Shown in pieces: positions 1-64,000 of a stretch of DNA of 64,000 bases. The stretch covers positions 144,924 through 208,923 of the forward strand of contig CAZEED010000002.1 in the NCBI GenBank assembly GCA_964510945.1. Reading direction: 5' to 3'. The position numbers and the translations under genes are program-made. Numbering within the stretch: position 1 is the first letter of the stretch; the number at the start of each line of letters is the position of its first letter. The notes beneath the pieces are model-generated. The model was not told the DNA's origin. It made no database searches and saw nothing but the letters and a program-made list of their open reading frames with translations. The stretch is from an uncultured Candidatus Saccharibacteria bacterium (GTDB taxonomy: Bacteria; Patescibacteriota; Saccharimonadia; Saccharimonadales; JAGQNJ01).

Positions 1-2293
1 TTACGAAGCTGACGATATTATGGGTACGCTTGCAGTACAGGCAAAAGAAAAAGGCATTGATACGGCACTGGTAACTAGTGATTTAGATCTGTTGCAGGTT
101 ATAAATGGTAATGTTCATGTCTACGCTTTAAAAAAGGGATTATCGAATATTGATTTATTTCATCCAGAAAGCTTTCGGGATAAATACGGTATTGAAGTTA
201 ATCAATTCTTGGATCTTAAGGCGATTAAAGGTGATAGCTCAGATAACATACCGGGCGTACCTGGGATTGGCGAGAAGGGCGCAGTTGAATTACTTAAAGA
301 ATATAAAACCCTTGATGAGGTATACGATAATCTGGATCTTATTAAAGATAGTTTGCGTAAAAAATTAGAGGCTGGAAAAGATTCTGCATATCTAAGTAAA
401 AAGTTGGCGGCGATATGGACTGACGCCCCTATTAAGTTAGATCTGAAAAATCTTGATATTAGCAATTGCGATCCGCGGGCAGTTAAGGATAAGCTAGAAA
501 GCCTGCAATTCAAAAGTCTTGTACGGCAATTACCGGAAGTAATGAAGATAGCCGAATCTGAGGAAAAACAAGAGATTAAAAATCATGGATTAAATATCCC
601 AAAAGTTAAAGTTGTTACAGACTCACTGTATCTTAAAAGTTTTATAAACAAAGACCAGGTATTTATCCTTGCTAAGTTCAATGATATCAATCATGACCAA
701 ATCGATAAGTTATATATGTTGAACGAAAAGAATGAGGAAATATGCACGATTACTTCAGAGATTTTGAACCAAAAAAATATACAGGAAGTGTTAGCGAACA
801 AGAATTATGTCAGTGCCGATATAAAAAAGTTGCTCAAAGGACTTTGGCTAGCCGGAGTAGAGACAAAAAATAGTACAATTTTTGACACCCAGATAGCTGG
901 TTTTTTACTTAACCCATTAATCCGTAGTCAAACAACCGCCGAACTTGCTAGAGAATATCTAGATCTTGAGATAGAAGCGACTGATCTTGAAGATGAAGAA
1001 AGGTTAATTTTAGAACTAACAGTGATTGATAGGCTACATAAATATCTAGTCAAGGAATTTGACAAAGCAAATAATAAAAAACTCAAAGAAGTTTTTAACA
1101 GTATTGAGGCGCCGATTATTCCGGTCTTAGGGCGCATGGAAAATGCTGGGATCAAACTGGACGTACAATATATGGACGTTTTATCGGTTGAGATTGATGA
1201 CAAGATTAGTGATCTAACTCAAGAGATTTATGGTTTTGCCGATAAAGAATTTAACATCTCTAGTCCGTCACAACTTGCCAATATTTTGTTCGATGATCTT
1301 GGACTTTCGACAGATGGTATAAAAAAGGGCAAAACAGGCTATTCGACGGCCGCCAAAGAACTAGATAAATTGCGTGGCCAACATCCAATTATCAATCTCA
1401 TTAGTCAGTACAGGGAAGTGACGAAACTAAAAAATACTTACGTAGATACATTGCCGACGATGGTAGATAAAGATTCTCGCATACATACGACTTTTAATTT
1501 GACTATCGCTCAAACTGGACGGCTGAGCTCAACCGATCCTAATTTGCAGAATATTCCTGTTAGGACTGAGCTAGGCAAACGAATTCGTGAGGCTTTTATT
1601 GCCGAGAAGGGAAATATGCTGGTCAGCGCCGATTATAGTCAGTTTGAGTTGCGCTTAGCTGCGTATTTGTCTGACGACAAAGAGTTAATCCGACAATTCA
1701 ATGAAGACATTGACGTACATCAAGCCACCGCCGCACTAATTTATGGTCGCGAAGTTGAAGATGTAACAAAATCAATGCGTCGTGACGCCAAAGTTGTTAA
1801 TTTTGGGATAATGTATGGACTTGGGCCTCATGGCTTGGTATCGGCAACAGGTATGACATATGGGCAAGCTAAAGAGTTTATTGATAAGTTTTTTGAAGTA
1901 AGGCCAAAGTTACTGCAATATATTGACTCTGTTAAAAAACAGGCCCATGACCTAGGCTATGTAGAGAATATTTTTGGTCGTCGAAGACCAACACCTGATG
2001 TTAAGTCATCTAACTTTATGGTTAGAGAATCCGCCTATAGAGCCGCAGTCAACATGCCATTTCAGGGAAGTGCTGCCGATATCATGAAAAAAGCCATGAT
2101 CGAAATAGATAATAAGTTGGATGATGATTGCAAGATGCTACTCCAGATTCACGACAGTGTGATAGTAGAGTGTCCCGAAAAATCAGCAAAAAAGACCGCA
2201 AAATTAATAAAAGATACAATGGAAAGCGTCATAAAACTACCTATAAAGTTGACCGTTGATACTAGTTTTGGCAAAACCTGGGGCGAACTATGA
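1..2293 (+). CDS. polA: DNA polymerase I (5'-nuclease plus polymerase domains); 5' end cut by the window edge
   Basis: The frame is open from base 2. YEADDIMGTLA precedes the first ATG at 20 and is a 5'-nuclease motif. Polymerase motifs are DYSQFELRLAAYL, RRDAKVVNFGIMYG and QIHDSVIVE. Confidence 0.95.
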   Translation, partial: YEADDIMGTLAVQAKEKGIDTALVTSDLDLLQVINGNVHVYALKKGLSNIDLFHPESFRDKYGIEVNQFLDLKAIKGDSSDNIPGVPGIGEKGAVELLKEYKTLDEVYDNLDLIKDSLRKKLEAGKDSAYLSKKLAAIWTDAPIKLDLKNLDISNCDPRAVKDKLESLQFKSLVRQLPEVMKIAESEEKQEIKNHGLNIPKVKVVTDSLYLKSFINKDQVFILAKFNDINHDQIDKLYMLNEKNEEICTITSEILNQKNIQEVLANKNYVSADIKKLLKGLWLAGVETKNSTIFDTQIAGFLLNPLIRSQTTAELAREYLDLEIEATDLEDEERLILELTVIDRLHKYLVKEFDKANNKKLKEVFNSIEAPIIPVLGRMENAGIKLDVQYMDVLSVEIDDKISDLTQEIYGFADKEFNISSPSQLANILFDDLGLSTDGIKKGKTGYSTAAKELDKLRGQHPIINLISQYREVTKLKNTYVDTLPTMVDKDSRIHTTFNLTIAQTGRLSSTDPNLQNIPVRTELGKRIREAFIAEKGNMLVSADYSQFELRLAAYLSDDKELIRQFNEDIDVHQATAALIYGREVEDVTKSMRRDAKVVNFGIMYGLGPHGLVSATGMTYGQAKEFIDKFFEVRPKLLQYIDSVKKQAHDLGYVENIFGRRRPTPDVKSSNFMVRESAYRAAVNMPFQGSAADIMKKAMIEIDNKLDDDCKMLLQIHDSVIVECPEKSAKKTAKLIKDTMESVIKLPIKLTVDTSFGKTWGEL

Positions 2294-2847
2294 AGAGTCT
2301 GAAAGTTTATGTTGCAGGTAAGGTATCTAAAGAGTCTAGTTTTGGTACGCATTATTGGAGAGATGATTTTTGTAATGAGCTTCAAAAGCTGTCAGGGATA
2401 AAAATTATATGCATAGACCCAACAAAATCTGGTATAGACCAGAACAACAAGGAAATGGTTTTTGGGGGTGATGCATTTATGATAAAGCAGTGTGATGTGT
2501 TTGTTGTTTATCTTTCTGATGATATTAGCATAGGGGGTTCTCAGGAGATACTTATTGCAAAGTATTTTGATAAACCCGTCATTGGGCTAGCCAAAAAGGG
2601 TGGAAAATTTAATGGTAAAAAACGAGTATTTTTTGAACAAGAAATAAAGAATTATAAAGATCCTTTTGTTTACACCACATGTGACGTTGTAGCGGAAGAT
2701 GTTGATGGTGTTGCTCAGGCTCTAAAGAAGATCGATAGAATAAAAATTAAACAGATAAATATCATTGATAGATTATCGAAAGAATTTGAGAATAAACACC
2801 TATTTAGTCATAGCTATATTCAGAGTATCGCGAAGCACGTTGAATAA
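2290..2847 (+). CDS. Nucleoside 2-deoxyribosyltransferase-like / DNPH1-like fold protein (tentative)
   Basis: ATGA overlap with the polA stop suggests translational coupling. N-terminal KVYVAGKV and later GGSQEILIAKY resemble the NDT-family YxAG...E pattern. Assigned by eye only. Confidence 0.4.
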   Translation: MKSLKVYVAGKVSKESSFGTHYWRDDFCNELQKLSGIKIICIDPTKSGIDQNNKEMVFGGDAFMIKQCDVFVVYLSDDISIGGSQEILIAKYFDKPVIGLAKKGGKFNGKKRVFFEQEIKNYKDPFVYTTCDVVAEDVDGVAQALKKIDRIKIKQINIIDRLSKEFENKHLFSHSYIQSIAKHVE

Positions 2848-2895
2848 GTATTTAGGGTTGCTTAACATAGAAAAGTATTGTATTATATGTGAGTA

Positions 2896-3471
2896 ATGAG
2901 ACAGTTTTTGGCAGTTATGGCTTTGGTAGCGTTTGTAATCATTGGTGGACTGATTATATTTGCTATTCCTTGGGGCGGGTCAGATAGCAAGAAACAAGAA
3001 GCCAAACAAACTCAGTTAACTGAATTTGCAAAATCTGGGGCAAGTGCTCAGCTACATATAAGAGGTAGGGTCGTTAGCAATAAAGAACACCAAGAACTCA
3101 CTATAAGCGTTAACAGAGACGAAGTTGTAGCAACATTATTTAAAGGCTATGATTTTACTGAGGTAAAATCTGTAAGAAACTCGAATAATCAACAGGCGTA
3201 CGAAGTCTTTTTATCGGCGTTGTATAACGCGGGATTTACGTTAAGACAAAAACCTAGAAAAGGGGTGAGTATCCCGGGGCTTTGCTCAGGTGGAGAGCTG
3301 TATAACTATAGTCTAGTTAATGTTACGACTGATGGTGCGCCAAAACCAGCATGGGCTACAAGTTGTAGTAAGAAGGATGGGGATTTTGCTGGTTCGATTA
3401 GCGGGGTGAACAAACTTTTTGAAGATCAAGTAGTTGAATACGACGAGCTTACTCTTCGTACTGAATTCTAG
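2896..3471 (+). CDS. Hypothetical membrane-anchored exported protein
   Basis: 191-aa ORF with one N-terminal TM helix (FLAVMALVAFVIIGGLIIFAI). No catalytic motif recognised. Confidence 0.6.
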   Translation: MRQFLAVMALVAFVIIGGLIIFAIPWGGSDSKKQEAKQTQLTEFAKSGASAQLHIRGRVVSNKEHQELTISVNRDEVVATLFKGYDFTEVKSVRNSNNQQAYEVFLSALYNAGFTLRQKPRKGVSIPGLCSGGELYNYSLVNVTTDGAPKPAWATSCSKKDGDFAGSISGVNKLFEDQVVEYDELTLRTEF

Positions 3472-3510
3472 TGTTTGTATAGCGAACGAAAACGCTTAAA
3501 GTAGAGACGT

Positions 3511-4095
3511 ATGATTAAGGCGATAATATTTGATTGTTTTGGAGTGATTTATCCAGATACGCTAACAATGGTTCAGAGTATTTATCTGAAAAATGATAAT
3601 GCCAAGCAACAAAAGATACGAGAAATACGGAAAGTATGCGATCGTGGTGAAATAAGCCGTGATGATTTTTGGGATGAGGTTGCAAGAATTTTCAATATCC
3701 CAAGAGCAGAATTAGACATTGAGCTTGATAAGGTGCGAGGCGCAGATTGGGAATTATTAGACTATATAAAAGATCTTAAGAAAAACTATAAAACCGCCAT
3801 ACTCTCAAATGTGGGCGCTGGGTTTATCGAGAGAATGTTCGATCATGATAGAAAACAGCAGGATTATTTTGATGTGCTGGCGGTAAGCGGAGAAATAGGG
3901 GCGCTCAAGCCAGACCCCAGAGCATATCTATATACCGCAAACAAACTTGGTGTTGAACCCTCGGCTTGTGTATTTATCGATGATAAAAAACGTATGGCAG
4001 AAGGCGCAGAACAGGTCGGGATGCAGGGTATTATGTATACTAGTTTTGATGATTTTAAGAACAGTCTAGAAGAGTTATTGTCCAAAAACGGTTGA
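3511..4095 (+). CDS. HAD-superfamily hydrolase (subfamily IA-like)
   Basis: Motif I-like IIFDCFGVIY near the N-terminus, ILSNVG (motif II) and VFIDDKKRMAEGAEQVGMQGI (motifs III/IV). Confidence 0.8.
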   Translation: MIKAIIFDCFGVIYPDTLTMVQSIYLKNDNAKQQKIREIRKVCDRGEISRDDFWDEVARIFNIPRAELDIELDKVRGADWELLDYIKDLKKNYKTAILSNVGAGFIERMFDHDRKQQDYFDVLAVSGEIGALKPDPRAYLYTANKLGVEPSACVFIDDKKRMAEGAEQVGMQGIMYTSFDDFKNSLEELLSKNG

Positions 4096-4136
4096 CAAAA
4101 AAGAGTATAATAACAGGCGTAAGCAGGATAATAAAA

Positions 4137-4355
4137 ATGCCAGAAGCAAAATCACTATTTATTTTGGAATCACAGGGTCAAGTTCTAGCACACGTTGCAC
4201 AAGTTGGAGGTTTAGCAGTCTTTGGTGTGTCCGATGTATGTAACCCTTATGTTGACGATAGTGGTGGCGAAGGTGGTCCAATAGAAAATAGGGTTGAAGA
4301 TGTGCAAGCTGTCGTAGGGATGCTACTAGAAGCCCAAATGCCAGGCGCTAGCTGA
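4137..4355 (+). CDS. Small hypothetical protein (72 aa from the internal ATG); could instead be a structured RNA
   Basis: AGGA lies 9 nt upstream of the ATG at 4137. No recognisable motif. The 3' end overlaps the convergent gene by 8 nt. Three nested 6-7 bp complementarities are described in findings. Confidence 0.25.
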   Translation: MPEAKSLFILESQGQVLAHVAQVGGLAVFGVSDVCNPYVDDSGGEGGPIENRVEDVQAVVGMLLEAQMPGAS

Positions 4356-4587
4356 CTTGTATTCTTATAGACTTTTTTTTTGGGAGTAAGCCCTGAAGTT
4401 CGTGAATTGATAATTGCAGTTCTCCGGCAAGTGCGGAGCCTTTTACCTTTATAACAATGGTTTTATTTTGTAGTTTTAAATCTACCTTCTCTTGAAACTT
4501 ATCTTGTACAAAATCTCGAATAACTTTAAACTCTTCGGGTTCCTTAAATTGTTTTTTGAATAAAATATCTCGAATGTCGTTAGTCAT
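4348..4587 (-). CDS. DUF721/DciA-like small protein
   Basis: 79 aa. The C-terminal segment TIVIKVKGSALAGELQLSIHELQGLL resembles the DUF721 pattern (L.V.V.SSAWA.EL..L). Confidence 0.5.
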   Translation of the reverse strand: MTNDIRDILFKKQFKEPEEFKVIRDFVQDKFQEKVDLKLQNKTIVIKVKGSALAGELQLSIHELQGLLPKKKSIRIQVS

Positions 4588-4636
4588 TTATTAGATTATA
4601 ACAATTATGTAGGTCAGATATTGATACAATTAACCT

Positions 4637-5518
4637 ATGCCAGAGTTGCCAGAGGTTGAAACAGTTCGGCGTGGGTTATCCAAGTTAATAATTGGCCAGA
4701 AGATTATTGATGTACGGTTTGATTGGCCAAAAGGCTTCCCAAACTCGCCGGGTGATGTTAAAAATTTCTTAATTGGTGCAAAAATTTTATCCGTTAAGCG
4801 CCGAGCAAAGGTTCTGATTATTGATCTTGATTCGAAATACTCTTTAGTTATCCATCTTAAGATGACAGGTCAATTAGTGTATAGGTCAAACGATTCTAAA
4901 ACGCGATACGGGGCAGGGCATCCTAATGATAGTTTGATCGGTAAGCTACCGGATAAATCCACTAGAGTGACTATTGGATTTAAGGATTCAAAATTGTTTT
5001 TTAATGATCAGAGAAAGTTTGGATGGATGCGTTTGCTACCAACAATCGAAGTGCCAAATATTGATTTTTTCAAAAAAGTTGGGCCAGAACCTTTGGAAGA
5101 TGCCTTTAAATTCCCCCAGTTTAAAATTAGATTGTTAAAAAGAAAAAACTCTAACATAAAATCAGTAATTCTCGACCAAACAGTGATAGCTGGTGTAGGG
5201 AATATATATGCCGACGAGTCATTGTTCGCTGCAAAAATTCATCCAAAAACAATTGTTGGAGATATTAGTGAGGCAAAATTACGCAAGCTGTACACCGAGC
5301 TCCGTAGGATAATGAAGCTAAGTATTGAGCTTGGTGGTTCAACGGACAGGAATTATGTGGACGCTGAAGGCAAAAAAGGCAGTTATTTAAAGTTTGCCTT
5401 AGTGTTTCGTAGAGACGGTCAGCCGTGCGTAAAGTGCGGTACAATAATACAAAAGCTAAAGGTGGCAGGTAGGGGGACGCATGTCTGCCCGAGCTGTCAA
5501 AAGATAGAGGAGAGTTAG
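4637..5518 (+). CDS. mutM: Formamidopyrimidine-DNA glycosylase
   Basis: Catalytic N-terminus MPELPEVETVRRGL, an H2TH region, and a C-terminal zinc finger CVKCGTIIQKLKVAGRGTHVCPSCQ. Confidence 0.93.
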   Translation: MPELPEVETVRRGLSKLIIGQKIIDVRFDWPKGFPNSPGDVKNFLIGAKILSVKRRAKVLIIDLDSKYSLVIHLKMTGQLVYRSNDSKTRYGAGHPNDSLIGKLPDKSTRVTIGFKDSKLFFNDQRKFGWMRLLPTIEVPNIDFFKKVGPEPLEDAFKFPQFKIRLLKRKNSNIKSVILDQTVIAGVGNIYADESLFAAKIHPKTIVGDISEAKLRKLYTELRRIMKLSIELGGSTDRNYVDAEGKKGSYLKFALVFRRDGQPCVKCGTIIQKLKVAGRGTHVCPSCQKIEES

Positions 5519-6331
5519 TTGAAGTACATTTGGTCGTTTGGGATTTTACTAAAAAGATTGTTGATTTTTTTGTTTTCGGTTTCGATTGTTTTTTTAATAT
5601 ACACGACGCTTCTACCGGAAGTTTGGAGGCGCGATAACGTACTGATTAGTCTAACCATTCTTTGGCTGGTGACAGCATATTTTGTCTTGCCCCGAATACA
5701 TAGATTGCTGTCTAGGATCTATGTACCTGATAATTTTATCGGCAGGACAAGAACGGTTGACGGACTATTATGCGACCCCGTAAATATGGCTATCAACGGC
5801 AATAAACGTGACCTTATTTACGCAATGGAGGATGCCGGTTGGACACTTGCTGAAAAGCTAACTGTTAGGTCCATATGGCTCATGGTTAAATCGGTGGCAC
5901 TTCGAAAAAGCTACCCCTCGGCGCCTGTAAGCGATGCCATACTATTTGGTAACAAGCAGGATTTTGCTTTTCAGATGGAGGTCGAGAATAATCCCAGAAA
6001 AAGGCATCATATTAGGTTCTGGAAAGCGCCAAAAGGTTGGTATCTGCCGGGTGGGCATAAAGTAGATTGGCTAGGTGCGGCGACATATGATGAGGCGGTA
6101 GGATTATCGTTGTTCACGATGCAGTTTACTCATAGTATCGATTCTAATGTAGATAAAGAACGAGATTTTATTATCAATAGTTTACAGACTGCAGGGCGAA
6201 TATCGAAAGCCAATCGTATTGAGCATTTTTTTAGTGCTTATAAAACCAGGAATGGCTTTGGACACCATTATATTACTGATGGTTCTATGGTGATTGCTGA
6301 ATTAAAGCCATCAAAGAATAGGCAAAAATGA
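5519..6331 (+). CDS. LssY-like C-terminal domain membrane protein
   Basis: TTG start directly after the mutM stop. N-terminal TM helices. HHIRFWKAP...DWLGAATYD resembles the LssY C-terminal domain. Confidence 0.55.
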   Translation: MKYIWSFGILLKRLLIFLFSVSIVFLIYTTLLPEVWRRDNVLISLTILWLVTAYFVLPRIHRLLSRIYVPDNFIGRTRTVDGLLCDPVNMAINGNKRDLIYAMEDAGWTLAEKLTVRSIWLMVKSVALRKSYPSAPVSDAILFGNKQDFAFQMEVENNPRKRHHIRFWKAPKGWYLPGGHKVDWLGAATYDEAVGLSLFTMQFTHSIDSNVDKERDFIINSLQTAGRISKANRIEHFFSAYKTRNGFGHHYITDGSMVIAELKPSKNRQK

Positions 6332-7254
6332 TAACTTCAATTTGCGGTAATAATGCCTACGCCATTAATTCAAGATTATCTGATTTGAAAAATAACTTCA
6401 TCAAAAAATATGGCGCAATAAATCTAGAACAATATGATGGGGAAGAAGATTCTTATGAACAAGTTATTGATTCAGTCACTAATACTTCATTATTTAGTGA
6501 CAAAAAATTAGTTGTAATCGAAAATGTTGATAAAAATAAGGAGTTAACTGATAACATCGAAGATTTTTTGTCCAGATCTGAAGAGTCAGATCTCGTGCTT
6601 GTTATGCGTAACATCGATAAACGCTCAAAGCTGTATAAACTCATAAAAGCTAAAACAGACTTCCTAGAGTTTAATATCGATAATCATATAAGCCTAGATA
6701 AATGGGTAACAAACGAGGTCAAAAACCGTGGTGGTTCAATAGACCAGCAGTCAACGCGACTATTGATAGATAAGACAGGTAATGATCAGATAAAACTAAA
6801 TAACGAGATAGATAAGTTATTGGCATATCAGCCGATTATTACCCAGAGTAATATTGAGTTATTAACAGTAAATTCTCCCCAAAGCACGGTTTTTCAGCTA
6901 CTGGACTCGGCTTTTAGTGGGGATTATTCAAAAACACTGGCAATCTATGAAGAACAGCGTGCGCAAAAAGTTGAGCCAATAGCAATACTGGGGATGATTA
7001 TTTGGCAATTGCACATTTTTGCGATTATCAAATTTTCTGATAATAAAACGCCGTCTGATATTGCAAAACAAGCCAAGCTTAATCCTTATGTAGTAGATAA
7101 ATCACGCCATGTACTTCGTAGAATCAATAAATCGTATCTAAAAAAGTTAATCAATAAAGTTGCAGAGTTAGACGTAAGCTTAAAAAGTGAGTCAATTGAT
7201 AGCGACAATGTATTAAAAAATTTACTTCTTGATATCAGCGAAGCTGTTTCTTAG
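6328..7254 (+). CDS. holA: DNA polymerase III delta subunit
   Basis: 308 aa with ATGA overlap to the upstream gene. Delta-like segments are LFSDKKLVVIENVDK and STVFQLLDSAFSGD. Confidence 0.75.
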   Translation: MITSICGNNAYAINSRLSDLKNNFIKKYGAINLEQYDGEEDSYEQVIDSVTNTSLFSDKKLVVIENVDKNKELTDNIEDFLSRSEESDLVLVMRNIDKRSKLYKLIKAKTDFLEFNIDNHISLDKWVTNEVKNRGGSIDQQSTRLLIDKTGNDQIKLNNEIDKLLAYQPIITQSNIELLTVNSPQSTVFQLLDSAFSGDYSKTLAIYEEQRAQKVEPIAILGMIIWQLHIFAIIKFSDNKTPSDIAKQAKLNPYVVDKSRHVLRRINKSYLKKLINKVAELDVSLKSESIDSDNVLKNLLLDISEAVS

Positions 7255-7622
7255 GACTTTTTTGCTACAGGTTTCTTTTTTGCTACTGGTTTAGCTTTGG
7301 TAGTTGACTTTGTTGGAGCTTTTTTAGGTGCGGTAGTTTTAGCATTGGCCAAAGGTTTTACCCCAACGGCTTTTACTTTGCTTGATAGCTGAGCTTTTTT
7401 ACGGGCAGCTTTGTTCTTGTGTAGGATGTTCTTCTTAACACCTTGGTCGATTGCACTTTGTGCCTCGCTCATGAGTTTTGGAATGTTCTTTTTATCCGAT
7501 TTTTCTATTGCTGTTTGTAGGGCTTTGATTGAATTACGAATAGATTTTCGGGTTCGATTGTTTCTAGCAGTAGCTTTCTCTGCAATTTTAACTCGTTTTT
7601 TGGCTGACTTGATAATTGGCAT
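7251..7622 (-). CDS. rpsT: 30S ribosomal protein S20 with a Lys/Ala/Pro-rich C-terminal extension
   Basis: MPIIKSAKKRVKIAEKATARNNRTRKSIRNSIKAL is canonical S20. It is followed by a ~40-aa KKAP/AKP-rich tail. Confidence 0.9.
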   Translation of the reverse strand: MPIIKSAKKRVKIAEKATARNNRTRKSIRNSIKALQTAIEKSDKKNIPKLMSEAQSAIDQGVKKNILHKNKAARKKAQLSSKVKAVGVKPLANAKTTAPKKAPTKSTTKAKPVAKKKPVAKKS

Positions 7623-7818
7623 GTAAGAATTTGTTCCTCTCTAAAATGAATTCTACTAAATATTCGAGTTTCAACTATACAAAGCTAAAGTGATTTTGTA
7701 AAGAGGGAAACAGAGAAAGATAATTTGTGGCATTAAGCCTAAAGACTTCAATAATAATTGGGTAGACAAAGCATAGTGGTTATGGTAGACTTTTAGGGAA
7801 GATTAAAAAAATAAAAAT

Positions 7819-9402
7819 ATGGATCAAACTTCAAGACAAAGTATCATCGACCGTTTAGGACAAGCTACGAATGTTCTAGTAACAGTTAGCTCTAATCCTT
7901 CTGTAGACCAATTATCGGCGTGTATTGGTATTACTTTGTTTTTGAACAAACTCGGCAAACATGCGACTGCGGTATTTAGTGGGGACGTACCTTCAACGAT
8001 CGAGTTTTTGCAGCCCGATGATACTCTAGAGAAAACTACCGATAGCTTGCGCGATTTTATTATTTCGCTGGATAAGACCAAGGCAGATAAATTACGTTAT
8101 AAAGTAGAAGACAAAGTAGTAAAGATATTTATTACGCCATATAAAACTTCGATTTCTGATAAAGATTTTGACTTTAGTCAGGGTGATTTTAATGTTGATG
8201 TAGTTATCGCGCTTGGAGTACACAATAGGGATGATTTGGATAAAGCTATTGTAGCCCACGGTCGAATTTTGCATGACGCAACTGTCATATCTATATCAAA
8301 TAGCCTTGGAGCACCTCTTGGTACTCTTGATCTACAAGACGATAAGGCCAGTAGCCTGTGTGAAATGCTTGCCGATATTGCAGAGGTCATAAAGCCAAAT
8401 AGTTTTGATGCACAGATGGCTACTGCGTTTTTGACGGGTATAGTCGCCGAAACAAAGAGATTTAGTAATGAAAAAACCTCGCCACTAACTATGGGCCTTA
8501 GTGCGAAGCTTATGGCAGCCGGAGCAAACCAACAATTAGTTGCAACTAATCTTCAGGCAGTGCCGACTAACATTCGTAAAAATCCTAAGCAAAAAGCTGA
8601 TGGAGAGCTAGATATTGATCATAGCCTTGATGAGGCTGAACACGAGATGTTAGAGCACAGAGTTAGCGATCCGACCCCTGTAACTATTCCTCCAGCGCGA
8701 CCTGTGAGTAAATATGTTTCGCCGATTAGGGATGTAAAGCTCGAGAATCATAATTTAGATGGTGCAAATACGTTAAACTCATCTCAAGCACGAGAAGAAG
8801 GTGGATCGGCGCAGTCATATTCAACTCAAGCACCAACCATGGGCGGCACACTAACAGCTAATACTCAGCCCGAATCATTAGACAGCGCCGTTAATCCATT
8901 GAACGAATCACCATCAAGACCTAGTATTAGACCAACTTATTCGACAGCACCTGCACTTAACCCGTTAAGCCCAGATTTGTCCGATAAAACAATAGTTGAT
9001 ATCGAAAAATCAGTGAATAGCCCACATGTTCAGTCTAGCCCGATTCCTAGTACTAGCAGTGTTCCTAGTGCCCCAACAACACTTGGGGCAAAACCAGATC
9101 TCGATGCCGCGAGAAATGCAGTAATGAGTGCTGCAACAGAAACACCGGCACCTGTTCAGTCGCTCGGTGCAACACCAATGCCAATGCCGTCAAATAGTCC
9201 AACTTTACCAAACCCTATAGTCTCTAACCCTGCTCCAGCGCAGAATGCTGTTGATAATCGAGGTCCTAACCCGATGAATCGAGCTGTACAACCACCTTTG
9301 ACACCAGTTGACAGAAGTCAGGCAATGAACCCAGTAAATAGTGTTCCAACAACGCCTACACCACCCCCAGTTCCGCCTCCAATGATGCCACCTACAAGCT
9401 AA
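7819..9402 (+). CDS. DHH/NrnA-like fold protein with degenerate catalytic motifs and a long P/S/T-rich C-terminal region
   Basis: The N-terminal ~330 aa are colinear with NrnA-type DHH proteins, but NPSVDQLSA replaces H..PDGD..GS and ISISNS replaces IDHH. The C-terminal ~250 aa are low complexity, ending PTTPTPPPVPPPMMPP. Confidence 0.6.
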   Translation: MDQTSRQSIIDRLGQATNVLVTVSSNPSVDQLSACIGITLFLNKLGKHATAVFSGDVPSTIEFLQPDDTLEKTTDSLRDFIISLDKTKADKLRYKVEDKVVKIFITPYKTSISDKDFDFSQGDFNVDVVIALGVHNRDDLDKAIVAHGRILHDATVISISNSLGAPLGTLDLQDDKASSLCEMLADIAEVIKPNSFDAQMATAFLTGIVAETKRFSNEKTSPLTMGLSAKLMAAGANQQLVATNLQAVPTNIRKNPKQKADGELDIDHSLDEAEHEMLEHRVSDPTPVTIPPARPVSKYVSPIRDVKLENHNLDGANTLNSSQAREEGGSAQSYSTQAPTMGGTLTANTQPESLDSAVNPLNESPSRPSIRPTYSTAPALNPLSPDLSDKTIVDIEKSVNSPHVQSSPIPSTSSVPSAPTTLGAKPDLDAARNAVMSAATETPAPVQSLGATPMPMPSNSPTLPNPIVSNPAPAQNAVDNRGPNPMNRAVQPPLTPVDRSQAMNPVNSVPTTPTPPPVPPPMMPPTS

Positions 9403-9440
9403 ACTAGGTATTTTATTGACCTATAGCTACAATAACGCGT

Positions 9441-10094
9441 ATGAATGGTGTAATTTTAGTAGATAAGCCTAAGGGGTGGACGAGTTTTGATGTAGTGGCG
9501 AAAATTCGTGGTTTAATCAAGCAAACGACCGGACTAAAACGACCAAAAGTGGGGCATGCCGGTACTTTAGATCCGCTAGCAACTGGTTTATTGATAGTGT
9601 TGGTTGGCGATGAATGCAAGAATCAAGATAAATATATGAAGCTCGATAAAACCTACGAGGTGCAGTTAAAGTTGGGTGAAACCAGTACAACTGACGATGC
9701 CGAGGGTGAAATTAGCAAAATTAGCGATAAGATACCAACCAAAGAAGAGGGTATTAATACAATTGAAAGTTTTATTGGCGAAATAAAACAAGTCCCGCCA
9801 ATATATAGCGCCATAAAGGTGGATGGTAAAAGGGCCTATAAACTAGCCCGGGAGGGTAGCAAGCCAGAGATGAAGCCAAGACTTGTGACGATTCATTCGA
9901 TAACAAATATAGAGTACAAATATCCATATGTCAGTTTCACAACCTTTGTTAGTAGTGGCACTTACATTAGATCATTGGTGCGTGATATAGGCAAAGAATT
10001 AGGCGTGGGCGCTTATATGACAGCCCTACGCCGTACCCAGATTGGTAACAATTCAGTTGATAGCGCGCAATTAATAGACGAAAACGGTATATGA
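9441..10094 (+). CDS. truB: tRNA pseudouridine(55) synthase
   Basis: GVILVDKPKGWTSFDVV and HAGTLDPLATGLL (catalytic Asp motif). Confidence 0.93.
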   Translation: MNGVILVDKPKGWTSFDVVAKIRGLIKQTTGLKRPKVGHAGTLDPLATGLLIVLVGDECKNQDKYMKLDKTYEVQLKLGETSTTDDAEGEISKISDKIPTKEEGINTIESFIGEIKQVPPIYSAIKVDGKRAYKLAREGSKPEMKPRLVTIHSITNIEYKYPYVSFTTFVSSGTYIRSLVRDIGKELGVGAYMTALRRTQIGNNSVDSAQLIDENGI

Positions 10095-10141
10095 CAGAAT
10101 TAACAATTGACAAAACTCTTAAAGTATGCTAATATGATAGT

Positions 10142-10837
10142 ATGAATCCTACTAAACTACTAGATGCTATGACTGATTCAGAGTTAAGAGATATAGCAAC
10201 AACGTTACCGGATATATTTGAGAGAAGAGGTTTAGAGTTACCTGTATTGCTTGGAGCAACTGCAATCACTGAAAGAACAGGCCTAAAGCGAAATAAACGT
10301 TCTTGGGAACAAGGTGTTCCTTCCTGGGAGAGTAGTATTGATACGTTGCCAGACAAATTGCGAGAAACCGCTCAAGCAACAAGAACGGCTTTAGCAGATA
10401 AATATAAAAGACCGGTAACTGATTTTTCTTTAGTGACAACAAATATTAGTAATGGCGATAATGTGGAGGCTAAAACTGTTGTGGTTTTAAGCTCTACAAA
10501 TGGTATTGACCTAGCCAAAACGTCCGACACATATCATGATTTGCGAAAATGGAATCATGTAAACCCAGATATAGATAATCAAGATTTTATGGTGAAAGTT
10601 GAAGGCGTAGAAGCAGACGAGAGGCTCGGTCTTACCCTGGAAGTAATGCAAGTGTTAGCCACACATAATAATATAATTGATGAACGTATTTGGGAAACAG
10701 GGCGCCCCGATCTTTATACTCCCCCTATTGAAGCGCCAATTCTTTATGTTGGAAATGGACAGGTTACGAGAAGCGTTGATTTACCTGGACGTGATAATAT
10801 TGGCATTGTTTACCGACCGGCAGTTATAATAGAGTAA
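10142..10837 (+). CDS. Hypothetical protein (orphan)
   Basis: 231-aa ORF with no TM helix and no recognisable motif. Confidence 0.55.
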   Translation: MNPTKLLDAMTDSELRDIATTLPDIFERRGLELPVLLGATAITERTGLKRNKRSWEQGVPSWESSIDTLPDKLRETAQATRTALADKYKRPVTDFSLVTTNISNGDNVEAKTVVVLSSTNGIDLAKTSDTYHDLRKWNHVNPDIDNQDFMVKVEGVEADERLGLTLEVMQVLATHNNIIDERIWETGRPDLYTPPIEAPILYVGNGQVTRSVDLPGRDNIGIVYRPAVIIE

Positions 10838-10919
10838 TTCAATTTTTCTTGCTAGCACAATGATTTTATCCAGCCGTACATCATTAATAACTTATGAACA
10901 CAAAAAATATTCTTACCCC

Positions 10920-10948
10920 TTGATAAAAGAAGTTAACAATGTTAATAT
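10920..10948 (+). promoter_or_regulatory. Sigma70-type promoter of rpsO (TTGATA-17-TAATAT)
   Basis: TTGATA at 10920-10925, a 17-nt spacer, then TAATAT at 10943-10948. The rpsO ATG at 10958 is only ~10 nt downstream and has no SD. Confidence 0.5.
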
Positions 10949-10957
10949 GGACAGCGA

Positions 10958-11224
10958 ATGATTACAAAAGAAAAGAAGCAGAAGGTGATTTCAGATCTAG
11001 CAAAGAGTAAGACCGACACGGGCAGTAGCGCCGTGCAGGTTGGTATTTTGACAGAGAGAATCAACGAGATTACCGATCATTTAAAGACTAATAAAAAAGA
11101 TCACATGGCTCGACGTGGTTTGCTTCAGATGGTGGGTAAACGAAAACGACTTTTAGCATATATCGCAAAACAGGACTCTAATGAGTACTTAGCACTTATA
11201 AAAAAACTCGGCCTTCGTCGCTAA
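10958..11224 (+). CDS. rpsO: 30S ribosomal protein S15
   Basis: GSSAVQVGILTERINEITDHLKTNKKDHMARRGLLQMVGKRKRLLAY is canonical S15. Confidence 0.95.
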   Translation: MITKEKKQKVISDLAKSKTDTGSSAVQVGILTERINEITDHLKTNKKDHMARRGLLQMVGKRKRLLAYIAKQDSNEYLALIKKLGLRR

Positions 11225-11386
11225 TTTGCATAGACTATAATCTCGAATTTCGAGACAAGCTTGTGCACATTAAAACTATAAAAAGGGTTTCACTATAGTG
11301 CAGCAGTTATGGGTTAAAATCGCACAAGATCACCATATATGCACACTGTAGTGAAGCAAAATCCGAAAGGATAACGAAAGGAAATT

Positions 11387-13516
11387 ATGGGACAAACTAT
11401 AAACCCATTTAAAAAAGACATTATTAAAGTAGAGACAGACTTTTGCGGTAAGAAGCTGAGTTTAGAGATAAATCGCGTGGGCTTTAGGGCTTCTGCATCA
11501 GTCATTGCCAGATATGGCGATACGGTTGTGCTGGGTACAGCCATGGTTGGTAATCGCGAGCTAAAAGGTTTTGATTATTTTCCGCTAAGTATTGATTACG
11601 AAGAAAAAATGTACGCGGCTGGAAAAATTAGCGGATCACGCTTTATTAAACGCGAGGGTCGACCAAGCGACGATGCAATACTAATTGGCCGTTTGATTGA
11701 TCGACCGATTAGACCACTATGGCCAAAAGGCTATCGTCACGAAGCGCAAGGTGTTGCTAGTGTGTTGAGTATGGACCCTGATTTTCGTCCTGATGCAATC
11801 GCAATGATTGCTGTAAGTACGGCTTTTATGCTGACTGGTGCTCCGTTTGAGGGGCCTGTAGCAGGTGTTAGGGTTGGAATTGATAATAACGGCGACTTTA
11901 CGACATTTGGCACTGCAACAGAATTAAACGAAGGTAAGTTAGATTTGTTTGTAGCCGGTACTGATAAGGCAATCATGATGGTTGAGGCTGGCGCTAATGA
12001 AGTCAGTGAGACCGAAGTAACAAAAGCCTTGCAGTTTGCCTTTGACGCTATGCAACCAGCCATTGAGATACAAAAAGAACTAGTTAAAAAAGTTGGCGTA
12101 ACTGATCAGGAATATTCTTTGAGTCTACCTAGTGAAGATATCCAAAAAGAGGTAAATGCCTATCTTGACGGAAAGATGGGTGAAAAGATCAGGACTGATT
12201 ATCCAACCAGACACGAAAAGATGCATGAACTTCGTGAAGCAATGTTGGCTCATTTTGAAGAAAAATTAGGTGACGAATTTGATGAAGTAAAAAGTGATTA
12301 CGAAGAAGCTTTTGCTAGCGCAGCTAATAAAGATGTTAGAAAAGGAATCTTACAGGATGGTTTAAGACCTGATGGTCGTGGTTTTGAGGATATACGGCAA
12401 CTTTCTAGTGAAGTAGGATTTTTACCACGAGCACACGGTTCGAGTTTGTTTACTAGGGGTCTGACACAAGGTATGAACATCGTGACACTCGCACCTCTTA
12501 GTTATTCGCAGATTGTCGATACCATGGAATTTGATAAACAACGGCGTTATTTACACCATTACAATGCACCAGGTTATACAATCGGTGAAGTTAAGAGATT
12601 GATGGGTCCTGGGCGTCGAGAAATTGGCCACGGTTATCTTGCAGAGCGAGCATTGCTACCAGTAATCCCTAGCGAGGAAGAATTCCCATACACTATTCGG
12701 ACTGTAACAGAGATTATGAGCCAACATGGAAGTACTAGTATGGCGGCGACTTGTTCTAGCTGTCTAGCACTAATGGACGCGGGCGTACCAATCAAGAATC
12801 CTGTAAGCGGTATCGCTATGGGACTAATGAAAGAAGACGATAAAGTTGTGATATTAAGTGATATTGCTGATGCCGAAGATTTTGCTGGCGATATGGACTT
12901 TAAGGTAACTGGTACAAAGAACGGAATTACAGCGTTACAGATGGATATGAAAGTACATGGGCTAGGTATTGACGTACTGAGTAAAGCTTTAGAACAGGGC
13001 AAAGTTGGACGCGCCAAGATTCTTGAGCATATGTTGACGACGATTGCCGAGCCTCGTAAAGAGCTAAGTCCACACGCACCACGTATAGATACGATTACGA
13101 TTAATCCAGAACGTATTCGTGATGTGATCGGTAAGGGCGGAGAGACTATCAATAAAATTATTGCTGAAACCGGTGCTGAAATCGACATCAAGGACGACGG
13201 CACAGTCATGATTTCTTCAAGTGACTCAGAGTCGCGAGAAAAAGCAGTGCAGTGGGTTAAGGTATTGACCGAGGATCCTGAAGTCGGAAAGATCTATAAA
13301 GATTGTCGCGTGGTCAGTATTCTAGATTTTGGAATCTTCGTCGAGATTCTACCGGGTCGTGAAGGTCTAGTGCATGTAAGTGAATTGAGTGAAAAACGAG
13401 TAGAAAAAGTCGCTGACTTCATCAAAGAAGGTGAAAAAGTCACTGTTAAATTAGTCGCTATCGACGAAAAAGGCCGACTAAATCTAAGCATCAAGGCTGC
13501 AAAAAAGGAAGGGTAG
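11387..13516 (+). CDS. pnp: Polyribonucleotide nucleotidyltransferase (PNPase)
   Basis: Two RNase PH domains, then KH (IRDVIGKGGETINKI) and S1 (GIFVEILPGREGLVHVSEL) domains. Classic rpsO-pnp order. Confidence 0.97.
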   Translation: MGQTINPFKKDIIKVETDFCGKKLSLEINRVGFRASASVIARYGDTVVLGTAMVGNRELKGFDYFPLSIDYEEKMYAAGKISGSRFIKREGRPSDDAILIGRLIDRPIRPLWPKGYRHEAQGVASVLSMDPDFRPDAIAMIAVSTAFMLTGAPFEGPVAGVRVGIDNNGDFTTFGTATELNEGKLDLFVAGTDKAIMMVEAGANEVSETEVTKALQFAFDAMQPAIEIQKELVKKVGVTDQEYSLSLPSEDIQKEVNAYLDGKMGEKIRTDYPTRHEKMHELREAMLAHFEEKLGDEFDEVKSDYEEAFASAANKDVRKGILQDGLRPDGRGFEDIRQLSSEVGFLPRAHGSSLFTRGLTQGMNIVTLAPLSYSQIVDTMEFDKQRRYLHHYNAPGYTIGEVKRLMGPGRREIGHGYLAERALLPVIPSEEEFPYTIRTVTEIMSQHGSTSMAATCSSCLALMDAGVPIKNPVSGIAMGLMKEDDKVVILSDIADAEDFAGDMDFKVTGTKNGITALQMDMKVHGLGIDVLSKALEQGKVGRAKILEHMLTTIAEPRKELSPHAPRIDTITINPERIRDVIGKGGETINKIIAETGAEIDIKDDGTVMISSSDSESREKAVQWVKVLTEDPEVGKIYKDCRVVSILDFGIFVEILPGREGLVHVSELSEKRVEKVADFIKEGEKVTVKLVAIDEKGRLNLSIKAAKKEG

Positions 13517-13528
13517 ACACTACGACTA

Positions 13529-13747
13529 ATGGCTAGTAAAAATAAAAGATTTAATTCAGACCAATTCCGCACCCCGCAGGCTTATCTGGCTACCGGACTT
13601 GTTATGTGGCTTATTGGGTACGTATTATTTTTACTAGCTACAGATTCTGCCAGTTCTTTGCAGTGGATTGGTTTTTTTGTGGCGGTCGTGTGGGGTGCGA
13701 TTAGAATATGCCAATCAGCAATCTTCTTCTTTCAAAAGAAAAAATAG
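13529..13747 (+). CDS. Small membrane protein (2 TM helices)
   Basis: 72 aa with two hydrophobic helices (LATGLVMWLIGYVLFLL and WIGFFVAVVWGAI). Confidence 0.45.
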   Translation: MASKNKRFNSDQFRTPQAYLATGLVMWLIGYVLFLLATDSASSLQWIGFFVAVVWGAIRICQSAIFFFQKKK

Positions 13748-13749
13748 TT

Positions 13750-14349
13750 ATGACAAATTCAAAAAAACTAGAGATTATCAATCAAAAACTACTGAGTAGT
13801 AGAATTTGTGGTGACCTTGCCGCTACTGCGACACAATTAGTTTTTGGGCATGGTAACCCGCGCGCAAAAATTGTGTTTATTGGCGAAGCACCGGGTAAAA
13901 ACGAGGATCAAAAAGGGCGTCCATTTATTGGTGCGGCAGGTAAATTTTTAGACGAAATGCTCGAGAGTATCGGGCTTTCTAGAGAAGAAGTCTATATAAC
14001 TAATATCGTTAAATACCGGCCGCCAAACAACCGTGATCCTCTGCCAAGTGAAAAAGAGCAATTTTTACCTTATTTGTTGGAAGAGCTAGAAGCAATTAAG
14101 CCAGTTATTGTGGTGACACTTGGTCGTCATAGTATGAATTGCTTCTTGCCGGAAGAACAAATTGGTAAAATACATGGCCAAGTAATCAAAAAGTCAGGAT
14201 ACACTTTTGTCCCGCTTTATCACCCGGCAGCCGCGTTATATAACGGGTCTATGCGTCAAGTGTTAATCGAGGATTTTAACAAAATCCCAGATATTTTAGA
14301 AAATTTTTATTCAACAAGAAAAGATAATAAGGAGAAAATTAAAATATGA
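13750..14349 (+). CDS. Uracil-DNA glycosylase, family 4
   Basis: GHGNPRAKIVFIGEAPGKNEDQKGRPFIGAAGKFLDEML is the family-4 UDG motif. The start is placed at the internal ATG at 13750, after the upstream gene's stop. Confidence 0.85.
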   Translation: MTNSKKLEIINQKLLSSRICGDLAATATQLVFGHGNPRAKIVFIGEAPGKNEDQKGRPFIGAAGKFLDEMLESIGLSREEVYITNIVKYRPPNNRDPLPSEKEQFLPYLLEELEAIKPVIVVTLGRHSMNCFLPEEQIGKIHGQVIKKSGYTFVPLYHPAAALYNGSMRQVLIEDFNKIPDILENFYSTRKDNKEKIKI

Positions 14350-16412
14350 ATAACAAACCAAATCCCAACAAGGGTAATAATCGTCCACCAAGTAGTGGAC
14401 AAAAAAATAACGGTATGAATACATCCCGTGGAGCAGCTATTCGTGCCCAAAAAAGATCGCATGAGGATGCCAGAAAGATCGCTGAACAATACAGCGCCGT
14501 AGGTGATAATCAGCCAAAAAAACGAGCTAATTTAGTTACAGACGACTTCGAGAAAGTTAAAATCTCGTTTCTTGGAGGCTTAGAAGACGTCGGAGAAAAA
14601 AACACAGCAGTTATTGAATACCAAAATAGTGCAATAGTGCTAGATTGTGGAGTTAACCTTGGGGTAGATCTACCTGGGATTAATTACGAAATTGCCGACC
14701 CTACTTATATTGCTCAGATAAAACACAAAATCAAGGCTTACGTTATTACTCATGGACACCTTGATCATATTGGTGGATTGAAACATATTGTTCCACGTTT
14801 TCCGGCGCCAATTTATGGATCACAGTTTACGGTAGGAATTGTTGAAAAAACCTTTGAAGAGCTTCCCCCTGGTGTTGACCCAAGTTATAAGCCCGAGACT
14901 GTGACTATGAGTATGGATAATCACGAAAAACTGAAGATTGGTCCATTTTTTATCGAACTTATCCGGGTAACACACGCAATCCCAGATTCAACAGCGGTGT
15001 GTATTGATACACCAGTCGGTAGGATATTAGCAACTGGGGATTATCGACTAGACCCAGAACCGCTTGATAAGATGCCATCCGATGTCTCACGCCTCCAAGA
15101 AATTGGAAGAGAAGGAGTTATGCTGATGTTGGCTGAAAGTAGCTATGCTGACGTTGAAGGACGCACACCAACAGAGCATACGTTAGAGAAAAGCTTTAAG
15201 GATGTAATTTCTCAGGCTAATGGTCGAATATTTTGCGCAGTTTTTTCTAGTAACATGAATCGTATTCAGATGATTATTAATTCGGCCGTGGAAAACGGCA
15301 GGCGAGTAGCCCTTGATGGTCGTAGCATGATGGCCTATGCCGAGATTGCTGTTAGACAAGGTATTCTAAAAGTTCCTAAAGGTACATTAATGGCTATGCG
15401 TGAAGCAGCTAACTTGCCCGATGAACAGCTTTTAGTAATGTGTACTGGTGGACAGGGCGAGCCAAACGCAGCCTTGCAACGTATGAGTGAAGGACTTCAT
15501 AATCACATTAAACTAAAAGCCGGCGATACAGTTTTGATTAGCTCGTCACCTATTCCTGGTAACGAAATTCGATATGACCAAATCGGCAATAATCTAGCAA
15601 GTTTGGGCGTAAAACAGTATCGGCACCCAACGCACGAGGTTGATGGCTGTGGTCCATTGCATGTTTCTGGTCACGCTAGACGCGATGAGATGAGGGATAT
15701 GTTAAAGATGGTTAATCCAAAGTATTTAATACCGGTTCATGGTGGAATGTTACGCAGAAGGTATCAGGCTGATCTTGCCGTCGAGGAGGGCATGAATCGA
15801 AATAATGCCATGCTTGGATATAACGGCGCAAGTTTCTTGCTCGGTAAAGACAAGTTAGAAAAGATTGAAGATGTCCCAGCCGGTAGCTTACTAGTTGATC
15901 AGACAGGGGCAATTATTAGTAATATTGTGGTTAAAGATCGTATTATGTTGTCCGAAGAAGGCTTAGTTACAGTAGTATTGACCATTGACCGAAAGACTGG
16001 GGCGTTAATGACTAGCCCAGATATTATTACTCGCGGGTTTATATATATTCGTGATAACGAAGAAATTATGAGTGGGCTGAGAACAGAACTAAAAAGGGCA
16101 GTCATGCAAAGGTTCAAACGCATTGATCTCGAGCGTTTTAAGGCCGAGCTTAAAGATCATGTTACTCATTATTTGTACGATCAGACTCAGAGAGCGCCGA
16201 TTGTTATACCGGTAGTTAATGTTGTTGGTGGTGGTTCTTCAAAACAAGGTAGCCAAAAAATAACGCAAAGTCCAACAAAAACTACTCCAGCTAACGCAAA
16301 GTCAGAAGTTACTGAAAAGCCAAAAACTGATATGGATATGGCTGTAGAACAACAGGAGCGTTTTGCCGAGATGCGCAAGCAGTTACTAAACCAAAAAACC
16401 TACGGTGATTAG
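14346..16412 (+). CDS. rnj: Ribonuclease J
   Basis: ATGA overlap with the UDG gene. Metallo-beta-lactamase motif ITHGHLDHIGG plus beta-CASP and C-terminal domains. Basic, disordered N-terminal ~60 aa. Confidence 0.92.
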   Translation: MNNKPNPNKGNNRPPSSGQKNNGMNTSRGAAIRAQKRSHEDARKIAEQYSAVGDNQPKKRANLVTDDFEKVKISFLGGLEDVGEKNTAVIEYQNSAIVLDCGVNLGVDLPGINYEIADPTYIAQIKHKIKAYVITHGHLDHIGGLKHIVPRFPAPIYGSQFTVGIVEKTFEELPPGVDPSYKPETVTMSMDNHEKLKIGPFFIELIRVTHAIPDSTAVCIDTPVGRILATGDYRLDPEPLDKMPSDVSRLQEIGREGVMLMLAESSYADVEGRTPTEHTLEKSFKDVISQANGRIFCAVFSSNMNRIQMIINSAVENGRRVALDGRSMMAYAEIAVRQGILKVPKGTLMAMREAANLPDEQLLVMCTGGQGEPNAALQRMSEGLHNHIKLKAGDTVLISSSPIPGNEIRYDQIGNNLASLGVKQYRHPTHEVDGCGPLHVSGHARRDEMRDMLKMVNPKYLIPVHGGMLRRRYQADLAVEEGMNRNNAMLGYNGASFLLGKDKLEKIEDVPAGSLLVDQTGAIISNIVVKDRIMLSEEGLVTVVLTIDRKTGALMTSPDIITRGFIYIRDNEEIMSGLRTELKRAVMQRFKRIDLERFKAELKDHVTHYLYDQTQRAPIVIPVVNVVGGGSSKQGSQKITQSPTKTTPANAKSEVTEKPKTDMDMAVEQQERFAEMRKQLLNQKTYGD

Positions 16413-16517
16413 ATAGCATTAGCACATTGACTAAAGTTGTAAAAACTGCTACAATAACTAGAGTGAATTATATACTCGACAACAGATATGTAAACTTCTT
16501 ATAATAAGTACAAAGCT

Positions 16518-18716
16518 ATGGCTAAAAAAAGAAAACAAACACGCAAGAAAAAGAATCAACAGCCAGAGGAACAGTCTAATTTTTGGCAGTTATCTGGTGC
16601 TGTAGTAATGATATTACTGGGGTTATTCTTGTTACTCGGTGGTTTCGGGGCTGGCGGGCCGTTGCCGGTGAATATGTTCAGCGGTGTCTATTGGGCTCTC
16701 GGTTGGGCTGCATACATCGCACCATTTTTGCTAGCTTATCTAGGAGCTTTAAAATTTATTAGCGAAGATAAGCAAATTCCGCTAGAAAAGTTTGCTTCAA
16801 GTATTGGTATTTTAGTTTTTAGTTCTAGCTGGTTTTATACAGCCTTTGTGACAATAAGTGATACCGGTGATTATAGCGGTGGTCACGGTGGCTCTGTTGG
16901 CGAGTTAATCGGTGGAGCCTCGCTTAACCTAATATCCAAGTTTCCGGCTTCGATAATGTTTTTTGTACTATCAGGCCTAGCGGTGTTTTTGACTTTTAAC
17001 ATTTCTCCACAAGTAATATTGAAGCTCGGCAATATATTTAAACAAAAAGATAATGGCGATGTTGATTTGGCAAAACTAAAAGGTGACGAGCAGAAAGAAT
17101 TTCAACTCAACGAAGGAGTGCCAGTCGAACATCGTGGCGCAAAACTCTCTTCGCTTAAAAACACTGCCCAAAAATTAACACCGAACGAAAATCACGAAGC
17201 CCTAACGGCCAAAAGTGATCCAACTTGGAAGTTTCCGGGCCTTGAGCTATTAAATCAAAAACAGGATAAAGCTGATGCTGGTGATGTCGAGGGTAATGCC
17301 AAGCAAATAAAAGAGAGCCTGGGCAATTTTAATATCGACGCTACTATGGAAGGTGCGAATATTGGTCCTCGTGTTACACAGTACACGCTTCGACCTCCCA
17401 ACGGTGTTAAATTAACCAAGATTAAAGCCTTAGAAGATAACTTGGCATTAGACCTTGCTGCGCAGACGATTAGAATTGAGGCTCCTATACCCGGCAAAAG
17501 AGCCGTTGGAATCGAAGTCCCTAACGTCAAACAAGCTCACGTGAGGGTTAGCAGTATTTTGCAAACGAACGAATGGCAAAATCGTAAAGGTAATCTAAAT
17601 ATCGCCGTCGGTAAAGATATATCTGGTGCACCTGTAATTGATGATTTGGATAAAATGCCACACATTCTGGTTGCAGGACAGACTGGCTCTGGTAAATCCG
17701 TAATGATTAACACTATTTTGACTAGTCTACTCTATAGAAATACGCCAAGTGATCTTAAGTTAATAATGGTCGACCCGAAACAAGTTGAGCTAAAGCCTTA
17801 TGATGGGATACCTCATTTATTGACGCCTGTCATTACCGAACCCGAGAAATGTATAAGCGCGCTTAAATGGACAGTTGCAGAGATGGAGAGACGCTATAAA
17901 GCGCTATCAGAAGTCCATAAACGTAATATCTTGGAATATAACGAACTAAAAAAAGAAGAGGGTATGCCCTACATCGTTATTGTCATTGATGAGCTTGCAG
18001 ATTTGATGATGATGGCGGCACGGGATGTTGAAGCCTTGATTGTTAGAATTGCTCAAAAAGCCCGAGCCGTGGGAATCCACTTGATCCTAGCTACTCAGCG
18101 TCCAAGTGTTGACGTTATAACTGGCCTGATTAAGGCCAATATCCCAGCGCGCGTGGCATTTACGACAGCAAGTCAGGTTGATTCGCGGACTATTATTGAT
18201 CAGATGGGAGCTGAAAAACTACTTGGCAGAGGCGACATGTTATACCAGACTGCCGAGATGCCAAAGCCAAAACGTATTCAAGGCGCATTAATTACTGATG
18301 AAGAAACAAACAAGATTACAGATTTCATCAGGGCACAAAGAGCACCTAATTATGATGACGAAGTTGTTAGTCAACCAGTCCAATTAAATGGCCGAGGTGG
18401 CGTGGTAGCTGATTATGGTGCCAATGATGCCGATGATGATATGTGGAAGGACGCTATCCAAGTTGTAGTTGATGGAAAAAAAGCGAGTACTAGTTTACTC
18501 CAACGTCGTCTTCGTATCGGTTATGCGCGGGCGGCTAGGCTAATGGAAAGCATGGAAGAGCAGGGGATAATTGGCCCAGCCGATGGTTCTAGACCACGCG
18601 ACGTACTAATTAGTTCTGTCGACGAGGTATTTGGCGATACACATGCTAGCGATGATTCTTTGCAGGCGGATATTAGTGATACTGATTCCAAGCAAGAAGA
18701 TTTGACCGACGTATAG
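16518..18716 (+). CDS. ftsK: DNA translocase FtsK/SpoIIIE
   Basis: N-terminal TM helices, Walker A GQTGSGKSV, IVIDELADLMM, and a C-terminal gamma wHTH (STSLLQRRLRIGYARAARLMESMEEQGIIG). Confidence 0.93.
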   Translation: MAKKRKQTRKKKNQQPEEQSNFWQLSGAVVMILLGLFLLLGGFGAGGPLPVNMFSGVYWALGWAAYIAPFLLAYLGALKFISEDKQIPLEKFASSIGILVFSSSWFYTAFVTISDTGDYSGGHGGSVGELIGGASLNLISKFPASIMFFVLSGLAVFLTFNISPQVILKLGNIFKQKDNGDVDLAKLKGDEQKEFQLNEGVPVEHRGAKLSSLKNTAQKLTPNENHEALTAKSDPTWKFPGLELLNQKQDKADAGDVEGNAKQIKESLGNFNIDATMEGANIGPRVTQYTLRPPNGVKLTKIKALEDNLALDLAAQTIRIEAPIPGKRAVGIEVPNVKQAHVRVSSILQTNEWQNRKGNLNIAVGKDISGAPVIDDLDKMPHILVAGQTGSGKSVMINTILTSLLYRNTPSDLKLIMVDPKQVELKPYDGIPHLLTPVITEPEKCISALKWTVAEMERRYKALSEVHKRNILEYNELKKEEGMPYIVIVIDELADLMMMAARDVEALIVRIAQKARAVGIHLILATQRPSVDVITGLIKANIPARVAFTTASQVDSRTIIDQMGAEKLLGRGDMLYQTAEMPKPKRIQGALITDEETNKITDFIRAQRAPNYDDEVVSQPVQLNGRGGVVADYGANDADDDMWKDAIQVVVDGKKASTSLLQRRLRIGYARAARLMESMEEQGIIGPADGSRPRDVLISSVDEVFGDTHASDDSLQADISDTDSKQEDLTDV

Positions 18717-18807
18717 ATATAATGGTATAGTTGTATCTGTTAATAAAACTTCAGCTTGTTGATTCTTGAGGAGAACAGGCTAAAACCAAAGGAAGGAGAT
18801 AAATTAA

Positions 18808-19194
18808 GTGCAAGATTACGAAATAGCAGTGCTATATGATCCAGGTTTAGAGGTAGACCTGACTAAATCTGAGGACAGATTTAAAAAAATAATTACCGAC
18901 AATAAGGGCAAAATTAAAGATACCGATAACTGGGGTAAACGAAAATTAGCCTACCCAATTGCTAAAAACGAACATGCTATATATGTTTATTATACGGTCG
19001 AGTTAGAGCCAGCTTCTCTCGGTAAAATTGAGAGTACGTTAAATATCACTAACGAGATTATTCGGTATTTAATTGTAAAAATTGACCATAAAGAATTAGC
19101 CAAAGCAGAACTAGCTAGAAAAACACTAGCAGAGAAAGCAAAAAAATCTAAGAGCTCTGACGAGACCAAGTCGGACGACGAAGCAGAGGAGTAG
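18808..19194 (+). CDS. rpsF: 30S ribosomal protein S6
   Basis: GTG start after GGAAGGAG. YEIAVLYDP...WGKRKLAYPI is canonical S6, with an acidic tail. Confidence 0.93.
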   Translation: MQDYEIAVLYDPGLEVDLTKSEDRFKKIITDNKGKIKDTDNWGKRKLAYPIAKNEHAIYVYYTVELEPASLGKIESTLNITNEIIRYLIVKIDHKELAKAELARKTLAEKAKKSKSSDETKSDDEAEE

Positions 19195-19199
19195 ACAAA

Positions 19200-19667
19200 A
19201 TGGCACGAAGCGTAAACCAAGTAACACTGATGGGTAACCTTACTCGCGACCCAGAACTACGCCAAACACCTAATGGACAGAGCGTTTGTAGCTTTAGCCT
19301 AGCTCTAAATCGAAGCTACAAAGGTAGTAATGGCGAGTGGCAAGAGGCTACAGATTACGTTGACATTGTGGCGTGGGCAAATTTAGGAGAGAGAGTTGCA
19401 CAGTACCTTACTAAAGGCCGACGATGCCTAGTTATCGGACGTTTGCAGAGTAGCTCGTGGGAACAAGAAGGCAAAAAACGAAGTAAAGTTGAAGTTATCG
19501 CCAACGACGTGACTTTCCTTGATAGTCGTGGTGCAGATAGTAGTGGTAATGAAACTGGTTCTAGCGATAGTCCAGCCAGTGAAAAACCATCCAGCAAGCC
19601 AGCAAAAGACGAAGTAGTCGAAGACGTCGATGATGAACCAATTAATCTAGACGATATCCCATTTTAA
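19200..19667 (+). CDS. ssb: Single-stranded DNA-binding protein
   Basis: OB fold NQVTLMGNLTRDPELRQTPNG and a C-terminal acidic tip DDIPF. Confidence 0.95.
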   Translation: MARSVNQVTLMGNLTRDPELRQTPNGQSVCSFSLALNRSYKGSNGEWQEATDYVDIVAWANLGERVAQYLTKGRRCLVIGRLQSSSWEQEGKKRSKVEVIANDVTFLDSRGADSSGNETGSSDSPASEKPSSKPAKDEVVEDVDDEPINLDDIPF

Positions 19668-19794
19668 AAAGAAATTAACGATAATGAAAGGAGTAGGGGT
19701 TTAAAGGAAAAAGAGCAGACCGATGAAACGATTCATTCGTTTCCCGGTGTGAAGAGAAAAAACGTAGTTTTGTCTCATAAGCCCCGCGAAAAAA

Positions 19795-19998
19795 ATGGCA
19801 AAAATATTTAGAAAACGAGATGAAGTACCATTTTTTGATTACAAGGATTTTAAATCTTTGCAACGCTACGTAAATGTGTACGGCCAGATAGAATCACGAA
19901 AAAAGACTGGCCTAACAGAGAGTCAACAACGTCATCTATCACGTGCCATAAAACGCGCACGACATTTAGCATTGCTACCATTCGTAGCAAATAACTAG
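19795..19998 (+). CDS. rpsR: 30S ribosomal protein S18
   Basis: YKDFKSLQRYVNVYGQIESRKKTGLTESQQRHLSRAIKRARHLALLPF. rpsF-ssb-rpsR gene order. Confidence 0.93.
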   Translation: MAKIFRKRDEVPFFDYKDFKSLQRYVNVYGQIESRKKTGLTESQQRHLSRAIKRARHLALLPFVANN

Positions 19999-20008
19999 GA
20001 GACAACCA

Positions 20009-20575
20009 ATGGCGTTTGGAATAACAGATCTTAAAAAAGGCACGATTTTCCAGTTTGAGAGCGATCCGTATAAAGTCGTAGAATATTCTCAAAAAGTAAT
20101 GGGGCGAGGCGGTTCAATCGTTAACGTAAAGATTAAGAGTCTAGTTGACGGCAAGGTGCTAGATAAGACTTTTAAGGGCAATGAGCAGCTTGAGCCGGCT
20201 GATGTTACTAATAAATCGGTTCAATATCTTTATAACGATGGAACGAGCTTTCATTTTATGGACCCAGAATCTTTTGAGCAGTTTGAAGTTCCAGCGAGTA
20301 TCATTGCTGAACAGGCTGGATATCTCAAAGAGTCAGATACTGTGACGCTACAGTTTTTTAAAGATCGAATTATCAATGTTGAGTTGCCAAAAAATGTCTA
20401 TCTAAAAGTGACTTATGCTGAGGATGCCGTTAAAGGTGATACCTCTAGCTCGATTACCAAAGATGCCACACTAGAGACCGGTATTAAGGTAAAAGTTCCG
20501 CCATTTATCAAAACTGGTGATGAAATAAGTGTCGATACCGAATCTGGTGCTTATCGCGAGCGTAAAAAAGTCTAA
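20009..20575 (+). CDS. efp: Elongation factor P (Arg at the modification-loop tip)
   Basis: Full-length colinearity with EF-P. The loop reads QKVMGRGGS where E. coli has VKPGKGQA. Confidence 0.95.
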   Translation: MAFGITDLKKGTIFQFESDPYKVVEYSQKVMGRGGSIVNVKIKSLVDGKVLDKTFKGNEQLEPADVTNKSVQYLYNDGTSFHFMDPESFEQFEVPASIIAEQAGYLKESDTVTLQFFKDRIINVELPKNVYLKVTYAEDAVKGDTSSSITKDATLETGIKVKVPPFIKTGDEISVDTESGAYRERKKV

Positions 20576-20590
20576 GGATACTAGGTAACT

Positions 20591-21301
20591 ATGAGAATAG
20601 ATGAATATTTGGCCAAAAAAGGTCTGGTCAGGTCTAGGTCTCATGCTAAAGATCTAGTTAATAGGGGAAAGGTTCGGGTTAATGGTGATATTGTCACAAA
20701 AGCCGGATACCAAATTAAACCTAGTGATAATTTAGTCGTTGATGAAGCGATTCAGCTAGTTTCGCGTGCCGGTGAAAAGTTAGCCTCTATATACAAGAAT
20801 TTTAACTTAGACTTTAATGAAAAAGTTGTACTCGATGTGGGGTCATCAACCGGAGGTTTTACTGATTTTGCCCTACAAAATGGAGCAGAAAAAGTCATTG
20901 CTGTAGATACTGGCACAGAACAGCTGGCTGAAAAACTTCGGATAGATCCAAGAGTAGAGTTGCACGAGAAAACAGATATTAGAGATTTTTCAGCGCAAAA
21001 CGAATCAATAGATTATATTTTGATAGATGTATCATTCATTTCACTTAGAAAAATTCTGCCTACCGTTAAAGAACTCGCGAACAAGAACACTATTATTATT
21101 GCCATGCTAAAACCTCAGTTTGAAGCAACGATACCTCAAAAGAATAAGGGTGTGATCAAAAATTCTCGTGTTAGAAAAGAGATTCTATCTGAATTTGAGT
21201 CTTGGGTAAAAAGGAGTTTTGTCATTTCTGCGTCTATGGATAGTCAACTTAGCGGGAATAAAGGTAATGTCGAACGGTTTTATCGTCTGCAAAAAACATA
21301 A
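20591..21301 (+). CDS. tlyA: TlyA-family rRNA 2'-O-methyltransferase
   Basis: S4 domain MRIDEYLAKKGLVRSRSHAKDLVNRGKVRVNG plus an FtsJ-type SAM motif VLDVGSSTGGFTD. Confidence 0.88.
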   Translation: MRIDEYLAKKGLVRSRSHAKDLVNRGKVRVNGDIVTKAGYQIKPSDNLVVDEAIQLVSRAGEKLASIYKNFNLDFNEKVVLDVGSSTGGFTDFALQNGAEKVIAVDTGTEQLAEKLRIDPRVELHEKTDIRDFSAQNESIDYILIDVSFISLRKILPTVKELANKNTIIIAMLKPQFEATIPQKNKGVIKNSRVRKEILSEFESWVKRSFVISASMDSQLSGNKGNVERFYRLQKT

Positions 21302-21327
21302 GCGTTCTGTTAAACTCATAAACATAA

Positions 21328-21984
21328 ATGTACTACAAAAGCCGCAATGAAGCTGGACAGTTACTAGCAAAAAAATTGGTAGAAAAATATCGATATGAAA
21401 ACTGCGCTGTAGTTGCCTTGTCGGATGGTGGGGTAATAGTCGGTGCCGAAATTGCTAAAGCCCTTCACTGCGTCTTAACTATGCTACTAACCGAAGAAGT
21501 GAAATTACCTGGCGAGACAAAGCCAATTGCCGTAGTTAATCAAGACGGCGGATTCACCTATAATAATTTGTTCTCCACCGGTGAGCTTGAAGGCTTTACA
21601 GCGGAGTTTCATAATTATCTCGAGCAAGAAAAAATGCAAAAATTCCATGCGATTAATCGTTTACTGGGTGAAGGGGGATTGATTAGAAACGATCTTTTGT
21701 ACGGGCGAAATGTGATTCTTGTGTCTGATGGATTAAATAGCGGGATCTCTTTGGATGCGGCTGCTGACTTTTTAAAGCCGATCAGGATAGAGAGAATGAT
21801 TGTCGCGACTCCGCTGGCCACAGTTCAGGCGGTAGATAGAATGCATATTATGGCTGACGAGATACAGTGTCTTAGTGTAGTAGAGAATTACATGAATACT
21901 AACCATTACTATGACGATAATAAAATGCCCGATCGAGATGTAATACTTCGAACTATCGAAACGATAGTTTTAAATTGGAAATAA
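21328..21984 (+). CDS. Phosphoribosyltransferase-family protein
   Basis: VVALSDGGVIVGAEIA and a PRPP-loop-like VILVSDGLNSGISLDAAADFL. Confidence 0.6.
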   Translation: MYYKSRNEAGQLLAKKLVEKYRYENCAVVALSDGGVIVGAEIAKALHCVLTMLLTEEVKLPGETKPIAVVNQDGGFTYNNLFSTGELEGFTAEFHNYLEQEKMQKFHAINRLLGEGGLIRNDLLYGRNVILVSDGLNSGISLDAAADFLKPIRIERMIVATPLATVQAVDRMHIMADEIQCLSVVENYMNTNHYYDDNKMPDRDVILRTIETIVLNWK

Positions 21985-22632
21985 CTAGAGGATTTTCTTT
22001 AACTTTTTGATATCGATGATTGAAATTATCGAATTATTTGTTTCGATTAGTTTATTACGTTCTAGTGCGACAATTTCTCGCCCAGTGGTTTCGCGTGTGG
22101 CATTAACTGAGCTAGCAATGTCAATACGCCTCAGAGGAGCGGATATTATTATTTTAGATCCGGACTCCTCACCAAATCGCTCAGCCATCAGTAGTAAAAA
22201 GGCGACAACTCGTTCTCTGACAGTCCTGTACTCTAAGTTAATTATCCGAAGACTGTGCATACGATACATGGCGATAACTAAATCAATAAACGGCGGTAAC
22301 GCCTCTTTGTTATTCTGAAGGTAATCTAAATACTCATCTCGATCGACTTTCCAGATTTCTACCGGCGACATTGCTTCATAAACGACTAGCCTATCTTCAC
22401 CTGTAACAGACCAGATTAGTGGAAATATTTCTCCAGCTTTTCTGATAATAAGTAGGTTTTCCTCGCCATACTTTGTGATGTCATAAGCTTTGACGAGGCC
22501 CGACTCGATTAAAAAAACACCCGTAGGTGTTTCGTTGGCTCGGATGATTAATTCGCCTTTTTTGTAGGTTAACTTTCGCCCTTTTTCAAACAGGGCTTTG
22601 AAGGACTTGCGTTGTTTATCGTTTGCAAGCAT
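21985..22632 (-). CDS. Crp/Fnr-family transcriptional regulator
   Basis: N-terminal cNMP-binding beta-barrel (GVFLIESGLVKAY...IRKAGEIFPL) and a C-terminal HTH (IASSVNATRETTGREIVALERNKLI). Confidence 0.8.
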   Translation of the reverse strand: MLANDKQRKSFKALFEKGRKLTYKKGELIIRANETPTGVFLIESGLVKAYDITKYGEENLLIIRKAGEIFPLIWSVTGEDRLVVYEAMSPVEIWKVDRDEYLDYLQNNKEALPPFIDLVIAMYRMHSLRIINLEYRTVRERVVAFLLLMAERFGEESGSKIIISAPLRRIDIASSVNATRETTGREIVALERNKLIETNNSIISIIDIKKLKKIL

Positions 22633-22672
22633 AGCTCAATTATCCCACAGATATACAGTTTAGTCACTCGCG

Positions 22673-22699
22673 TGTGATAAAAATCTCATCGATTGAGAT
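22673..22699. promoter_or_regulatory. Candidate Crp/Fnr-type operator in the divergent promoter region
   Basis: TGTGA-taaaaa-TCTCA at 22673-22688 has one mismatch to TGTGA-N6-TCACA. It overlaps the palindrome ATCTCA-tcgat-TGAGAT at 22683-22699. Confidence 0.35.
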
Positions 22700-22773
22700 A
22701 CAAGGTTAACAGACAAGGTAGTGCTATAGGGTTAGAGTATAAATGTACTTCAATTAATAAAGGAGGTGCGGAG

Positions 22774-23370
22774 ATGAGGGACTTAAAAGATATTGAGCGA
22801 GAGCTAATTAGCGTTGGTTCTTATATCCGTTTTGTCGGCAGACCTGCACTGTGTGAACTTCCAAAGATATTAGTAGATGGCGAGCAAATAAAACACTGTC
22901 TCAACATTCGATACGAAGGAGGAATTGCCTTACTTTGTGTTACTAACTTGCGTGTGCTATTGATTGATAAAAAACCATTCTTTCTGATGCTGGAAGACAT
23001 TCGATATGACATGATCATGGAGGTTGATTATGGGTATCAAATGTTTAGCGGTCAGGTAAAGATGATTATGCCAAATAAAAAGTTGACCTTTAGGGCATAT
23101 AAAAAAGACCAACTCAGAAACATGACAAATTATGTTCAGAGCAGAGTACTTACGTATCGACAACAACACGATGCAGAGCATACCGTCGTTAAAGATAACA
23201 GGCTGGCCCCTAACTTAGCTTTTCCGGCCGAACCAGTTCAAGCTCAGACACCAGTTGAGTATTTAAATAAGAATGCCGATGACACTGATGTTCTGATTTC
23301 GGTACCTAAAGCCATTCACCCATACGTTCAATCAACTTTAACTGTTCGAAAACAGTTATCTAGATACTAG
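22774..23370 (+). CDS. Bacterial PH-domain (YokE-like) protein
   Basis: Start chosen at the ATG at 22774, after AAAGGAGG. LPKILVDGEQIKHCLNIRYEGGIALLCVTNLRVLLIDKK fits the bPH pattern. Confidence 0.55.
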   Translation: MRDLKDIERELISVGSYIRFVGRPALCELPKILVDGEQIKHCLNIRYEGGIALLCVTNLRVLLIDKKPFFLMLEDIRYDMIMEVDYGYQMFSGQVKMIMPNKKLTFRAYKKDQLRNMTNYVQSRVLTYRQQHDAEHTVVKDNRLAPNLAFPAEPVQAQTPVEYLNKNADDTDVLISVPKAIHPYVQSTLTVRKQLSRY

Positions 23371-23377
23371 CTAATTA

Positions 23378-24454
23378 TTAAACGTTAAACCTAAAGTCGA
23401 CAACATCGTCGGGTTGCATGATATAGTCTTTACCCTCAGTTCTGACTTTTCCTGCCGAACGAGCATTGGCTATTGATTCTGCGTCTATTAAATCTTGGTA
23501 GCTTACAATTTCGGTTGCGATAAAACCACGTTCAAAGTCACCATGTATTACGCCGGCTGCTTGCGGGGCAGTCGAGCCTTTTTTAATTGTCCAGGATCGG
23601 ACTTCTTTGGGGCCTGCTGTTAGATAGCTTTGTAAACCTAGCACGTCATAAGCTGTATGGATAAGTTTTACTAATCCAGACTGGTGTTGACCATAGCTCT
23701 CTAACAGTTCATTTGCATCATTTTCATCCAGATCTTTTAATTGACTCTCAAGTTCTGCGCACACAAACAAGGCTTGGGCAGGTGCTACTAATTCTGTGAG
23801 TCTGGTTTGTAAATCTTTATCAGAAAGTCCATTTTCATCGATATTAAATAGGTAAATGGTTGGCTTGGCTGTCAGTAGATGAAGGTCTGAAATTAGTTGA
23901 AGATCAATGTCCTCAACAGAGAAAAGAGGTTTGCCTTCGTTGAGTAAATTATGTATGCGATTTAACTCTTCAACTTGAGATTTTAGTTTTGGATTGGCTT
24001 TGGCTTCTTTTTGTAGTTTAGGTAGTCGATTTTCAACAGTTTGCAGATCCGCTAGGACTAACTCGGTATTTATTATCTCAATGTCTTTCTTTGGATCATG
24101 TTTCTCATCCACGTGAACGATATTATCGTTATCAAATGCTCTTACTACGTGGCAAATGGCATTAGTGGATCGAATATGGGATAAAAACTGGTTGCCCAGA
24201 CCTTCGCCCTTACTTGCGCCTGCCACTAATCCGGCGATATCAACAAAATCTACAGAGGAGGGCACAATCTTTTCTGAAGAATAGATTTTTTCTAATTCAA
24301 GTAAGCGTTCATCAGGTACTGCTACCACACCAGTATTCGGCTCAATGGTGGCAAAAGGGTAGTTAGCGGCCAATACATTATTACTAGTCAGTGCGTTAAA
24401 AAGTGTCGATTTGCCAACGTTTGGCAGTCCTACGATTCCGATTGATAAAGACAT
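23378..24454 (-). CDS. ychF: Ribosome-binding ATPase YchF
   Basis: MSLSIGIVGLPNVGKSTLFNALT (G1), a TGS-like C-terminus, and the conserved end DDVVDFRFNV. The internal ATG at 24454 gives the canonical N-terminus. Confidence 0.95.
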   Translation of the reverse strand: MSLSIGIVGLPNVGKSTLFNALTSNNVLAANYPFATIEPNTGVVAVPDERLLELEKIYSSEKIVPSSVDFVDIAGLVAGASKGEGLGNQFLSHIRSTNAICHVVRAFDNDNIVHVDEKHDPKKDIEIINTELVLADLQTVENRLPKLQKEAKANPKLKSQVEELNRIHNLLNEGKPLFSVEDIDLQLISDLHLLTAKPTIYLFNIDENGLSDKDLQTRLTELVAPAQALFVCAELESQLKDLDENDANELLESYGQHQSGLVKLIHTAYDVLGLQSYLTAGPKEVRSWTIKKGSTAPQAAGVIHGDFERGFIATEIVSYQDLIDAESIANARSAGKVRTEGKDYIMQPDDVVDFRFNV

Positions 24455-24535
24455 AAGACATATTCTAACAGAGGTAGCAAAAATTGACAAATAAATATAA
24501 GTATGATATTATGTAAACAGTAAATATTAAGAAAC

Positions 24536-25504
24536 ATGACCCATCTCACAAAAGAAAGAATACTTAGTCCAGGATTTTTTCATGATTCTTGCAGACGCTT
24601 AGGTGGCGTAGCTCTTTCACTATATGTAAATATGGAACTTGATGATCCTGAAGTCGCATTTAGTAGTAAATGGGCTGATCGCATAAATCGACTTGTTGCA
24701 GAGAAGTTGCAGAAATCAAGAAGTCGCGAGATTAACCTAATACCAGAATACAATCCGGATTTGTTAGAAAGAGTTAAATCGGTCTATAGTCATGTACAGT
24801 ATTGGCATGGGACAGGTCGTTATCATCTTGCTCCTGATGGGAATAAAATTGATATTTTAGAAAGTATTGCTTCTAGCGGACAGATTAAACCCAGTACCGA
24901 TGTACTTACTTCTGGTCAAAATCCGATTGAATCAATATCGGTTGCACCATCTCGGATGTACGCACGTTACTATGCAGAAAGGCACTTCCAGCGTGGTAAA
25001 GGTTTGGCAAATGCTTATGGTAATCTTCATTTTTGGCATGGTGTTTTTGGTACAAGTACGGCGATTGAAGTATTTCGGAATATTGAGTTAATAAAAAATG
25101 GAATGTATAAACCCGATTTTTTAATTAGAGATAATGCCCGTGCAACCCGCCGTGAGCACAATGAAATGCGTAGGGTAGCTCGCGGTGTCGAAAGGCCTGG
25201 CAAAGAGCTTGGTTCTACTATTTCGGGCAACTACCCGATGTTGTTTGGCATAAGGGAAGGTGCTATCGAAGAACCTGCCGAAATACTCGAGTTTTTAGCA
25301 AAGCACGAAACTCGTTCGTTAGAACCTATTCCTTTGGAACTACTAACTCACGTTGAAGTGCCGCAAGAACATGTCAATGAAACTCGTGCAGTTCTAGAAG
25401 CTAACCAAGTGGAATTGTCAGTAATTCCTATGGAGTTGGGCGAAGAATACGTATCTCAGTTTCCATTTACCCAGTTAATTTCAGGCGAAAGATTAGTTAC
25501 TTAA
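24536..25504 (+). CDS. Hypothetical protein (orphan, cytoplasmic)
   Basis: 322-aa ORF with no TM helix and no recognisable motif. Confidence 0.55.
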   Translation: MTHLTKERILSPGFFHDSCRRLGGVALSLYVNMELDDPEVAFSSKWADRINRLVAEKLQKSRSREINLIPEYNPDLLERVKSVYSHVQYWHGTGRYHLAPDGNKIDILESIASSGQIKPSTDVLTSGQNPIESISVAPSRMYARYYAERHFQRGKGLANAYGNLHFWHGVFGTSTAIEVFRNIELIKNGMYKPDFLIRDNARATRREHNEMRRVARGVERPGKELGSTISGNYPMLFGIREGAIEEPAEILEFLAKHETRSLEPIPLELLTHVEVPQEHVNETRAVLEANQVELSVIPMELGEEYVSQFPFTQLISGERLVT

Positions 25505-25640
25505 GTTTTACAAGAATCCTTTAGAGTAACTTAGATCTGAATTAGTTTGTTGTATTTTGAAATCCAAAGAATTAAGCATAGTTACGTATTTACTATATCT
25601 GACTCAAGAATAGGCGTGCCTATATTTTCAAAAAATAAGT

Positions 25641-26063
25641 TTATTCTACAGTTATAGTGCCTTTTATATATGGCGCAAGATGATCGTGCATTCTCCACTT
25701 GCCCTTGTTCTTGAAGGTGAATGTCCAACTTTCACCTGGCTTTAGCTCTCTTTTTGGATCAAATTCTGGGTACAAATCATGAGTTGGATGGATATTGGAT
25801 GCTGGCCAGCGATTGCTTCCACTTTTATTGACGAATGTTATAGCTTCACCAGTTTTTAGGGTTACTTCGTTCGGGCTATACCCATCATCATTCATTACTA
25901 TTGTTGCGACAACTTTTCCGTTAGTTGGGGCTGGTTTTTGTGTCTGAATATGCTCGTTATTTTTACGACTAAGCTGAGAGTAACCGATTACGAATAAGAA
26001 AATTAACGCGAAGAAGAGCAGTGAGATTAATAGATGTTTTTTCTTCATCAGATTGCCGTACAA
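25641..26063 (-). CDS. Membrane-anchored cupredoxin-like domain protein
   Basis: N-terminal TM helix. The C-terminal beta-sandwich pattern is VTLKTGEAITFVNKSGSNRWPASNIHPTHDLYPEFD...GESWTFTFKNKGKWRMHDHLAPYIKGTITVE. Confidence 0.6.
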   Translation of the reverse strand: MYGNLMKKKHLLISLLFFALIFLFVIGYSQLSRKNNEHIQTQKPAPTNGKVVATIVMNDDGYSPNEVTLKTGEAITFVNKSGSNRWPASNIHPTHDLYPEFDPKRELKPGESWTFTFKNKGKWRMHDHLAPYIKGTITVE

Positions 26064-27247
26064 TAAGATTTATATTTTGGCTCGAATTTATCACAAAACT
26101 GACTGAGTTTATCGTCACTCTCGATTATATCTTCAGCTCGATCAGAGATTGTAGCGTAACACCTCTTTTTGTAAGCCGTTGACATTAGATTATTGCAGAG
26201 GTCTAGGGCGGTTTCTTGTGTACTCTCATGCCAAAATGAATTTTGTGAAGCACCCTCTATACAAGTTAGTGCCAATTCATTCGACTTCGCATAACTACAG
26301 TTTTTCTCAACCTTTTCTGAGTCACTAGAGAAGGTTGTACCGACATCTCTTCCCATACTTAAGAAACAAGTTGTCTGGTATTTATTTTCAATCTCAGTGC
26401 ATGCGTTCGCTACTTTGTTATATTTAGTTCCAAATATTGCTATCATTCTCGATGTTTGATAGTTATAGCAAGCAAATTTATATTTTTCGTCGATTTTTGA
26501 AGAATTACACGGGAACAAAGGGTCGTCGCTCAGCCATTCACTACTATGGTAATGGCTGTCTTCTTTATGTTTTTTTGCGTCATTAACCGATAGAGCTCCA
26601 ACAACGTTTTCCATAAAGACGCCTGAATAGCAGGATTCCTTACTGTCAAACATTTTCGGCAAGCCGTCACATCCTTTTAATGCTTCGGGGAGGTCGTAAT
26701 CGTTGTAGGCCATTAAACCGTGGCCTATCCCATGAAAGCACTGATGTGCATAAAAATTATTAATCTGATTTTGACAGATCAGGTTAATGCTTTCGGATAG
26801 ATTTTCTGCACCATGCTCTTTAAAAAAGGCTTCTGTTACTCCATGAGTATAGCCGGACATACATTCGCTGTTGTTTACGCTAAATGCCTTTTCGCCTATT
26901 AACTCATAGTTGAGATGGCCTACTTTATGGACGTATTGATGACAGTCAACTGGGGAGGCCTTAATTTTTGCAATAGTCTCGTCTACGCCGTGTTTTTTCA
27001 GGTATTTTTTCAGCATTTTTTCGTCTGAAAAGATTCCACGGTCATCCCTAGTTACTTGATTACCGTGTACTTGGTTGAAAGCCAAGTTATTTAAGATAAA
27101 AAGAACACAAGCAAAAGCCAGCAACATTGCGATGTATGAATAATATCTAATGTATCTATTCTGCCGGTAAAGTAGGGCCAGCTTAGATAAAAAATTTTTA
27201 GATCTTTGACGTATTTTTAATTGATGGGTTTTTCTATTTTTAGTCAT
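26048..27247 (-). CDS. Membrane-anchored Cys/His-repeat protein (repeated C-x2-3-G/Y-x2-H-G motifs)
   Basis: One TM helix. Motifs include CHQYVHKVGH, CMSGYTHGV, CFHGIGHGL and CYSGVFMENV, plus further spaced Cys. A 16-nt overlap with the downstream cupredoxin gene indicates an operon. Confidence 0.6.
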   Translation of the reverse strand: MTKNRKTHQLKIRQRSKNFLSKLALLYRQNRYIRYYSYIAMLLAFACVLFILNNLAFNQVHGNQVTRDDRGIFSDEKMLKKYLKKHGVDETIAKIKASPVDCHQYVHKVGHLNYELIGEKAFSVNNSECMSGYTHGVTEAFFKEHGAENLSESINLICQNQINNFYAHQCFHGIGHGLMAYNDYDLPEALKGCDGLPKMFDSKESCYSGVFMENVVGALSVNDAKKHKEDSHYHSSEWLSDDPLFPCNSSKIDEKYKFACYNYQTSRMIAIFGTKYNKVANACTEIENKYQTTCFLSMGRDVGTTFSSDSEKVEKNCSYAKSNELALTCIEGASQNSFWHESTQETALDLCNNLMSTAYKKRCYATISDRAEDIIESDDKLSQFCDKFEPKYKSYCTAI

Positions 27248-27379
27248 CGATTATATTCTTCAATTATTTTGATTGTGTCGTTACGTAGCATAAAAAATCC
27301 GATTCAAGCATAAGGTAATCATATAATAAGGCTTTTTGATTAACAATCTTTAAACGTAAGCGTATATGGTGTATCATTA

Positions 27380-30300
27380 TTGCAAAATGAGTATCAGAAT
27401 ATGAAAGATGTTAACTTACCATCAAATGACATTGACGCAGACGATTTAAAGGCTTCTTCGTCAAATAAGTCTGAGGTGATATTTGGTAATGTCCAGAAGA
27501 AGTCTTTTTTTAAGAATAAAAAGGTGCTGGGCATATGTTTGTTGATAATCGGTTTACTGGGCTTATCTTACTTAGGTTTCTTGAATTTTTATAAAACCGC
27601 AGAAAAACAAGGCTTTAAAGATATAGTAATTGGCGATACGACAATCACTAAAGCGGATATTGATAGATATGCTCGAAGTGTCGAGAATTATAAGAAAGAT
27701 AATCCTGATCTAAAATTTAATCAGTCAGCAAGCGAGATAGCTATAGATGATTTAGTGATGAACGCGGCGCTAGTTAAAGAAGCAAAAGAGCGCAACAAGT
27801 CATTAACAGAGGCTGAGCTTAGAAAAATTTATAAGATTCCTAAAACTACAACCGATTATCAAGCAACAATTAAATCCTGGAAGTCTTATGATGGGTCAGG
27901 CTATTTTGTCTATACGGGTGAAGAAAACCTACAATTACGCAAGAAACTAACAGAGGATATTTTGGCGAAGAAATCAATATTTCTAACAGCCGTCAATTTT
28001 GATGCACCATTTTTTAGACTAGAAAAAAATGACAACAAGTTACGGGGTTATCATGAGCAAGCTAAAGAAAGACTAACCAAAGAGTTATTGCCGCTATTCC
28101 AGAAAAAACTTAATAAATCAGAAATAGCTAAAAAAGCCGATGTTAACTATGCCGACAACCAAAAAGAACCAAATGACATCTATAAATTATTTATGAAAAA
28201 AATCGTGACTACCGCCGGTTATATGGAGCAGTATTCATCTTCTTACGTTAGTAATCCTAAATTTAATGATATGAAAACAATTGAAGAATCAGGCAAGCTT
28301 AACGAATCATTCTATGATTTAGAGGATGTTGATTACGGTATTTTAATAAATGACCTAAAAAATACTAATCAGGAAATTGATAAGTTAAAAAACGTTGGTG
28401 ATTATACGGGAGTATTTGCTTCAAAGACAGGTAGATATATGATTGCTAGACTCGAGAAAAAGTCTGGTGGTGATTATTCTAACTGGGAAGAATTCTTAAA
28501 TAAATACAAAGAACAATCAATTCCAAAAGAGAACAAAATCTCTAAATCGTCCCAGAGTAATGCTAAAAAGTCGTCTAATCTTTTTTCACAACTGGTGACT
28601 CCACAGACGGTGAAAGCACAGAGTGGTCCTGCTGATGGGTGCGGCAATCATCAGATTACTGCGTCGATTGCATTAGTCTTTCCGAACGGAGCAAGTGCCC
28701 AAGCACTGGTAGCGATTAGTCAGGCAGCCAATGTGTGCCTGCCTGGAGGTGCTAGCGCGTGGGGTGATGGCTATGCATCGATTAGCGGTACCTGTTGGGG
28801 GTCGCCACCTACTTCATCTTACACTTTGCCATCAGGTTATAGAGTGACTGCTGATCTAACAAGTACATGGAGTCCAAGTGACACGAACGCCTATCATGTA
28901 TGGCAAAGGATGGTTTATTTGACAAGAGATTATAACCCGCCTCCACCAAATAATAATCCAGGAAACCCTGGAGGAAACCCTGGAGGAAACCCTGGAAACA
29001 ATCCTGTAGAGCCGACATGTTCAGTAAACGCGACTCTGTCGCAAAATCCTACTACTCTTCAATACAACGTAACTATTTCTTGGGACAGCGATCATAACCA
29101 AAGTCAATCGCTAAGCTGGTCGGGTTCTGGTAAATCTGGTGTAACCGTAGAACAAAATGTGACGAGTTTTCCGCGGACATATACTGGCACATTTACGAAC
29201 GGAAACTTTGATCCGCCTAGATCCGTGACCTGTTCTGACACAGTTAGTTTAACGACACAACCGCCACCACCGCCACAACAGCCAAGCGCACCAATGTTAC
29301 AGCCTTATATGCGTGTTTATGGCAACGACGTGATTGTAGGTAGTGTCTTTAAAAATGACTTAGGAGAGTGTGATACAACTAATCACGGTCAAGGAATAAC
29401 TGGTGTGACAGGATCTGAAATAATCGATAATAAACGAGTATTTACCGGTGCATCTGGACAGTTTGCAGTTTTTGATAATATTCAGGGCAGTGGACCAGAA
29501 AAATATTATGGGGGTATCAAACGATTTTTTAGCGATAATCAGCGATCTAAAGCCTCTGTGGATAACACTGGTACACTCGGCGGGGCTCCATTAGCAAATG
29601 ATTTAACTTTTGGGAACCACTATAGTAGGTATATTCCTAATAATACGGGACATGGAGTGGACAGTAACTATCCGGACTGGTTTAAAATTAATAGCGGCAG
29701 AGTACCAGGCTATGGTGGCGATAGTGGAGTGCTGATGTGTATACCAAATTATTATGGTGACACACAGGAAGCTGGTGTTACACCAGTAAATGGTGGAAGA
29801 CTGAGTGAAATCGCCAATAGTCTAATAAACCCAATACCTAATGGTCAACGAAAGGTACTTCTAGTTAACGGCGATTTATTTATTGATAAAGATATAAAGT
29901 ACGAGAATACATCGTGGAACAGTGTTTCTGCTATCCCTAATGTTACTGTGATCGTAAAAGGCAATATTAGGATAGACAAAGACGTGACGCAACTAGACGG
30001 AATTTATGTGGCTCAACCTAAAAATTCTGACTCTGGTAATAATCCTAGCGATGGTGGACTAATATATACTTGTTCCCTAACAGATGAACCATACCCAATT
30101 AGAGATCTAAGAGATAATTGTGGCAAACAATTAGTTATCAACGGTTCTTTTATATCTAAAAAAGTAATATTCCATAGAACTAAGGGCTCTGTGCGCTGTA
30201 TGGAACTATTGCCAGCTACAGTCCCTTGTACCCCAGCAGAACCTAATGAAGAAGCAAGTTCGGACAATATCGCAGAAGTCTTCAATTTTAGCCCTGAAGC

Positions 30301-30388
30301 CTATCTTACGCCCCTAAGTTCAAAATTAGAGACATCGGCACCATATCAAAAATATGATTATATAACTAGCTTGCCACCAGTACTCTAA
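27380..30388 (+). CDS. Large membrane-anchored surface protein (~1000 aa), multidomain, function unknown
   Basis: TTG at 27380 or the in-frame ATG at 27401. TM helix LGICLLIIGLLGLSYLGFL. A SurA-N-like segment, Cys-containing middle domains, NPG and PPPPPQQP linkers, and a ~370-aa C-terminal domain. Confidence 0.7.
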   Translation: MQNEYQNMKDVNLPSNDIDADDLKASSSNKSEVIFGNVQKKSFFKNKKVLGICLLIIGLLGLSYLGFLNFYKTAEKQGFKDIVIGDTTITKADIDRYARSVENYKKDNPDLKFNQSASEIAIDDLVMNAALVKEAKERNKSLTEAELRKIYKIPKTTTDYQATIKSWKSYDGSGYFVYTGEENLQLRKKLTEDILAKKSIFLTAVNFDAPFFRLEKNDNKLRGYHEQAKERLTKELLPLFQKKLNKSEIAKKADVNYADNQKEPNDIYKLFMKKIVTTAGYMEQYSSSYVSNPKFNDMKTIEESGKLNESFYDLEDVDYGILINDLKNTNQEIDKLKNVGDYTGVFASKTGRYMIARLEKKSGGDYSNWEEFLNKYKEQSIPKENKISKSSQSNAKKSSNLFSQLVTPQTVKAQSGPADGCGNHQITASIALVFPNGASAQALVAISQAANVCLPGGASAWGDGYASISGTCWGSPPTSSYTLPSGYRVTADLTSTWSPSDTNAYHVWQRMVYLTRDYNPPPPNNNPGNPGGNPGGNPGNNPVEPTCSVNATLSQNPTTLQYNVTISWDSDHNQSQSLSWSGSGKSGVTVEQNVTSFPRTYTGTFTNGNFDPPRSVTCSDTVSLTTQPPPPPQQPSAPMLQPYMRVYGNDVIVGSVFKNDLGECDTTNHGQGITGVTGSEIIDNKRVFTGASGQFAVFDNIQGSGPEKYYGGIKRFFSDNQRSKASVDNTGTLGGAPLANDLTFGNHYSRYIPNNTGHGVDSNYPDWFKINSGRVPGYGGDSGVLMCIPNYYGDTQEAGVTPVNGGRLSEIANSLINPIPNGQRKVLLVNGDLFIDKDIKYENTSWNSVSAIPNVTVIVKGNIRIDKDVTQLDGIYVAQPKNSDSGNNPSDGGLIYTCSLTDEPYPIRDLRDNCGKQLVINGSFISKKVIFHRTKGSVRCMELLPATVPCTPAEPNEEASSDNIAEVFNFSPEAYLTPLSSKLETSAPYQKYDYITSLPPVL
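28961..28996 (+). repeat. Perfect 3x tandem 12-bp repeat (ggaaaccctgga) inside the surface-protein gene
   Basis: Three identical in-frame copies encoding GNPG-GNPG-GNPG. Confidence 0.9.
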
Positions 30389-30416
30389 AAACGCTTGCAA
30401 CTAACAGTTACGCTTA

Positions 30417-30425
30417 TGGTATAAT
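30417..30425 (+). promoter_or_regulatory. Extended -10 promoter (TGgTATAAT) upstream of the pil operon
   Basis: tatgGTATAAT, with TG at 30417-30418 and TATAAT at 30420-30425. It lies ~115 nt upstream of pilM. Confidence 0.45.
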
Positions 30426-30537
30426 TCTACCAAGTATGAGTATTAGAATTCTCTTGGTGGGATAAATAATACTCAGATTGGCATAATATGAAAAAATATT
30501 TAATCAAACTAAAAAATGAACATAGGATTTATCAGTA

Positions 30538-31578
30538 ATGGGTTTGCTTAGCGGATCAACAGATTTTTTTGGACTTGATCTTGGTACAACAGCGGCCAGA
30601 ATCGTTCAGTTAAGTGGCTCCGGACCCACTAAACAGTTGGTTAAATATGCTCAGGTACCAATAAATAGTGACGTTGCTTCTAGTGACTCTAATGCAGATC
30701 AGCAAAAAGTTGCCCAAGCCCTAAAAGAGCTAATTTCATCTACTCACATTAATACCAAAGATGTGGCTGTTGGTCTGCCATCCAACAAAGTCTTTACCAC
30801 AGTTGTAGATATCGATAGATTGCCGGTTAACGAGTTGGCTAATGCTATTCATTATCAGGCAGATTCGATCATTCCGACTCCTATATCTGAATCAAAACTA
30901 GATTGGGCAGTAGTGGGCAATTCCCCAAAAGACAAAACAAAACAAGAGATACTATTAACTAGTGTTACGAATGAATTTATTGAAAAACGTCTAGATATGT
31001 TGGAATCGATCGGGCTAAATGTAATTGCTTTTGAGCCGGACAATTTGGCGCTTTCCAGAGCCTTATTGGCTCCAGACGTTGCTAATCCGCAGATGGTTCT
31101 AGACGTTGGACACAAGACCACTGACATTGTAATTGTTATGAATGGCGCGCCTCGGTTAACTCGTTCTATACCTACAGGCGTTGAAGCAATTATTAGGTCT
31201 GCAACCCAAAACCTTAGTATCGACGCAAAACGTGCTGAACAATTTGTATTTAAATTTGGACTTGGCGAAGATAAATTAGAAGGACAGATATACAATGCAA
31301 TAGTTGGAACTGTCGAGATTATCATGAACGATATTCAAAAATCGATTAAGTTTTTTAGCTCTCGTTATAACGGCGCCACACCCGAGAGAATTATTGTTAG
31401 TGGAGCGGCAGTTACTATGCCTGACTTTCCAAAGTATATTGCCAATGTAACGGGTCTAAACGTTGAAATAGGTAATACTTGGCGAAATGTTTCGTATCCG
31501 TCGAATAAGGCAAATGAATTAATGGCTATTTCGAGCAATTTTGGTGTTGCTATTGGCCTTGCGGAGCGTAAAGCATGA
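30538..31578 (+). CDS. pilM: Type IV pilus assembly protein PilM (actin-like ATPase fold)
   Basis: FFGLDLGTTAARIVQL (phosphate-1 motif), the right length, and ATGA coupling to pilN. Confidence 0.85.
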   Translation: MGLLSGSTDFFGLDLGTTAARIVQLSGSGPTKQLVKYAQVPINSDVASSDSNADQQKVAQALKELISSTHINTKDVAVGLPSNKVFTTVVDIDRLPVNELANAIHYQADSIIPTPISESKLDWAVVGNSPKDKTKQEILLTSVTNEFIEKRLDMLESIGLNVIAFEPDNLALSRALLAPDVANPQMVLDVGHKTTDIVIVMNGAPRLTRSIPTGVEAIIRSATQNLSIDAKRAEQFVFKFGLGEDKLEGQIYNAIVGTVEIIMNDIQKSIKFFSSRYNGATPERIIVSGAAVTMPDFPKYIANVTGLNVEIGNTWRNVSYPSNKANELMAISSNFGVAIGLAERKA

Positions 31579-32270
31579 TTCAGTTTAACTTACTACCATC
31601 AGTGAAACTGGATTATATCAAAGCTCGTAGAACTAAGCGTTTAGTAATGTCAATTGCAGTGATTGCTGGCTTGTTTAGCTTTGCGATTTTCACTCTGCTA
31701 TTTGTAAATGTCAATATTTTGCAAAAGGGGCACATGACAAATCTGACAAAAGAAATAAATCAAAACACCAATAAACTAAAAGAAATTGAGGATATCGATA
31801 AAGTCTTAACAGTGCAAAACCAATTAGGTGAACTAACAGCTTTACACGAGAAAAAGCCAGCAGCTGATCGAGCTTTGACTTTTATTAGTCAAGTCACACC
31901 ACAAAAGGCTAGTACTTCACAAGTAAAAGTTGATTTTGAGGCACAAACAATGTCGATTAGTGGTACAACTGACAGTTTAGTAACTGTTAACAAATTTGCA
32001 GACACTCTAAAGTTTACAAAATATGTAGTCGGTAATAGCACCGATGAACAAAATGCTTTCTCGGAGGTGGTGTTAACAAACTTCAGTGTGTCTGGTAATC
32101 AGACTACATATCAGATTGACCTCAAATTTAACCCTGAAATCTTTGATAATACAAAGACCGTCAAATTATCGATTCCAAATATTATTTCGACTAGATCACA
32201 GACCCAAAAACCGAGCGATAATTTGTTCCAGCAACAACCAGACCCCACCAAAGCGAAAGGTAATCAATAA
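31575..32270 (+). CDS. pilN: PilN-like fimbrial assembly protein
   Basis: N-terminal IQFNLLP motif, then a single TM helix and a coiled coil. Confidence 0.65.
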   Translation: MIQFNLLPSVKLDYIKARRTKRLVMSIAVIAGLFSFAIFTLLFVNVNILQKGHMTNLTKEINQNTNKLKEIEDIDKVLTVQNQLGELTALHEKKPAADRALTFISQVTPQKASTSQVKVDFEAQTMSISGTTDSLVTVNKFADTLKFTKYVVGNSTDEQNAFSEVVLTNFSVSGNQTTYQIDLKFNPEIFDNTKTVKLSIPNIISTRSQTQKPSDNLFQQQPDPTKAKGNQ

Positions 32271-32278
32271 GGAAAGCT

Positions 32279-32941
32279 ATGAGTAACAAAAATTCACAAA
32301 AGCATAGTCAGGTCGAGAGATTAAATTCTACAGTTGTCTTAACTGTGGCGATTTCAGCCTTTATTGTCGTTTTCGCGTTAGTGGCATCTCGCGCGTTATG
32401 GACAAAGATGAGCTATCAGAATAGGGTAATTTCTGCTAAGGAGACAGCTAGAGATCAGCTGCGAGATAATCTGGATCAGGTTGATGATCTTGTGATTGCT
32501 TATAAGGCTTTTGCGGAGACGCCTAATAATGTTTTGGGTGGATCATCGTCTGGTAAATCCGAAAATAGCGGAGATAACGCAAAAATTACCCTAGATTCGC
32601 TACCAAGTAAGTATGACTTTCCGGCACTTACAACTAGTGTAGAGAAGTTAGTGAAGAGCACCGGCAGTGTGGTCGGCAGTATTAGTGGAACAGACGACGA
32701 AATTTCTCAGCAGTCTAAGTCAAAAGAAGGCGTTATAGATATGCCGTTTGAGGTGACCGCAAAAGGTAGTTATGATGGTATTTCTGAGCTTATGAAGGTC
32801 TTAAGCCTATCAATCCGACCTATAAGTGTTAAATCAGTTGAATTCTCAGGTACAAACCAAGATTTTAGCGTCTCATTATCCGCAAAATCTTATTATCAGC
32901 CAGCTAAAACTCTGGAAGTTAAAAAGAAGGTGGTGAAATGA
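32279..32941 (+). CDS. pilO: PilO-like pilus assembly protein
   Basis: Bitopic layout (TM helix, coiled coil, C-terminal domain). Assigned by position after pilN. Confidence 0.5.
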   Translation: MSNKNSQKHSQVERLNSTVVLTVAISAFIVVFALVASRALWTKMSYQNRVISAKETARDQLRDNLDQVDDLVIAYKAFAETPNNVLGGSSSGKSENSGDNAKITLDSLPSKYDFPALTTSVEKLVKSTGSVVGSISGTDDEISQQSKSKEGVIDMPFEVTAKGSYDGISELMKVLSLSIRPISVKSVEFSGTNQDFSVSLSAKSYYQPAKTLEVKKKVVK

Positions 32942-33183
32942 AACAAAAAGATATTGCAGTAATAATTCTTGTTATAGGTTTGAGCGGCATCATATCATTC
33001 TTTGTATCTAATCAATTTTTTGCATCACCTCATGATCTAAAAACTGTGGTAGAAGTGGTCGAGCCAATTACTTCTGAATTTCCTGAACTTGATAAACGAT
33101 ACTATAATTCAAAATCAATCAATCCAACGCAAGAGATTGTGATTGGGGATGATAAAAATCAACAGCCATTTCAATCCCAGTAA
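32938..33183 (+). CDS. Small membrane-anchored pilus-cluster protein
   Basis: 81 aa with one TM helix. ATGA overlap with pilO. Confidence 0.5.
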   Translation: MKQKDIAVIILVIGLSGIISFFVSNQFFASPHDLKTVVEVVEPITSEFPELDKRYYNSKSINPTQEIVIGDDKNQQPFQSQ

Positions 33184-33192
33184 GGACGTCGT

Positions 33193-34995
33193 ATGAGCGT
33201 CTTATCAGAAGATATCCAAAATCAAGTTGAAAAATCATTAATTGAACAAGATTTGATATCCCCGGAGCTTGCAAAAAAACTTCGGGCTAAGTCTAAGCAC
33301 GATCAAGTACCATTTATTCAGTTATTGGTTTCAGAAGGCGGGATAACTAACGAAGTCTTAACAAAAACTATAGCCGGTGTCACCAATGTACCCTATGTTA
33401 ACCTAACTAACGCAAAAATTGACCCAGAAATACTTGCATTACTTTCTCAGGATACTGCAGAAACCTATATGACCGTTCCGCTTGGAGAAATGCAACATCG
33501 TCTAGTCGTAGCAATGTTGGATGCTGACAATGTGCAGGCTATCGACTTTTTGGCGAATAAGATTGGGCGTCCATTAAAAGTATATGCTGCCAGTGAAGAG
33601 GGTATTAGACGAGTTCTGAGCCAATATCAGACAAAAATTGATCAATCGGTGGCTCGTGATCTGAAACAAGATGATTTGATTGAATCTCAGTCTGAGGATG
33701 CTCAAGCTAACACCAAATCTCAGCGAGAAATTGAAAGTGTGGTTCAGGATTCTCCAATTAGCAAAGCATTATCAGCGATACTAGAATATGCGGCGAATAA
33801 TAGGGCAAGCGATGTTCATATAGAACCTTTGCAGAATGAAATACGTATTCGAGCAAGAATTGACGGTGTGCTTCGTGAAATTATGCGACTTCCTAAATCA
33901 ACTGAGGCACCGCTAGTTTCGAGAGTAAAAATACTTTCTAGTTTAAAAATTGACGAACATCGAATACCTCAAGACGGCCAGTTTAGCGTGAGTGTTGGTG
34001 GGCGGGATATTGATCTGCGTATTGCAATTAGTCCAGTTGTTTGGGGCGAGCAAGTAGTCATTAGATTGCTCGATAAGTCTGGTACGAGTCTCAAGCTTGA
34101 AGATATGGGTTACATGGGCCGTTCGCTAAGCAGAATTCGCAAATCTCTGAAATACTCAAATGGTATGGTGCTCACATCTGGCCCGACAGGATCTGGTAAA
34201 TCTACCTCTATGTATGCCCTTATCCAAGAAGTCAAAAATGACCAAGTCAATATCGTAACCTTAGAGGACCCGGTTGAATATAAGATTCAAGGGGTTAATC
34301 AAATTCAAGTTAATCCTGATGTTGGTTTAAATTTTGCTGATGGACTGCGCTCTATACTCCGTCAGGACCCTAATATCATAATGGTGGGAGAGATTCGCGA
34401 TAAAGAGACAGCCCAGCTTGCTGTGCAGGCTGCTCTTACTGGGCATTTAGTATTTTCAACACTGCACACCAATTCGGCCGCAGGAATTTTACCAAGACTC
34501 TTGGATATGGGCATCGAACCTTTTCTAATAGCCTCTACGGTCAGGACTGTAATCGGTCAACGATTAGTTAGGCGTATTAGTAGTGTAGAGTCAGAAAGAG
34601 AAGCCTATAAGGCTAGTGAGACGGAGATCGAAGCGATTCACGAGACTCTAGATCCTATACTTCCAGAGAAAAAAGAAGATCTAGCAAAATTAGCTGAAGA
34701 ACTAGGATATAAAAGCTTGCCTGAGAGAGGGCAAAGCGCTTATACTTTATACAAGGGCAAAGATAGTCCTGAAACGCCTGGTGGTTATAAAGGTAGAATG
34801 GGCTTGTACGAGGTTTTTGATATCGACGAAGGTATCCAAAGCCTGATTCTAAAACATTCAACTAGTGCAGAGATACAAAAAGCAGCTCAAGCACAGGGAA
34901 TGATATCGATGAGACAAGACGGTTATCTTAAAGCATTAGCAGGGTACACTACGCTGGACGAGGTAAATCGAGTTGCTGGCGCAGGCGGAGCATAA
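33193..34995 (+). CDS. pilB: Type IV pilus extension ATPase PilB (GspE family)
   Basis: Walker A SGPTGSGKST, Asp box, Walker B IMVGEIRD, His box FSTLHTN, and an N-terminal GSPII-like domain. Confidence 0.93.
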   Translation: MSVLSEDIQNQVEKSLIEQDLISPELAKKLRAKSKHDQVPFIQLLVSEGGITNEVLTKTIAGVTNVPYVNLTNAKIDPEILALLSQDTAETYMTVPLGEMQHRLVVAMLDADNVQAIDFLANKIGRPLKVYAASEEGIRRVLSQYQTKIDQSVARDLKQDDLIESQSEDAQANTKSQREIESVVQDSPISKALSAILEYAANNRASDVHIEPLQNEIRIRARIDGVLREIMRLPKSTEAPLVSRVKILSSLKIDEHRIPQDGQFSVSVGGRDIDLRIAISPVVWGEQVVIRLLDKSGTSLKLEDMGYMGRSLSRIRKSLKYSNGMVLTSGPTGSGKSTSMYALIQEVKNDQVNIVTLEDPVEYKIQGVNQIQVNPDVGLNFADGLRSILRQDPNIIMVGEIRDKETAQLAVQAALTGHLVFSTLHTNSAAGILPRLLDMGIEPFLIASTVRTVIGQRLVRRISSVESEREAYKASETEIEAIHETLDPILPEKKEDLAKLAEELGYKSLPERGQSAYTLYKGKDSPETPGGYKGRMGLYEVFDIDEGIQSLILKHSTSAEIQKAAQAQGMISMRQDGYLKALAGYTTLDEVNRVAGAGGA

Positions 34996-35007
34996 AGGGG
35001 GAAGAAT

Positions 35008-36096
35008 ATGGCAAAACAGACAACATCAGGACAGTTATCTATAAGAATAGAGCCGTTATTAGATGAGGTAGTAAAGAAAAAGGCATCAGATCTGCATCTG
35101 CAAGTTGGCTTACCGCCAATAATTAGGATTGACGGTAAATTAACCCCAGTTACCAGCGCTGATGTATTAACTGAAGAAGCTACCGAAAGTTTGATATTTG
35201 CCATTTTGGATGAAGACCAAAAACAGATACTTCTAAAAGATAAAGAATTCGACTTTAGTTTTGCGTACGGCGACCTAGGACGTTTTCGTGTAAATGCTTT
35301 TCATGAGCGAGGTAATCTGGCGGCAGCCCTTCGATTAATCCCGAATGAAATATTAAGCATTGAACAGCTGGGACTACCTCAAATAGTCAACAAATTCGCG
35401 GACTATCCACGTGGATTAGTGCTAGTTACTGGACCAACGGGTTCAGGTAAGTCTACGACTTTAGCGGCACTTGTCGATAAGATTAACAGCGAGAGGCCAG
35501 AGCATATTGTAACTATTGAAGATCCGGTAGAATTTACGCACAAATCGAAAAAATCTGTTGTTGTGCAGCGTGAAGTTCACTATGATACGTATTCTTTCTC
35601 TGCTGCGCTTCGCTCAAGTCTAAGACAAGATCCAGACGTTGTATTGATCGGAGAAATGCGCGACCTAGAGACAATAGCTGCGGCAATTACAATCGCAGAA
35701 ACAGGGCATCTAGTTTTTGCGACGTTGCACACTAACTCAGCTTCGCAATCTATTGATCGAATGATCGATGTTTTCCCTCCGCATCAGCAACCACAGATTC
35801 GTTCTCAGCTAGCTAATATATTAATGGCGATTTGTTCTCAAAGATTAGTACCAGCCATTGGCGGGGGAAGAATAGCTGCTGCGGAAATCCTTGTAGCCAA
35901 TCCAGCAGTTAGAAACATAATCCGTGAAGGCAAGAGCCATCAGCTCGAGGCTGTTATCCAAACCGGTGCAGAGACTGGTATGCAATCGATGGACAAAACC
36001 CTTGTTGGATTAATTCAAAAGGGCTCAATAACGTATGATGAAGCAAGAAATGTGGCAGTAGATCTAGATGAGCTTGACCGGATGATGAGAGGTTAA
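35008..36096 (+). CDS. pilT: Type IV pilus retraction ATPase PilT
   Basis: ASDLHLQVGLPPIIRIDG, TGPTGSGKSTT, VLIGEMRDLETI, FATLHTNSA and AVRNIIREGK. Confidence 0.95.
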   Translation: MAKQTTSGQLSIRIEPLLDEVVKKKASDLHLQVGLPPIIRIDGKLTPVTSADVLTEEATESLIFAILDEDQKQILLKDKEFDFSFAYGDLGRFRVNAFHERGNLAAALRLIPNEILSIEQLGLPQIVNKFADYPRGLVLVTGPTGSGKSTTLAALVDKINSERPEHIVTIEDPVEFTHKSKKSVVVQREVHYDTYSFSAALRSSLRQDPDVVLIGEMRDLETIAAAITIAETGHLVFATLHTNSASQSIDRMIDVFPPHQQPQIRSQLANILMAICSQRLVPAIGGGRIAAAEILVANPAVRNIIREGKSHQLEAVIQTGAETGMQSMDKTLVGLIQKGSITYDEARNVAVDLDELDRMMRG

Positions 36097-36123
36097 TATG
36101 GCTAAGATTCGCGGGGGCAAAGG

Positions 36124-37338
36124 ATGCTGACTTATAAGTACACAGCAAGGGAGCCGGTTACCGGTAAAAAGATTAGTTCTGAAATTAAGGCAGATAGTGA
36201 GCAGGCGGCTATTAAAGCTATTCAAAAAGACGGCTTATCGCCAATCAATATTATGGCCAAAGACGTCAATGCTAACTATATTGGACGATTCCGAAATCGT
36301 ATCAAAACTAAAGACAAGGTACTCTTTTCTCGGCAACTCTCAACCTTAATTAACGCTGGGTTGCCCCTTGTTCAGAGCCTTCGGAATGTTTCAGGCCAAA
36401 CTCAGAATAAAAACTTACAGAACGTAGTGAATATTGTTATAACAGACGTTGAGTCTGGCAAATCATTTTCTGAGGCCCTAGCAAAACATCCTAGTGTCTT
36501 CGATTCAGTTTTCGTTAATCTAGTCTCCGCTGGTGAGGCCTCTGGTACTCTAGATAAAGCGCTAGAGAGAATAGCAAACCAAAAAGAAAAAGACGCAGAG
36601 ATCATCAGTAAAGTACGTGGGGCGATGGTTTATCCAATTATAGTATTGCTAGTCATGATAGCAGTAGTAATTTTTATGATAGTTAGCGTTTTGCCGGCTG
36701 TGGAAGAGGTCTACAGGGGGATTCCAGGCGCTAAGTTACCTCTAGTAACAGAAGTATTGTTATTTGTGGCTCACTTTACTATTAAATACTGGTGGATAGA
36801 ATTGATTGTTATTGGGATTGTCATATTTTTGACTAGTCGCTGGGCAAGATCGTTGGGCGGTAAAAGGACTATCGATAGATTAAAAATGAGGATGTGGCCG
36901 ATAGGTAAGCTTTTTATGAAAATGTATATGGCGCGGTTTACTAGGGTTGGGTCAACTCTAGTAGCTAGTGGCGTGCCACTTATTCAGATGCTCGACATTA
37001 CCGGAAAGTCAGTGAACAATATTTATATTCAGGAGTCACTGCAAAAAGCTGTAGAGAAAGTAAAGGGTGGAGTAGCCTTGTCCGCCGCCTTAAAAGGTGA
37101 TGAAAATTTCTTAGAGCTAGTGCCTGATATGTTAAGAATTGGCGAACAATCAGGCTCAGTCGAACAAATGTTGTCAAAAACCGCAGACTATTATGAACGA
37201 GAAGTAGATAACGAAATTAGGGCAATATCAACCACTATAGAGCCAGTGTTGATGATAATAATGGGTATAGTTGCAATAACTATTGTTACTGCCATATTAT
37301 TGCCGGTATATAGCCTAGTAGGTAAAGATCTATTATAA
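36124..37338 (+). CDS. pilC: Type IV pilus platform protein PilC (GspF family)
   Basis: Two GspF repeats (FSRQLSTLINAGLPLVQSL and FTRVGSTLVASGVPLIQML) and three TM segments. Confidence 0.92.
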   Translation: MLTYKYTAREPVTGKKISSEIKADSEQAAIKAIQKDGLSPINIMAKDVNANYIGRFRNRIKTKDKVLFSRQLSTLINAGLPLVQSLRNVSGQTQNKNLQNVVNIVITDVESGKSFSEALAKHPSVFDSVFVNLVSAGEASGTLDKALERIANQKEKDAEIISKVRGAMVYPIIVLLVMIAVVIFMIVSVLPAVEEVYRGIPGAKLPLVTEVLLFVAHFTIKYWWIELIVIGIVIFLTSRWARSLGGKRTIDRLKMRMWPIGKLFMKMYMARFTRVGSTLVASGVPLIQMLDITGKSVNNIYIQESLQKAVEKVKGGVALSAALKGDENFLELVPDMLRIGEQSGSVEQMLSKTADYYEREVDNEIRAISTTIEPVLMIIMGIVAITIVTAILLPVYSLVGKDLL

Positions 37339-37417
37339 GAAGTAAATTTTTGTTGCATTTAGAATGTTAAAACAGTAGTATATTAACCATAAGCATAAAT
37401 AAGTATCAAAAAGGGGA

Positions 37418-37906
37418 ATGAAAATGGGCATCAAAGATATAAAAAGTAAAAGGCAAGAAGGTTTCACCATAATTGAGGTGATGATCGTGCTTGTTATAGC
37501 CGCGGTTATCTTATTGATGGTATTTTTGGCAGTACCGGCTTTACAACGTAATTCTAGAAATACCCAACGAAAAAATGATGTAGCAAATGTGCTAGCTGCT
37601 GTTTCTGAATACTCATCAAACAATAATGGACAATTGCCATCCGACCAAACTGAATTTGATAATAAAGTTATGACAAATGTAAAACTAGGATATTATGATG
37701 ACTCTGAAGTGCATTGGAATGATCCAGGGACTCCTTTAACCAGTGGTGCAATTACTAATGGTGAATCTGATTTATATCTTGGGACTGGTAGTAAATGTAA
37801 CGGTAATTCCGTTGATGCTGGTGGGGGATCATCTAGACAATTTCTTGCTACTTTTAATATAGAATCCGCAGGTGGTATAGATCAGGAGCAGTGCCAGGAA
37901 GGTTAG
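37418..37906 (+). CDS. pilA: Major type IV pilin (prepilin)
   Basis: Class III signal KRQEG|FTIIEVMIVLVIAAVILL with Glu at +5. The ATG at 37424 is better spaced from AGGGG. A strong terminator follows. Confidence 0.85.
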   Translation: MKMGIKDIKSKRQEGFTIIEVMIVLVIAAVILLMVFLAVPALQRNSRNTQRKNDVANVLAAVSEYSSNNNGQLPSDQTEFDNKVMTNVKLGYYDDSEVHWNDPGTPLTSGAITNGESDLYLGTGSKCNGNSVDAGGGSSRQFLATFNIESAGGIDQEQCQEG

Positions 37907-37928
37907 TGCCGAATAATTGTTGACTCGT

Positions 37929-37966
37929 AGAAACCCTTCATTAAGTTGAAGGGTTTCTTTTTGTTT
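37929..37966 (+). terminator. Rho-independent terminator after the pilin gene
   Basis: AGAAACCCTTCA-ttaagt-TGAAGGGTTTCT (a perfect 12-bp stem) followed by TTTTGTTTT. Confidence 0.85.
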
Positions 37967-37992
37967 TGTAGCCAAGTAGTATAAGCATAATA

Positions 37993-38808
37993 ATGATTTA
38001 TTTGATTTTAGCTTTACTCGGTTTGTGTTTTGGTAGTTTTGTTAACGCAGTTGTTTGGCGATTGCACGAGCAAGAAACACGAAAGACTAGAGACAAAAGA
38101 TTATCAATATTACGCGGTAGATCGATGTGTCCTTCGTGCAAACACGAACTGAAGGCCATAGATTTGTTACCAATTGTTAGTTGGGCGTCTCTTGGGGGTA
38201 AGTGCCGTTATTGTAAAAAGCCAATCTCTTGGCAATATCCAGTCGTAGAATTACAGACATCGATGATTTTTGTTAGTTCATATATATTCTGGCCCACTAA
38301 TCTTGATACTTTAGGCATGATTCAATTGACTATGTGGCTGATGCTTGTCATAGGTTTTATGGTATTGGCGGTTTACGATCTTCGCTGGATGATTTTGCCC
38401 AACCGAGTTATTTATCCGATGATTGTACTAGGAATCATATATGTAATGATTACTTGTATGATGCTCGGAACGACCGAACCTCTGATACAAGCCTTTTACG
38501 GCATCTTAGTATCCAGCGGTCTATTCTACGGCTTATTCCAGCTGTCTAAAGGCAGATGGATAGGTGGTGGCGACGTTAAGCTTGGCATAGTGATTGGGCT
38601 TATCATCGGTGGTGCTACGCAAGCACTGTTGGTCTTATTCATTGGTTCGCTGTTAGGTAGTCTTGTTTCGATTCCTCTGTTAATGTCTGGAGTTGGGAGG
38701 AAAAAGAAAATCCCGTTTGGGCCATTTTTAATTACTGCAACAATCATTGTGTTTTTATTCGGGGCTAGTATTACCACTTGGTACCAAAATACTTTTTTAG
38801 GACTTTAG
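37993..38808 (+). CDS. pilD: Prepilin peptidase (A24 family)
   Basis: N-terminal Zn-binding CPSC...CRYC, multiple TM helices, and the catalytic-Asp motif GGGDVKLG. Confidence 0.92.
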   Translation: MIYLILALLGLCFGSFVNAVVWRLHEQETRKTRDKRLSILRGRSMCPSCKHELKAIDLLPIVSWASLGGKCRYCKKPISWQYPVVELQTSMIFVSSYIFWPTNLDTLGMIQLTMWLMLVIGFMVLAVYDLRWMILPNRVIYPMIVLGIIYVMITCMMLGTTEPLIQAFYGILVSSGLFYGLFQLSKGRWIGGGDVKLGIVIGLIIGGATQALLVLFIGSLLGSLVSIPLLMSGVGRKKKIPFGPFLITATIIVFLFGASITTWYQNTFLGL

Positions 38809-38853
38809 AATAACTAACAACTGGTCTTAGTGCTTATGCTATACTGATAGTTA

Positions 38854-39687
38854 ATGATTATAGGGGTGAATAGTAATAATTCAGCCACTCATAAACAAAG
38901 TGGCTACACAATTATAGAAACAATGATATTTTTAGTGATATCAGGGGTAATTTTAGCCACCTCTCTTTTATTTTTTAGAGGCCGACAACAACGTATTCAG
39001 TTTACTCAAGGCACAAGAGAAATAGAAGCTGGGTTAAAAACTGTGTTAAACGAAGTTTCTTCAGGCTATTATCCGAATAAAGGCGATTTTAGTTGCACAG
39101 AAGGCACAGAAGGACCGGTGCTTGATTTTGATGTTTCAAGCGATCAAGGATCTAATGAGAACTGCATCTTTCTAGGCAAGATTCTAAAATTTAATACAAA
39201 AGGCTACACTGCCTATACGACAATTGGGTTACGAAAAAATGGCCCAACATTGTCAACTTCTTTAGAAGCTTCAAAACCGATGGTCTCAGAAAATATCACC
39301 GAATCTTACAAATTACCTTGGGGTATAAAGATTACAAAAGTCGTAAGCGTTAAAGACTCATCAAAATCAACTAGAAGTGCAGTTGGTGTTTTGTCGTCTT
39401 TAGGTAATTTTACACCTAATGAGGACGGTACTTCTTTTGATATTGCTTCAGGTTCGCAAACCGCGAGTTTGTTGCCGATCGGGAATAACCTTGATGATTC
39501 TCTTGAAGTATTCAAGGATAATGTTGAAGCGATGAAAGAAAGTGATAGACGGCCCGATAAGGTTGTAATCTGTATGGAGTCTGCCGGTGGCGATAGGCAG
39601 GCGGCGATAATTTTAGGCGGAAACAACAAACAGCTAAATACTGAGTTATTTATTGATTCTAATTTTTCGGAGTGTGAAGATGCGTAG
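38854..39687 (+). CDS. Minor pilin-like protein
   Basis: Prepilin signal KQSG|YTIIETMIFLVISGVIL. Confidence 0.7.
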   Translation: MIIGVNSNNSATHKQSGYTIIETMIFLVISGVILATSLLFFRGRQQRIQFTQGTREIEAGLKTVLNEVSSGYYPNKGDFSCTEGTEGPVLDFDVSSDQGSNENCIFLGKILKFNTKGYTAYTTIGLRKNGPTLSTSLEASKPMVSENITESYKLPWGIKITKVVSVKDSSKSTRSAVGVLSSLGNFTPNEDGTSFDIASGSQTASLLPIGNNLDDSLEVFKDNVEAMKESDRRPDKVVICMESAGGDRQAAIILGGNNKQLNTELFIDSNFSECEDA

Positions 39688-40153
39688 ATTATTTTCAAGC
39701 GAGACGGGAGATACTATCATTGAAGTATTAATTGCCGTTACGGTTATTGGGCTGGCTATTGGATTAGCGTATGGTGTAGCGAATCGTAGTTTGAAATCAG
39801 CTAGACAATCGCAAGAACGTACAGAAGCCGTAAAACTTGCCGAAGGGCAGACCGAACAGTTGAAGGCATTATCATACAGAGACGATGCCAGTGATCATGG
39901 TATCTTTTCAGTTGGCCAGACGTATTGTTTAAAAAACGGCGTTAAAAAAGTCTTGTCAAAAACTATCGGATCATTGGATAGCGACGATCTTAACAATTAT
40001 GGTGAATGTCAATTGCCATACCCTAGTGGATTGTATAAAGTTGCCGTCGTGCCTAAGGCTAATAATAACTTCGAAGTTTACGTCAGGTGGTTTGGTATTG
40101 GTCAGCTTGAAAAAGAAGAGGTAAAAATAACCTATAGGTTGTATACAGAATGA
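39680..40153 (+). CDS. Minor pilin-like protein
   Basis: The ATG at 39680 overlaps the upstream stop. The signal is SETG|DTIIEVLIAVTVIGLA. Confidence 0.65.
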   Translation: MRRLFSSETGDTIIEVLIAVTVIGLAIGLAYGVANRSLKSARQSQERTEAVKLAEGQTEQLKALSYRDDASDHGIFSVGQTYCLKNGVKKVLSKTIGSLDSDDLNNYGECQLPYPSGLYKVAVVPKANNNFEVYVRWFGIGQLEKEEVKITYRLYTE

Positions 40154-40812
40154 AAAAGCTAAATAAAAATGGTTTTACGCTAGTAGAGCTTATGATAGCA
40201 GTTACAGTGTTTTCTGTCTTATTGCTACTGTCGGCTGCTTCATTAACTCAAATTAGTCGGTTGTATTACAAAGGTGTTATTGTTACAAAAACGCATAATG
40301 TTAACAGGAATATTATTGAAGATATATCACAAGCCTTTCAATTTAGTTCTGGCAATGTAGCTACCGGTAGCTCTGGTAGCAATGGTCTAAAGAGCATCTG
40401 CGTTGGTAATGTTAGATACACTTATGTACTAAATAAACAAATCAACTCAACTAATAAACACGGACTATGGAGAGACAAGGTTGCGTCTAGTGGCTCATGC
40501 ACACCGTTAAACTTTTACGATAATGATGAGCTCAAAAATTCTATATTATCCGCAGATGGTGTTGAGCTATTAGAACCAGGGATAAGGCTTAAGGCTATTT
40601 CGATTACTAGCAATGATGATCTTCCTGGTAGTGATGATATCCCTGAAATCAAGAATGTTAATGTCGCGGTTATATATGGTGACGATGATCTGATTAACTT
40701 TAATGATAGTGCAAAGACTCAACCCCTAGATTGCAAAGGCGATGTCACAGGTTCACAGTGGTGTGCGTTTTCACGACTGTATACTCAAGTTTTTTCTAGA
40801 GTTAAAAGCTAG
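40150..40812 (+). CDS. Minor pilin-like protein
   Basis: ATGA overlap with the upstream gene. The signal is NKNG|FTLVELMIAVTVFSVLLL. Confidence 0.75.
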   Translation: MKKLNKNGFTLVELMIAVTVFSVLLLLSAASLTQISRLYYKGVIVTKTHNVNRNIIEDISQAFQFSSGNVATGSSGSNGLKSICVGNVRYTYVLNKQINSTNKHGLWRDKVASSGSCTPLNFYDNDELKNSILSADGVELLEPGIRLKAISITSNDDLPGSDDIPEIKNVNVAVIYGDDDLINFNDSAKTQPLDCKGDVTGSQWCAFSRLYTQVFSRVKS

Positions 40813-40818
40813 TGTACA

Positions 40819-41880
40819 ATGTATATAAATATGAAAAGCATAAGAACTAAACTAAACCAACAAGGTATCGCATCAATCTTGGTCGCCGGTATCTTTGTAG
40901 TCATCATATCTCTGATAGTGACAAGTTTCGCGTTGTTAATGAGAAGAGAGCAAAGACAAGCTCTAGATAAGCAATTGAGCACCCAAGCATATTACGCTGC
41001 TGAATCTGGTGTTAATGCCGCAGTAAAAGCGCTTGATAACAATGCTAGCGTATCAAATTCGGATTGTAGCAAAACAAACGATGTACTAGGATCTAACGAT
41101 CTTGGGGACGGTTTGCAGTATACGTGCGTACTGATTGATAACGACCCGGGCGAATTAGTATATTCACCGGTTTCTACTGAAAAATCTACAATTTTAAAGC
41201 TTAATGCACCAGGGGCTGATACGATAAATATTAGCTGGCAAGATTCGGCAAATAATGAAAATTATGTCACTGCGTCCGATGGTCACCCATTGTCTAATGA
41301 TAGTTCTTTAGGGCCATTGCGTGATGAAGTGTGGCAGTCAGGCGTTCTTCGTGTATCTTTAATGCCTATAACTCAGCCAATTACACGCGAAAAATTAATC
41401 AAAGAGACTCAGACTCTATTCTTATACCCTAACTTAAATACAACTGCTGGAAGAATCGGTACTCATCAATTTTCTGCGTCTCCAGCCGGGCAAGGTGTAT
41501 TTGTAGATGGTGAATGTAACCCTGCAAACGGCGGGACAAATCCTGATATGCCTTATGACTGTAATATGAAAATTACTAATTTACCGGGGGTGGATTCGTA
41601 CTATATTAGGCTAAAATCAATCTTGAGTACACATTCTGTTCAGATTACTGCTAATGGTGATGGCAATCAGATTCAGTTACCTGGTACGCAGGCTGTTATT
41701 GATGCTACCGGTAAGGCCAACGATGTGCTTCGTCGAATTCAAGTACGCGTGCCTTTAAATGCGGATTACAGCTATCCAGAGTTTGGCCTAGAGACAACTA
41801 ATGCAATATGTAAAGATCTAGAACTATACGTACACATTCCAGATCATTTATTTAATATGGATAAAGATAACTGCTCATAA
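40819..41880 (+). CDS. PilX-N-like pilus assembly protein
   Basis: QQGIASILVAGIFVVIISLIVTSFALLMRREQRQALDKQLSTQAYYAAESGVNAA matches the PilX N-terminal pattern (hydrophobic helix ... QA.YAAE.G). Confidence 0.6.
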   Translation: MYINMKSIRTKLNQQGIASILVAGIFVVIISLIVTSFALLMRREQRQALDKQLSTQAYYAAESGVNAAVKALDNNASVSNSDCSKTNDVLGSNDLGDGLQYTCVLIDNDPGELVYSPVSTEKSTILKLNAPGADTINISWQDSANNENYVTASDGHPLSNDSSLGPLRDEVWQSGVLRVSLMPITQPITREKLIKETQTLFLYPNLNTTAGRIGTHQFSASPAGQGVFVDGECNPANGGTNPDMPYDCNMKITNLPGVDSYYIRLKSILSTHSVQITANGDGNQIQLPGTQAVIDATGKANDVLRRIQVRVPLNADYSYPEFGLETTNAICKDLELYVHIPDHLFNMDKDNCS

Positions 41881-41881
41881 T

Positions 41882-42796
41882 CTAACTAGGGTCTCTATGG
41901 AATTGATCGTGGATTTTCTTCAAGTGTGGATCGGTTACATGGGTATAGATCTGTGTAGTTGCTACGTTACTATGGCCTAGCATAGCCTGTACGCTTCGTA
42001 GATCTGCGCCGTTCATAAGTAGATCGGTCGCGAATGAGTGTCGCAAGGTATGCGGAGAGACATGTTTGGTGATTCCCGCTGACTTTGCATATTTTTCGAC
42101 CATTCTTTGTACACTACGTGGCGAAAGTCGTTTGTAGTCTCCACTCAAATTTGCAGAATTTTTACCGCTGTTATTGATAAAGAGTGGTGTTAGTGTGTCA
42201 GTTCGTTTTTCTAGGTATCGTTCTATCCACTCGACCACGTTTTCGCTAATAAAGATTGGTCGATCTTTTTGACCTTTACCTCGCACCATGAATTCACGAC
42301 GTTTGAGGTTGATGTCGTCACGATTTAGCTTTACTAGCTCAGAAACTCTAAGTCCACTAGAAAACAACAATTCTAAGATGGCACGATCACGTAGTCCCGC
42401 AATATTTTCTGTTTTTGGCGCAGAAAATAACCGCGTAAGTTCGTCTTGGTCTAGAAAGGTTACTTGCGGTCTTTTTGTCCTTGCTAGCTCAATTTTATCC
42501 GCAGGGAGCGTGTCGATATCTCTCTTTGCACAAAATTTTAAAAATGATCGGAGAGCTATGAGATGGTAATTTTGAGTAGTTTTTTGTAGTTCGTCAGATG
42601 TATTAGTACCTAATCTGTTTAGCCATAGACGCCATTTTTGCACAAATTCTGGCGTTATGTCGCTAAGTTTAATATCTCCGCCAAAATCTTCTAACCGCGT
42701 TAGGTAATGGTCGTAATTTTGAATAGTTTTTTGTGAACGGTTTTGTTCAATTTCTAGATATTCTAAAAAGTCGGTTTTAGCTTTAGCAAATTGCAT
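41882..42796 (-). CDS. xerC: Tyrosine recombinase, XerC/XerD family
   Basis: An N-terminal SAM-like core-binding domain. Catalytic residues lie in SGLRVSEL, HTLRHSFATDLL and GHSNVATTQIYTHV. Confidence 0.9.
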   Translation of the reverse strand: MQFAKAKTDFLEYLEIEQNRSQKTIQNYDHYLTRLEDFGGDIKLSDITPEFVQKWRLWLNRLGTNTSDELQKTTQNYHLIALRSFLKFCAKRDIDTLPADKIELARTKRPQVTFLDQDELTRLFSAPKTENIAGLRDRAILELLFSSGLRVSELVKLNRDDINLKRREFMVRGKGQKDRPIFISENVVEWIERYLEKRTDTLTPLFINNSGKNSANLSGDYKRLSPRSVQRMVEKYAKSAGITKHVSPHTLRHSFATDLLMNGADLRSVQAMLGHSNVATTQIYTHVTDPHLKKIHDQFHRDPS

Positions 42797-42889
42797 ATAT
42801 TTATCATACGCTACTTACTGTTCATTTTACTCCTCAGTCTGTTACAATAAGCTTTATAGATTGGTTAATATAAATAAGGAGAAGACATT

Positions 42890-43408
42890 TTGGAAAGAAC
42901 ATTAGTTGTGCTTAAACCTGACACAATTCAAAGAGCTATAAATGGCGAAATTATCACTAGATTTGAAAAGGCTGGGCTTAAAATAGTGGGATTAAAAATG
43001 GTGGCGCCAGACGAAAAGCATTTTCACGAACATTATGAAGGAATAAGCAAGTTAATTACTCGTTGGGGTGAGGATATATACAAGGTAACTATCAGTCAGA
43101 TGACTAAAGCGCCAGTGGTGGCGATAGTGCTTGAAGGTGTTGACGCTGTAGCACACGTCAGAAAGATGGTAGGTACCCTTGATCCTAAAGAATCAGCACC
43201 AGGCACTATCCGCGGTGATTTTACCCATGTTTCTAGAGCATTTACGAATGAACGTGGTGGTACACTCCCGAATATCATCCATGCGTCTGGTGATGTAGAC
43301 GAAGCCAAACAAGAAATTGATCTTTGGTTTAATAGTGACGAACTCTATGATTATCAGACCGCACATGAAGAAATTGTAAAAGGGCACGTACCCGATCTTA
43401 AGAAATAG
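42890..43408 (+). CDS. ndk: Nucleoside diphosphate kinase
   Basis: TTG start 8 nt after AAGGAG. ERTLVVLKPD, GTIRGDF, and NIIHASG (active-site His). Confidence 0.92.
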   Translation: MERTLVVLKPDTIQRAINGEIITRFEKAGLKIVGLKMVAPDEKHFHEHYEGISKLITRWGEDIYKVTISQMTKAPVVAIVLEGVDAVAHVRKMVGTLDPKESAPGTIRGDFTHVSRAFTNERGGTLPNIIHASGDVDEAKQEIDLWFNSDELYDYQTAHEEIVKGHVPDLKK

Positions 43409-43437
43409 CCAGATAAATTATAAATCGGGTCGCGCAT

Positions 43438-44013
43438 ATGAATGATTTTGACGAAATTGAATGCAAATACCTAGATATTAATATTTCTTATTTAACGGAT
43501 AAAATCGAGGCGTTAGGTGGCGTAAAAATGTTTAGCCGAACGTTTAGAAGTTATGTTTTTGATTATCCGGATAAGAGTTTAGATACTAAATATGCTTGGC
43601 TACGTCTTCGAGATGAGGGTGATGCTATCAGATTAGCTTATAAACAGCGTCAAGGAGTAAAAGACGGCAAGAATGACGAAGGTATGAAGGAAGTTGAAGT
43701 AGTTGTTGATGATTTTGAAAAAACTGCCAAAATTTTTCGATCCTTGGGCATGGAAGTTAAATTTTATGAAGAAAAAAAGCGAATTCAGTATGAACTTAAT
43801 GGTGTGGAGGTTTGCATTGATCAGTGGCCTCTTATCCCGCCATATGCTGAGATAGAAGGACGTAGCTGGGAAGAAGTAGATACTATGGCCGAGAAACTCG
43901 GCTTTGATCTCAAAAATAAAAAAATCTTCTCTGCCATGCAAGTCTTTGCAAAGTACGGGATAAACGAAAATGATTATTCGGTCTTAACCTTCGACAAACA
44001 GATCAAAAAGTAA
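43438..44013 (+). CDS. CYTH-domain protein (CyaB/ThTPase-like triphosphate tunnel enzyme)
   Basis: The N-terminal EIECKY matches the CYTH ExExK signature. Repeated beta-strand charged pattern over ~190 aa. Confidence 0.8.
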   Translation: MNDFDEIECKYLDINISYLTDKIEALGGVKMFSRTFRSYVFDYPDKSLDTKYAWLRLRDEGDAIRLAYKQRQGVKDGKNDEGMKEVEVVVDDFEKTAKIFRSLGMEVKFYEEKKRIQYELNGVEVCIDQWPLIPPYAEIEGRSWEEVDTMAEKLGFDLKNKKIFSAMQVFAKYGINENDYSVLTFDKQIKK

Positions 44014-44044
44014 ATACTAGTGCCATTGGCGAGTGCTTGAAGGA

Positions 44045-44152
44045 TGGTACCCCGGACAGGATTCGAATTGATTGATCCGCTCGAGAGCTAAAGCATCTCG
44101 CTAGAAATATGTATAACTCAACCAGTCCCCGACTGTTTTCGCCTCGCGGTCC
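44045..44152 (-). repeat. tRNA-3'-tailed conserved element, copy 1 (~108 nt)
   Basis: It aligns with 53969-54079, and the core is ~59/64 identical. It ends (minus strand) in TTCGAATCCTGTCCGGGGTACCA, identical to the last 23 nt of the adjacent tRNA-Arg. Confidence 0.7.
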
Positions 44153-44164
44153 TAATCCAGGCTC

Positions 44165-44209
44165 AGAAATAAGAGTAGTCGATAGGTGACGATGTCACCA
44201 ACCGACTAC
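44165..44209 (-). terminator. Hairpin plus U-rich tract immediately after tRNA-Arg
   Basis: Minus strand: GTAGTCG-gtt-GGTGAC-atc-GTCACC-tat-CGACTAC, followed by TCTTATTTCT. Confidence 0.55.
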
Positions 44210-44286
44210 TGGTACCCCGGACAGGATTCGAACCTGTGACGCCCGCCTTAGGACGGCGGCGCTCTAATCCACTGAGCTACCGGGGC
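44210..44286 (-). tRNA. tRNA-Arg (anticodon CCT), CCA encoded
   Basis: GCCCCGG-TA-GCTC-AGTGGATTA-GAGC-G-CCGCC-GTCCTAA-GGCGG-GCGTC-ACAGG-TTCGAAT-CCTGT-CCGGGGT-A-CCA. Full cloverleaf. Confidence 0.92.
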
Positions 44287-44371
44287 ATGCTCTCAATATA
44301 ATACCCTATAACTCTTGTTGGTAATAAGGGATAGTTTGATATAATAAAAGTGTTCAATAATAAAAATAAAC

Positions 44372-46594
44372 ATGAAAAAACAGATTAAACCGATTTTTAT
44401 AGTAGCTTTTTTTACTATTTCTTCGGTTTTATTATTTATAACTGTTCACAAAAAGACCTTTTCTAATCCTACCGATTTCGGGTCACAGGCAAAAAATTCA
44501 GTTACGAATGTAGGATCTGCTGATTATGAAGGCGCTGTTACTCCTAAAAACGATAATCCTACTAAAAGAACTGAAGTTAATAGGCCTAAAGAATCTGATC
44601 AAACTCTATTAAAGGTCGATAATCAAAGGGATCTAAACTCATTTATTGCTATCAATAAGTTAGAATCATCTGATATCACAAAATCTAAATCTTTGTCTGG
44701 TACTTATATCGTCAAAAAACCAAAAACTGAGTTAAAGGCAGATAATGTTAGCCTATATGAGCGCAAGAAATACTCAGCCCTATATACTTTTTCTACACAA
44801 GACGCATTGTACCCCCAATGGTATACATCAGCTATCCGAGCTGATGATATTTGGGATGAGAACATTGGTAGCGCTTCAACAACTGTCGCTGTTATCGATA
44901 CCGGCTTTGCATTAAATCATGAGGATCTTGTTGGACGATGGGCTGATGGTGGATATGATTTTTACAATAATGATACTGATCCGTCGGCTGGTACAACTAA
45001 TGTAAACGGTTCTGGCGTATCACACGGGACATTAACGGCGGGGTTGGTCGGAGCAACGGGTGATAATGGCGTTGGCGTGGCAAGTGTAAACTGGAAAACT
45101 AAGATTTTACCTCTGCAGGTTCTTAGTGATAGCGGTTCAGGATGGACTGACGATGTCGCGGCAGCCATTAATTATGCAGTTACTCAGGGAGCAGATGTCA
45201 TTAATATGAGTTTGGGCTCGAGTGGATCAGACCTAATATTAGAGCAGGCAATCGATAATGCTGTTGATTCAGGGGTTACAGTTGTGGCGGCTGCAGGCAA
45301 TTGTGGATCTAGTAGTTATGCCTACCAAGGCTGTTCTTACCAAGGAGAAATATTGTATCCTGCAGCGCTACCAGGTGTGATCGCAGTGGGGGCGACAGAT
45401 AGCTCGAATAATCGGTCAGATTTTAGTAGTTACGGGAATGCAGTAGATGTTATGGCGCCTGGACAGGGGTCGATTAAAAGCACAATGTGGACTAAAAATA
45501 ATCAAACTTCCGCCTACAGCAGTTCTCTTGCCGGTACTTCGTTTGCCTCACCCATTGTTGCTGGTGTTGTAGCCTTAAAAATTGGTCAAGAGCCAGCTAT
45601 CACCCCTGCGGAAGTTAGGAGCGAGCTTATTTCTTCTGCAAATAAGGTTAATGTAATGGGAAATAATTTTTTCACTAACTATTATGGTTATGGCTTAATC
45701 GATGCCTATAAATTGTTCCATCAGGCCTCCTGTAATAACACTACAGATTCTCCTAGTGGTAATGGTCAGCAAATTTTATCTGAAAAACACAACGCTAAAA
45801 GTCCTACTACTATGTGGTATGTACAACGAAATAATACGGATTCTCACTGTGAGGAGGCTAGTCGATGGAACTCTAGCTATAGTCAGTGGGAACATACGGC
45901 AGTGACTAATGTACCAACGCTTGATTCGGATAACGAGAAGATGTTATTTGCTGATACTAACGGAGACGGAGCCAGTGAGCTAATAAGAATTAAATATAAT
46001 AACCCTTCTGGAAAAGTAATCTTAAATTTTTGGGATAACACGTTACAATCATGGGCAAAGCAAGTAACAACTAATCTGAATGCGGGCAGTATGGCCTTCG
46101 GTGATATCCAGGCGGCCGATACTAATGGCAATGGCAAGGACGAATTGTTCTTTATCAAATACAATCACAATAGTTCGAATAAAGTCGTATTCTACAGATG
46201 GGACTCTTCAACTTATCAGGCTTGGAACAAAAAAGTTAAATCTAGACTTGGCGAAATTGACAGTTCGAAAGGCACAATTATTCCAGTTGATTTTAATGGG
46301 GATAAAATCGATCGTTTTGTTTTTGTTAAATATAGGGGGACGAAATCAAATAAAGTTGAATTTAGGATTTTTTCAGGAGATTACCAAGAATGGAAACAGC
46401 TCTATACAACTAATTTAAGTACAAGTTTAGCAACAAATGGTTTTGTAATACCGACAGATGCAAATGGGAACCGTAAGGATGAACTGAATTTTGTAAAACG
46501 CCAATCTAGCGAGAACAAAGTTGTTATCTATAGGTGGAAATCTGATTTCCATAGCTGGTCTGTAATAAATACCACTAATCTAGAAGAGTATTAA
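44372..46594 (+). CDS. Secreted subtilisin-like S8 peptidase with four C-terminal FG-GAP/VCBS-like repeats
   Basis: Signal/TM helix. Catalytic triad in VAVIDTGF, HGTLTAG and GTSFASP. C-terminal repeats are DTNGDGASELIRIKYNN, DTNGNGKDELFFIKYNH, DFNGDKIDRFVFVKYRG and DANGNRKDELNFVKRQS. Confidence 0.88.
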   Translation: MKKQIKPIFIVAFFTISSVLLFITVHKKTFSNPTDFGSQAKNSVTNVGSADYEGAVTPKNDNPTKRTEVNRPKESDQTLLKVDNQRDLNSFIAINKLESSDITKSKSLSGTYIVKKPKTELKADNVSLYERKKYSALYTFSTQDALYPQWYTSAIRADDIWDENIGSASTTVAVIDTGFALNHEDLVGRWADGGYDFYNNDTDPSAGTTNVNGSGVSHGTLTAGLVGATGDNGVGVASVNWKTKILPLQVLSDSGSGWTDDVAAAINYAVTQGADVINMSLGSSGSDLILEQAIDNAVDSGVTVVAAAGNCGSSSYAYQGCSYQGEILYPAALPGVIAVGATDSSNNRSDFSSYGNAVDVMAPGQGSIKSTMWTKNNQTSAYSSSLAGTSFASPIVAGVVALKIGQEPAITPAEVRSELISSANKVNVMGNNFFTNYYGYGLIDAYKLFHQASCNNTTDSPSGNGQQILSEKHNAKSPTTMWYVQRNNTDSHCEEASRWNSSYSQWEHTAVTNVPTLDSDNEKMLFADTNGDGASELIRIKYNNPSGKVILNFWDNTLQSWAKQVTTNLNAGSMAFGDIQAADTNGNGKDELFFIKYNHNSSNKVVFYRWDSSTYQAWNKKVKSRLGEIDSSKGTIIPVDFNGDKIDRFVFVKYRGTKSNKVEFRIFSGDYQEWKQLYTTNLSTSLATNGFVIPTDANGNRKDELNFVKRQSSENKVVIYRWKSDFHSWSVINTTNLEEY

Positions 46595-46620
46595 TTTTAG
46601 CGTTAAGGTAGAATACTAAT

Positions 46621-47178
46621 ATGAGTAAAGTATTAAAAGACAAACAAAAAAGCCCAGAGAAACAGTTTGAAGATCAGTTTGATGATGAAGAGGTGTTATA
46701 TGTTTTTCGCAAACATCCGATTGTTATGCGTAAAGGTCTTATTTTTTCTATGCTAGCGATTCTGGCCGGAACTATCCCGTCACTGATAAAACCAGAAATG
46801 TCCTACTTTTTTTTGGGTCTTGCCGGAGGTTTTCTGCTCGGGTTTTTGATATTCATGCCTTATTGGATTTCGTGGTATTACAGTGTCTATATTGTTACAG
46901 ATCAAAGATTGATTCAGATATCACGAAAAGGTTTATTTAGTAAAACCGTAGTTGATATGAGCCTAAACCAGATCCAGTCGATGAATTATTCTGTCAGTGG
47001 ATTACAGGAAACACTGCTTAAGTTTGGTACAATGGTTATACAAACATATATAGGAGATCTAGTAATACACGACGTACATCATCCTGAACACGTACAGAAG
47101 ACTTTAGCCAAGATTTTAAGAGAGCAAGGTATATCGACTAAAAGTTTTGTTCAGGATAGCGAAGAAGAGGAATCATAG
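46621..47178 (+). CDS. Membrane bPH_2 (YdbS/YdbT-like) PH-domain protein
   Basis: VLYVFRKHPIV, then two TM helices, then YIVTDQRLIQISRKGLFSKTVVDMSLNQIQS. Confidence 0.65.
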   Translation: MSKVLKDKQKSPEKQFEDQFDDEEVLYVFRKHPIVMRKGLIFSMLAILAGTIPSLIKPEMSYFFLGLAGGFLLGFLIFMPYWISWYYSVYIVTDQRLIQISRKGLFSKTVVDMSLNQIQSMNYSVSGLQETLLKFGTMVIQTYIGDLVIHDVHHPEHVQKTLAKILREQGISTKSFVQDSEEEES

Positions 47179-47182
47179 AATA

Positions 47183-48247
47183 ATGAAAAAATATTTCAAA
47201 AAAATTAAGAATAAAACTAGTGAGTTCAAAGAAGCGAAGGCTCGTGAGAACGAACCGCCAAAAACAGTCCCAGTTATTTCAAACAAAACTGTCCCAGAGC
47301 ATCGAGACGAAGTACTATCGTCGGCCCGAAAGTTTATTTATCCACTCCAGCATTCTAAACATCGGATAGTAGTGATTACCATCGGAATATTACTATCGGC
47401 AGTTGTTATCTTTTTCTCGTATTGTACTTTGGCGTTGTATTCTTTACAATCAACTTCAACATTTATTTATAAGGTAACGCAGATATTTCCTTTTCCAATT
47501 GCTAGAGTTGGTAGGGATTTTGTCTCTTATGAGAACTATTTGTTTGAATTAAGACGTTATAAACATTACTACGATAGTCAGCAAAAAGTTGACTTCAATT
47601 CAGAGTCCGGTAGACAACAATTAGCGGAGTATCAGAAGAGGGCATTAGACAAAGTTATTGATTTTAGTTACGTAAAAGAACTCGCTAAACAAAACGATGT
47701 AAGTGTTACTGGTAGTGAAGTAGATGAACAAATTAAGCTATTAAAAGAACAAAATAGACTAGGGAATGGCGAACAAGTATTTGAGGATGTTTTAAAGGAT
47801 TATTTTGGCTGGTCAGTCGCAGAATTCAGACGATACCTAGAGCAAGAGATGTTGACTCAAAAAGTTGTAGCAACTCTAGATAAACAAACTCAGGCAAAAG
47901 CTAATAAAGCCTATTCAGAGTTAAAATCGGGAAAAAGCTTCGCCAAAGTAGCGAAAAAGTATTCAGACGATCTGTCGACAAAAAACAATGGTGGCGAAAT
48001 AGGCTTTACTATAAGTAGGCAAAGTAAAGATATAACACCTCAGGCTACCGATGTGCTTTTCCAGTTAAAGAAAGGGCAGTTTTCTAAAGTTATTAATACT
48101 GGTTATAGTTTAGAAATTTTTAAACTTGATAGCAAAAGTGGTGATAAAGTAAATGGTTCACATATTTTGTTCAAGTTTAAAGACATTAATCAGTATATTA
48201 ATGATCTAAAAGAACAGAAACCGGCCAAAAAATACGTAAATCAATAA
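47183..48247 (+). CDS. Membrane-anchored peptidyl-prolyl isomerase (parvulin/PrsA-SurA-like)
   Basis: The ATG at 47183 follows the upstream stop. One TM helix. Parvulin segment FAKVAKKYSDDLSTKNNGGEIGF...GYSLEIFKL. Confidence 0.8.
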   Translation: MKKYFKKIKNKTSEFKEAKARENEPPKTVPVISNKTVPEHRDEVLSSARKFIYPLQHSKHRIVVITIGILLSAVVIFFSYCTLALYSLQSTSTFIYKVTQIFPFPIARVGRDFVSYENYLFELRRYKHYYDSQQKVDFNSESGRQQLAEYQKRALDKVIDFSYVKELAKQNDVSVTGSEVDEQIKLLKEQNRLGNGEQVFEDVLKDYFGWSVAEFRRYLEQEMLTQKVVATLDKQTQAKANKAYSELKSGKSFAKVAKKYSDDLSTKNNGGEIGFTISRQSKDITPQATDVLFQLKKGQFSKVINTGYSLEIFKLDSKSGDKVNGSHILFKFKDINQYINDLKEQKPAKKYVNQ

Positions 48248-48252
48248 TTAAG

Positions 48253-48327
48253 TGGTGCGGGTAGAGAGAATCGAACTCTCCTCTCGACCTTGGGAAGGTC
48301 GCATATTAACCACTATACGATACCCGC
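48253..48327 (-). tRNA. tRNA-Gly (anticodon CCC), CCA encoded
   Basis: Reverse complement: GCGGGTA-TC-GTAT-AGTGGTTA-ATAT-G-CGACC-TTCCCAA-GGTCG-AGAG-GAGAG-TTCGATT-CTCTC-TACCCGC-A-CCA. Confidence 0.9.
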
Positions 48328-48395
48328 GCGGACGTAATTAATTATACATCTACCTCTGTTTTATTCAATTATTTCTGATAAAATATATCAAATAT

Positions 48396-48471
48396 GCCAC
48401 CGTAGCTCAGTTGGTAGAGCAACACATTCGTAACGTGTAGGTCAGCAGTTCAATTCTGCTCGGTGGCTCCA
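48396..48471 (+). tRNA. tRNA-Thr (anticodon CGT), discriminator U, CCA encoded
   Basis: GCCACCG-TA-GCTC-AGTTGGTA-GAGC-A-ACACA-TTCGTAA-CGTGT-AGGTC-AGCAG-TTCAATT-CTGCT-CGGTGGC-T-CCA. There is one A-C mismatch at 31:39. Confidence 0.88.
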
Positions 48472-48533
48472 TGTTGCTGTTAACAGATAAAACTGCTATC
48501 ATTTCACTTGTTCGCTTTTTAGCTATTTCAGGT

Positions 48534-48710
48534 GCATCACACACGTGCATTTGAGCATAATAGCGTTGTTCTTGTCGAGGAAACGGAACAAGACGTACAA
48601 ATGGTACGGCGAAGTGAGTACCGCAGATAAAACAGCGGTAGGATGCCGAAAGTTTAACAGTGATGTTAGCTTGGCTAACATGCAGGTTAAACAGTGCACA
48701 TGTGTGATGC
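48534..48710 (+). ncRNA. Candidate structured RNA (~177 nt) abutting the 5' end of tRNA-Asp
   Basis: GCATCACACACGTGCA (48534-48549) pairs 15/16 with TGCACATGTGTGATGC (48695-48710). The closing helix encloses at least three hairpins, including GTTTAAC-agtg-ATGTTAGC-ttg-GCTAACAT-gcag-GTTAAAC. Confidence 0.4.
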
Positions 48711-48788
48711 GGGCCCGTGGTGTAGCTGGCCTAACACGCCTCCCTGTCACGGAGGAGATCGCCGGTTCGAATCCGGTCGGGCCCGCCA
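48711..48788 (+). tRNA. tRNA-Asp (anticodon GTC), CCA encoded
   Basis: GGGCCCG-TG-GTGT-AGCTGGCCTA-ACAC-G-CCTCC-CTGTCAC-GGAGG-AGATC-GCCGG-TTCGAAT-CCGGT-CGGGCCC-G-CCA. Confidence 0.93.
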
Positions 48789-48789
48789 T

Positions 48790-48822
48790 GAAAAGAGAGT
48801 CACCTTGAGTGGCTCTTTTTTC
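48790..48822 (+). terminator. Rho-independent terminator after tRNA-Asp
   Basis: AAAAGAGAGTCAC-cttga-GTGGCTCTTTT (with G-U pairs) followed by a TTTTTT run. Confidence 0.7.
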
Positions 48823-48879
48823 ATGCTGTGTCTCGATTGAATTCGAATTAGGCGATGTGGATTTGCCTTTGGCAAAGAC

Positions 48880-48966
48880 GCGAATCGTCGGTTCGGTCAT
48901 CAAGCCCGCGCACAGAAGCTTGCTTCGAGCATAGGTGTAGATGTGCGGAGAAGGCCAAGCCCGCCA
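48880..48966 (+). pseudogene. Two degenerate tRNA-Asp 3'-end fragments
   Basis: 48880-48912 (GCGAATCGTCGGTTCGGTCATCAAGCCCGCGCA) aligns to GAGATCGCCGGTTCGAATCCGGTCGGGCCCGCCA of tRNA-Asp. 48953-48966 is GGCCAAGCCCGCCA. Confidence 0.4.
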
Positions 48967-49014
48967 AAATTCTCTAGAATATATTTCGATTGAACGCTAT
49001 AATGGCTCTCAAAT

Positions 49015-49374
49015 ATGGAAATACCAAAAAAATACTTTCATGACCGCGTAATATTGTTTTTGATCAGTTTTAATACGTTTTTTGTACTTTTAACTTCTTT
49101 ACTAAGTTTGCTCCATATTGATAGCAATAGTTCGGATCTGTTTTTAGCTCAGTGTCGATATTGTAGCGAGGACTTTCCGCAACGAATTTATGGCTCTAGT
49201 GCGACATTGTTTTCAATGATTGCGTTTTCATTCATAGTTTTAATTTCTCATGTACTACTTAGCATGAGGATCTATGATGAAAAACGTCGATATGCTGTCA
49301 CAATTTTGGCTCTTGCCTCGCTGTTAATTATTTTTACACTCGTAGTCAGCAATTCTTTATCAATACAAAACTAG
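49015..49374 (+). CDS. Small integral membrane protein (3-4 TM helices)
   Basis: 119 aa, strongly hydrophobic, 4 nt upstream of the GT2 gene. Confidence 0.55.
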   Translation: MEIPKKYFHDRVILFLISFNTFFVLLTSLLSLLHIDSNSSDLFLAQCRYCSEDFPQRIYGSSATLFSMIAFSFIVLISHVLLSMRIYDEKRRYAVTILALASLLIIFTLVVSNSLSIQN

Positions 49375-49378
49375 ACTC

Positions 49379-50962
49379 ATGACAGATATAGAGATACCTC
49401 TGCAGTCCGAGAAAAAACTGCATTATAGGTTGTTTGAAATTTTGCCTGGGGCGTTAACTTGGACTATTCTGACGGCTCCTTTTTGGTTGAGTCTGATAAA
49501 CCCAACAATCACAGCACTAATTATTATCGCGTTTTTTCTGCTCTGGCTGGTTCGTGCGATTGGGTTAAATATTCGTGTTTTGCAGGGTTATCAAATGATG
49601 CAAAAGCAGTTAAAGCTGGATTGGGCAAAAATGCTCGATGATATTACTGATCCAAAAGAATCCTATAAAAGTGAGTTTCCGAAGTGGCATAATGATATCA
49701 AGAAACGATTAGCAAAAAACAAACCGATAATCGCCCCTGATGAAATTATCCACGCGGTATTTATAGCGGCCTATAACGAGGGTGTCGAAGTGTTGGAGCC
49801 CACGATAAAGGCCGTTTTAGCGTCAAATTTTGATTCTAAAAAGATGATTTTGGTAATGGCGTATGAGGGTAGAGATGGGGCTCAATCAAAAACAGCCGTA
49901 CAGACTATGGTTAAAAAATACGCAAATAGGTTTATGGAGGCTCTGGCATATGAACACCCTTTAACAGAGGGGGAAGTGCGTGGAAAGGGCGGTAATATAA
50001 CTTATGCGGGAAGGCAACTACAAAAATATCTAAAATCTAAACAAATTGATCCGCTGAAAGTTATGGTAACCACTCTGGATTCTGATAATCGACCGCATAA
50101 GAGTTATTTTTCTGCTCTTAGCTACGTTGTTGCAGCCACCCCTGATCCCGTTAGAGTTTCGTATCAGCCAATACCGATGTTTACTAACAATATCTGGGAT
50201 GTCCCTGCGCCAATGCGGGTTATTGCGACAGGTAACTCTTTTTGGAACATTGTATTGTCACTAAGACCTCATGTATTAAGAAATTTTGCTTCACATGCTC
50301 AGAGCATGAAGGCGTTGATTGATACTGATTTTTGGAGTACCAGAACTATCGTGGAAGACGGTCATCAATACTGGCGTTCGTATTTTAAGTTTGAGGGAAA
50401 ATACGAGGTTTATCCGCTGTATATTCCTATCTATCAGGACGCAGTACTCTCTAGTAATTACCGAAAAACCTTAAAAGCTCAATTCATACAGTTAAGAAGA
50501 TGGGCTTGGGGTGCATCGGATGTAGCTTATGTTGCCGATAAAGCATTTTTTACCAAAAACAAAATTTCAAAGACAGATAAAATCTTTAAGTTTTTAAGGT
50601 TGCTGGAGGGGCATGTTAGCTGGGCGACGGCTCCAATAATTTTAGCTTTTGCAGCTTTTGTACCACTGTTATTGAATCCCGATAACTATACGGCTAATCA
50701 ATTGCCATTAATCGCTAGTCGTATACAAACCGTAGCCTTGGTAGGCATATTTGTTACCTTCTTTTTGAGTATTAAAACTCTACCACCAAAGCCCAAGCGT
50801 TACAAAGCCCACAAGTCAATTTTTATGGTGTTACAGTGGGTGCTTTTACCGGTAACCACAATAATGTTTAATGCGATGGCAGCGTTGGTGTCACAGACTA
50901 GACTGATGCTTGGTCGATATTTAGACAACTTTGATGTAACCGACAAAGTAGTCAAGAAGTAA
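49379..50962 (+). CDS. Processive family-2 glycosyltransferase (cellulose/chitin-synthase-like membrane synthase)
   Basis: D, D, D, QxxRW signature in AAYNEG, TLDSDN, VEDG and FIQLRRWAWG. TM helices flank the catalytic domain. Confidence 0.8.
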   Translation: MTDIEIPLQSEKKLHYRLFEILPGALTWTILTAPFWLSLINPTITALIIIAFFLLWLVRAIGLNIRVLQGYQMMQKQLKLDWAKMLDDITDPKESYKSEFPKWHNDIKKRLAKNKPIIAPDEIIHAVFIAAYNEGVEVLEPTIKAVLASNFDSKKMILVMAYEGRDGAQSKTAVQTMVKKYANRFMEALAYEHPLTEGEVRGKGGNITYAGRQLQKYLKSKQIDPLKVMVTTLDSDNRPHKSYFSALSYVVAATPDPVRVSYQPIPMFTNNIWDVPAPMRVIATGNSFWNIVLSLRPHVLRNFASHAQSMKALIDTDFWSTRTIVEDGHQYWRSYFKFEGKYEVYPLYIPIYQDAVLSSNYRKTLKAQFIQLRRWAWGASDVAYVADKAFFTKNKISKTDKIFKFLRLLEGHVSWATAPIILAFAAFVPLLLNPDNYTANQLPLIASRIQTVALVGIFVTFFLSIKTLPPKPKRYKAHKSIFMVLQWVLLPVTTIMFNAMAALVSQTRLMLGRYLDNFDVTDKVVKK

Positions 50963-50973
50963 ATAGTGGTGAA

Positions 50974-51375
50974 TTAGCAATAATACGCCTCATAATGGGA
51001 TGCCGAGGCTTTATCGAAATTGGATAATGCCTCAGTTGCTAGTTTTTTAATTGAATTAAGTTCAACGACTGCATTGGAATTTGTCGCAAACATCTTAGTT
51101 ACGATAGTTGTTGTCAGGCTTTCTGCGTCCTTCTCAGGGGTTTTGCGGTGTTTACATGATTCATATATGCTAGAGAATAATTTCTCACGCGAGAAGGGCT
51201 CTAATTGGCTATTAGGCCGTTTGATCATCAACACTTTTGATAAATCAATAGATTCACTGGTAGTGAACAGGGCACCACAGTTTGGACACCTTCGTCTCCG
51301 CCAAACATTATTTTGCTTTTTTTGAAACCGAGAGTTAATTACGCCTAGTTTTTCATGGCAATATATGCAAACCAT
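50974..51375 (-). CDS. nrdR: Transcriptional repressor NrdR
   Basis: Zn ribbon MVCIYCHEKLGVINSR...RRRRCPNCGALFTTSE, then an ATP-cone. AAGGAG RBS. Confidence 0.9.
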   Translation of the reverse strand: MVCIYCHEKLGVINSRFQKKQNNVWRRRRCPNCGALFTTSESIDLSKVLMIKRPNSQLEPFSREKLFSSIYESCKHRKTPEKDAESLTTTIVTKMFATNSNAVVELNSIKKLATEALSNFDKASASHYEAYYC

Positions 51376-51395
51376 GTTAATAACTCCTTAGAACC

Positions 51396-51430
51396 AACAA
51401 TAATGCAGAATTTATTTCTGAATTATTGTT
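51396..51430. promoter_or_regulatory. 35-bp near-perfect palindrome just upstream of the nrdR RBS
   Basis: AACAATAAT-g-CAGAA-tttat-TTCTG-a-ATTATTGTT. Confidence 0.4.
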
Positions 51431-51842
51431 TACATTTAGGGGAGAAAAGCCCCAGTAATTTCCAGATAGCAAATTACTGGGCGCGATAGGAGGGGAATGT
51501 CCCCTCCTATAGAACGAGAGTAACGAGTGATAAACCATGACTACATATTGTCATATGGCAATTAGAATTACCAGTGGAAAAGATTTTGGAATCTGCGGAT
51601 AACTATTTCCGATTTTTGTATGAGCTTAAGATAGGGCATATTGCTACTTTTGTTTAGTCAAAAGTAGCCAAAACCAGCGGGGTGTCCGTTTTTCTTGATA
51701 TGACTTCTGGTTAATGGCTACAACAGGCTGCGGAACTCGCCAATTATAGATTGTCTCAAACAGTCCTCGCCTGGTAGTTGTAGCATTAACGAAGTCATTC
51801 AGGTAAAGCCGGATGCCCAGATCAGCATGGAATTATCTTTTC

Positions 51843-52057
51843 AAATGAAAAACCCCTTCATTTCTCACCTTGAAGGGGTTTTACTCCACGTTTGCTTCTT
51901 AAGTTGCCTTAAGATGCAGCCGCTGTTTTTCGAGTTCGCCTAACCCTGTTGTAACGCTTGGGTTGGGCAGAAAATACTAGCTCTTCGTAAAACAGCTTAA
52001 AATCTTCTAACGAAGATCGTCGCTTTATGGTACTCACACAGAGTGCCTCGTTTAACG
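51843..52057 (-). ncRNA. Candidate sRNA (~215 nt) with its own promoter and terminator
   Basis: On the minus strand, TTGACA (52092-52087), a 17-nt spacer, then TACTAT (52069-52064). The 3' end is the hairpin AAAACCCCTTCA-9nt-TGAAGGGGTTTT (51881-51849) plus TTTTTCATTT. No ORF. Internal GNRA hairpin TCTTAAG-GCAA-CTTAAGA. Confidence 0.4.
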
Positions 52058-52126
52058 TGTCCCATAGTATCAATGTGGGTGATTACTGTCAAGAGCCAGT
52101 GGGTATAATGCTACAATATATAATCA

Positions 52127-53227
52127 ATGCAACCCACGAAATACAACAGCGTAATAAGCATAAAAGATATCAAAAATGGTGTTAGGCAAGGTATCCTCAC
52201 CACAAGATCAGGGGTGGCCAATACTCCGTTATTTATGCCGGTCGGCACTAGAGGGGCGGTGAAATCGTTAACACCAGATCAGGTCAAAACAACAGGCGCA
52301 CAAATAATCCTAGGTAATACTTACCATTTGCATATGCAACCGGGCGAAAAGACCGTCGCACAATTAGGTGGGCTACATACGTTTATGAATTGGAACGGCC
52401 CAATATTGACTGATTCGGGTGGTTTTCAGGTATTCTCGCTTGCCCATATTAGTACGATCACCGAAGAAGGGGTTAAATTTAAGGATCCGACTAATGGTGA
52501 TTTGATTGAGCTAACTCCTGAGAAAGCTATCCAGATTCAGCTTGATCTGGGGTCTGATATTATTATGGCCTTTGATGATGTGGCTGGCCTGAACGGCGTA
52601 TCAAAACAGCGAGGTAAAGAAGCTTACGAACGAACGCATAGATGGCTAGAGCGGTCTCTAAGAGCCTTTAGGGATGGCACAAAAGATTTAGTGATAGGTG
52701 ACCGACCTTTATTCTTTGGCATCGCTCAAGGCGGACTTAATAAAAAACTACGACAAAAAAGTATAGAAACAGTTCAGTCGTTAGACGTAGACGGTCTAGC
52801 TATCGGCGGTTTATCGGTCGGTGAAGCTAGGCCTGATATGTATAAAATGCTAAAGTTCATGGCTCCGATTTATGACGAGAATAAACCGCATTATCTTATG
52901 GGCGTAGGCGATCCTAAAGACATGCGAGTCGCAATAGAGAACGGCATTGACATGTTTGATTGTGTCTTGCCGACTCGGAACGCCCGTCATGGCTCCGCAT
53001 GGGTAACAGGCGATAAGCTGATTCATCTTACTAATGCAAAATACACAAAAGACACAGCTGTTATTGATAAAAACTGTGATTGCTATACTTGTAAAGAAGG
53101 TTTTTCGCGGGGTTTTTTGCGCCATCAGTTTAAAGTAGGCGAATCACTGTCTGGATCATTGGTGTCGATCCATAACATTCGTTACCTCGAGCGGTTGTGT
53201 GAGGAGTATCGAAGTGCTAGTAATTGA
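52127..53227 (+). CDS. tgt: Queuine tRNA-ribosyltransferase
   Basis: TPLFMPVGT, ILTDSGGFQVFSL, MAFDD and LMGVGDP, plus the zinc site CDCYTC...H. Confidence 0.95.
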   Translation: MQPTKYNSVISIKDIKNGVRQGILTTRSGVANTPLFMPVGTRGAVKSLTPDQVKTTGAQIILGNTYHLHMQPGEKTVAQLGGLHTFMNWNGPILTDSGGFQVFSLAHISTITEEGVKFKDPTNGDLIELTPEKAIQIQLDLGSDIIMAFDDVAGLNGVSKQRGKEAYERTHRWLERSLRAFRDGTKDLVIGDRPLFFGIAQGGLNKKLRQKSIETVQSLDVDGLAIGGLSVGEARPDMYKMLKFMAPIYDENKPHYLMGVGDPKDMRVAIENGIDMFDCVLPTRNARHGSAWVTGDKLIHLTNAKYTKDTAVIDKNCDCYTCKEGFSRGFLRHQFKVGESLSGSLVSIHNIRYLERLCEEYRSASN

Positions 53228-53261
53228 CAAATATGCACAAGTATAGGATAATTGTAGTCTT

Positions 53262-53966
53262 ATGAAATTGAGTGAGACTCTAGATCGAGATGCGGCGTCA
53301 CAAGTTTTTACAGGTTGGCTGAAAAGTGAACATGCACGTGTACATACCCTAACCCTTAAAGATCCGAGTATAATGAGCGATCTAAATGCTATGCGCAGTG
53401 CTACGGCTTCTGAATATGATAGTTATGAGAACATCCCGGCCCGTAAAACAGAGCAGCACCTTGTACGGGCCCGTCTACGTTTGGAATCTCTAGAAGATGA
53501 TTATGATCTTGAAATTGCAGGCCGTGGTCTCAGTGATATCTTAAAGTTGGTTGCTGGACAGCAGGTTAAACGAGCACTTGCCATGTCGCGCACTCAAGCT
53601 GAATTTTCATCATTTGCCACTACTATGTATCTGACCACTCCTATCAGTGTGCACAGTGCCTGTGTTATGGACGTAGCTGACCCAACTGAATCCATCACTC
53701 CGGCCCTGGATTTACTAGATTTCAAAGTTGAAGGGTCGCTTCGGGCAATCAACCAATTGTCTCGGGAGGGTAGCGATTGGGGTGAATTGAATTCACCAAT
53801 GACTCAAGCTGCCTGGCTTGGCGAAGTTGCCTGTATTGAGGCTGCCTTTAGCGCCATTGAGTATGTAGCAGCCCGTACCGGAAGTTATGAGGCGGTACCA
53901 CTTCGTCCACCAGCCAAAGATGATCAAGATATTGAGCCTATTTTTCCGTTTCAGGCAGCGGGATAA
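53262..53966 (+). CDS. Hypothetical protein (orphan)
   Basis: 234-aa ORF. Its GC looks slightly higher by eye than neighbouring genes. No recognisable motif. Confidence 0.55.
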   Translation: MKLSETLDRDAASQVFTGWLKSEHARVHTLTLKDPSIMSDLNAMRSATASEYDSYENIPARKTEQHLVRARLRLESLEDDYDLEIAGRGLSDILKLVAGQQVKRALAMSRTQAEFSSFATTMYLTTPISVHSACVMDVADPTESITPALDLLDFKVEGSLRAINQLSREGSDWGELNSPMTQAAWLGEVACIEAAFSAIEYVAARTGSYEAVPLRPPAKDDQDIEPIFPFQAAG

Positions 53967-53968
53967 GA

Positions 53969-54079
53969 TGGTGGGCGGTACAGGATTCGAATTAATTGAT
54001 CCGCTCGAGAGCTAGGGAGCATCTCGCTATAAATATGTATAACCCTAGACAGCTCCCAGCTTTTTTCGCCTCTCGGTTC
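53969..54079 (-). repeat. tRNA-3'-tailed conserved element, copy 2 (~111 nt)
   Basis: It aligns with 44045-44152. It ends (minus strand) in TTCGAATCCTGT-ACCGCCC-A-CCA, a tRNA-like 3' terminus that does not match the adjacent tRNA-Val acceptor. Confidence 0.7.
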
Positions 54080-54094
54080 GAATATGCACAGACC

Positions 54095-54125
54095 AAAATA
54101 AATACCCCATCTGTTGATGAGGCAT
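54095..54125 (-). terminator. Hairpin plus U tract after tRNA-Val
   Basis: Minus strand: ATGCCTCATC-aaca-GATGGGGTAT (10 bp including two G-U pairs) followed by TTATTTT. Confidence 0.55.
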
Positions 54126-54131
54126 ATATTT

Positions 54132-54208
54132 TGGTGGGCTCTAGAGGACTTGAACCTCTGACCTCCTCAACGTCAATGAGGCGCTCTAGCCAACTGAGCT
54201 AAGAGCCC
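54132..54208 (-). tRNA. tRNA-Val (anticodon GAC), CCA encoded
   Basis: Reverse complement: GGGCTCT-TA-GCTC-AGTTGGCTA-GAGC-G-CCTCA-TTGACGT-TGAGG-AGGTC-AGAGG-TTCAAGT-CCTCT-AGAGCCC-A-CCA. Confidence 0.92.
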
Positions 54209-54360
54209 GTGAATAACAGATAACAGAATAGCAAAAACTAATGCAAAAAAATAGTCCACAGAACTTTGTCCAAATAACAACACTAAAGTACTAGTATTAT
54301 GATACTAGCCTATGTATACTTTGTAGCACTGGTGAAGTTTTAGGGGGTGGTTGCATCGCG

Positions 54361-54400
54361 AGCGTCGTGTTTAATTGCGAGAAAACACGACGCTTTTTGT
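54361..54400 (+). terminator. Orphan rho-independent terminator with no upstream + strand CDS
   Basis: AGCGTCGTGTTT-aattgcgaga-AAACACGACGCT (a perfect 12-bp stem) followed by TTTTTG. Confidence 0.65.
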
Positions 54401-54427
54401 TTGGTTCTGTAAATGCAAAACATTAAC

Positions 54428-54635
54428 TGATATAATCATCAGTAGGTGTTGATACGGAGTCACTACCCGTGGAGCCTCGTCGGTGCGGTAGCAGAAGTAC
54501 GATAACTAACGCTACAAGAGTTAAAGTCGAGGTGGAAACGTCCATCAAGGACCCGAGACACGAAACTAGTTAAATATATTTGCGAGAATATTGAACGGTT
54601 TCGTGTTTTTTACTTATATAAAATCAGGAGTCAAG
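54428..54635 (+). promoter_or_regulatory. thrS promoter plus ~190-nt attenuator leader (T-box-like, Thr)
   Basis: Extended -10 TGaTATAAT at 54428-54436. A GAGGTGGAAACGTCC segment (T-box-like GGUGG-N, where UGGA complements the UCCA end of the U73 tRNA-Thr). A possible ACU-A specifier in GATAACTAACGC. Terminator ACACGAAAC...GTTTCGTGT plus T6 (54558-54612) directly before the RBS. Confidence 0.5.
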
Positions 54636-56513
54636 ATGAGCAAACCAGAAAATAATCAAATACAGGTGATGAGACACAGCATGGCGCATGTGATGGCAAC
54701 AGCGTTACAACACCTCTGGCCAGAGGTAAAGTTAGGTGTAGGACCAGCTGTAGAGAATGGCTTTTATTATGATATTGACCTCGGTGAAACAAAACTGACC
54801 GAAGACGACCTTCCTAAAATTGAGGCCGAAATGCAAAAAGTAATTAAGGCTGATCAAAAGTTTGAAAAGCTACACCTAACAATTGATGAAGCGCTGTCTT
54901 GGGCAAAAGAAATGGATCAGCCTTATAAGCACGAACTACTCAATGATCTAAAGCGTGCTGGTACTACTGTAGCGAAGGATTTGAACAAGGATGAGCTAGG
55001 GACGATAACAGATAGTGATAGCAAGGTTGATAAAGTATCGTTTTACAAAAACGGACCATTTACTGATCTTTGTCGAGGACCACATGTTGATAGTACCGGC
55101 AAAGTGGGGGCATTTAAGCTTATGCGCGTGTCAGGAGCATATTGGCGTGGTAAAGAAGACAATCCCCAGATGCAAAGAATCTACGGAGTCGCATTTAATA
55201 CAGAGAAAGAACTTCGCCAACATTCGGCAATGCTAGAGGAAGCCAAAAAACGAGATCACCGTAAACTCGGCCAAGAGCTAGACCTGTTTGTATTTTCTGA
55301 CATGGTTGGCTCGGGGTTGCCAATATTTACCCCTAGAGGGACAGTATTAAGAGAAAAACTAGTAGAATTTTCTAACTCCTTAAGAGAGGCGTATGGTTTT
55401 GAAAAAGTTTGGAGTCCGCATATTACTAAGAAGGATCTCTATGAAGCCTCTGGTCACTGGTCAAAGTTTGGTGACGAGCTATTTCTGGTGAAAAGTCAGG
55501 AAACATCTGATGAGTTAGTAATGAAGCCTATGAATTGTCCTCATCATACTCGCATTTACACTAGTCAGCCACGGAGTTATCGTGACTTGCCTTTACGTTA
55601 CCTAGAAACTACGACAGTATATCGTGACGAAAAGTCTGGCGAGCTAGGTGGGCTTAATCGTGTACGAGCAATTACTCAAGACGATAGCCACGTATTTTGT
55701 AGGCAAGATCAGATAGAAAAGGAAATTGACAACCTTCTGACCTCTGCAGCATCCTTATACGACGTGATGGGCATGAAATTACGGGTTCGTTTATCCTATC
55801 GTGACGACAGTGGATCGTATCTGGGTTCAATGGAACTATGGCAGAGTGCACAGCAACAGTTACAGAATGCTGTTAAGGCAAATAACCTAGAATACTACGA
55901 AGAGACAGGAGAGGCGGCTTTTTATGGTCCAAAGATCGATTTTATGGCCACAGATGCAATTGGACGTGAGCACCAAGTAGCCACTGTGCAATTAGACTTT
56001 GTGCAGCCCGATAGGTTTGAGCTTGAGTATGTAGCGGAAGATGGCGGTAAGCAACAGCCAGTTATGATTCACTGTGCGCTATTGGGATCTATCGAGCGGT
56101 TCTTGAGTGTTTACATTGAGCATACTGCCGGTAAGTTCCCGGTGTGGTTGGCGCCAGAACAGATTAGGATTGTTACAGTTAATCAAGAAGAGCCAACTAC
56201 GAATTTTGCCGAGAAAATTCGTGATCAAGCCAAGGAGTTAGGCCTTAGAGTTTATCTGGACAACGATAACGAATCAGTCGGAAAGAAAATCCGAGAAGCA
56301 GAAATGCAAAAAATCCCATATACGTTAGTGATAGGCGAAAAAGAGATTAGTAGCGGAGAGGTTATGCCTAGAGTGCGTCAGGATATTGAAGTCCAAGAAG
56401 ATAGTAAGCCGATTGCTGTTGAAGAATTCTTGAAAACAGTCGTAAACGAAGCAAAATCTCGGGTAACGCACACCTCTATCCATGCTTATGAAGCCCATAA
56501 AAAATCAGTTTAA
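54636..56513 (+). CDS. thrS: Threonyl-tRNA synthetase (no N-terminal TGS domain)
   Basis: The ATG at 54636 follows AGGAG. The protein starts at the editing-domain motif RHSMAHVMA. Class II motifs are present (FRDE-like YRDEKSGELGGLNRVRAITQDDSHVF), followed by an anticodon-binding domain. Confidence 0.95.
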   Translation: MSKPENNQIQVMRHSMAHVMATALQHLWPEVKLGVGPAVENGFYYDIDLGETKLTEDDLPKIEAEMQKVIKADQKFEKLHLTIDEALSWAKEMDQPYKHELLNDLKRAGTTVAKDLNKDELGTITDSDSKVDKVSFYKNGPFTDLCRGPHVDSTGKVGAFKLMRVSGAYWRGKEDNPQMQRIYGVAFNTEKELRQHSAMLEEAKKRDHRKLGQELDLFVFSDMVGSGLPIFTPRGTVLREKLVEFSNSLREAYGFEKVWSPHITKKDLYEASGHWSKFGDELFLVKSQETSDELVMKPMNCPHHTRIYTSQPRSYRDLPLRYLETTTVYRDEKSGELGGLNRVRAITQDDSHVFCRQDQIEKEIDNLLTSAASLYDVMGMKLRVRLSYRDDSGSYLGSMELWQSAQQQLQNAVKANNLEYYEETGEAAFYGPKIDFMATDAIGREHQVATVQLDFVQPDRFELEYVAEDGGKQQPVMIHCALLGSIERFLSVYIEHTAGKFPVWLAPEQIRIVTVNQEEPTTNFAEKIRDQAKELGLRVYLDNDNESVGKKIREAEMQKIPYTLVIGEKEISSGEVMPRVRQDIEVQEDSKPIAVEEFLKTVVNEAKSRVTHTSIHAYEAHKKSV

Positions 56514-56805
56514 AAAAGATGTTTTAGAGTTAGTAAGGGTAATTCCTAAAGGTAGGGTTATGACTTACGGGCAGATTGCGGCACTTTGTGGCGAACCAAA
56601 TGCAGCCCGAGCAGTAGGGACTATAGCGCACTATGGCCCATCAGAGCTCCCGTGGCAACGTGTGGTGAATAAATCAGGTGGTTTGGCATCAGCTTATACC
56701 TATGGAGGTAGAGGTGGTCAAAAGGCTCAATTAGAAGCTGATGGGGTAATTGTCGGCAAGGATAACAAAATCGATATCGAGAAATACATATGGTGGCCAC
56801 AGTGA
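56482..56805 (+). CDS. Alkyltransferase-like (ATL) / MGMT-family DNA-binding protein lacking the acceptor Cys
   Basis: VMTYGQIAALCGEPNAARAVG and PWQRVVN, where active MGMT has PCHRV. Confidence 0.8.
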   Translation: MLMKPIKNQFKKDVLELVRVIPKGRVMTYGQIAALCGEPNAARAVGTIAHYGPSELPWQRVVNKSGGLASAYTYGGRGGQKAQLEADGVIVGKDNKIDIEKYIWWPQ

Positions 56806-57566
56806 AGCCTCTAATAGTAATTGTTGGTCCTACAGCTAGCGGAAAAAGCGATTTAGCTATGATGTTAGCCAAGAGATTTAATGGCGAGATTATTTGTGCT
56901 GATAGTCAGACTATTTATCGGGGTATGGATATTGGCACAGCCAAGCCTACAAAAACAGACCAAGCCTTAATACCACACCACCTTTTAGATATACGTAATC
57001 CTGATGAATCTTACAGTGTGGCTCAGTTTCAGCGTGACGCTCAAGAGGCAATTGCTGATATTAACACCAGAGGTAAACTGCCAATTATGGTCGGAGGTAG
57101 TGGCTTGTATATAGATTCTGTCATCTATAACTATTCTTTTATTTCGGATGGTCAGCGCGATGATGTTAATCCGCGACATTTAGCTAAAGATGTGGGGCTT
57201 AAAGATAAGGAGCTACGGGACGATACATTAATTATTGGAATTCAGCGCAACCCAGAGGAGTTAGAAGCTCGGATTGTGGAGCGAATCGATAGGATGGTGG
57301 AGGCTGGACTGATTGATGAAGTAAAGAACCTTGTTGCTAAGTACGGCCGTGATGCCGTGGGGCTAAGCAATATTCGATATCAAATCTTTGCAGAATACCT
57401 TGCTGGATTGATAAGTCTCGATGAGGCAATGCAAAAATTTGCACGAAACGATATGTTACTCAGCAAAAAACAAAAGACTTGGTTTAAACGTAACAAAAGT
57501 ATTCACTGGATGAATAACAGAGAGGATGCCGTAGCAATTACAACAACGTTTTTGAACAATTATTAA
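56790..57566 (+). CDS. miaA: tRNA dimethylallyltransferase
   Basis: IVIVGPTASGKSDLAMMLA and ICADSQTIYRGMDIGTAKPT. Confidence 0.9.
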   Translation: MVATVKPLIVIVGPTASGKSDLAMMLAKRFNGEIICADSQTIYRGMDIGTAKPTKTDQALIPHHLLDIRNPDESYSVAQFQRDAQEAIADINTRGKLPIMVGGSGLYIDSVIYNYSFISDGQRDDVNPRHLAKDVGLKDKELRDDTLIIGIQRNPEELEARIVERIDRMVEAGLIDEVKNLVAKYGRDAVGLSNIRYQIFAEYLAGLISLDEAMQKFARNDMLLSKKQKTWFKRNKSIHWMNNREDAVAITTTFLNNY

Positions 57567-57590
57567 ATTGTAAGCTGTTATAATGTATAC

Positions 57591-58187
57591 ATGATTGAAC
57601 AATTGTTTGGGAGCAAGACGAGGGTAAAGTTGCTACAACTTTTTTACGCAAATCCAAATAGGGCATTTTACGTTCGCGAAATTACCCGAAAAATTGATGA
57701 GCAAATTAACTCTGTTAGGCGTGAGCTAGCTAATCTACTCAGTATTGGGATAATTTCGTCAGAGGATAATGCTCATAAGCTATACTATGAAGTCGATCAG
57801 AATTACGATTTTTATAAACCGCTTTCTGAGATTTTCGGAGGAAAGAAAAAAGCTGTTGCTGTAAAAACAGTATCAGCTAGTGGGGATGGCGATAACGACA
57901 AGCTTAAATCAATTGGTAATATAGAGATTGCATTTTTAACCGGTCAGTTTACTAGGGATGAGACTGCTAGCATCGATTTACTGATCGTTGGGGATGTTAA
58001 TCATACAAAATTAGAGAAGTATATTTCTGATCTCGAGAAAACTGAGGGTAAAGAGATACGATATTCGGCAATGACTAAAAAAGACTTTGATTATCGACAA
58101 CAGGTTAAAGATAGATTTATAACGAACGTCCTGCAGAATAAGCGACAAGTATTAATAGATAAACACAAAGTATTAAACGAACTCTAA
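57591..58187 (+). CDS. Winged-helix (ArsR-like) DNA-binding protein with an uncharacterised C-terminal domain
   Basis: FGSKTRVKLLQLFYANPNRAFYVREITRKIDEQINSVRRELANLLSIGII. Confidence 0.55.
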   Translation: MIEQLFGSKTRVKLLQLFYANPNRAFYVREITRKIDEQINSVRRELANLLSIGIISSEDNAHKLYYEVDQNYDFYKPLSEIFGGKKKAVAVKTVSASGDGDNDKLKSIGNIEIAFLTGQFTRDETASIDLLIVGDVNHTKLEKYISDLEKTEGKEIRYSAMTKKDFDYRQQVKDRFITNVLQNKRQVLIDKHKVLNEL

Positions 58188-58201
58188 GAAAGGGATAATA
58201 G

Positions 58202-58837
58202 ATGGAATTACAGTTTTTTGGTGCAAATTGTGTGCGAATCTCAACAAAGAAAGCTAATGTGGTGGTTGACGATAATTTGTCTAGTCTAGGGTTAAAGACG
58301 GCATGCAAACCTGGAGATATCGCATTGTTTACTCATGAGAGTACTGCTGATGCGCAGAAACTAAAAGACCCTAAATTAGTGATTCAGATTCCGGGGGAGT
58401 ACGAAGTTTCGGCTGTATCTGTTAGAGCGATTTCAGTCAGGTCTCATATGGACGAAGAGGGTCAGCAGAGTGCAGTCATGTACAAGATTATTAATAGCGG
58501 GATTAACGTTGCTGTTGTTGGTCATATACACCCTGATTTAACCGAAGAACAATTAGAATCTTTAGGCATGGTTGATGTTCTGTTTGTGCCTGTCGGTGGC
58601 AACGGATATACGCTAGACGCAATCGGTGCGCTAAAAATTATCAAAAAAATTGAGCCAAAAATTATTATTCCGACTCACTACGCTGACAAGGCGATTAAAT
58701 ATGAGGTCCCACAGGCGGATCTTGACGAAGTTATGAAGAATGTGACGTTTGAAATCAAAGAAAAACTACCAAAACTAAAACTAAAAAATACAGATTTGCC
58801 CCTGACACCTGAGTTTATTGTTCTAGAGCGTCAATAA
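58202..58837 (+). CDS. MBL-fold metal-dependent hydrolase (UPF0173-like)
   Basis: Beta-lactamase-fold pattern MELQFFGANCVRIS...VVVDD, VVGHIHPD and IIIPTHY. Confidence 0.65.
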   Translation: MELQFFGANCVRISTKKANVVVDDNLSSLGLKTACKPGDIALFTHESTADAQKLKDPKLVIQIPGEYEVSAVSVRAISVRSHMDEEGQQSAVMYKIINSGINVAVVGHIHPDLTEEQLESLGMVDVLFVPVGGNGYTLDAIGALKIIKKIEPKIIIPTHYADKAIKYEVPQADLDEVMKNVTFEIKEKLPKLKLKNTDLPLTPEFIVLERQ

Positions 58838-58841
58838 ATTA

Positions 58842-59078
58842 TTATTTACTTGTAACTGGGTTTATTTCTTGAGCAGGGTTTTTTGGGTCAACAATTAGGC
58901 CTTTTCGCTTTAGCGTACGAATAGCTTGGGTGCTGATTTTCATTTTTACTTTATGGCCATCAATAACAATAGTTTTCTTTTGAAGATTTGGTTTCCATAC
59001 TTTTTTTGTATGGCGTTGAGAAAAGCTGACATTACTGCCATATTGCTTGCCTTTGCCGGTTAATTCGCATTTTTGCAT
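58842..59078 (-). CDS. rpmB: 50S ribosomal protein L28
   Basis: MQKCELTGKGKQYGSNVSFSQRHTKKVWKPNLQKK. Confidence 0.93.
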   Translation of the reverse strand: MQKCELTGKGKQYGSNVSFSQRHTKKVWKPNLQKKTIVIDGHKVKMKISTQAIRTLKRKGLIVDPKNPAQEINPVTSK

Positions 59079-59201
59079 AACAGAGGAGTATTTTAGCGTC
59101 TAAAGTGGTAGAAGTCAACCAAGAAAGATTAATATTACAGACAGGTATCCTAAAAATTGAAATCTTAAAGTTTTGTAGATGCGCTGGTATACTAAAGCGT
59201 A

Positions 59202-59831
59202 ATGTTCGCAAACCTAACAGGATTAAACTTTGGAATATTCTTTGTCTCGCTACTTTTGGCTGTCTCTATACACGAGGCCATGCATGGTTATGCTGCGCAC
59301 TGGTTGGGCGACGATACAGCGCATCAGGCAGGCCGGCTGACACTCAACCCTCTAAAACACCTTGATTTGGTCACATCTATAATTATGCCTATGTTGTTAT
59401 GGCTACTGGGTTTACCGCCTTTTTTTATAGCAAAGCCAGTACCTTTTAACCCATGGAAAGTCAGGTACGGTGAATACGGTGCTGCAATGATAGGCCTAGC
59501 TGGTCCGTTAACGAATATCGTATTAGCGACTGTCGCTTCTTTGTTGCTGCATATTCTTGGGATCGCAGTCGGCACGCCGATTTATAACGCATTTGTCATT
59601 TTTATGGCTGTGAATGTTGCTATATTCGTGTTTAACATGATTCCTTTTCCGCCACTCGATGGATCTAGGTTACTGTATGCATTCGCACCAGAACCTCTGC
59701 AAAAACTAATGATGCAAATAGAATCGTTAGGGATGAACGCTATATTCATTTTTATGATGATAAGCTTTGTGTTTTTGTCGCCATTTATAATTCGTGCTAA
59801 TGAACTCATATTAAATCTACTGCTTTATTAG
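59202..59831 (+). CDS. Site-2 protease family (M50) membrane metalloprotease
   Basis: HEAMHG (HExxH within a TM helix) and FNMIPFPPLDGSRL (the NxxPxxxLDG motif). Confidence 0.8.
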   Translation: MFANLTGLNFGIFFVSLLLAVSIHEAMHGYAAHWLGDDTAHQAGRLTLNPLKHLDLVTSIIMPMLLWLLGLPPFFIAKPVPFNPWKVRYGEYGAAMIGLAGPLTNIVLATVASLLLHILGIAVGTPIYNAFVIFMAVNVAIFVFNMIPFPPLDGSRLLYAFAPEPLQKLMMQIESLGMNAIFIFMMISFVFLSPFIIRANELILNLLLY

Positions 59832-59848
59832 AATGATATAATTAGTCT

Positions 59849-60150
59849 GCTGGCTAAGAACCTATCCCAACAGTACGTTTTCGGTTATAGCAATTAATAA
59901 TTCGTTATGAACGGGTATACCGCTTCGCAACATATTCTTTAATATGTTTTGTCGCCTGACATCCGTTCATGTCGATTCTTATTTGTATAACAGTTCGAAA
60001 AGTACTGTTGGGGTAGGTTCAATTGCCAAACAATGATTATCTAACAACATATATTCGGGAGCTCAATATCAGATTTTGCCTTTGGCGGATGAATGCGAGC
60101 ACCCACCTGGGTAAAACCAGATTAATCATTGGTAAGTTAGCCAGCTTTTG
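59849..60150 (+). ncRNA. Candidate ~300-nt structured RNA containing a 163-nt 6S-like long hairpin
   Basis: Extended -10 TGaTATAAT at 59834-59842. GCTGGCTAA (59849-59857) pairs with TTAGCCAGC (60137-60145), followed by TTTTGATTTTG. Hairpin A arms are 59858-59883 and 59996-60020 (25 bp, one G-U, one bulge). The apical stem is AACATATT-cttt-AATATGTT. Hairpin B stem is CAATGATTA with TAATCATTG. Confidence 0.4.
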
Positions 60151-60224
60151 ATTTTGTGAATGATATTAGTTATTGATCACAAAACAAAAATAACATTGTG
60201 TAATCTCGGTCATGTTAGTATTAA

Positions 60225-60881
60225 GTGATGCCAAAAGAAGATAAAAAAGAAATACATAAAAGTTATGAGTTTAAGGATTTTGCGGAGTCTATGCGTTTTG
60301 TTCGTCAGGTAGCTGATCTGGCGGAAGTTGCTAATCATCATCCGAGGATACAGATCGATTACAACAAAGTGGAGCTATGGTTTACAACTCATGATAAGGG
60401 AAAAGTAACTGAAAAAGACGAGAAATTAGCCGAGCAAGTTGACGCTTTAATTAACGGTCAACCGTCTGTTGGCCAGTTGCCCTCTGAGCTAAAGTTTTAT
60501 GGCGACGGGGGCTCTCGCGGTAACCCAGGACCAGCCGCTGCTGGGTTTGTTTTGCTAGATATGAATGATCATTTACTAGAGAATGGTGGCGAGTTTATGG
60601 GTGTTACCACTAACAATCAGGCAGAGTATCATTCTTTAGAGATGGGGCTTGAGCGTGCTTTGGAGGCTGGAGTTAAGAAGATCCATGTATATATGGATAG
60701 TCAGCTAGCTATAAGGCAAATAAGTGGCCAATACAAGGTCAGGAGCCTCGAGCTATTGCCCCGGTATAATAACGTTAAGAGTTTGTTAGCTAAATTCGAT
60801 GAAGCTACCTGCACACATGTGCCACGAGAGCTCAACAAGTTGGCTGACGCAGAAGTAAACCGTATTCTAGATTCGCTATAG
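60225..60881 (+). CDS. Fusion protein: pterin-4a-carbinolamine dehydratase (PCD/DCoH)-like domain plus RNase HI-like domain
   Basis: N-terminal YEFKDFAESMRFVRQVADLAEVANHHPRIQIDYNKVELWFTTHD. The C-terminal DEDD pattern is FYGDGGSRGNPGPAA, NNQAEY, VYMDSQL and NKLADAEVN. Confidence 0.75.
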   Translation: MMPKEDKKEIHKSYEFKDFAESMRFVRQVADLAEVANHHPRIQIDYNKVELWFTTHDKGKVTEKDEKLAEQVDALINGQPSVGQLPSELKFYGDGGSRGNPGPAAAGFVLLDMNDHLLENGGEFMGVTTNNQAEYHSLEMGLERALEAGVKKIHVYMDSQLAIRQISGQYKVRSLELLPRYNNVKSLLAKFDEATCTHVPRELNKLADAEVNRILDSL

Positions 60882-60898
60882 TAGTTGTATACTGTTAG

Positions 60899-61230
60899 AG
60901 CCAGATTATTGACTAATCGCTCGCTTTAACGTGGGAGGAAAGTCCGGGCAACGTAGAGAAGGGTAGTTGTTAACGACAACCGGGGGCAACCCTAGGGAAA
61001 GTGCCACAGAAACAAAACGTCCTTTTATAGGTCACGGTGAAAAGAGTGGGGTAAGAGCCCACAGTTTGCGATGGTGACATCGTAAAGAGGTAAACCCTAC
61101 CTGTTGCAAGGAGTATATTCACAAAATGGTTTCTCGCCAGAATATACGATGATCCGCTTGATTCTATCGGCAACGATAGAACTAGATAGATGATTAGTCA
61201 CGACTAAACCCGGCTTATAGATAATCTGGC
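60899..61230 (+). ncRNA. rnpB: RNase P RNA (bacterial type A)
   Basis: P1 pairs GCCAGATTAT with ATAATCTGGC. P4 is GGAGGAAAGTCCGGGC with AAACCCGGCTTATAG. AGTGCCACAGAAA is also present. The antisense ORF 60970-61173 is spurious. Confidence 0.9.
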
Positions 61231-61231
61231 A

Positions 61232-61265
61232 TTAAATAATCCTCAGTAAATTGAGGATTATTTAA
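61232..61265. terminator. Bidirectional terminator between rnpB and rplT
   Basis: TTAAATAATCCTCA-gtaaat-TGAGGATTATTTAA (a perfect 14-bp stem) with A/T-rich flanks on both sides. Confidence 0.8.
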
Positions 61266-61285
61266 TGCCAAGTTTTAAGTAATGT

Positions 61286-61627
61286 TTATTTTACGGCGTT
61301 TACTACCGCTTCGAAGGCTTTTGGTTCGTTAACGGCTAGCTCAGCTAGTATTTTACGATCAATTTTAACGTTGGCTTTTTTCATTGCTGCAATTAATTTG
61401 CTGTAAGTTGTCCCGTGTTCTCGGGCAGCTGCATTGATTCTGATGTTCCAAAGAGCTCTAAAACTACGTTTTTTATTGCGTCTGTCTCTGTAACTGTACT
61501 GTAATGCTTTGATCGTTGCTTGGCGACCACGTCTGACGCTAACTCTATGAGCGTGGGACATTCCCTTGGTGCTTTTTCTTATCTTGTCATGTCGCTTTTT
61601 GGCTGCGACGCCTCTTTTTACTCTCAT
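61286..61627 (-). CDS. rplT: 50S ribosomal protein L20
   Basis: MRVKRGVAAKKRHDKIRKSTKGMSHAHRVSVRRGRQATIKALQYSYRDRRNKKR. Confidence 0.95.
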   Translation of the reverse strand: MRVKRGVAAKKRHDKIRKSTKGMSHAHRVSVRRGRQATIKALQYSYRDRRNKKRSFRALWNIRINAAAREHGTTYSKLIAAMKKANVKIDRKILAELAVNEPKAFEAVVNAVK

Positions 61628-61822
61628 TTATATTCCTAACATTTTCTTAATAGACTTAGCTTTTTTACCAATAATCTCGTCTGTACCTGCAAACTTTCGT
61701 TTTCTTACGGCACTTTTTTTCTCTAAAAAGTGGTTGCCGGTAGCGTGTCGACGCAAAACTTTGCCAGTCTTTGTAATATTAACTCTGTCTTTTGTCCCGC
61801 TGTGGGTTTTGTGCTTTGGCAT
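61628..61822 (-). CDS. rpmI: 50S ribosomal protein L35
   Basis: MPKHKTHSGTKDRVNITKTGKVLRRHATGNHFLEKKS. Confidence 0.93.
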   Translation of the reverse strand: MPKHKTHSGTKDRVNITKTGKVLRRHATGNHFLEKKSAVRKRKFAGTDEIIGKKAKSIKKMLGI

Positions 61823-61824
61823 TG

Positions 61825-62376
61825 TTATGCTCTCCTTATTACGAATATTATCTGTTTGCCGGTCATTTGTGGTGATTGATCAACAGCTATTTTATCATCA
61901 AATCGTTGAATAATCTTCTCTGCTAGCTGGAAACCTAGATCTTTATGGGCTAATTCGCGACCTCGGAAGAATAAAGTGAACTTTACCTTGTGGCCGTCTT
62001 CGAGGAATCCAGAGACTTTTCGAAGTTTCACATCAAGATCGTGAGTATCAATCTTTAAACCCATTCGCATCTGTTTTAAGTCCTGTGCTTTGACTGCTTT
62101 TTTATTTTTTTGCTGTTGTTTAGTCTTTTGGTAGTTATATTTTCCCCAATCAACTATTTTGGCAACAGGCGGGTTAGCGTTTGGCGATATCTCGACCAAG
62201 TCTAACTCCGATTGTTTAGCAAGCTGCAAGGCTTCAGATTTTGACATTACGCCAAGTTGGCTTCCGTCTTCGCCGATAACTCTCAACTCATTAGCCCGAA
62301 TCTGTTCATTCAGGCGGGTGTACTTGCTGATATCTCTCTCCTTATTAAGTACTTGCTTTACTTGCTTGGGATGAAT
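61825..62376 (-). CDS. infC: Translation initiation factor IF-3 (probable AUU start)
   Basis: INEQIRANELRVIGEDGSQLGV and ELDLVEISPNANPPVAKIVDWGKY. The ORF-track ATG at 62457 would overlap comM by 47 nt. The in-frame ATT at 62376-62374 gives a normal-length protein. Confidence 0.85.
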   Translation of the reverse strand: MHPKQVKQVLNKERDISKYTRLNEQIRANELRVIGEDGSQLGVMSKSEALQLAKQSELDLVEISPNANPPVAKIVDWGKYNYQKTKQQQKNKKAVKAQDLKQMRMGLKIDTHDLDVKLRKVSGFLEDGHKVKFTLFFRGRELAHKDLGFQLAEKIIQRFDDKIAVDQSPQMTGKQIIFVIRRA

Positions 62377-62410
62377 TCTAACAGATTGATACCACTGTTT
62401 CAATAGCGAA

Positions 62411-63919
62411 TTATAAATTTGAATTATAAATTGGCCTGTATTGAAGTGCTTCGGCAATATGTTTATCTAAAATCACTTCAGATTCATCTAGGTCAGCGAT
62501 AGTTCGCGAGACTTTCAATGTGCGCATATATGCTCTTGGCGAGAGCTCTAATCTTGATGCTCCTTTGTCCAGCAAGTTTCTTGCCGTATCTGTTAGTTGT
62601 GCGTATTTCTTGACTTCTCGACTATGCATTGTTGAATTGGTACGACCAATTTTAAACCGTTGGGTTTGAATGGCTCGGGCCTTTTCAACTCGCTCTCTAA
62701 CCATACAGCTAGTATCAGTTCCGTGGTTATTTTCTAATAATTTTGCGTGTTCGACGTTTTCTACATTTGCGTACAAGTCTATTCTGTCGATAATCGGCCC
62801 TGATATTTTCTTACGATAACTGTAAATATGATGTGGCGTACAAGTGCATTCTTTGTCTGTGCCGAAATACCCACAAGGGCATGGGTTCGCAGTAGCCAGT
62901 AGTATGAATTTGGCCGGAAAATCTATACTATCTTTTGCTCTGGAGATTGTGATTTTACCATCTTCTAGAGGTTGACGTAAGGATTCGATGGTACTTCGTT
63001 TAAATTCTGGGAATTCATCAAAGAAGAGTACCCCATTATGAGACAAGCTGATTTCGCCAGGCCTAGGGTTCGTTCCTCCTCCGGTAACGGCCGTTTCGCT
63101 AGCGCTATGATGCGGAGATCGAAAAGGGCGGTTATAGCGCACGATTTCGTAGTCTTGGCGTTGTAGGCTATGTAAATGGGTGGTCTCTAGGATTTCTTTG
63201 ATAGTCATCGGAGGCAAGATGGAGACAAAAGCTTTAGCCAGCATGCTTTTTCCTGTCCCTGGAGGTCCATTTAATAGAACATTATGGGCTCCAGCTGCTG
63301 CAATTTCTAAAATCCTTTTTGCCTGAGATTGTCCTACGACGTCTGAAAAATCGTCTTGGATAGTATCGCTGTTATGGGGTGGAGACACTTTATAAGCAGA
63401 GATTGGCTGTATTAAAGTTGCTTTTGCTAGATGTAAATACAGTGATTTCAAATCTTTTACGGGGTATAAGTTTAATCCTTGGACTAATTTTGCTTGTTCT
63501 AGATTGTCTAATGGTAGATATACTTCATGCAAATTATGTTTTTTTGCAGCCAGAAGCTTACCAATTATCCCTCTTATTGCTCTGATATTGCCGTCAAGAC
63601 CAATTTCTCCGAAGAAAACTGACTGTTTATTTATTGGTTGTACGGCTTTAGATGATTGCAAGATAGATGTGGCGATTGCAAGATCGAGTCCTGTTTGGTT
63701 TTTGGGCAAGTCAGCTGGGGCCAGGTTAATAGTTATTCGTTTTTTAGGAAAGGGGATCTGATTGGATGAGAATGCTGCACGAATTCTTTCCTTTGCTTCG
63801 TCAACTGCCTTGCTAGCAAAACCAACGATAATTATTGACGGTAAGCCATTGCTAATTTGGCACTCAACGTCCGCTACTATTCCCTCAAAACCGCTATCAA
63901 CTATCGTTCTAGTTTTCAT
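62411..63919 (-). CDS. comM: Mg-chelatase-like AAA+ protein YifB/ComM
   Basis: N-terminal Lon-protease-like domain, Walker A LNGPPGTGKSMLA, Walker B VLFFDEFPEF, and a Cys cluster CPCGYFG...CTC. Confidence 0.9.
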   Translation of the reverse strand: MKTRTIVDSGFEGIVADVECQISNGLPSIIIVGFASKAVDEAKERIRAAFSSNQIPFPKKRITINLAPADLPKNQTGLDLAIATSILQSSKAVQPINKQSVFFGEIGLDGNIRAIRGIIGKLLAAKKHNLHEVYLPLDNLEQAKLVQGLNLYPVKDLKSLYLHLAKATLIQPISAYKVSPPHNSDTIQDDFSDVVGQSQAKRILEIAAAGAHNVLLNGPPGTGKSMLAKAFVSILPPMTIKEILETTHLHSLQRQDYEIVRYNRPFRSPHHSASETAVTGGGTNPRPGEISLSHNGVLFFDEFPEFKRSTIESLRQPLEDGKITISRAKDSIDFPAKFILLATANPCPCGYFGTDKECTCTPHHIYSYRKKISGPIIDRIDLYANVENVEHAKLLENNHGTDTSCMVRERVEKARAIQTQRFKIGRTNSTMHSREVKKYAQLTDTARNLLDKGASRLELSPRAYMRTLKVSRTIADLDESEVILDKHIAEALQYRPIYNSNL

Positions 63920-64000
63920 AAATGCTTTAGTTTAATCATACACTGATTGGATTAAAAATATATTGGACGATATAAAAACAACACTCAATTTTTAGTAAGT

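Follow-up and report, generated by a model that had tools for sequence, protein, structure and literature searches.

A probable 6S RNA gene of Candidatus Saccharibacteria with a recent hairpin insertion of ~165 nt

6S RNA (SsrS; RF00013) binds the housekeeping sigma holoenzyme of RNA polymerase and templates the synthesis of product RNA (PMC4793215, PMC10578484), the 5′ side of its central bubble serving as the template (PMC4793215, PMC12005410). Its gene stands alone with its own −10 promoter, and the RNA, commonly ~150–200 nt long, forms a rod of closing stem, large central bubble, internal stem and apical hairpin with a further hairpin in the 3′ bubble; a U-tract follows the closing helix. 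Additional hairpins within structured RNAs are familiar from the intervening sequences of rRNA. These are excised by RNase III, and the bacterial enzyme needs roughly two helical turns. In Salmonella, Leptospira and Coxiella they occur as extended hairpins in a helix of the conserved 23S or 16S rRNA, vary among relatives and provide a long duplex suited to RNase III (PMC4990558); the one in Coxiella lies in helix 45 of 23S rRNA and is described as selfish (PMC4990558). Insertions in rRNA, group-I-intron-like and often encoding LAGLIDADG endonucleases, are common in other candidate phyla radiation bacteria and are reported to be missing from the rRNA genes of Saccharibacteria (PMC11270868). Bacterial MITEs (Correia/NEMIS, RUP, ERIC, Coxiella QMITE1/2) measure ~100–400 bp, carry terminal inverted repeats, give hairpin-forming transcripts and are defined by many dispersed copies; those of Coxiella, with direct repeats of 2–3 nt, reshape sRNA genes (PMC5896051). 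The mycobacterial Ms1 RNA, 6S-like, ~300 nt long and structured, is thought to bind RNA polymerase (PMC11077062).

The locus described here is part of a 64-kb stretch of DNA (the window). It shares the stand-alone gene, the own −10 promoter and the closing helix followed by a U-tract with 6S RNA, and its relatives form the same rod with all of the elements listed above. It differs in its Rfam scores of 24–37 bits, compared to the gathering score of 46.4, pointing towards a divergent Saccharimonadia subfamily without annotation in Rfam 15, and in the length of the window copy of ~300 nt, in which a 163-nt side branch creates a three-way junction in the closing stem. Length and structure are similar to Ms1, whereas no sequence or model relationship exists, and the window RNA owes its added length to a separate, recent insert in a 6S core that is canonical in other respects. 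To our knowledge no 6S RNA with such an insertion has been described, and none with a comparable insertion was found in a literature search. A hairpin insertion in 6S RNA thus appears to be unreported, a curiosity rather than a new kind of system.

The intergenic gap spans 59832–60224 and is flanked by an M50 peptidase ORF (59202–59831) and an ORF with Pterin_4a and RNase H (PCD-RNase H, 60225–60881). An earlier note on this DNA had described a structured RNA candidate between these genes. On re-reading the sequence, the gap size of 393 bp was correct and all of the listed sequence features were present at their coordinates. The absence of ORFs holds for credible ones only, since a 42-aa TTG ORF (60023–60151) and several ORFs of 20–30 aa can be read. 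We conclude that the gap probably holds the ssrS (6S RNA) gene of Candidatus Saccharibacteria (Saccharimonadales) with a recent insertion of ~165 nt. The earlier note had compared its hairpin A with 6S RNA. By homology and covariation 6S is the right family, but the 6S part consists of hairpin B together with the outer 9-bp helix and not of hairpin A.

Direct reading located the extended −10 promoter element TGATATAAT at 59834–59842 on the + strand, as claimed. Transcription from this element probably starts at or near G59849 and would give a ~300-nt RNA ending at the U-tract. A TATAAT-like box also precedes the closing helix by 6–7 nt in the related loci L113 (TGGTATAAT), L015/L017/L014 (TGTATAAT), L111 and L110, and in most of the distant homologues such a box lies a few nt upstream at a spacing equal to that of the window. 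With a two-hexamer scan no −35/−10 pair was found in the gap; the promoter belongs to the −10/extended −10 class and lacks a −35 box. The closing helix is immediately followed by the U-tract UUUUGAUUUUG (60146–60156, +), a putative intrinsic terminator and 3′ end at which transcription probably terminates. A T-run after the 3′ strand of the closing helix is shared by the window, L113, L015, L017, L014, L111, L110 and L027. A scan for short-hairpin terminators scored nothing in the gap, the terminator stem being the long-range closing helix. Judged from these sequence elements, the proposed promoter-to-terminator non-coding RNA gene of ~300 nt is supported.

The + strand of the 302-nt stretch folds with a minimum free energy (MFE) of −115.7 kcal/mol, compared to −65.6 ± 5.2 kcal/mol for 100 dinucleotide-preserving shuffles (z = −9.7), none of which folded as well. 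The closing helix P1 is formed by the 5′ strand GCUGGCUAA (59849–59857, +) and 60137–60145; reading confirmed that GCTGGCTAA is the exact complement of TTAGCCAGC, after which TTTTGATTTTG follows. P1 comprises nine Watson–Crick pairs with pair probabilities of 0.72–1.0 in the full-length fold. Further inside, P2 pairs UUGCCA (60023–60028) with 60130–60135 and P3 pairs AUGAUUA (60033–60039) with 60123–60129, and in the predicted fold a bulged G (60136) separates the 3′ strands of P2 and P1. CAATGATTA (60031–60039) and TAATCATTG (60123–60131), given earlier as the strands closing hairpin B, are likewise in place. The 5′ side of the central bubble, UCUAACAACAUAUAUUC (60040–60056), is unpaired in all folds and presumably is, by analogy, the template region for product RNA; the stretch AATGATTATCTAACA running into it is invariant among close relatives. 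The internal stem P4 (GGGAGCUC/GAGCACCC, with an A–A mismatch) and the apical stem-loop P5 (together 60057–60104) align to the Rfam 6S consensus GGGAgCCc...gggcaCCC. The conserved motif CACCCACCUGG (60100–60110) matches this consensus letter for letter, and the 3′ side of the bubble (60105–60122) contains the small hairpin CUGG-GUAAAA-CCAG at 60107–60120. All of these elements lie on the + strand.

Comparison with Rfam gave RF00013 at 60019–60143 (24.2 bits, E = 0.0058, model positions 19–169), below the gathering score of 46.4. The same model matches the homologous RNA over its full length in L027 (36.6 bits), L041 (29.1 bits) and L015 (27.0 bits) and is the only plausible Rfam family matching the conserved RNA. 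Since every score is below 46.4 bits, formal membership by the gathering threshold fails; at gathering thresholds only rnpB and tRNAs were found in the whole window, and no 6S in 19 related loci. The nucleotides flanking the bubble are those conserved in 6S RNA, as GGGAGC and GAGCACCCACCUGG align to the consensus GGGAgCCc and gggcaCCCACCUgg.

A protein-anchored metagenome search gave, among the matches listed, distant relatives with at most 54% identity; they served the family model but were of no help in dating the insertion. For the covariance model R2, 21 relatives were used, and sequences from the lineage of the window itself were left out. It gave a single match in the window, at 60012–60151 with 108.8 bits (E = 1e−23). 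A second weak match of model R1 (6830–6917, 20.9 bits) was rejected because it is absent with R2. The statement that no other 6S gene is visible holds for the 64-kb window with both Rfam and R2. The RNA of the relatives follows the M50 protease gene, precedes the PCD-RNase H gene, or both; it carries the conserved −10 box and the closing helix followed by the U-tract, and folds into a covarying rod. With 137–152 nt it is slightly short for a 6S RNA but typical; the window RNA exceeds the usual range owing to hairpin A.

A rod with a central bubble is common to the 21 homologues, nearly all of which lie on the upstream side of the same PCD/RNase H gene. In their alignment, which is fitted to the model structure and so favours that structure, 92.3% of the cells are paired compared to 38–44% with the partners slid, and both sides change in 32 of 37 pairs; none of 500 shuffles reached the observed values. 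In the outer helix, the equivalent of P1, both sides change in all seven pairs and 97% of the cells are paired. The family helices 2 and 3 (P2, P3) covary as well, with 90–93% of the cells paired, and the helices 4 and 6 (P4/P5 region) are paired to 97–98%. The two outer G–C pairs of the internal stem are invariant (21/21 sequences). Compensatory changes in P4/P5 lead, for example, from G–C to A–U in L113 and L017 and from G–C to U–A in L111. Each homologue folds individually into the rod, and the 3′-bubble hairpin is predicted independently in nearly all of them. Unguided alignment with MAFFT and RNAalifold misaligned the closing stems and so yielded no more than the apical half; the structure was written by hand on the alignment columns. 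Within the population, G60025A converts a G–U pair of P2 into A–U, and the three polymorphisms of the core are either pair-improving or at unpaired positions. The check for covariation in relatives suggested with the RNA candidate thus returned a covarying rod for the 6S core.

Hairpin A (59858–60020, 163 nt, +) is an imperfect palindrome that, from its fold and the comparison with L113, represents a lineage-specific insertion. Its basal stem has 25 bp with one G–U pair and one bulged G, exactly as first described. Above it follow the helix GUUAUA/UAUAAC, a partly paired region, the helix AUGAACGG/CCGUUCAU and an internal loop of ~14×14 nt that is partly closed in the MFE fold; the tip is an 8-bp apical stem with a CUUU loop. 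Folded alone, the hairpin reaches −69.6 kcal/mol on the + strand (four G–U pairs) and −63.7 kcal/mol on the − strand (one G–U pair). The inverted repeat 59858–59880/59998–60020 is one of six in the window (at least 18 nt, arms within 400 nt) and the only one of these closing a long structured hairpin. The G+C content of 0.38 does not differ from that of the genome (0.40). Comparison of hairpin A with Rfam gave no family, the best hit being a chance match to mir-983 (E = 1.2), and its coding potential is limited to ORFs of at most 30 aa. The reading of hairpin A as the 6S part was rejected, as it is missing from relatives and matches no model.

The hairpin is identical in L001–L010 and carries two SNPs in L011, both of which preserve pairs on the + strand (C–G to U–G and U–G to U–A). 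Contigs of 11 independent samples, among them DRR774219, SRR19053153 and ERR4682460, carry it at one and the same site, and the allele with the insert is the sole one seen in this lineage. It is absent from L113, L114/L115, L015, L017, L014, L110 and L111; no relative outside the species-level cluster of the window has it. The sister lineage L113 (~87% nucleotide identity) accommodates promoter, 6S and terminator in 137 nt without hairpin A. Its sequence runs parallel to that of the window as far as 59854 and from 60023 onwards, with 3 nt in between, so that 59855–60022 replaces 3 nt and the boundaries of hairpin A are uncertain by 2–3 nt. The filled site has the sequence GCTGGC-TAA-(163 nt)-AA-TTGCC in the window, compared to GCTGGC-GAT-TTGCC at the empty site. 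Comparison with L113 defines an AA linker between hairpin A and P2 (60021–60022, +); deleting the 163 nt together with one AA restores the spacing of L113. The linker and A59856–A59857 could represent a 2-bp target-site duplication, weakly indicated by the sequence, as the flanks of window and L113 differ by two substitutions, AA is common in this A+T-rich DNA and a 2-bp repeat hardly departs from chance. The earlier note had named absence of the structure from close relatives as a refutation; such absence is observed for hairpin A, whereas the 6S core is kept. Between the window and L011 the identity of hairpin A is 98.8%, that of the flanking DNA 95–99%. Selection on or transfer of hairpin A, considered from this identity, was rejected because the flanks are equally similar except for a divergent M50 allele. 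Contig breaks near 60039–60049 were rejected as a sign of a repeat as well; they are located in the invariant 6S stretch common to co-occurring strains, and L007 is a chimera.

The closing helix is continuous in L113 with 15 bp, and in the cluster of the window hairpin A sits in its 5′ strand. In the resulting fold, P1, hairpin A and P2 meet at a three-way junction. As the 3′ strand of the closing helix is continuous, P1 and P2 should still be able to stack in the modelled structure. The energies are nearly additive: −115.7 kcal/mol for the full RNA compared to −117.6 kcal/mol for the sum of hairpin A alone and the deletion construct (−48.0 kcal/mol). Pair probabilities of P1, P3, P4, P5 and the 3′-bubble hairpin are virtually equal with and without hairpin A, and those of P2 drop modestly. 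According to these predictions, the fold of the 6S core is essentially unaffected by the insertion.

By analogy with other 6S RNAs, the core would act as an open-promoter mimic sequestering the housekeeping RNA polymerase holoenzyme, and release would proceed by product-RNA synthesis templated in the 5′ bubble. By default we regard hairpin A as a passenger, which would be a palindromic DNA insertion of MITE-like shape, tolerated because it folds on itself. The branch point lies ~16–18 bp from the bubble; by analogy with promoter DNA, as known from work on E. coli, this would be close to the −30/−35 region contacted by sigma region 4, so that the insertion may impair function and not be neutral. 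The 25-bp stem makes it a likely target of RNase III, so that the mature RNA may be trimmed or split in two. The two readings already offered for such a stem, a palindromic or MITE-like element and an RNase III substrate, both remain viable.

According to the first of these, hairpin A is a MITE copy that transposed into the 6S gene and would have further copies elsewhere in this genome or in related ones; the proposal bears on nothing but where the insert came from and can be combined with a 6S gene. We consider it possible, but on the improbable side. With its 163 nt, near-perfect terminal inverted repeats of 25 bp and an A+T-rich, imperfectly palindromic interior, the insert has the appearance of such an element, and it is small, lacks a transposase and any ORF above 30 aa. 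The clean presence and absence between sister lineages and the possible flanking AA direct repeat are also in accordance with transposition. The Coxiella elements QMITE1/2 provide a precedent, as they reside inside sRNA genes, similar to hairpin A with its perhaps 2-bp direct repeat (PMC5896051), and MITEs with 2–3-nt repeats reshaping such genes count in favour of this origin. On the other hand, the G+C content resembles that of the genome, the A-rich 2-bp repeat is near chance, and MITE families are defined by many dispersed copies whereas hairpin A was present at one site only in all collections searched. Also counting against a MITE, we know of no IS with ends matching hairpin A.

The search for further copies, by which many copies were to indicate a MITE, yielded no additional one in any collection. 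Allowing up to three mismatches, no second copy was found in the 64-kb window, and a separate scan for inverted repeats gave no other long structured hairpin there; local duplication was rejected as the origin because hairpin A matches only itself in blastn against the window. No further copy was present in 404 kb of Saccharimonadia loci. An exact search with a 19-mer of the arm in 185,579 species-representative (GTDB) genomes returned six single-arm matches, with ~9 expected by chance. These were rejected as copies, being located in unrelated coding DNA with no partner arm and no flanking similarity. One of the six lies in a different Saccharibacteria contig (L024). The exact 19-mer gave nothing in IMG/VR, phages and plasmids. 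Since no second copy was found anywhere searched, an origin as a MITE is unproven.

The RNase III reading goes further and treats hairpin A like an intervening sequence: excision by RNase III would leave a 6S RNA in two pieces, held together by P1 and a stem remnant, with its function restored. This, too, is a tentative possibility that we would not favour. The almost perfect 25-bp stem exceeds the requirement of RNase III, the insert lies within a helix of a structured RNA and is sporadic among close relatives, and the core fold is predicted to be independent of it. Like the rRNA intervening sequences, hairpin A is an extended hairpin in a helix of a conserved RNA with a long duplex. In contrast to them, however, the host is a 6S RNA, one strand of a helix is interrupted whereas classical intervening sequences replace or extend the helix tip, and excision is hypothetical here. 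A literature search found no intervening sequence in a 6S RNA. The reported absence of insertions from Saccharibacteria rRNA genes, while they are common in other candidate phyla radiation bacteria (PMC11270868), also speaks against this reading. Hairpin A shares with those insertions the location in a structural RNA gene, but has neither an intron-like fold nor an ORF.

That hairpin A is not inert we regard as unlikely. It would then be the first intervening sequence in a regulatory RNA or a domain that alters the engagement of 6S RNA with RNA polymerase. The latter idea follows from the position of the branch, as the closing stem would at this point imitate the −35-proximal promoter duplex. 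If hairpin A is not inert, an ultra-small episymbiotic lineage would have remodelled a universal transcription regulator.

A functional gain seems improbable; in this case hairpin A could stabilise the RNA, bind a protein or act as a decoy as a second module of this type, or mimic an open promoter for a second time. It would fit that the insert allele is the only one in the 11 samples of the lineage, that both substitutions keep the RNA pairing, with G–U pairs enriched on the transcribed strand, and that a large internal loop between two 8-bp helices belongs to the hairpin itself. However, one shallow lineage offers no depth for covariation and two SNPs are no test; identity to L011 no higher than in the flanks does not point to additional constraint, and hairpin A fits no Rfam family, 6S included. 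Moreover, the apical stem beyond the loop is limited to 8 bp, and the MFE fold closes part of the loop.

Little probability also remains for the view that the conserved RNA belongs to another rod-shaped sRNA family of Saccharimonadia, with the Rfam matches reflecting generic shape and composition. It draws on the 6S scores, all at 24–37 bits and below 46.4, and on the assignment of the 6S function from sequence comparison. Against it, four homologues of distant lineages each have 6S as their sole sensible match, which in three cases extends along the whole model, and the 11-nt motif CACCCACCUGG and the bubble-flanking G–C pairs coincide with the 6S consensus. The architecture is of 6S type in bubble size, 3′-bubble hairpin, own promoter and terminator and a length of 137–152 nt, and the window holds no other 6S candidate.

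Least probable of all is an inactivated gene, that is, a young ssrS pseudogene whose palindrome matters, if at all, at the DNA level only: the branch point falls into the part of the closing stem that, in analogy to E. coli 6S RNA, would match the upstream promoter duplex, and lack of decay proves little for an insertion too recent for core decay to be detectable, but no damage is seen in the promoter, in either strand of any helix, in the invariant motifs flanking the bubble or in the U-tract, the three core polymorphisms point the other way, and retention of 6S in all sampled Saccharimonadia lineages argues that it is needed.

With the ssrS gene as the preferred assignment, the locus adds a new 6S family of Saccharimonadia (Patescibacteria/candidate phyla radiation) that was missed by Rfam 15 at threshold; a literature search found no paper on 6S RNA in Saccharimonadia. 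Its fixed address, with the M50 protease gene on the 5′ side and the PCD-RNase H gene and rnpB on the 3′ side, makes 6S annotatable in these reduced genomes. The sister lineages with and without the 163-nt branch represent a natural experiment on the portion of the closing stem that RNA polymerase has to see, and the same pair bears on whether bacteria process insertions in regulatory RNAs like rRNA intervening sequences. For scans of this kind the locus also advises caution, as the most striking hairpin need not be the conserved, functional part. The empty site in L113 was found via homologues of the M50 protease. Among the closest homologues of the PCD-RNase H protein, P0002 is encoded in a rearranged context, and the contigs of P0003 and P0004 begin just upstream of the gene.

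The 393-bp gap at 59832–60224 is flanked by the ORF of an M50-family peptidase on its 5′ side and by that of a Pterin_4a/RNase H fusion protein (PCD-RNase H) on its 3′ side. Homologues of both proteins are annotated as Candidatus Saccharibacteria, Saccharimonadales or Patescibacteria. Contigs encoding the exact M50 protein of the window occur in many independent metagenomes, and over the 600 nt spanning the gap (59701–60300) they are 99–100% identical to it. Each string quoted in the earlier note was recovered at its position in the sequence. With a minimum free energy (MFE) of −115.7 kcal/mol, the + strand of 59849–60150 (302 nt) folds well below 100 dinucleotide-preserving shuffles (mean −65.6 ± 5.2 kcal/mol; z = −9.7). 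The − strand is nearly equal (−109.0 kcal/mol, z = −9.0), as would be expected of a largely palindromic region. Simple promoter and terminator scans gave no scoring match in the gap. The −10 box stands without a −35 element, and the long-range closing helix takes the place of a terminator stem.

At gathering thresholds, Rfam gave no match inside the gap. A permissive scan of 59750–60260 revealed one meaningful match, to 6S RNA (RF00013): 60019–60143 (+ strand) covers positions 19–169 of the 187-position model with a score of 24.2 bits (E = 0.0058), and GGGAGC and GAGCACCCACCUGG are aligned to the consensus. The earlier note had seen the 6S-like part in hairpin A, the 163-nt imperfect palindrome at 59858–60020. 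The matched region is instead hairpin B (closed by 60031–60039 and 60123–60131), and the outer helix GCUGGCUAA/UUAGCCAGC (59849–59857 and 60137–60145) accounts for the model ends that the match lacks; for hairpin A the best Rfam match is mir-983 at chance level (E = 1.2). Relatives match RF00013 over its full length with 36.6 (L027), 29.1 (L041) and 27.0 bits (L015), all below the threshold of 46.4. Searching the 64-kb window with R2, a covariance model built from 21 relatives without any sequence of the window's lineage, resulted in a single match at 60012–60151 (108.8 bits, E = 1e-23). We conclude that the gap RNA is the 6S RNA of this lineage, from a divergent subfamily missed by Rfam 15. 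Its architecture, motifs and context are those of a 6S RNA, although its Rfam score falls short of family membership, and a divergent 6S subfamily of Saccharimonadia is the most fitting classification.

Loci of relatives were collected via the flanking proteins. Five of them (L015, L017, L014, L110 and L111), whose fusion proteins are 71–83% identical to that of the window, contain a 144–152-nt sequence immediately 3′ of the M50 gene. It is 76–86% identical to window 60029–60129, has a TATAAT or TATACT box in front of it, and its RNA shows the closing pair AGCUGAG...CUCAGC followed by a T-run; no hairpin A-like sequence was found in these five loci. R1, a hand-structured covariance model of seven sequences (hairpin A being cut from the window and from L011, another carrier), detects this RNA in at least 14 distant metagenome loci fetched via the fusion protein or RNase H, each time on the + strand. 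Among the matches listed, it lies 5′ of the RNase H gene in all but one locus, and many matched loci have a tRNA between the RNA and this gene as well as rnpB 3′ of it.

For the six-helix structure, 92.3% of cells form a standard pair in the 21 relatives, compared to 38–44% in a slid control with the 3′ partners shifted by 1–3 columns, the covariation alignments being fitted to the model and hence biased towards the structure. Both sides changed in 32 of 37 pairs, 0 of 500 shuffles equalled the observed pairing values, and inclusion of the window gave a similar result. Each homologue folded individually adopts the same rod and 3′-bubble hairpin, and pairwise compensatory changes occur, such as an internal-stem G−C in the window versus A−U in the sister lineage L113. 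The six-helix structure is well supported. The 5′ bubble region of L015 (1752–1776), L017 and L014 could also form an alternative hairpin, AAUGAU...AUCAUU, which competes with closing-stem helix P3 and is present in their MFE folds; by analogy, it recalls the rearrangement by which 6S RNA frees RNA polymerase once product RNA has been made.

L113, with an M50 protein 95% identical to that of the window and DNA about 87% identical over 4.3 kb, contains the same promoter (TGGTATAAT), 6S and U-tract in 137 nt. Its alignment with the window breaks at 59854 and 60023 with 3 nt between, the empty site reading GCTGGC-GAT-TTGCC against GCTGGC-TAA-[163 nt]-AA-TTGCC. The closing stem of L113 is predicted to form one uninterrupted 15-bp helix that contains a single bulge; therefore hairpin A interrupts the 5′ strand of this helix. 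A three-way junction of P1 (the outer helix, 9 bp), hairpin A, a 2-nt AA linker and the next helix P2 is predicted in the window, the 3′ strand being continuous except for one bulged G. Judged from these sequences, hairpin A is a recent insertion. It is structurally modular, as judged by fold energies and pairing probabilities: hairpin A alone (−69.6 kcal/mol) and the construct without it (−48.0 kcal/mol) sum to −117.6 kcal/mol, compared to −115.7 kcal/mol for the full RNA, and the core-helix pair probabilities are nearly identical with and without it.

Hairpin A was found in contigs of 11 samples, always at the same site and identical in sequence across L001–L010. The copy in L011 carries two substitutions, both pair-preserving on the + strand (C−G to U−G; U−G to U−A). 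Apart from a divergent M50 allele, L011 and the window share 95–99% identity, so that conservation of hairpin A does not exceed the background. Its fold contains four G−U pairs on the + strand versus one on the − strand, and this bias together with the two L011 substitutions weakly suggests that pairing is relevant at the level of the transcript.

Regarding its origin, hairpin A is built like a MITE, being 163 nt long, free of ORFs and bounded by terminal inverted repeats of 25 bp, and a 2-bp AA duplication may flank it. It may be a low-copy element, as the searches covered only the 64-kb window of the source genome. Its G+C content of 0.38 matches that of the genome (0.40), and it has no similarity to the rest of the window, where an inverted-repeat scan found no other long structured hairpin. 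The many copies by which the earlier note would have recognized a MITE did not appear, as no collection searched contained a second one: there was none in the 64-kb window at up to 3 mismatches, 404 kb of related loci had hairpin A at the 6S site only, and it was found neither in IMG/VR nor in phages or plasmids. A 19-mer of the arm gave six single-arm matches in 185,579 species-representative genomes, all in unrelated coding DNA, with about 9 expected by chance (own calculation).

The locus combines a conserved promoter box, closing helix and U-tract with a 6S core and a modular insert. Transcription would start near G59849 and end at 60146–60150, and the transcript would be about 300 nt long. 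Its core would compete with promoters for the housekeeping holoenzyme, as other 6S RNAs do, and would be released once product RNA is made from the 5′ bubble (PMC4793215, PMC10578484, PMC12005410). Hairpin A would branch off the closing stem about 16–18 bp from the bubble and might either be tolerated as it is or be cut back by RNase III within its 25-bp stem. Intervening sequences in rRNA are trimmed by RNase III. Coxiella offers an example of such a sequence (PMC4990558).

Our literature search returned no paper in which 6S RNA is connected to Saccharibacteria or to the candidate phyla radiation, the one naming both 6S RNA and Patescibacteria being an unrelated SRP study. Nor did it return any description of a hairpin or intervening sequence inserted into a 6S RNA. 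MITEs are known to reshape other sRNA genes (PMC5896051). Bacteria of the candidate phyla radiation are characterized by insertions in their rRNA genes, with Saccharibacteria as the stated exception; in contrast to hairpin A, those inserts resemble introns and often encode proteins (PMC11270868). The natural pair with and without hairpin A provides a means to study the 6S closing stem, and the subfamily a handle for 6S RNA annotation in Saccharimonadia genomes.

Directly 3′ of the fusion gene, Rfam places class A RNase P RNA (rnpB) at 60901–61233 on the + strand, starting 20 nt past the stop codon on the same strand. The same arrangement, with PCD-RNase H or RNase H, recurs in 15 related loci (L014, L015, L017, L027, L028, L037, L038, L042, L044, L045, L046, L048, L052, L068, L111). 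The conserved array thus runs 6S RNA, tRNA or small gene, RNase H, rnpB, and its genes may be co-transcribed. An inverted repeat at 61227–61270, whose arms form 19 perfect base pairs around a 6-nt loop, lies at the rnpB 3′ end between rnpB (+) and rplT (−) and is probably a bidirectional terminator.

Within the invariant 6S stretch AATGATTATCTAACA (window ~60032–60049), L007 (3838–4135) switches to unrelated sequence, and the end of L009 and the starts of L013 and L018 are contig breaks. This looks like an assembly-graph tangle from co-occurring strains sharing the stretch, not biology.

Gene order around the fusion gene varies among close relatives (L105–L108 and L113–L114 versus the window). 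A purD-like GARS gene lies 3′ of it in L105, L113 and L114, whereas this side is occupied in the window by rplT-rpmI-infC, encoded on the opposite strand. The fusion gene of L106 has an ATP-grasp gene about 70 nt 5′ of it, leaving no space for a 6S gene at this place. The locus is also mosaic: the identity of L011 to the window drops to 59–81% in the M50 gene (window 59125–59824), and L114 combines an M50 protein that shares 92% identity with that of the window with a strongly diverged 6S RNA (L114 3099–3313) and an apparently diverged PCD-RNase H gene. From sequence comparison, this suggests recombination between Saccharibacteria lineages at the locus.
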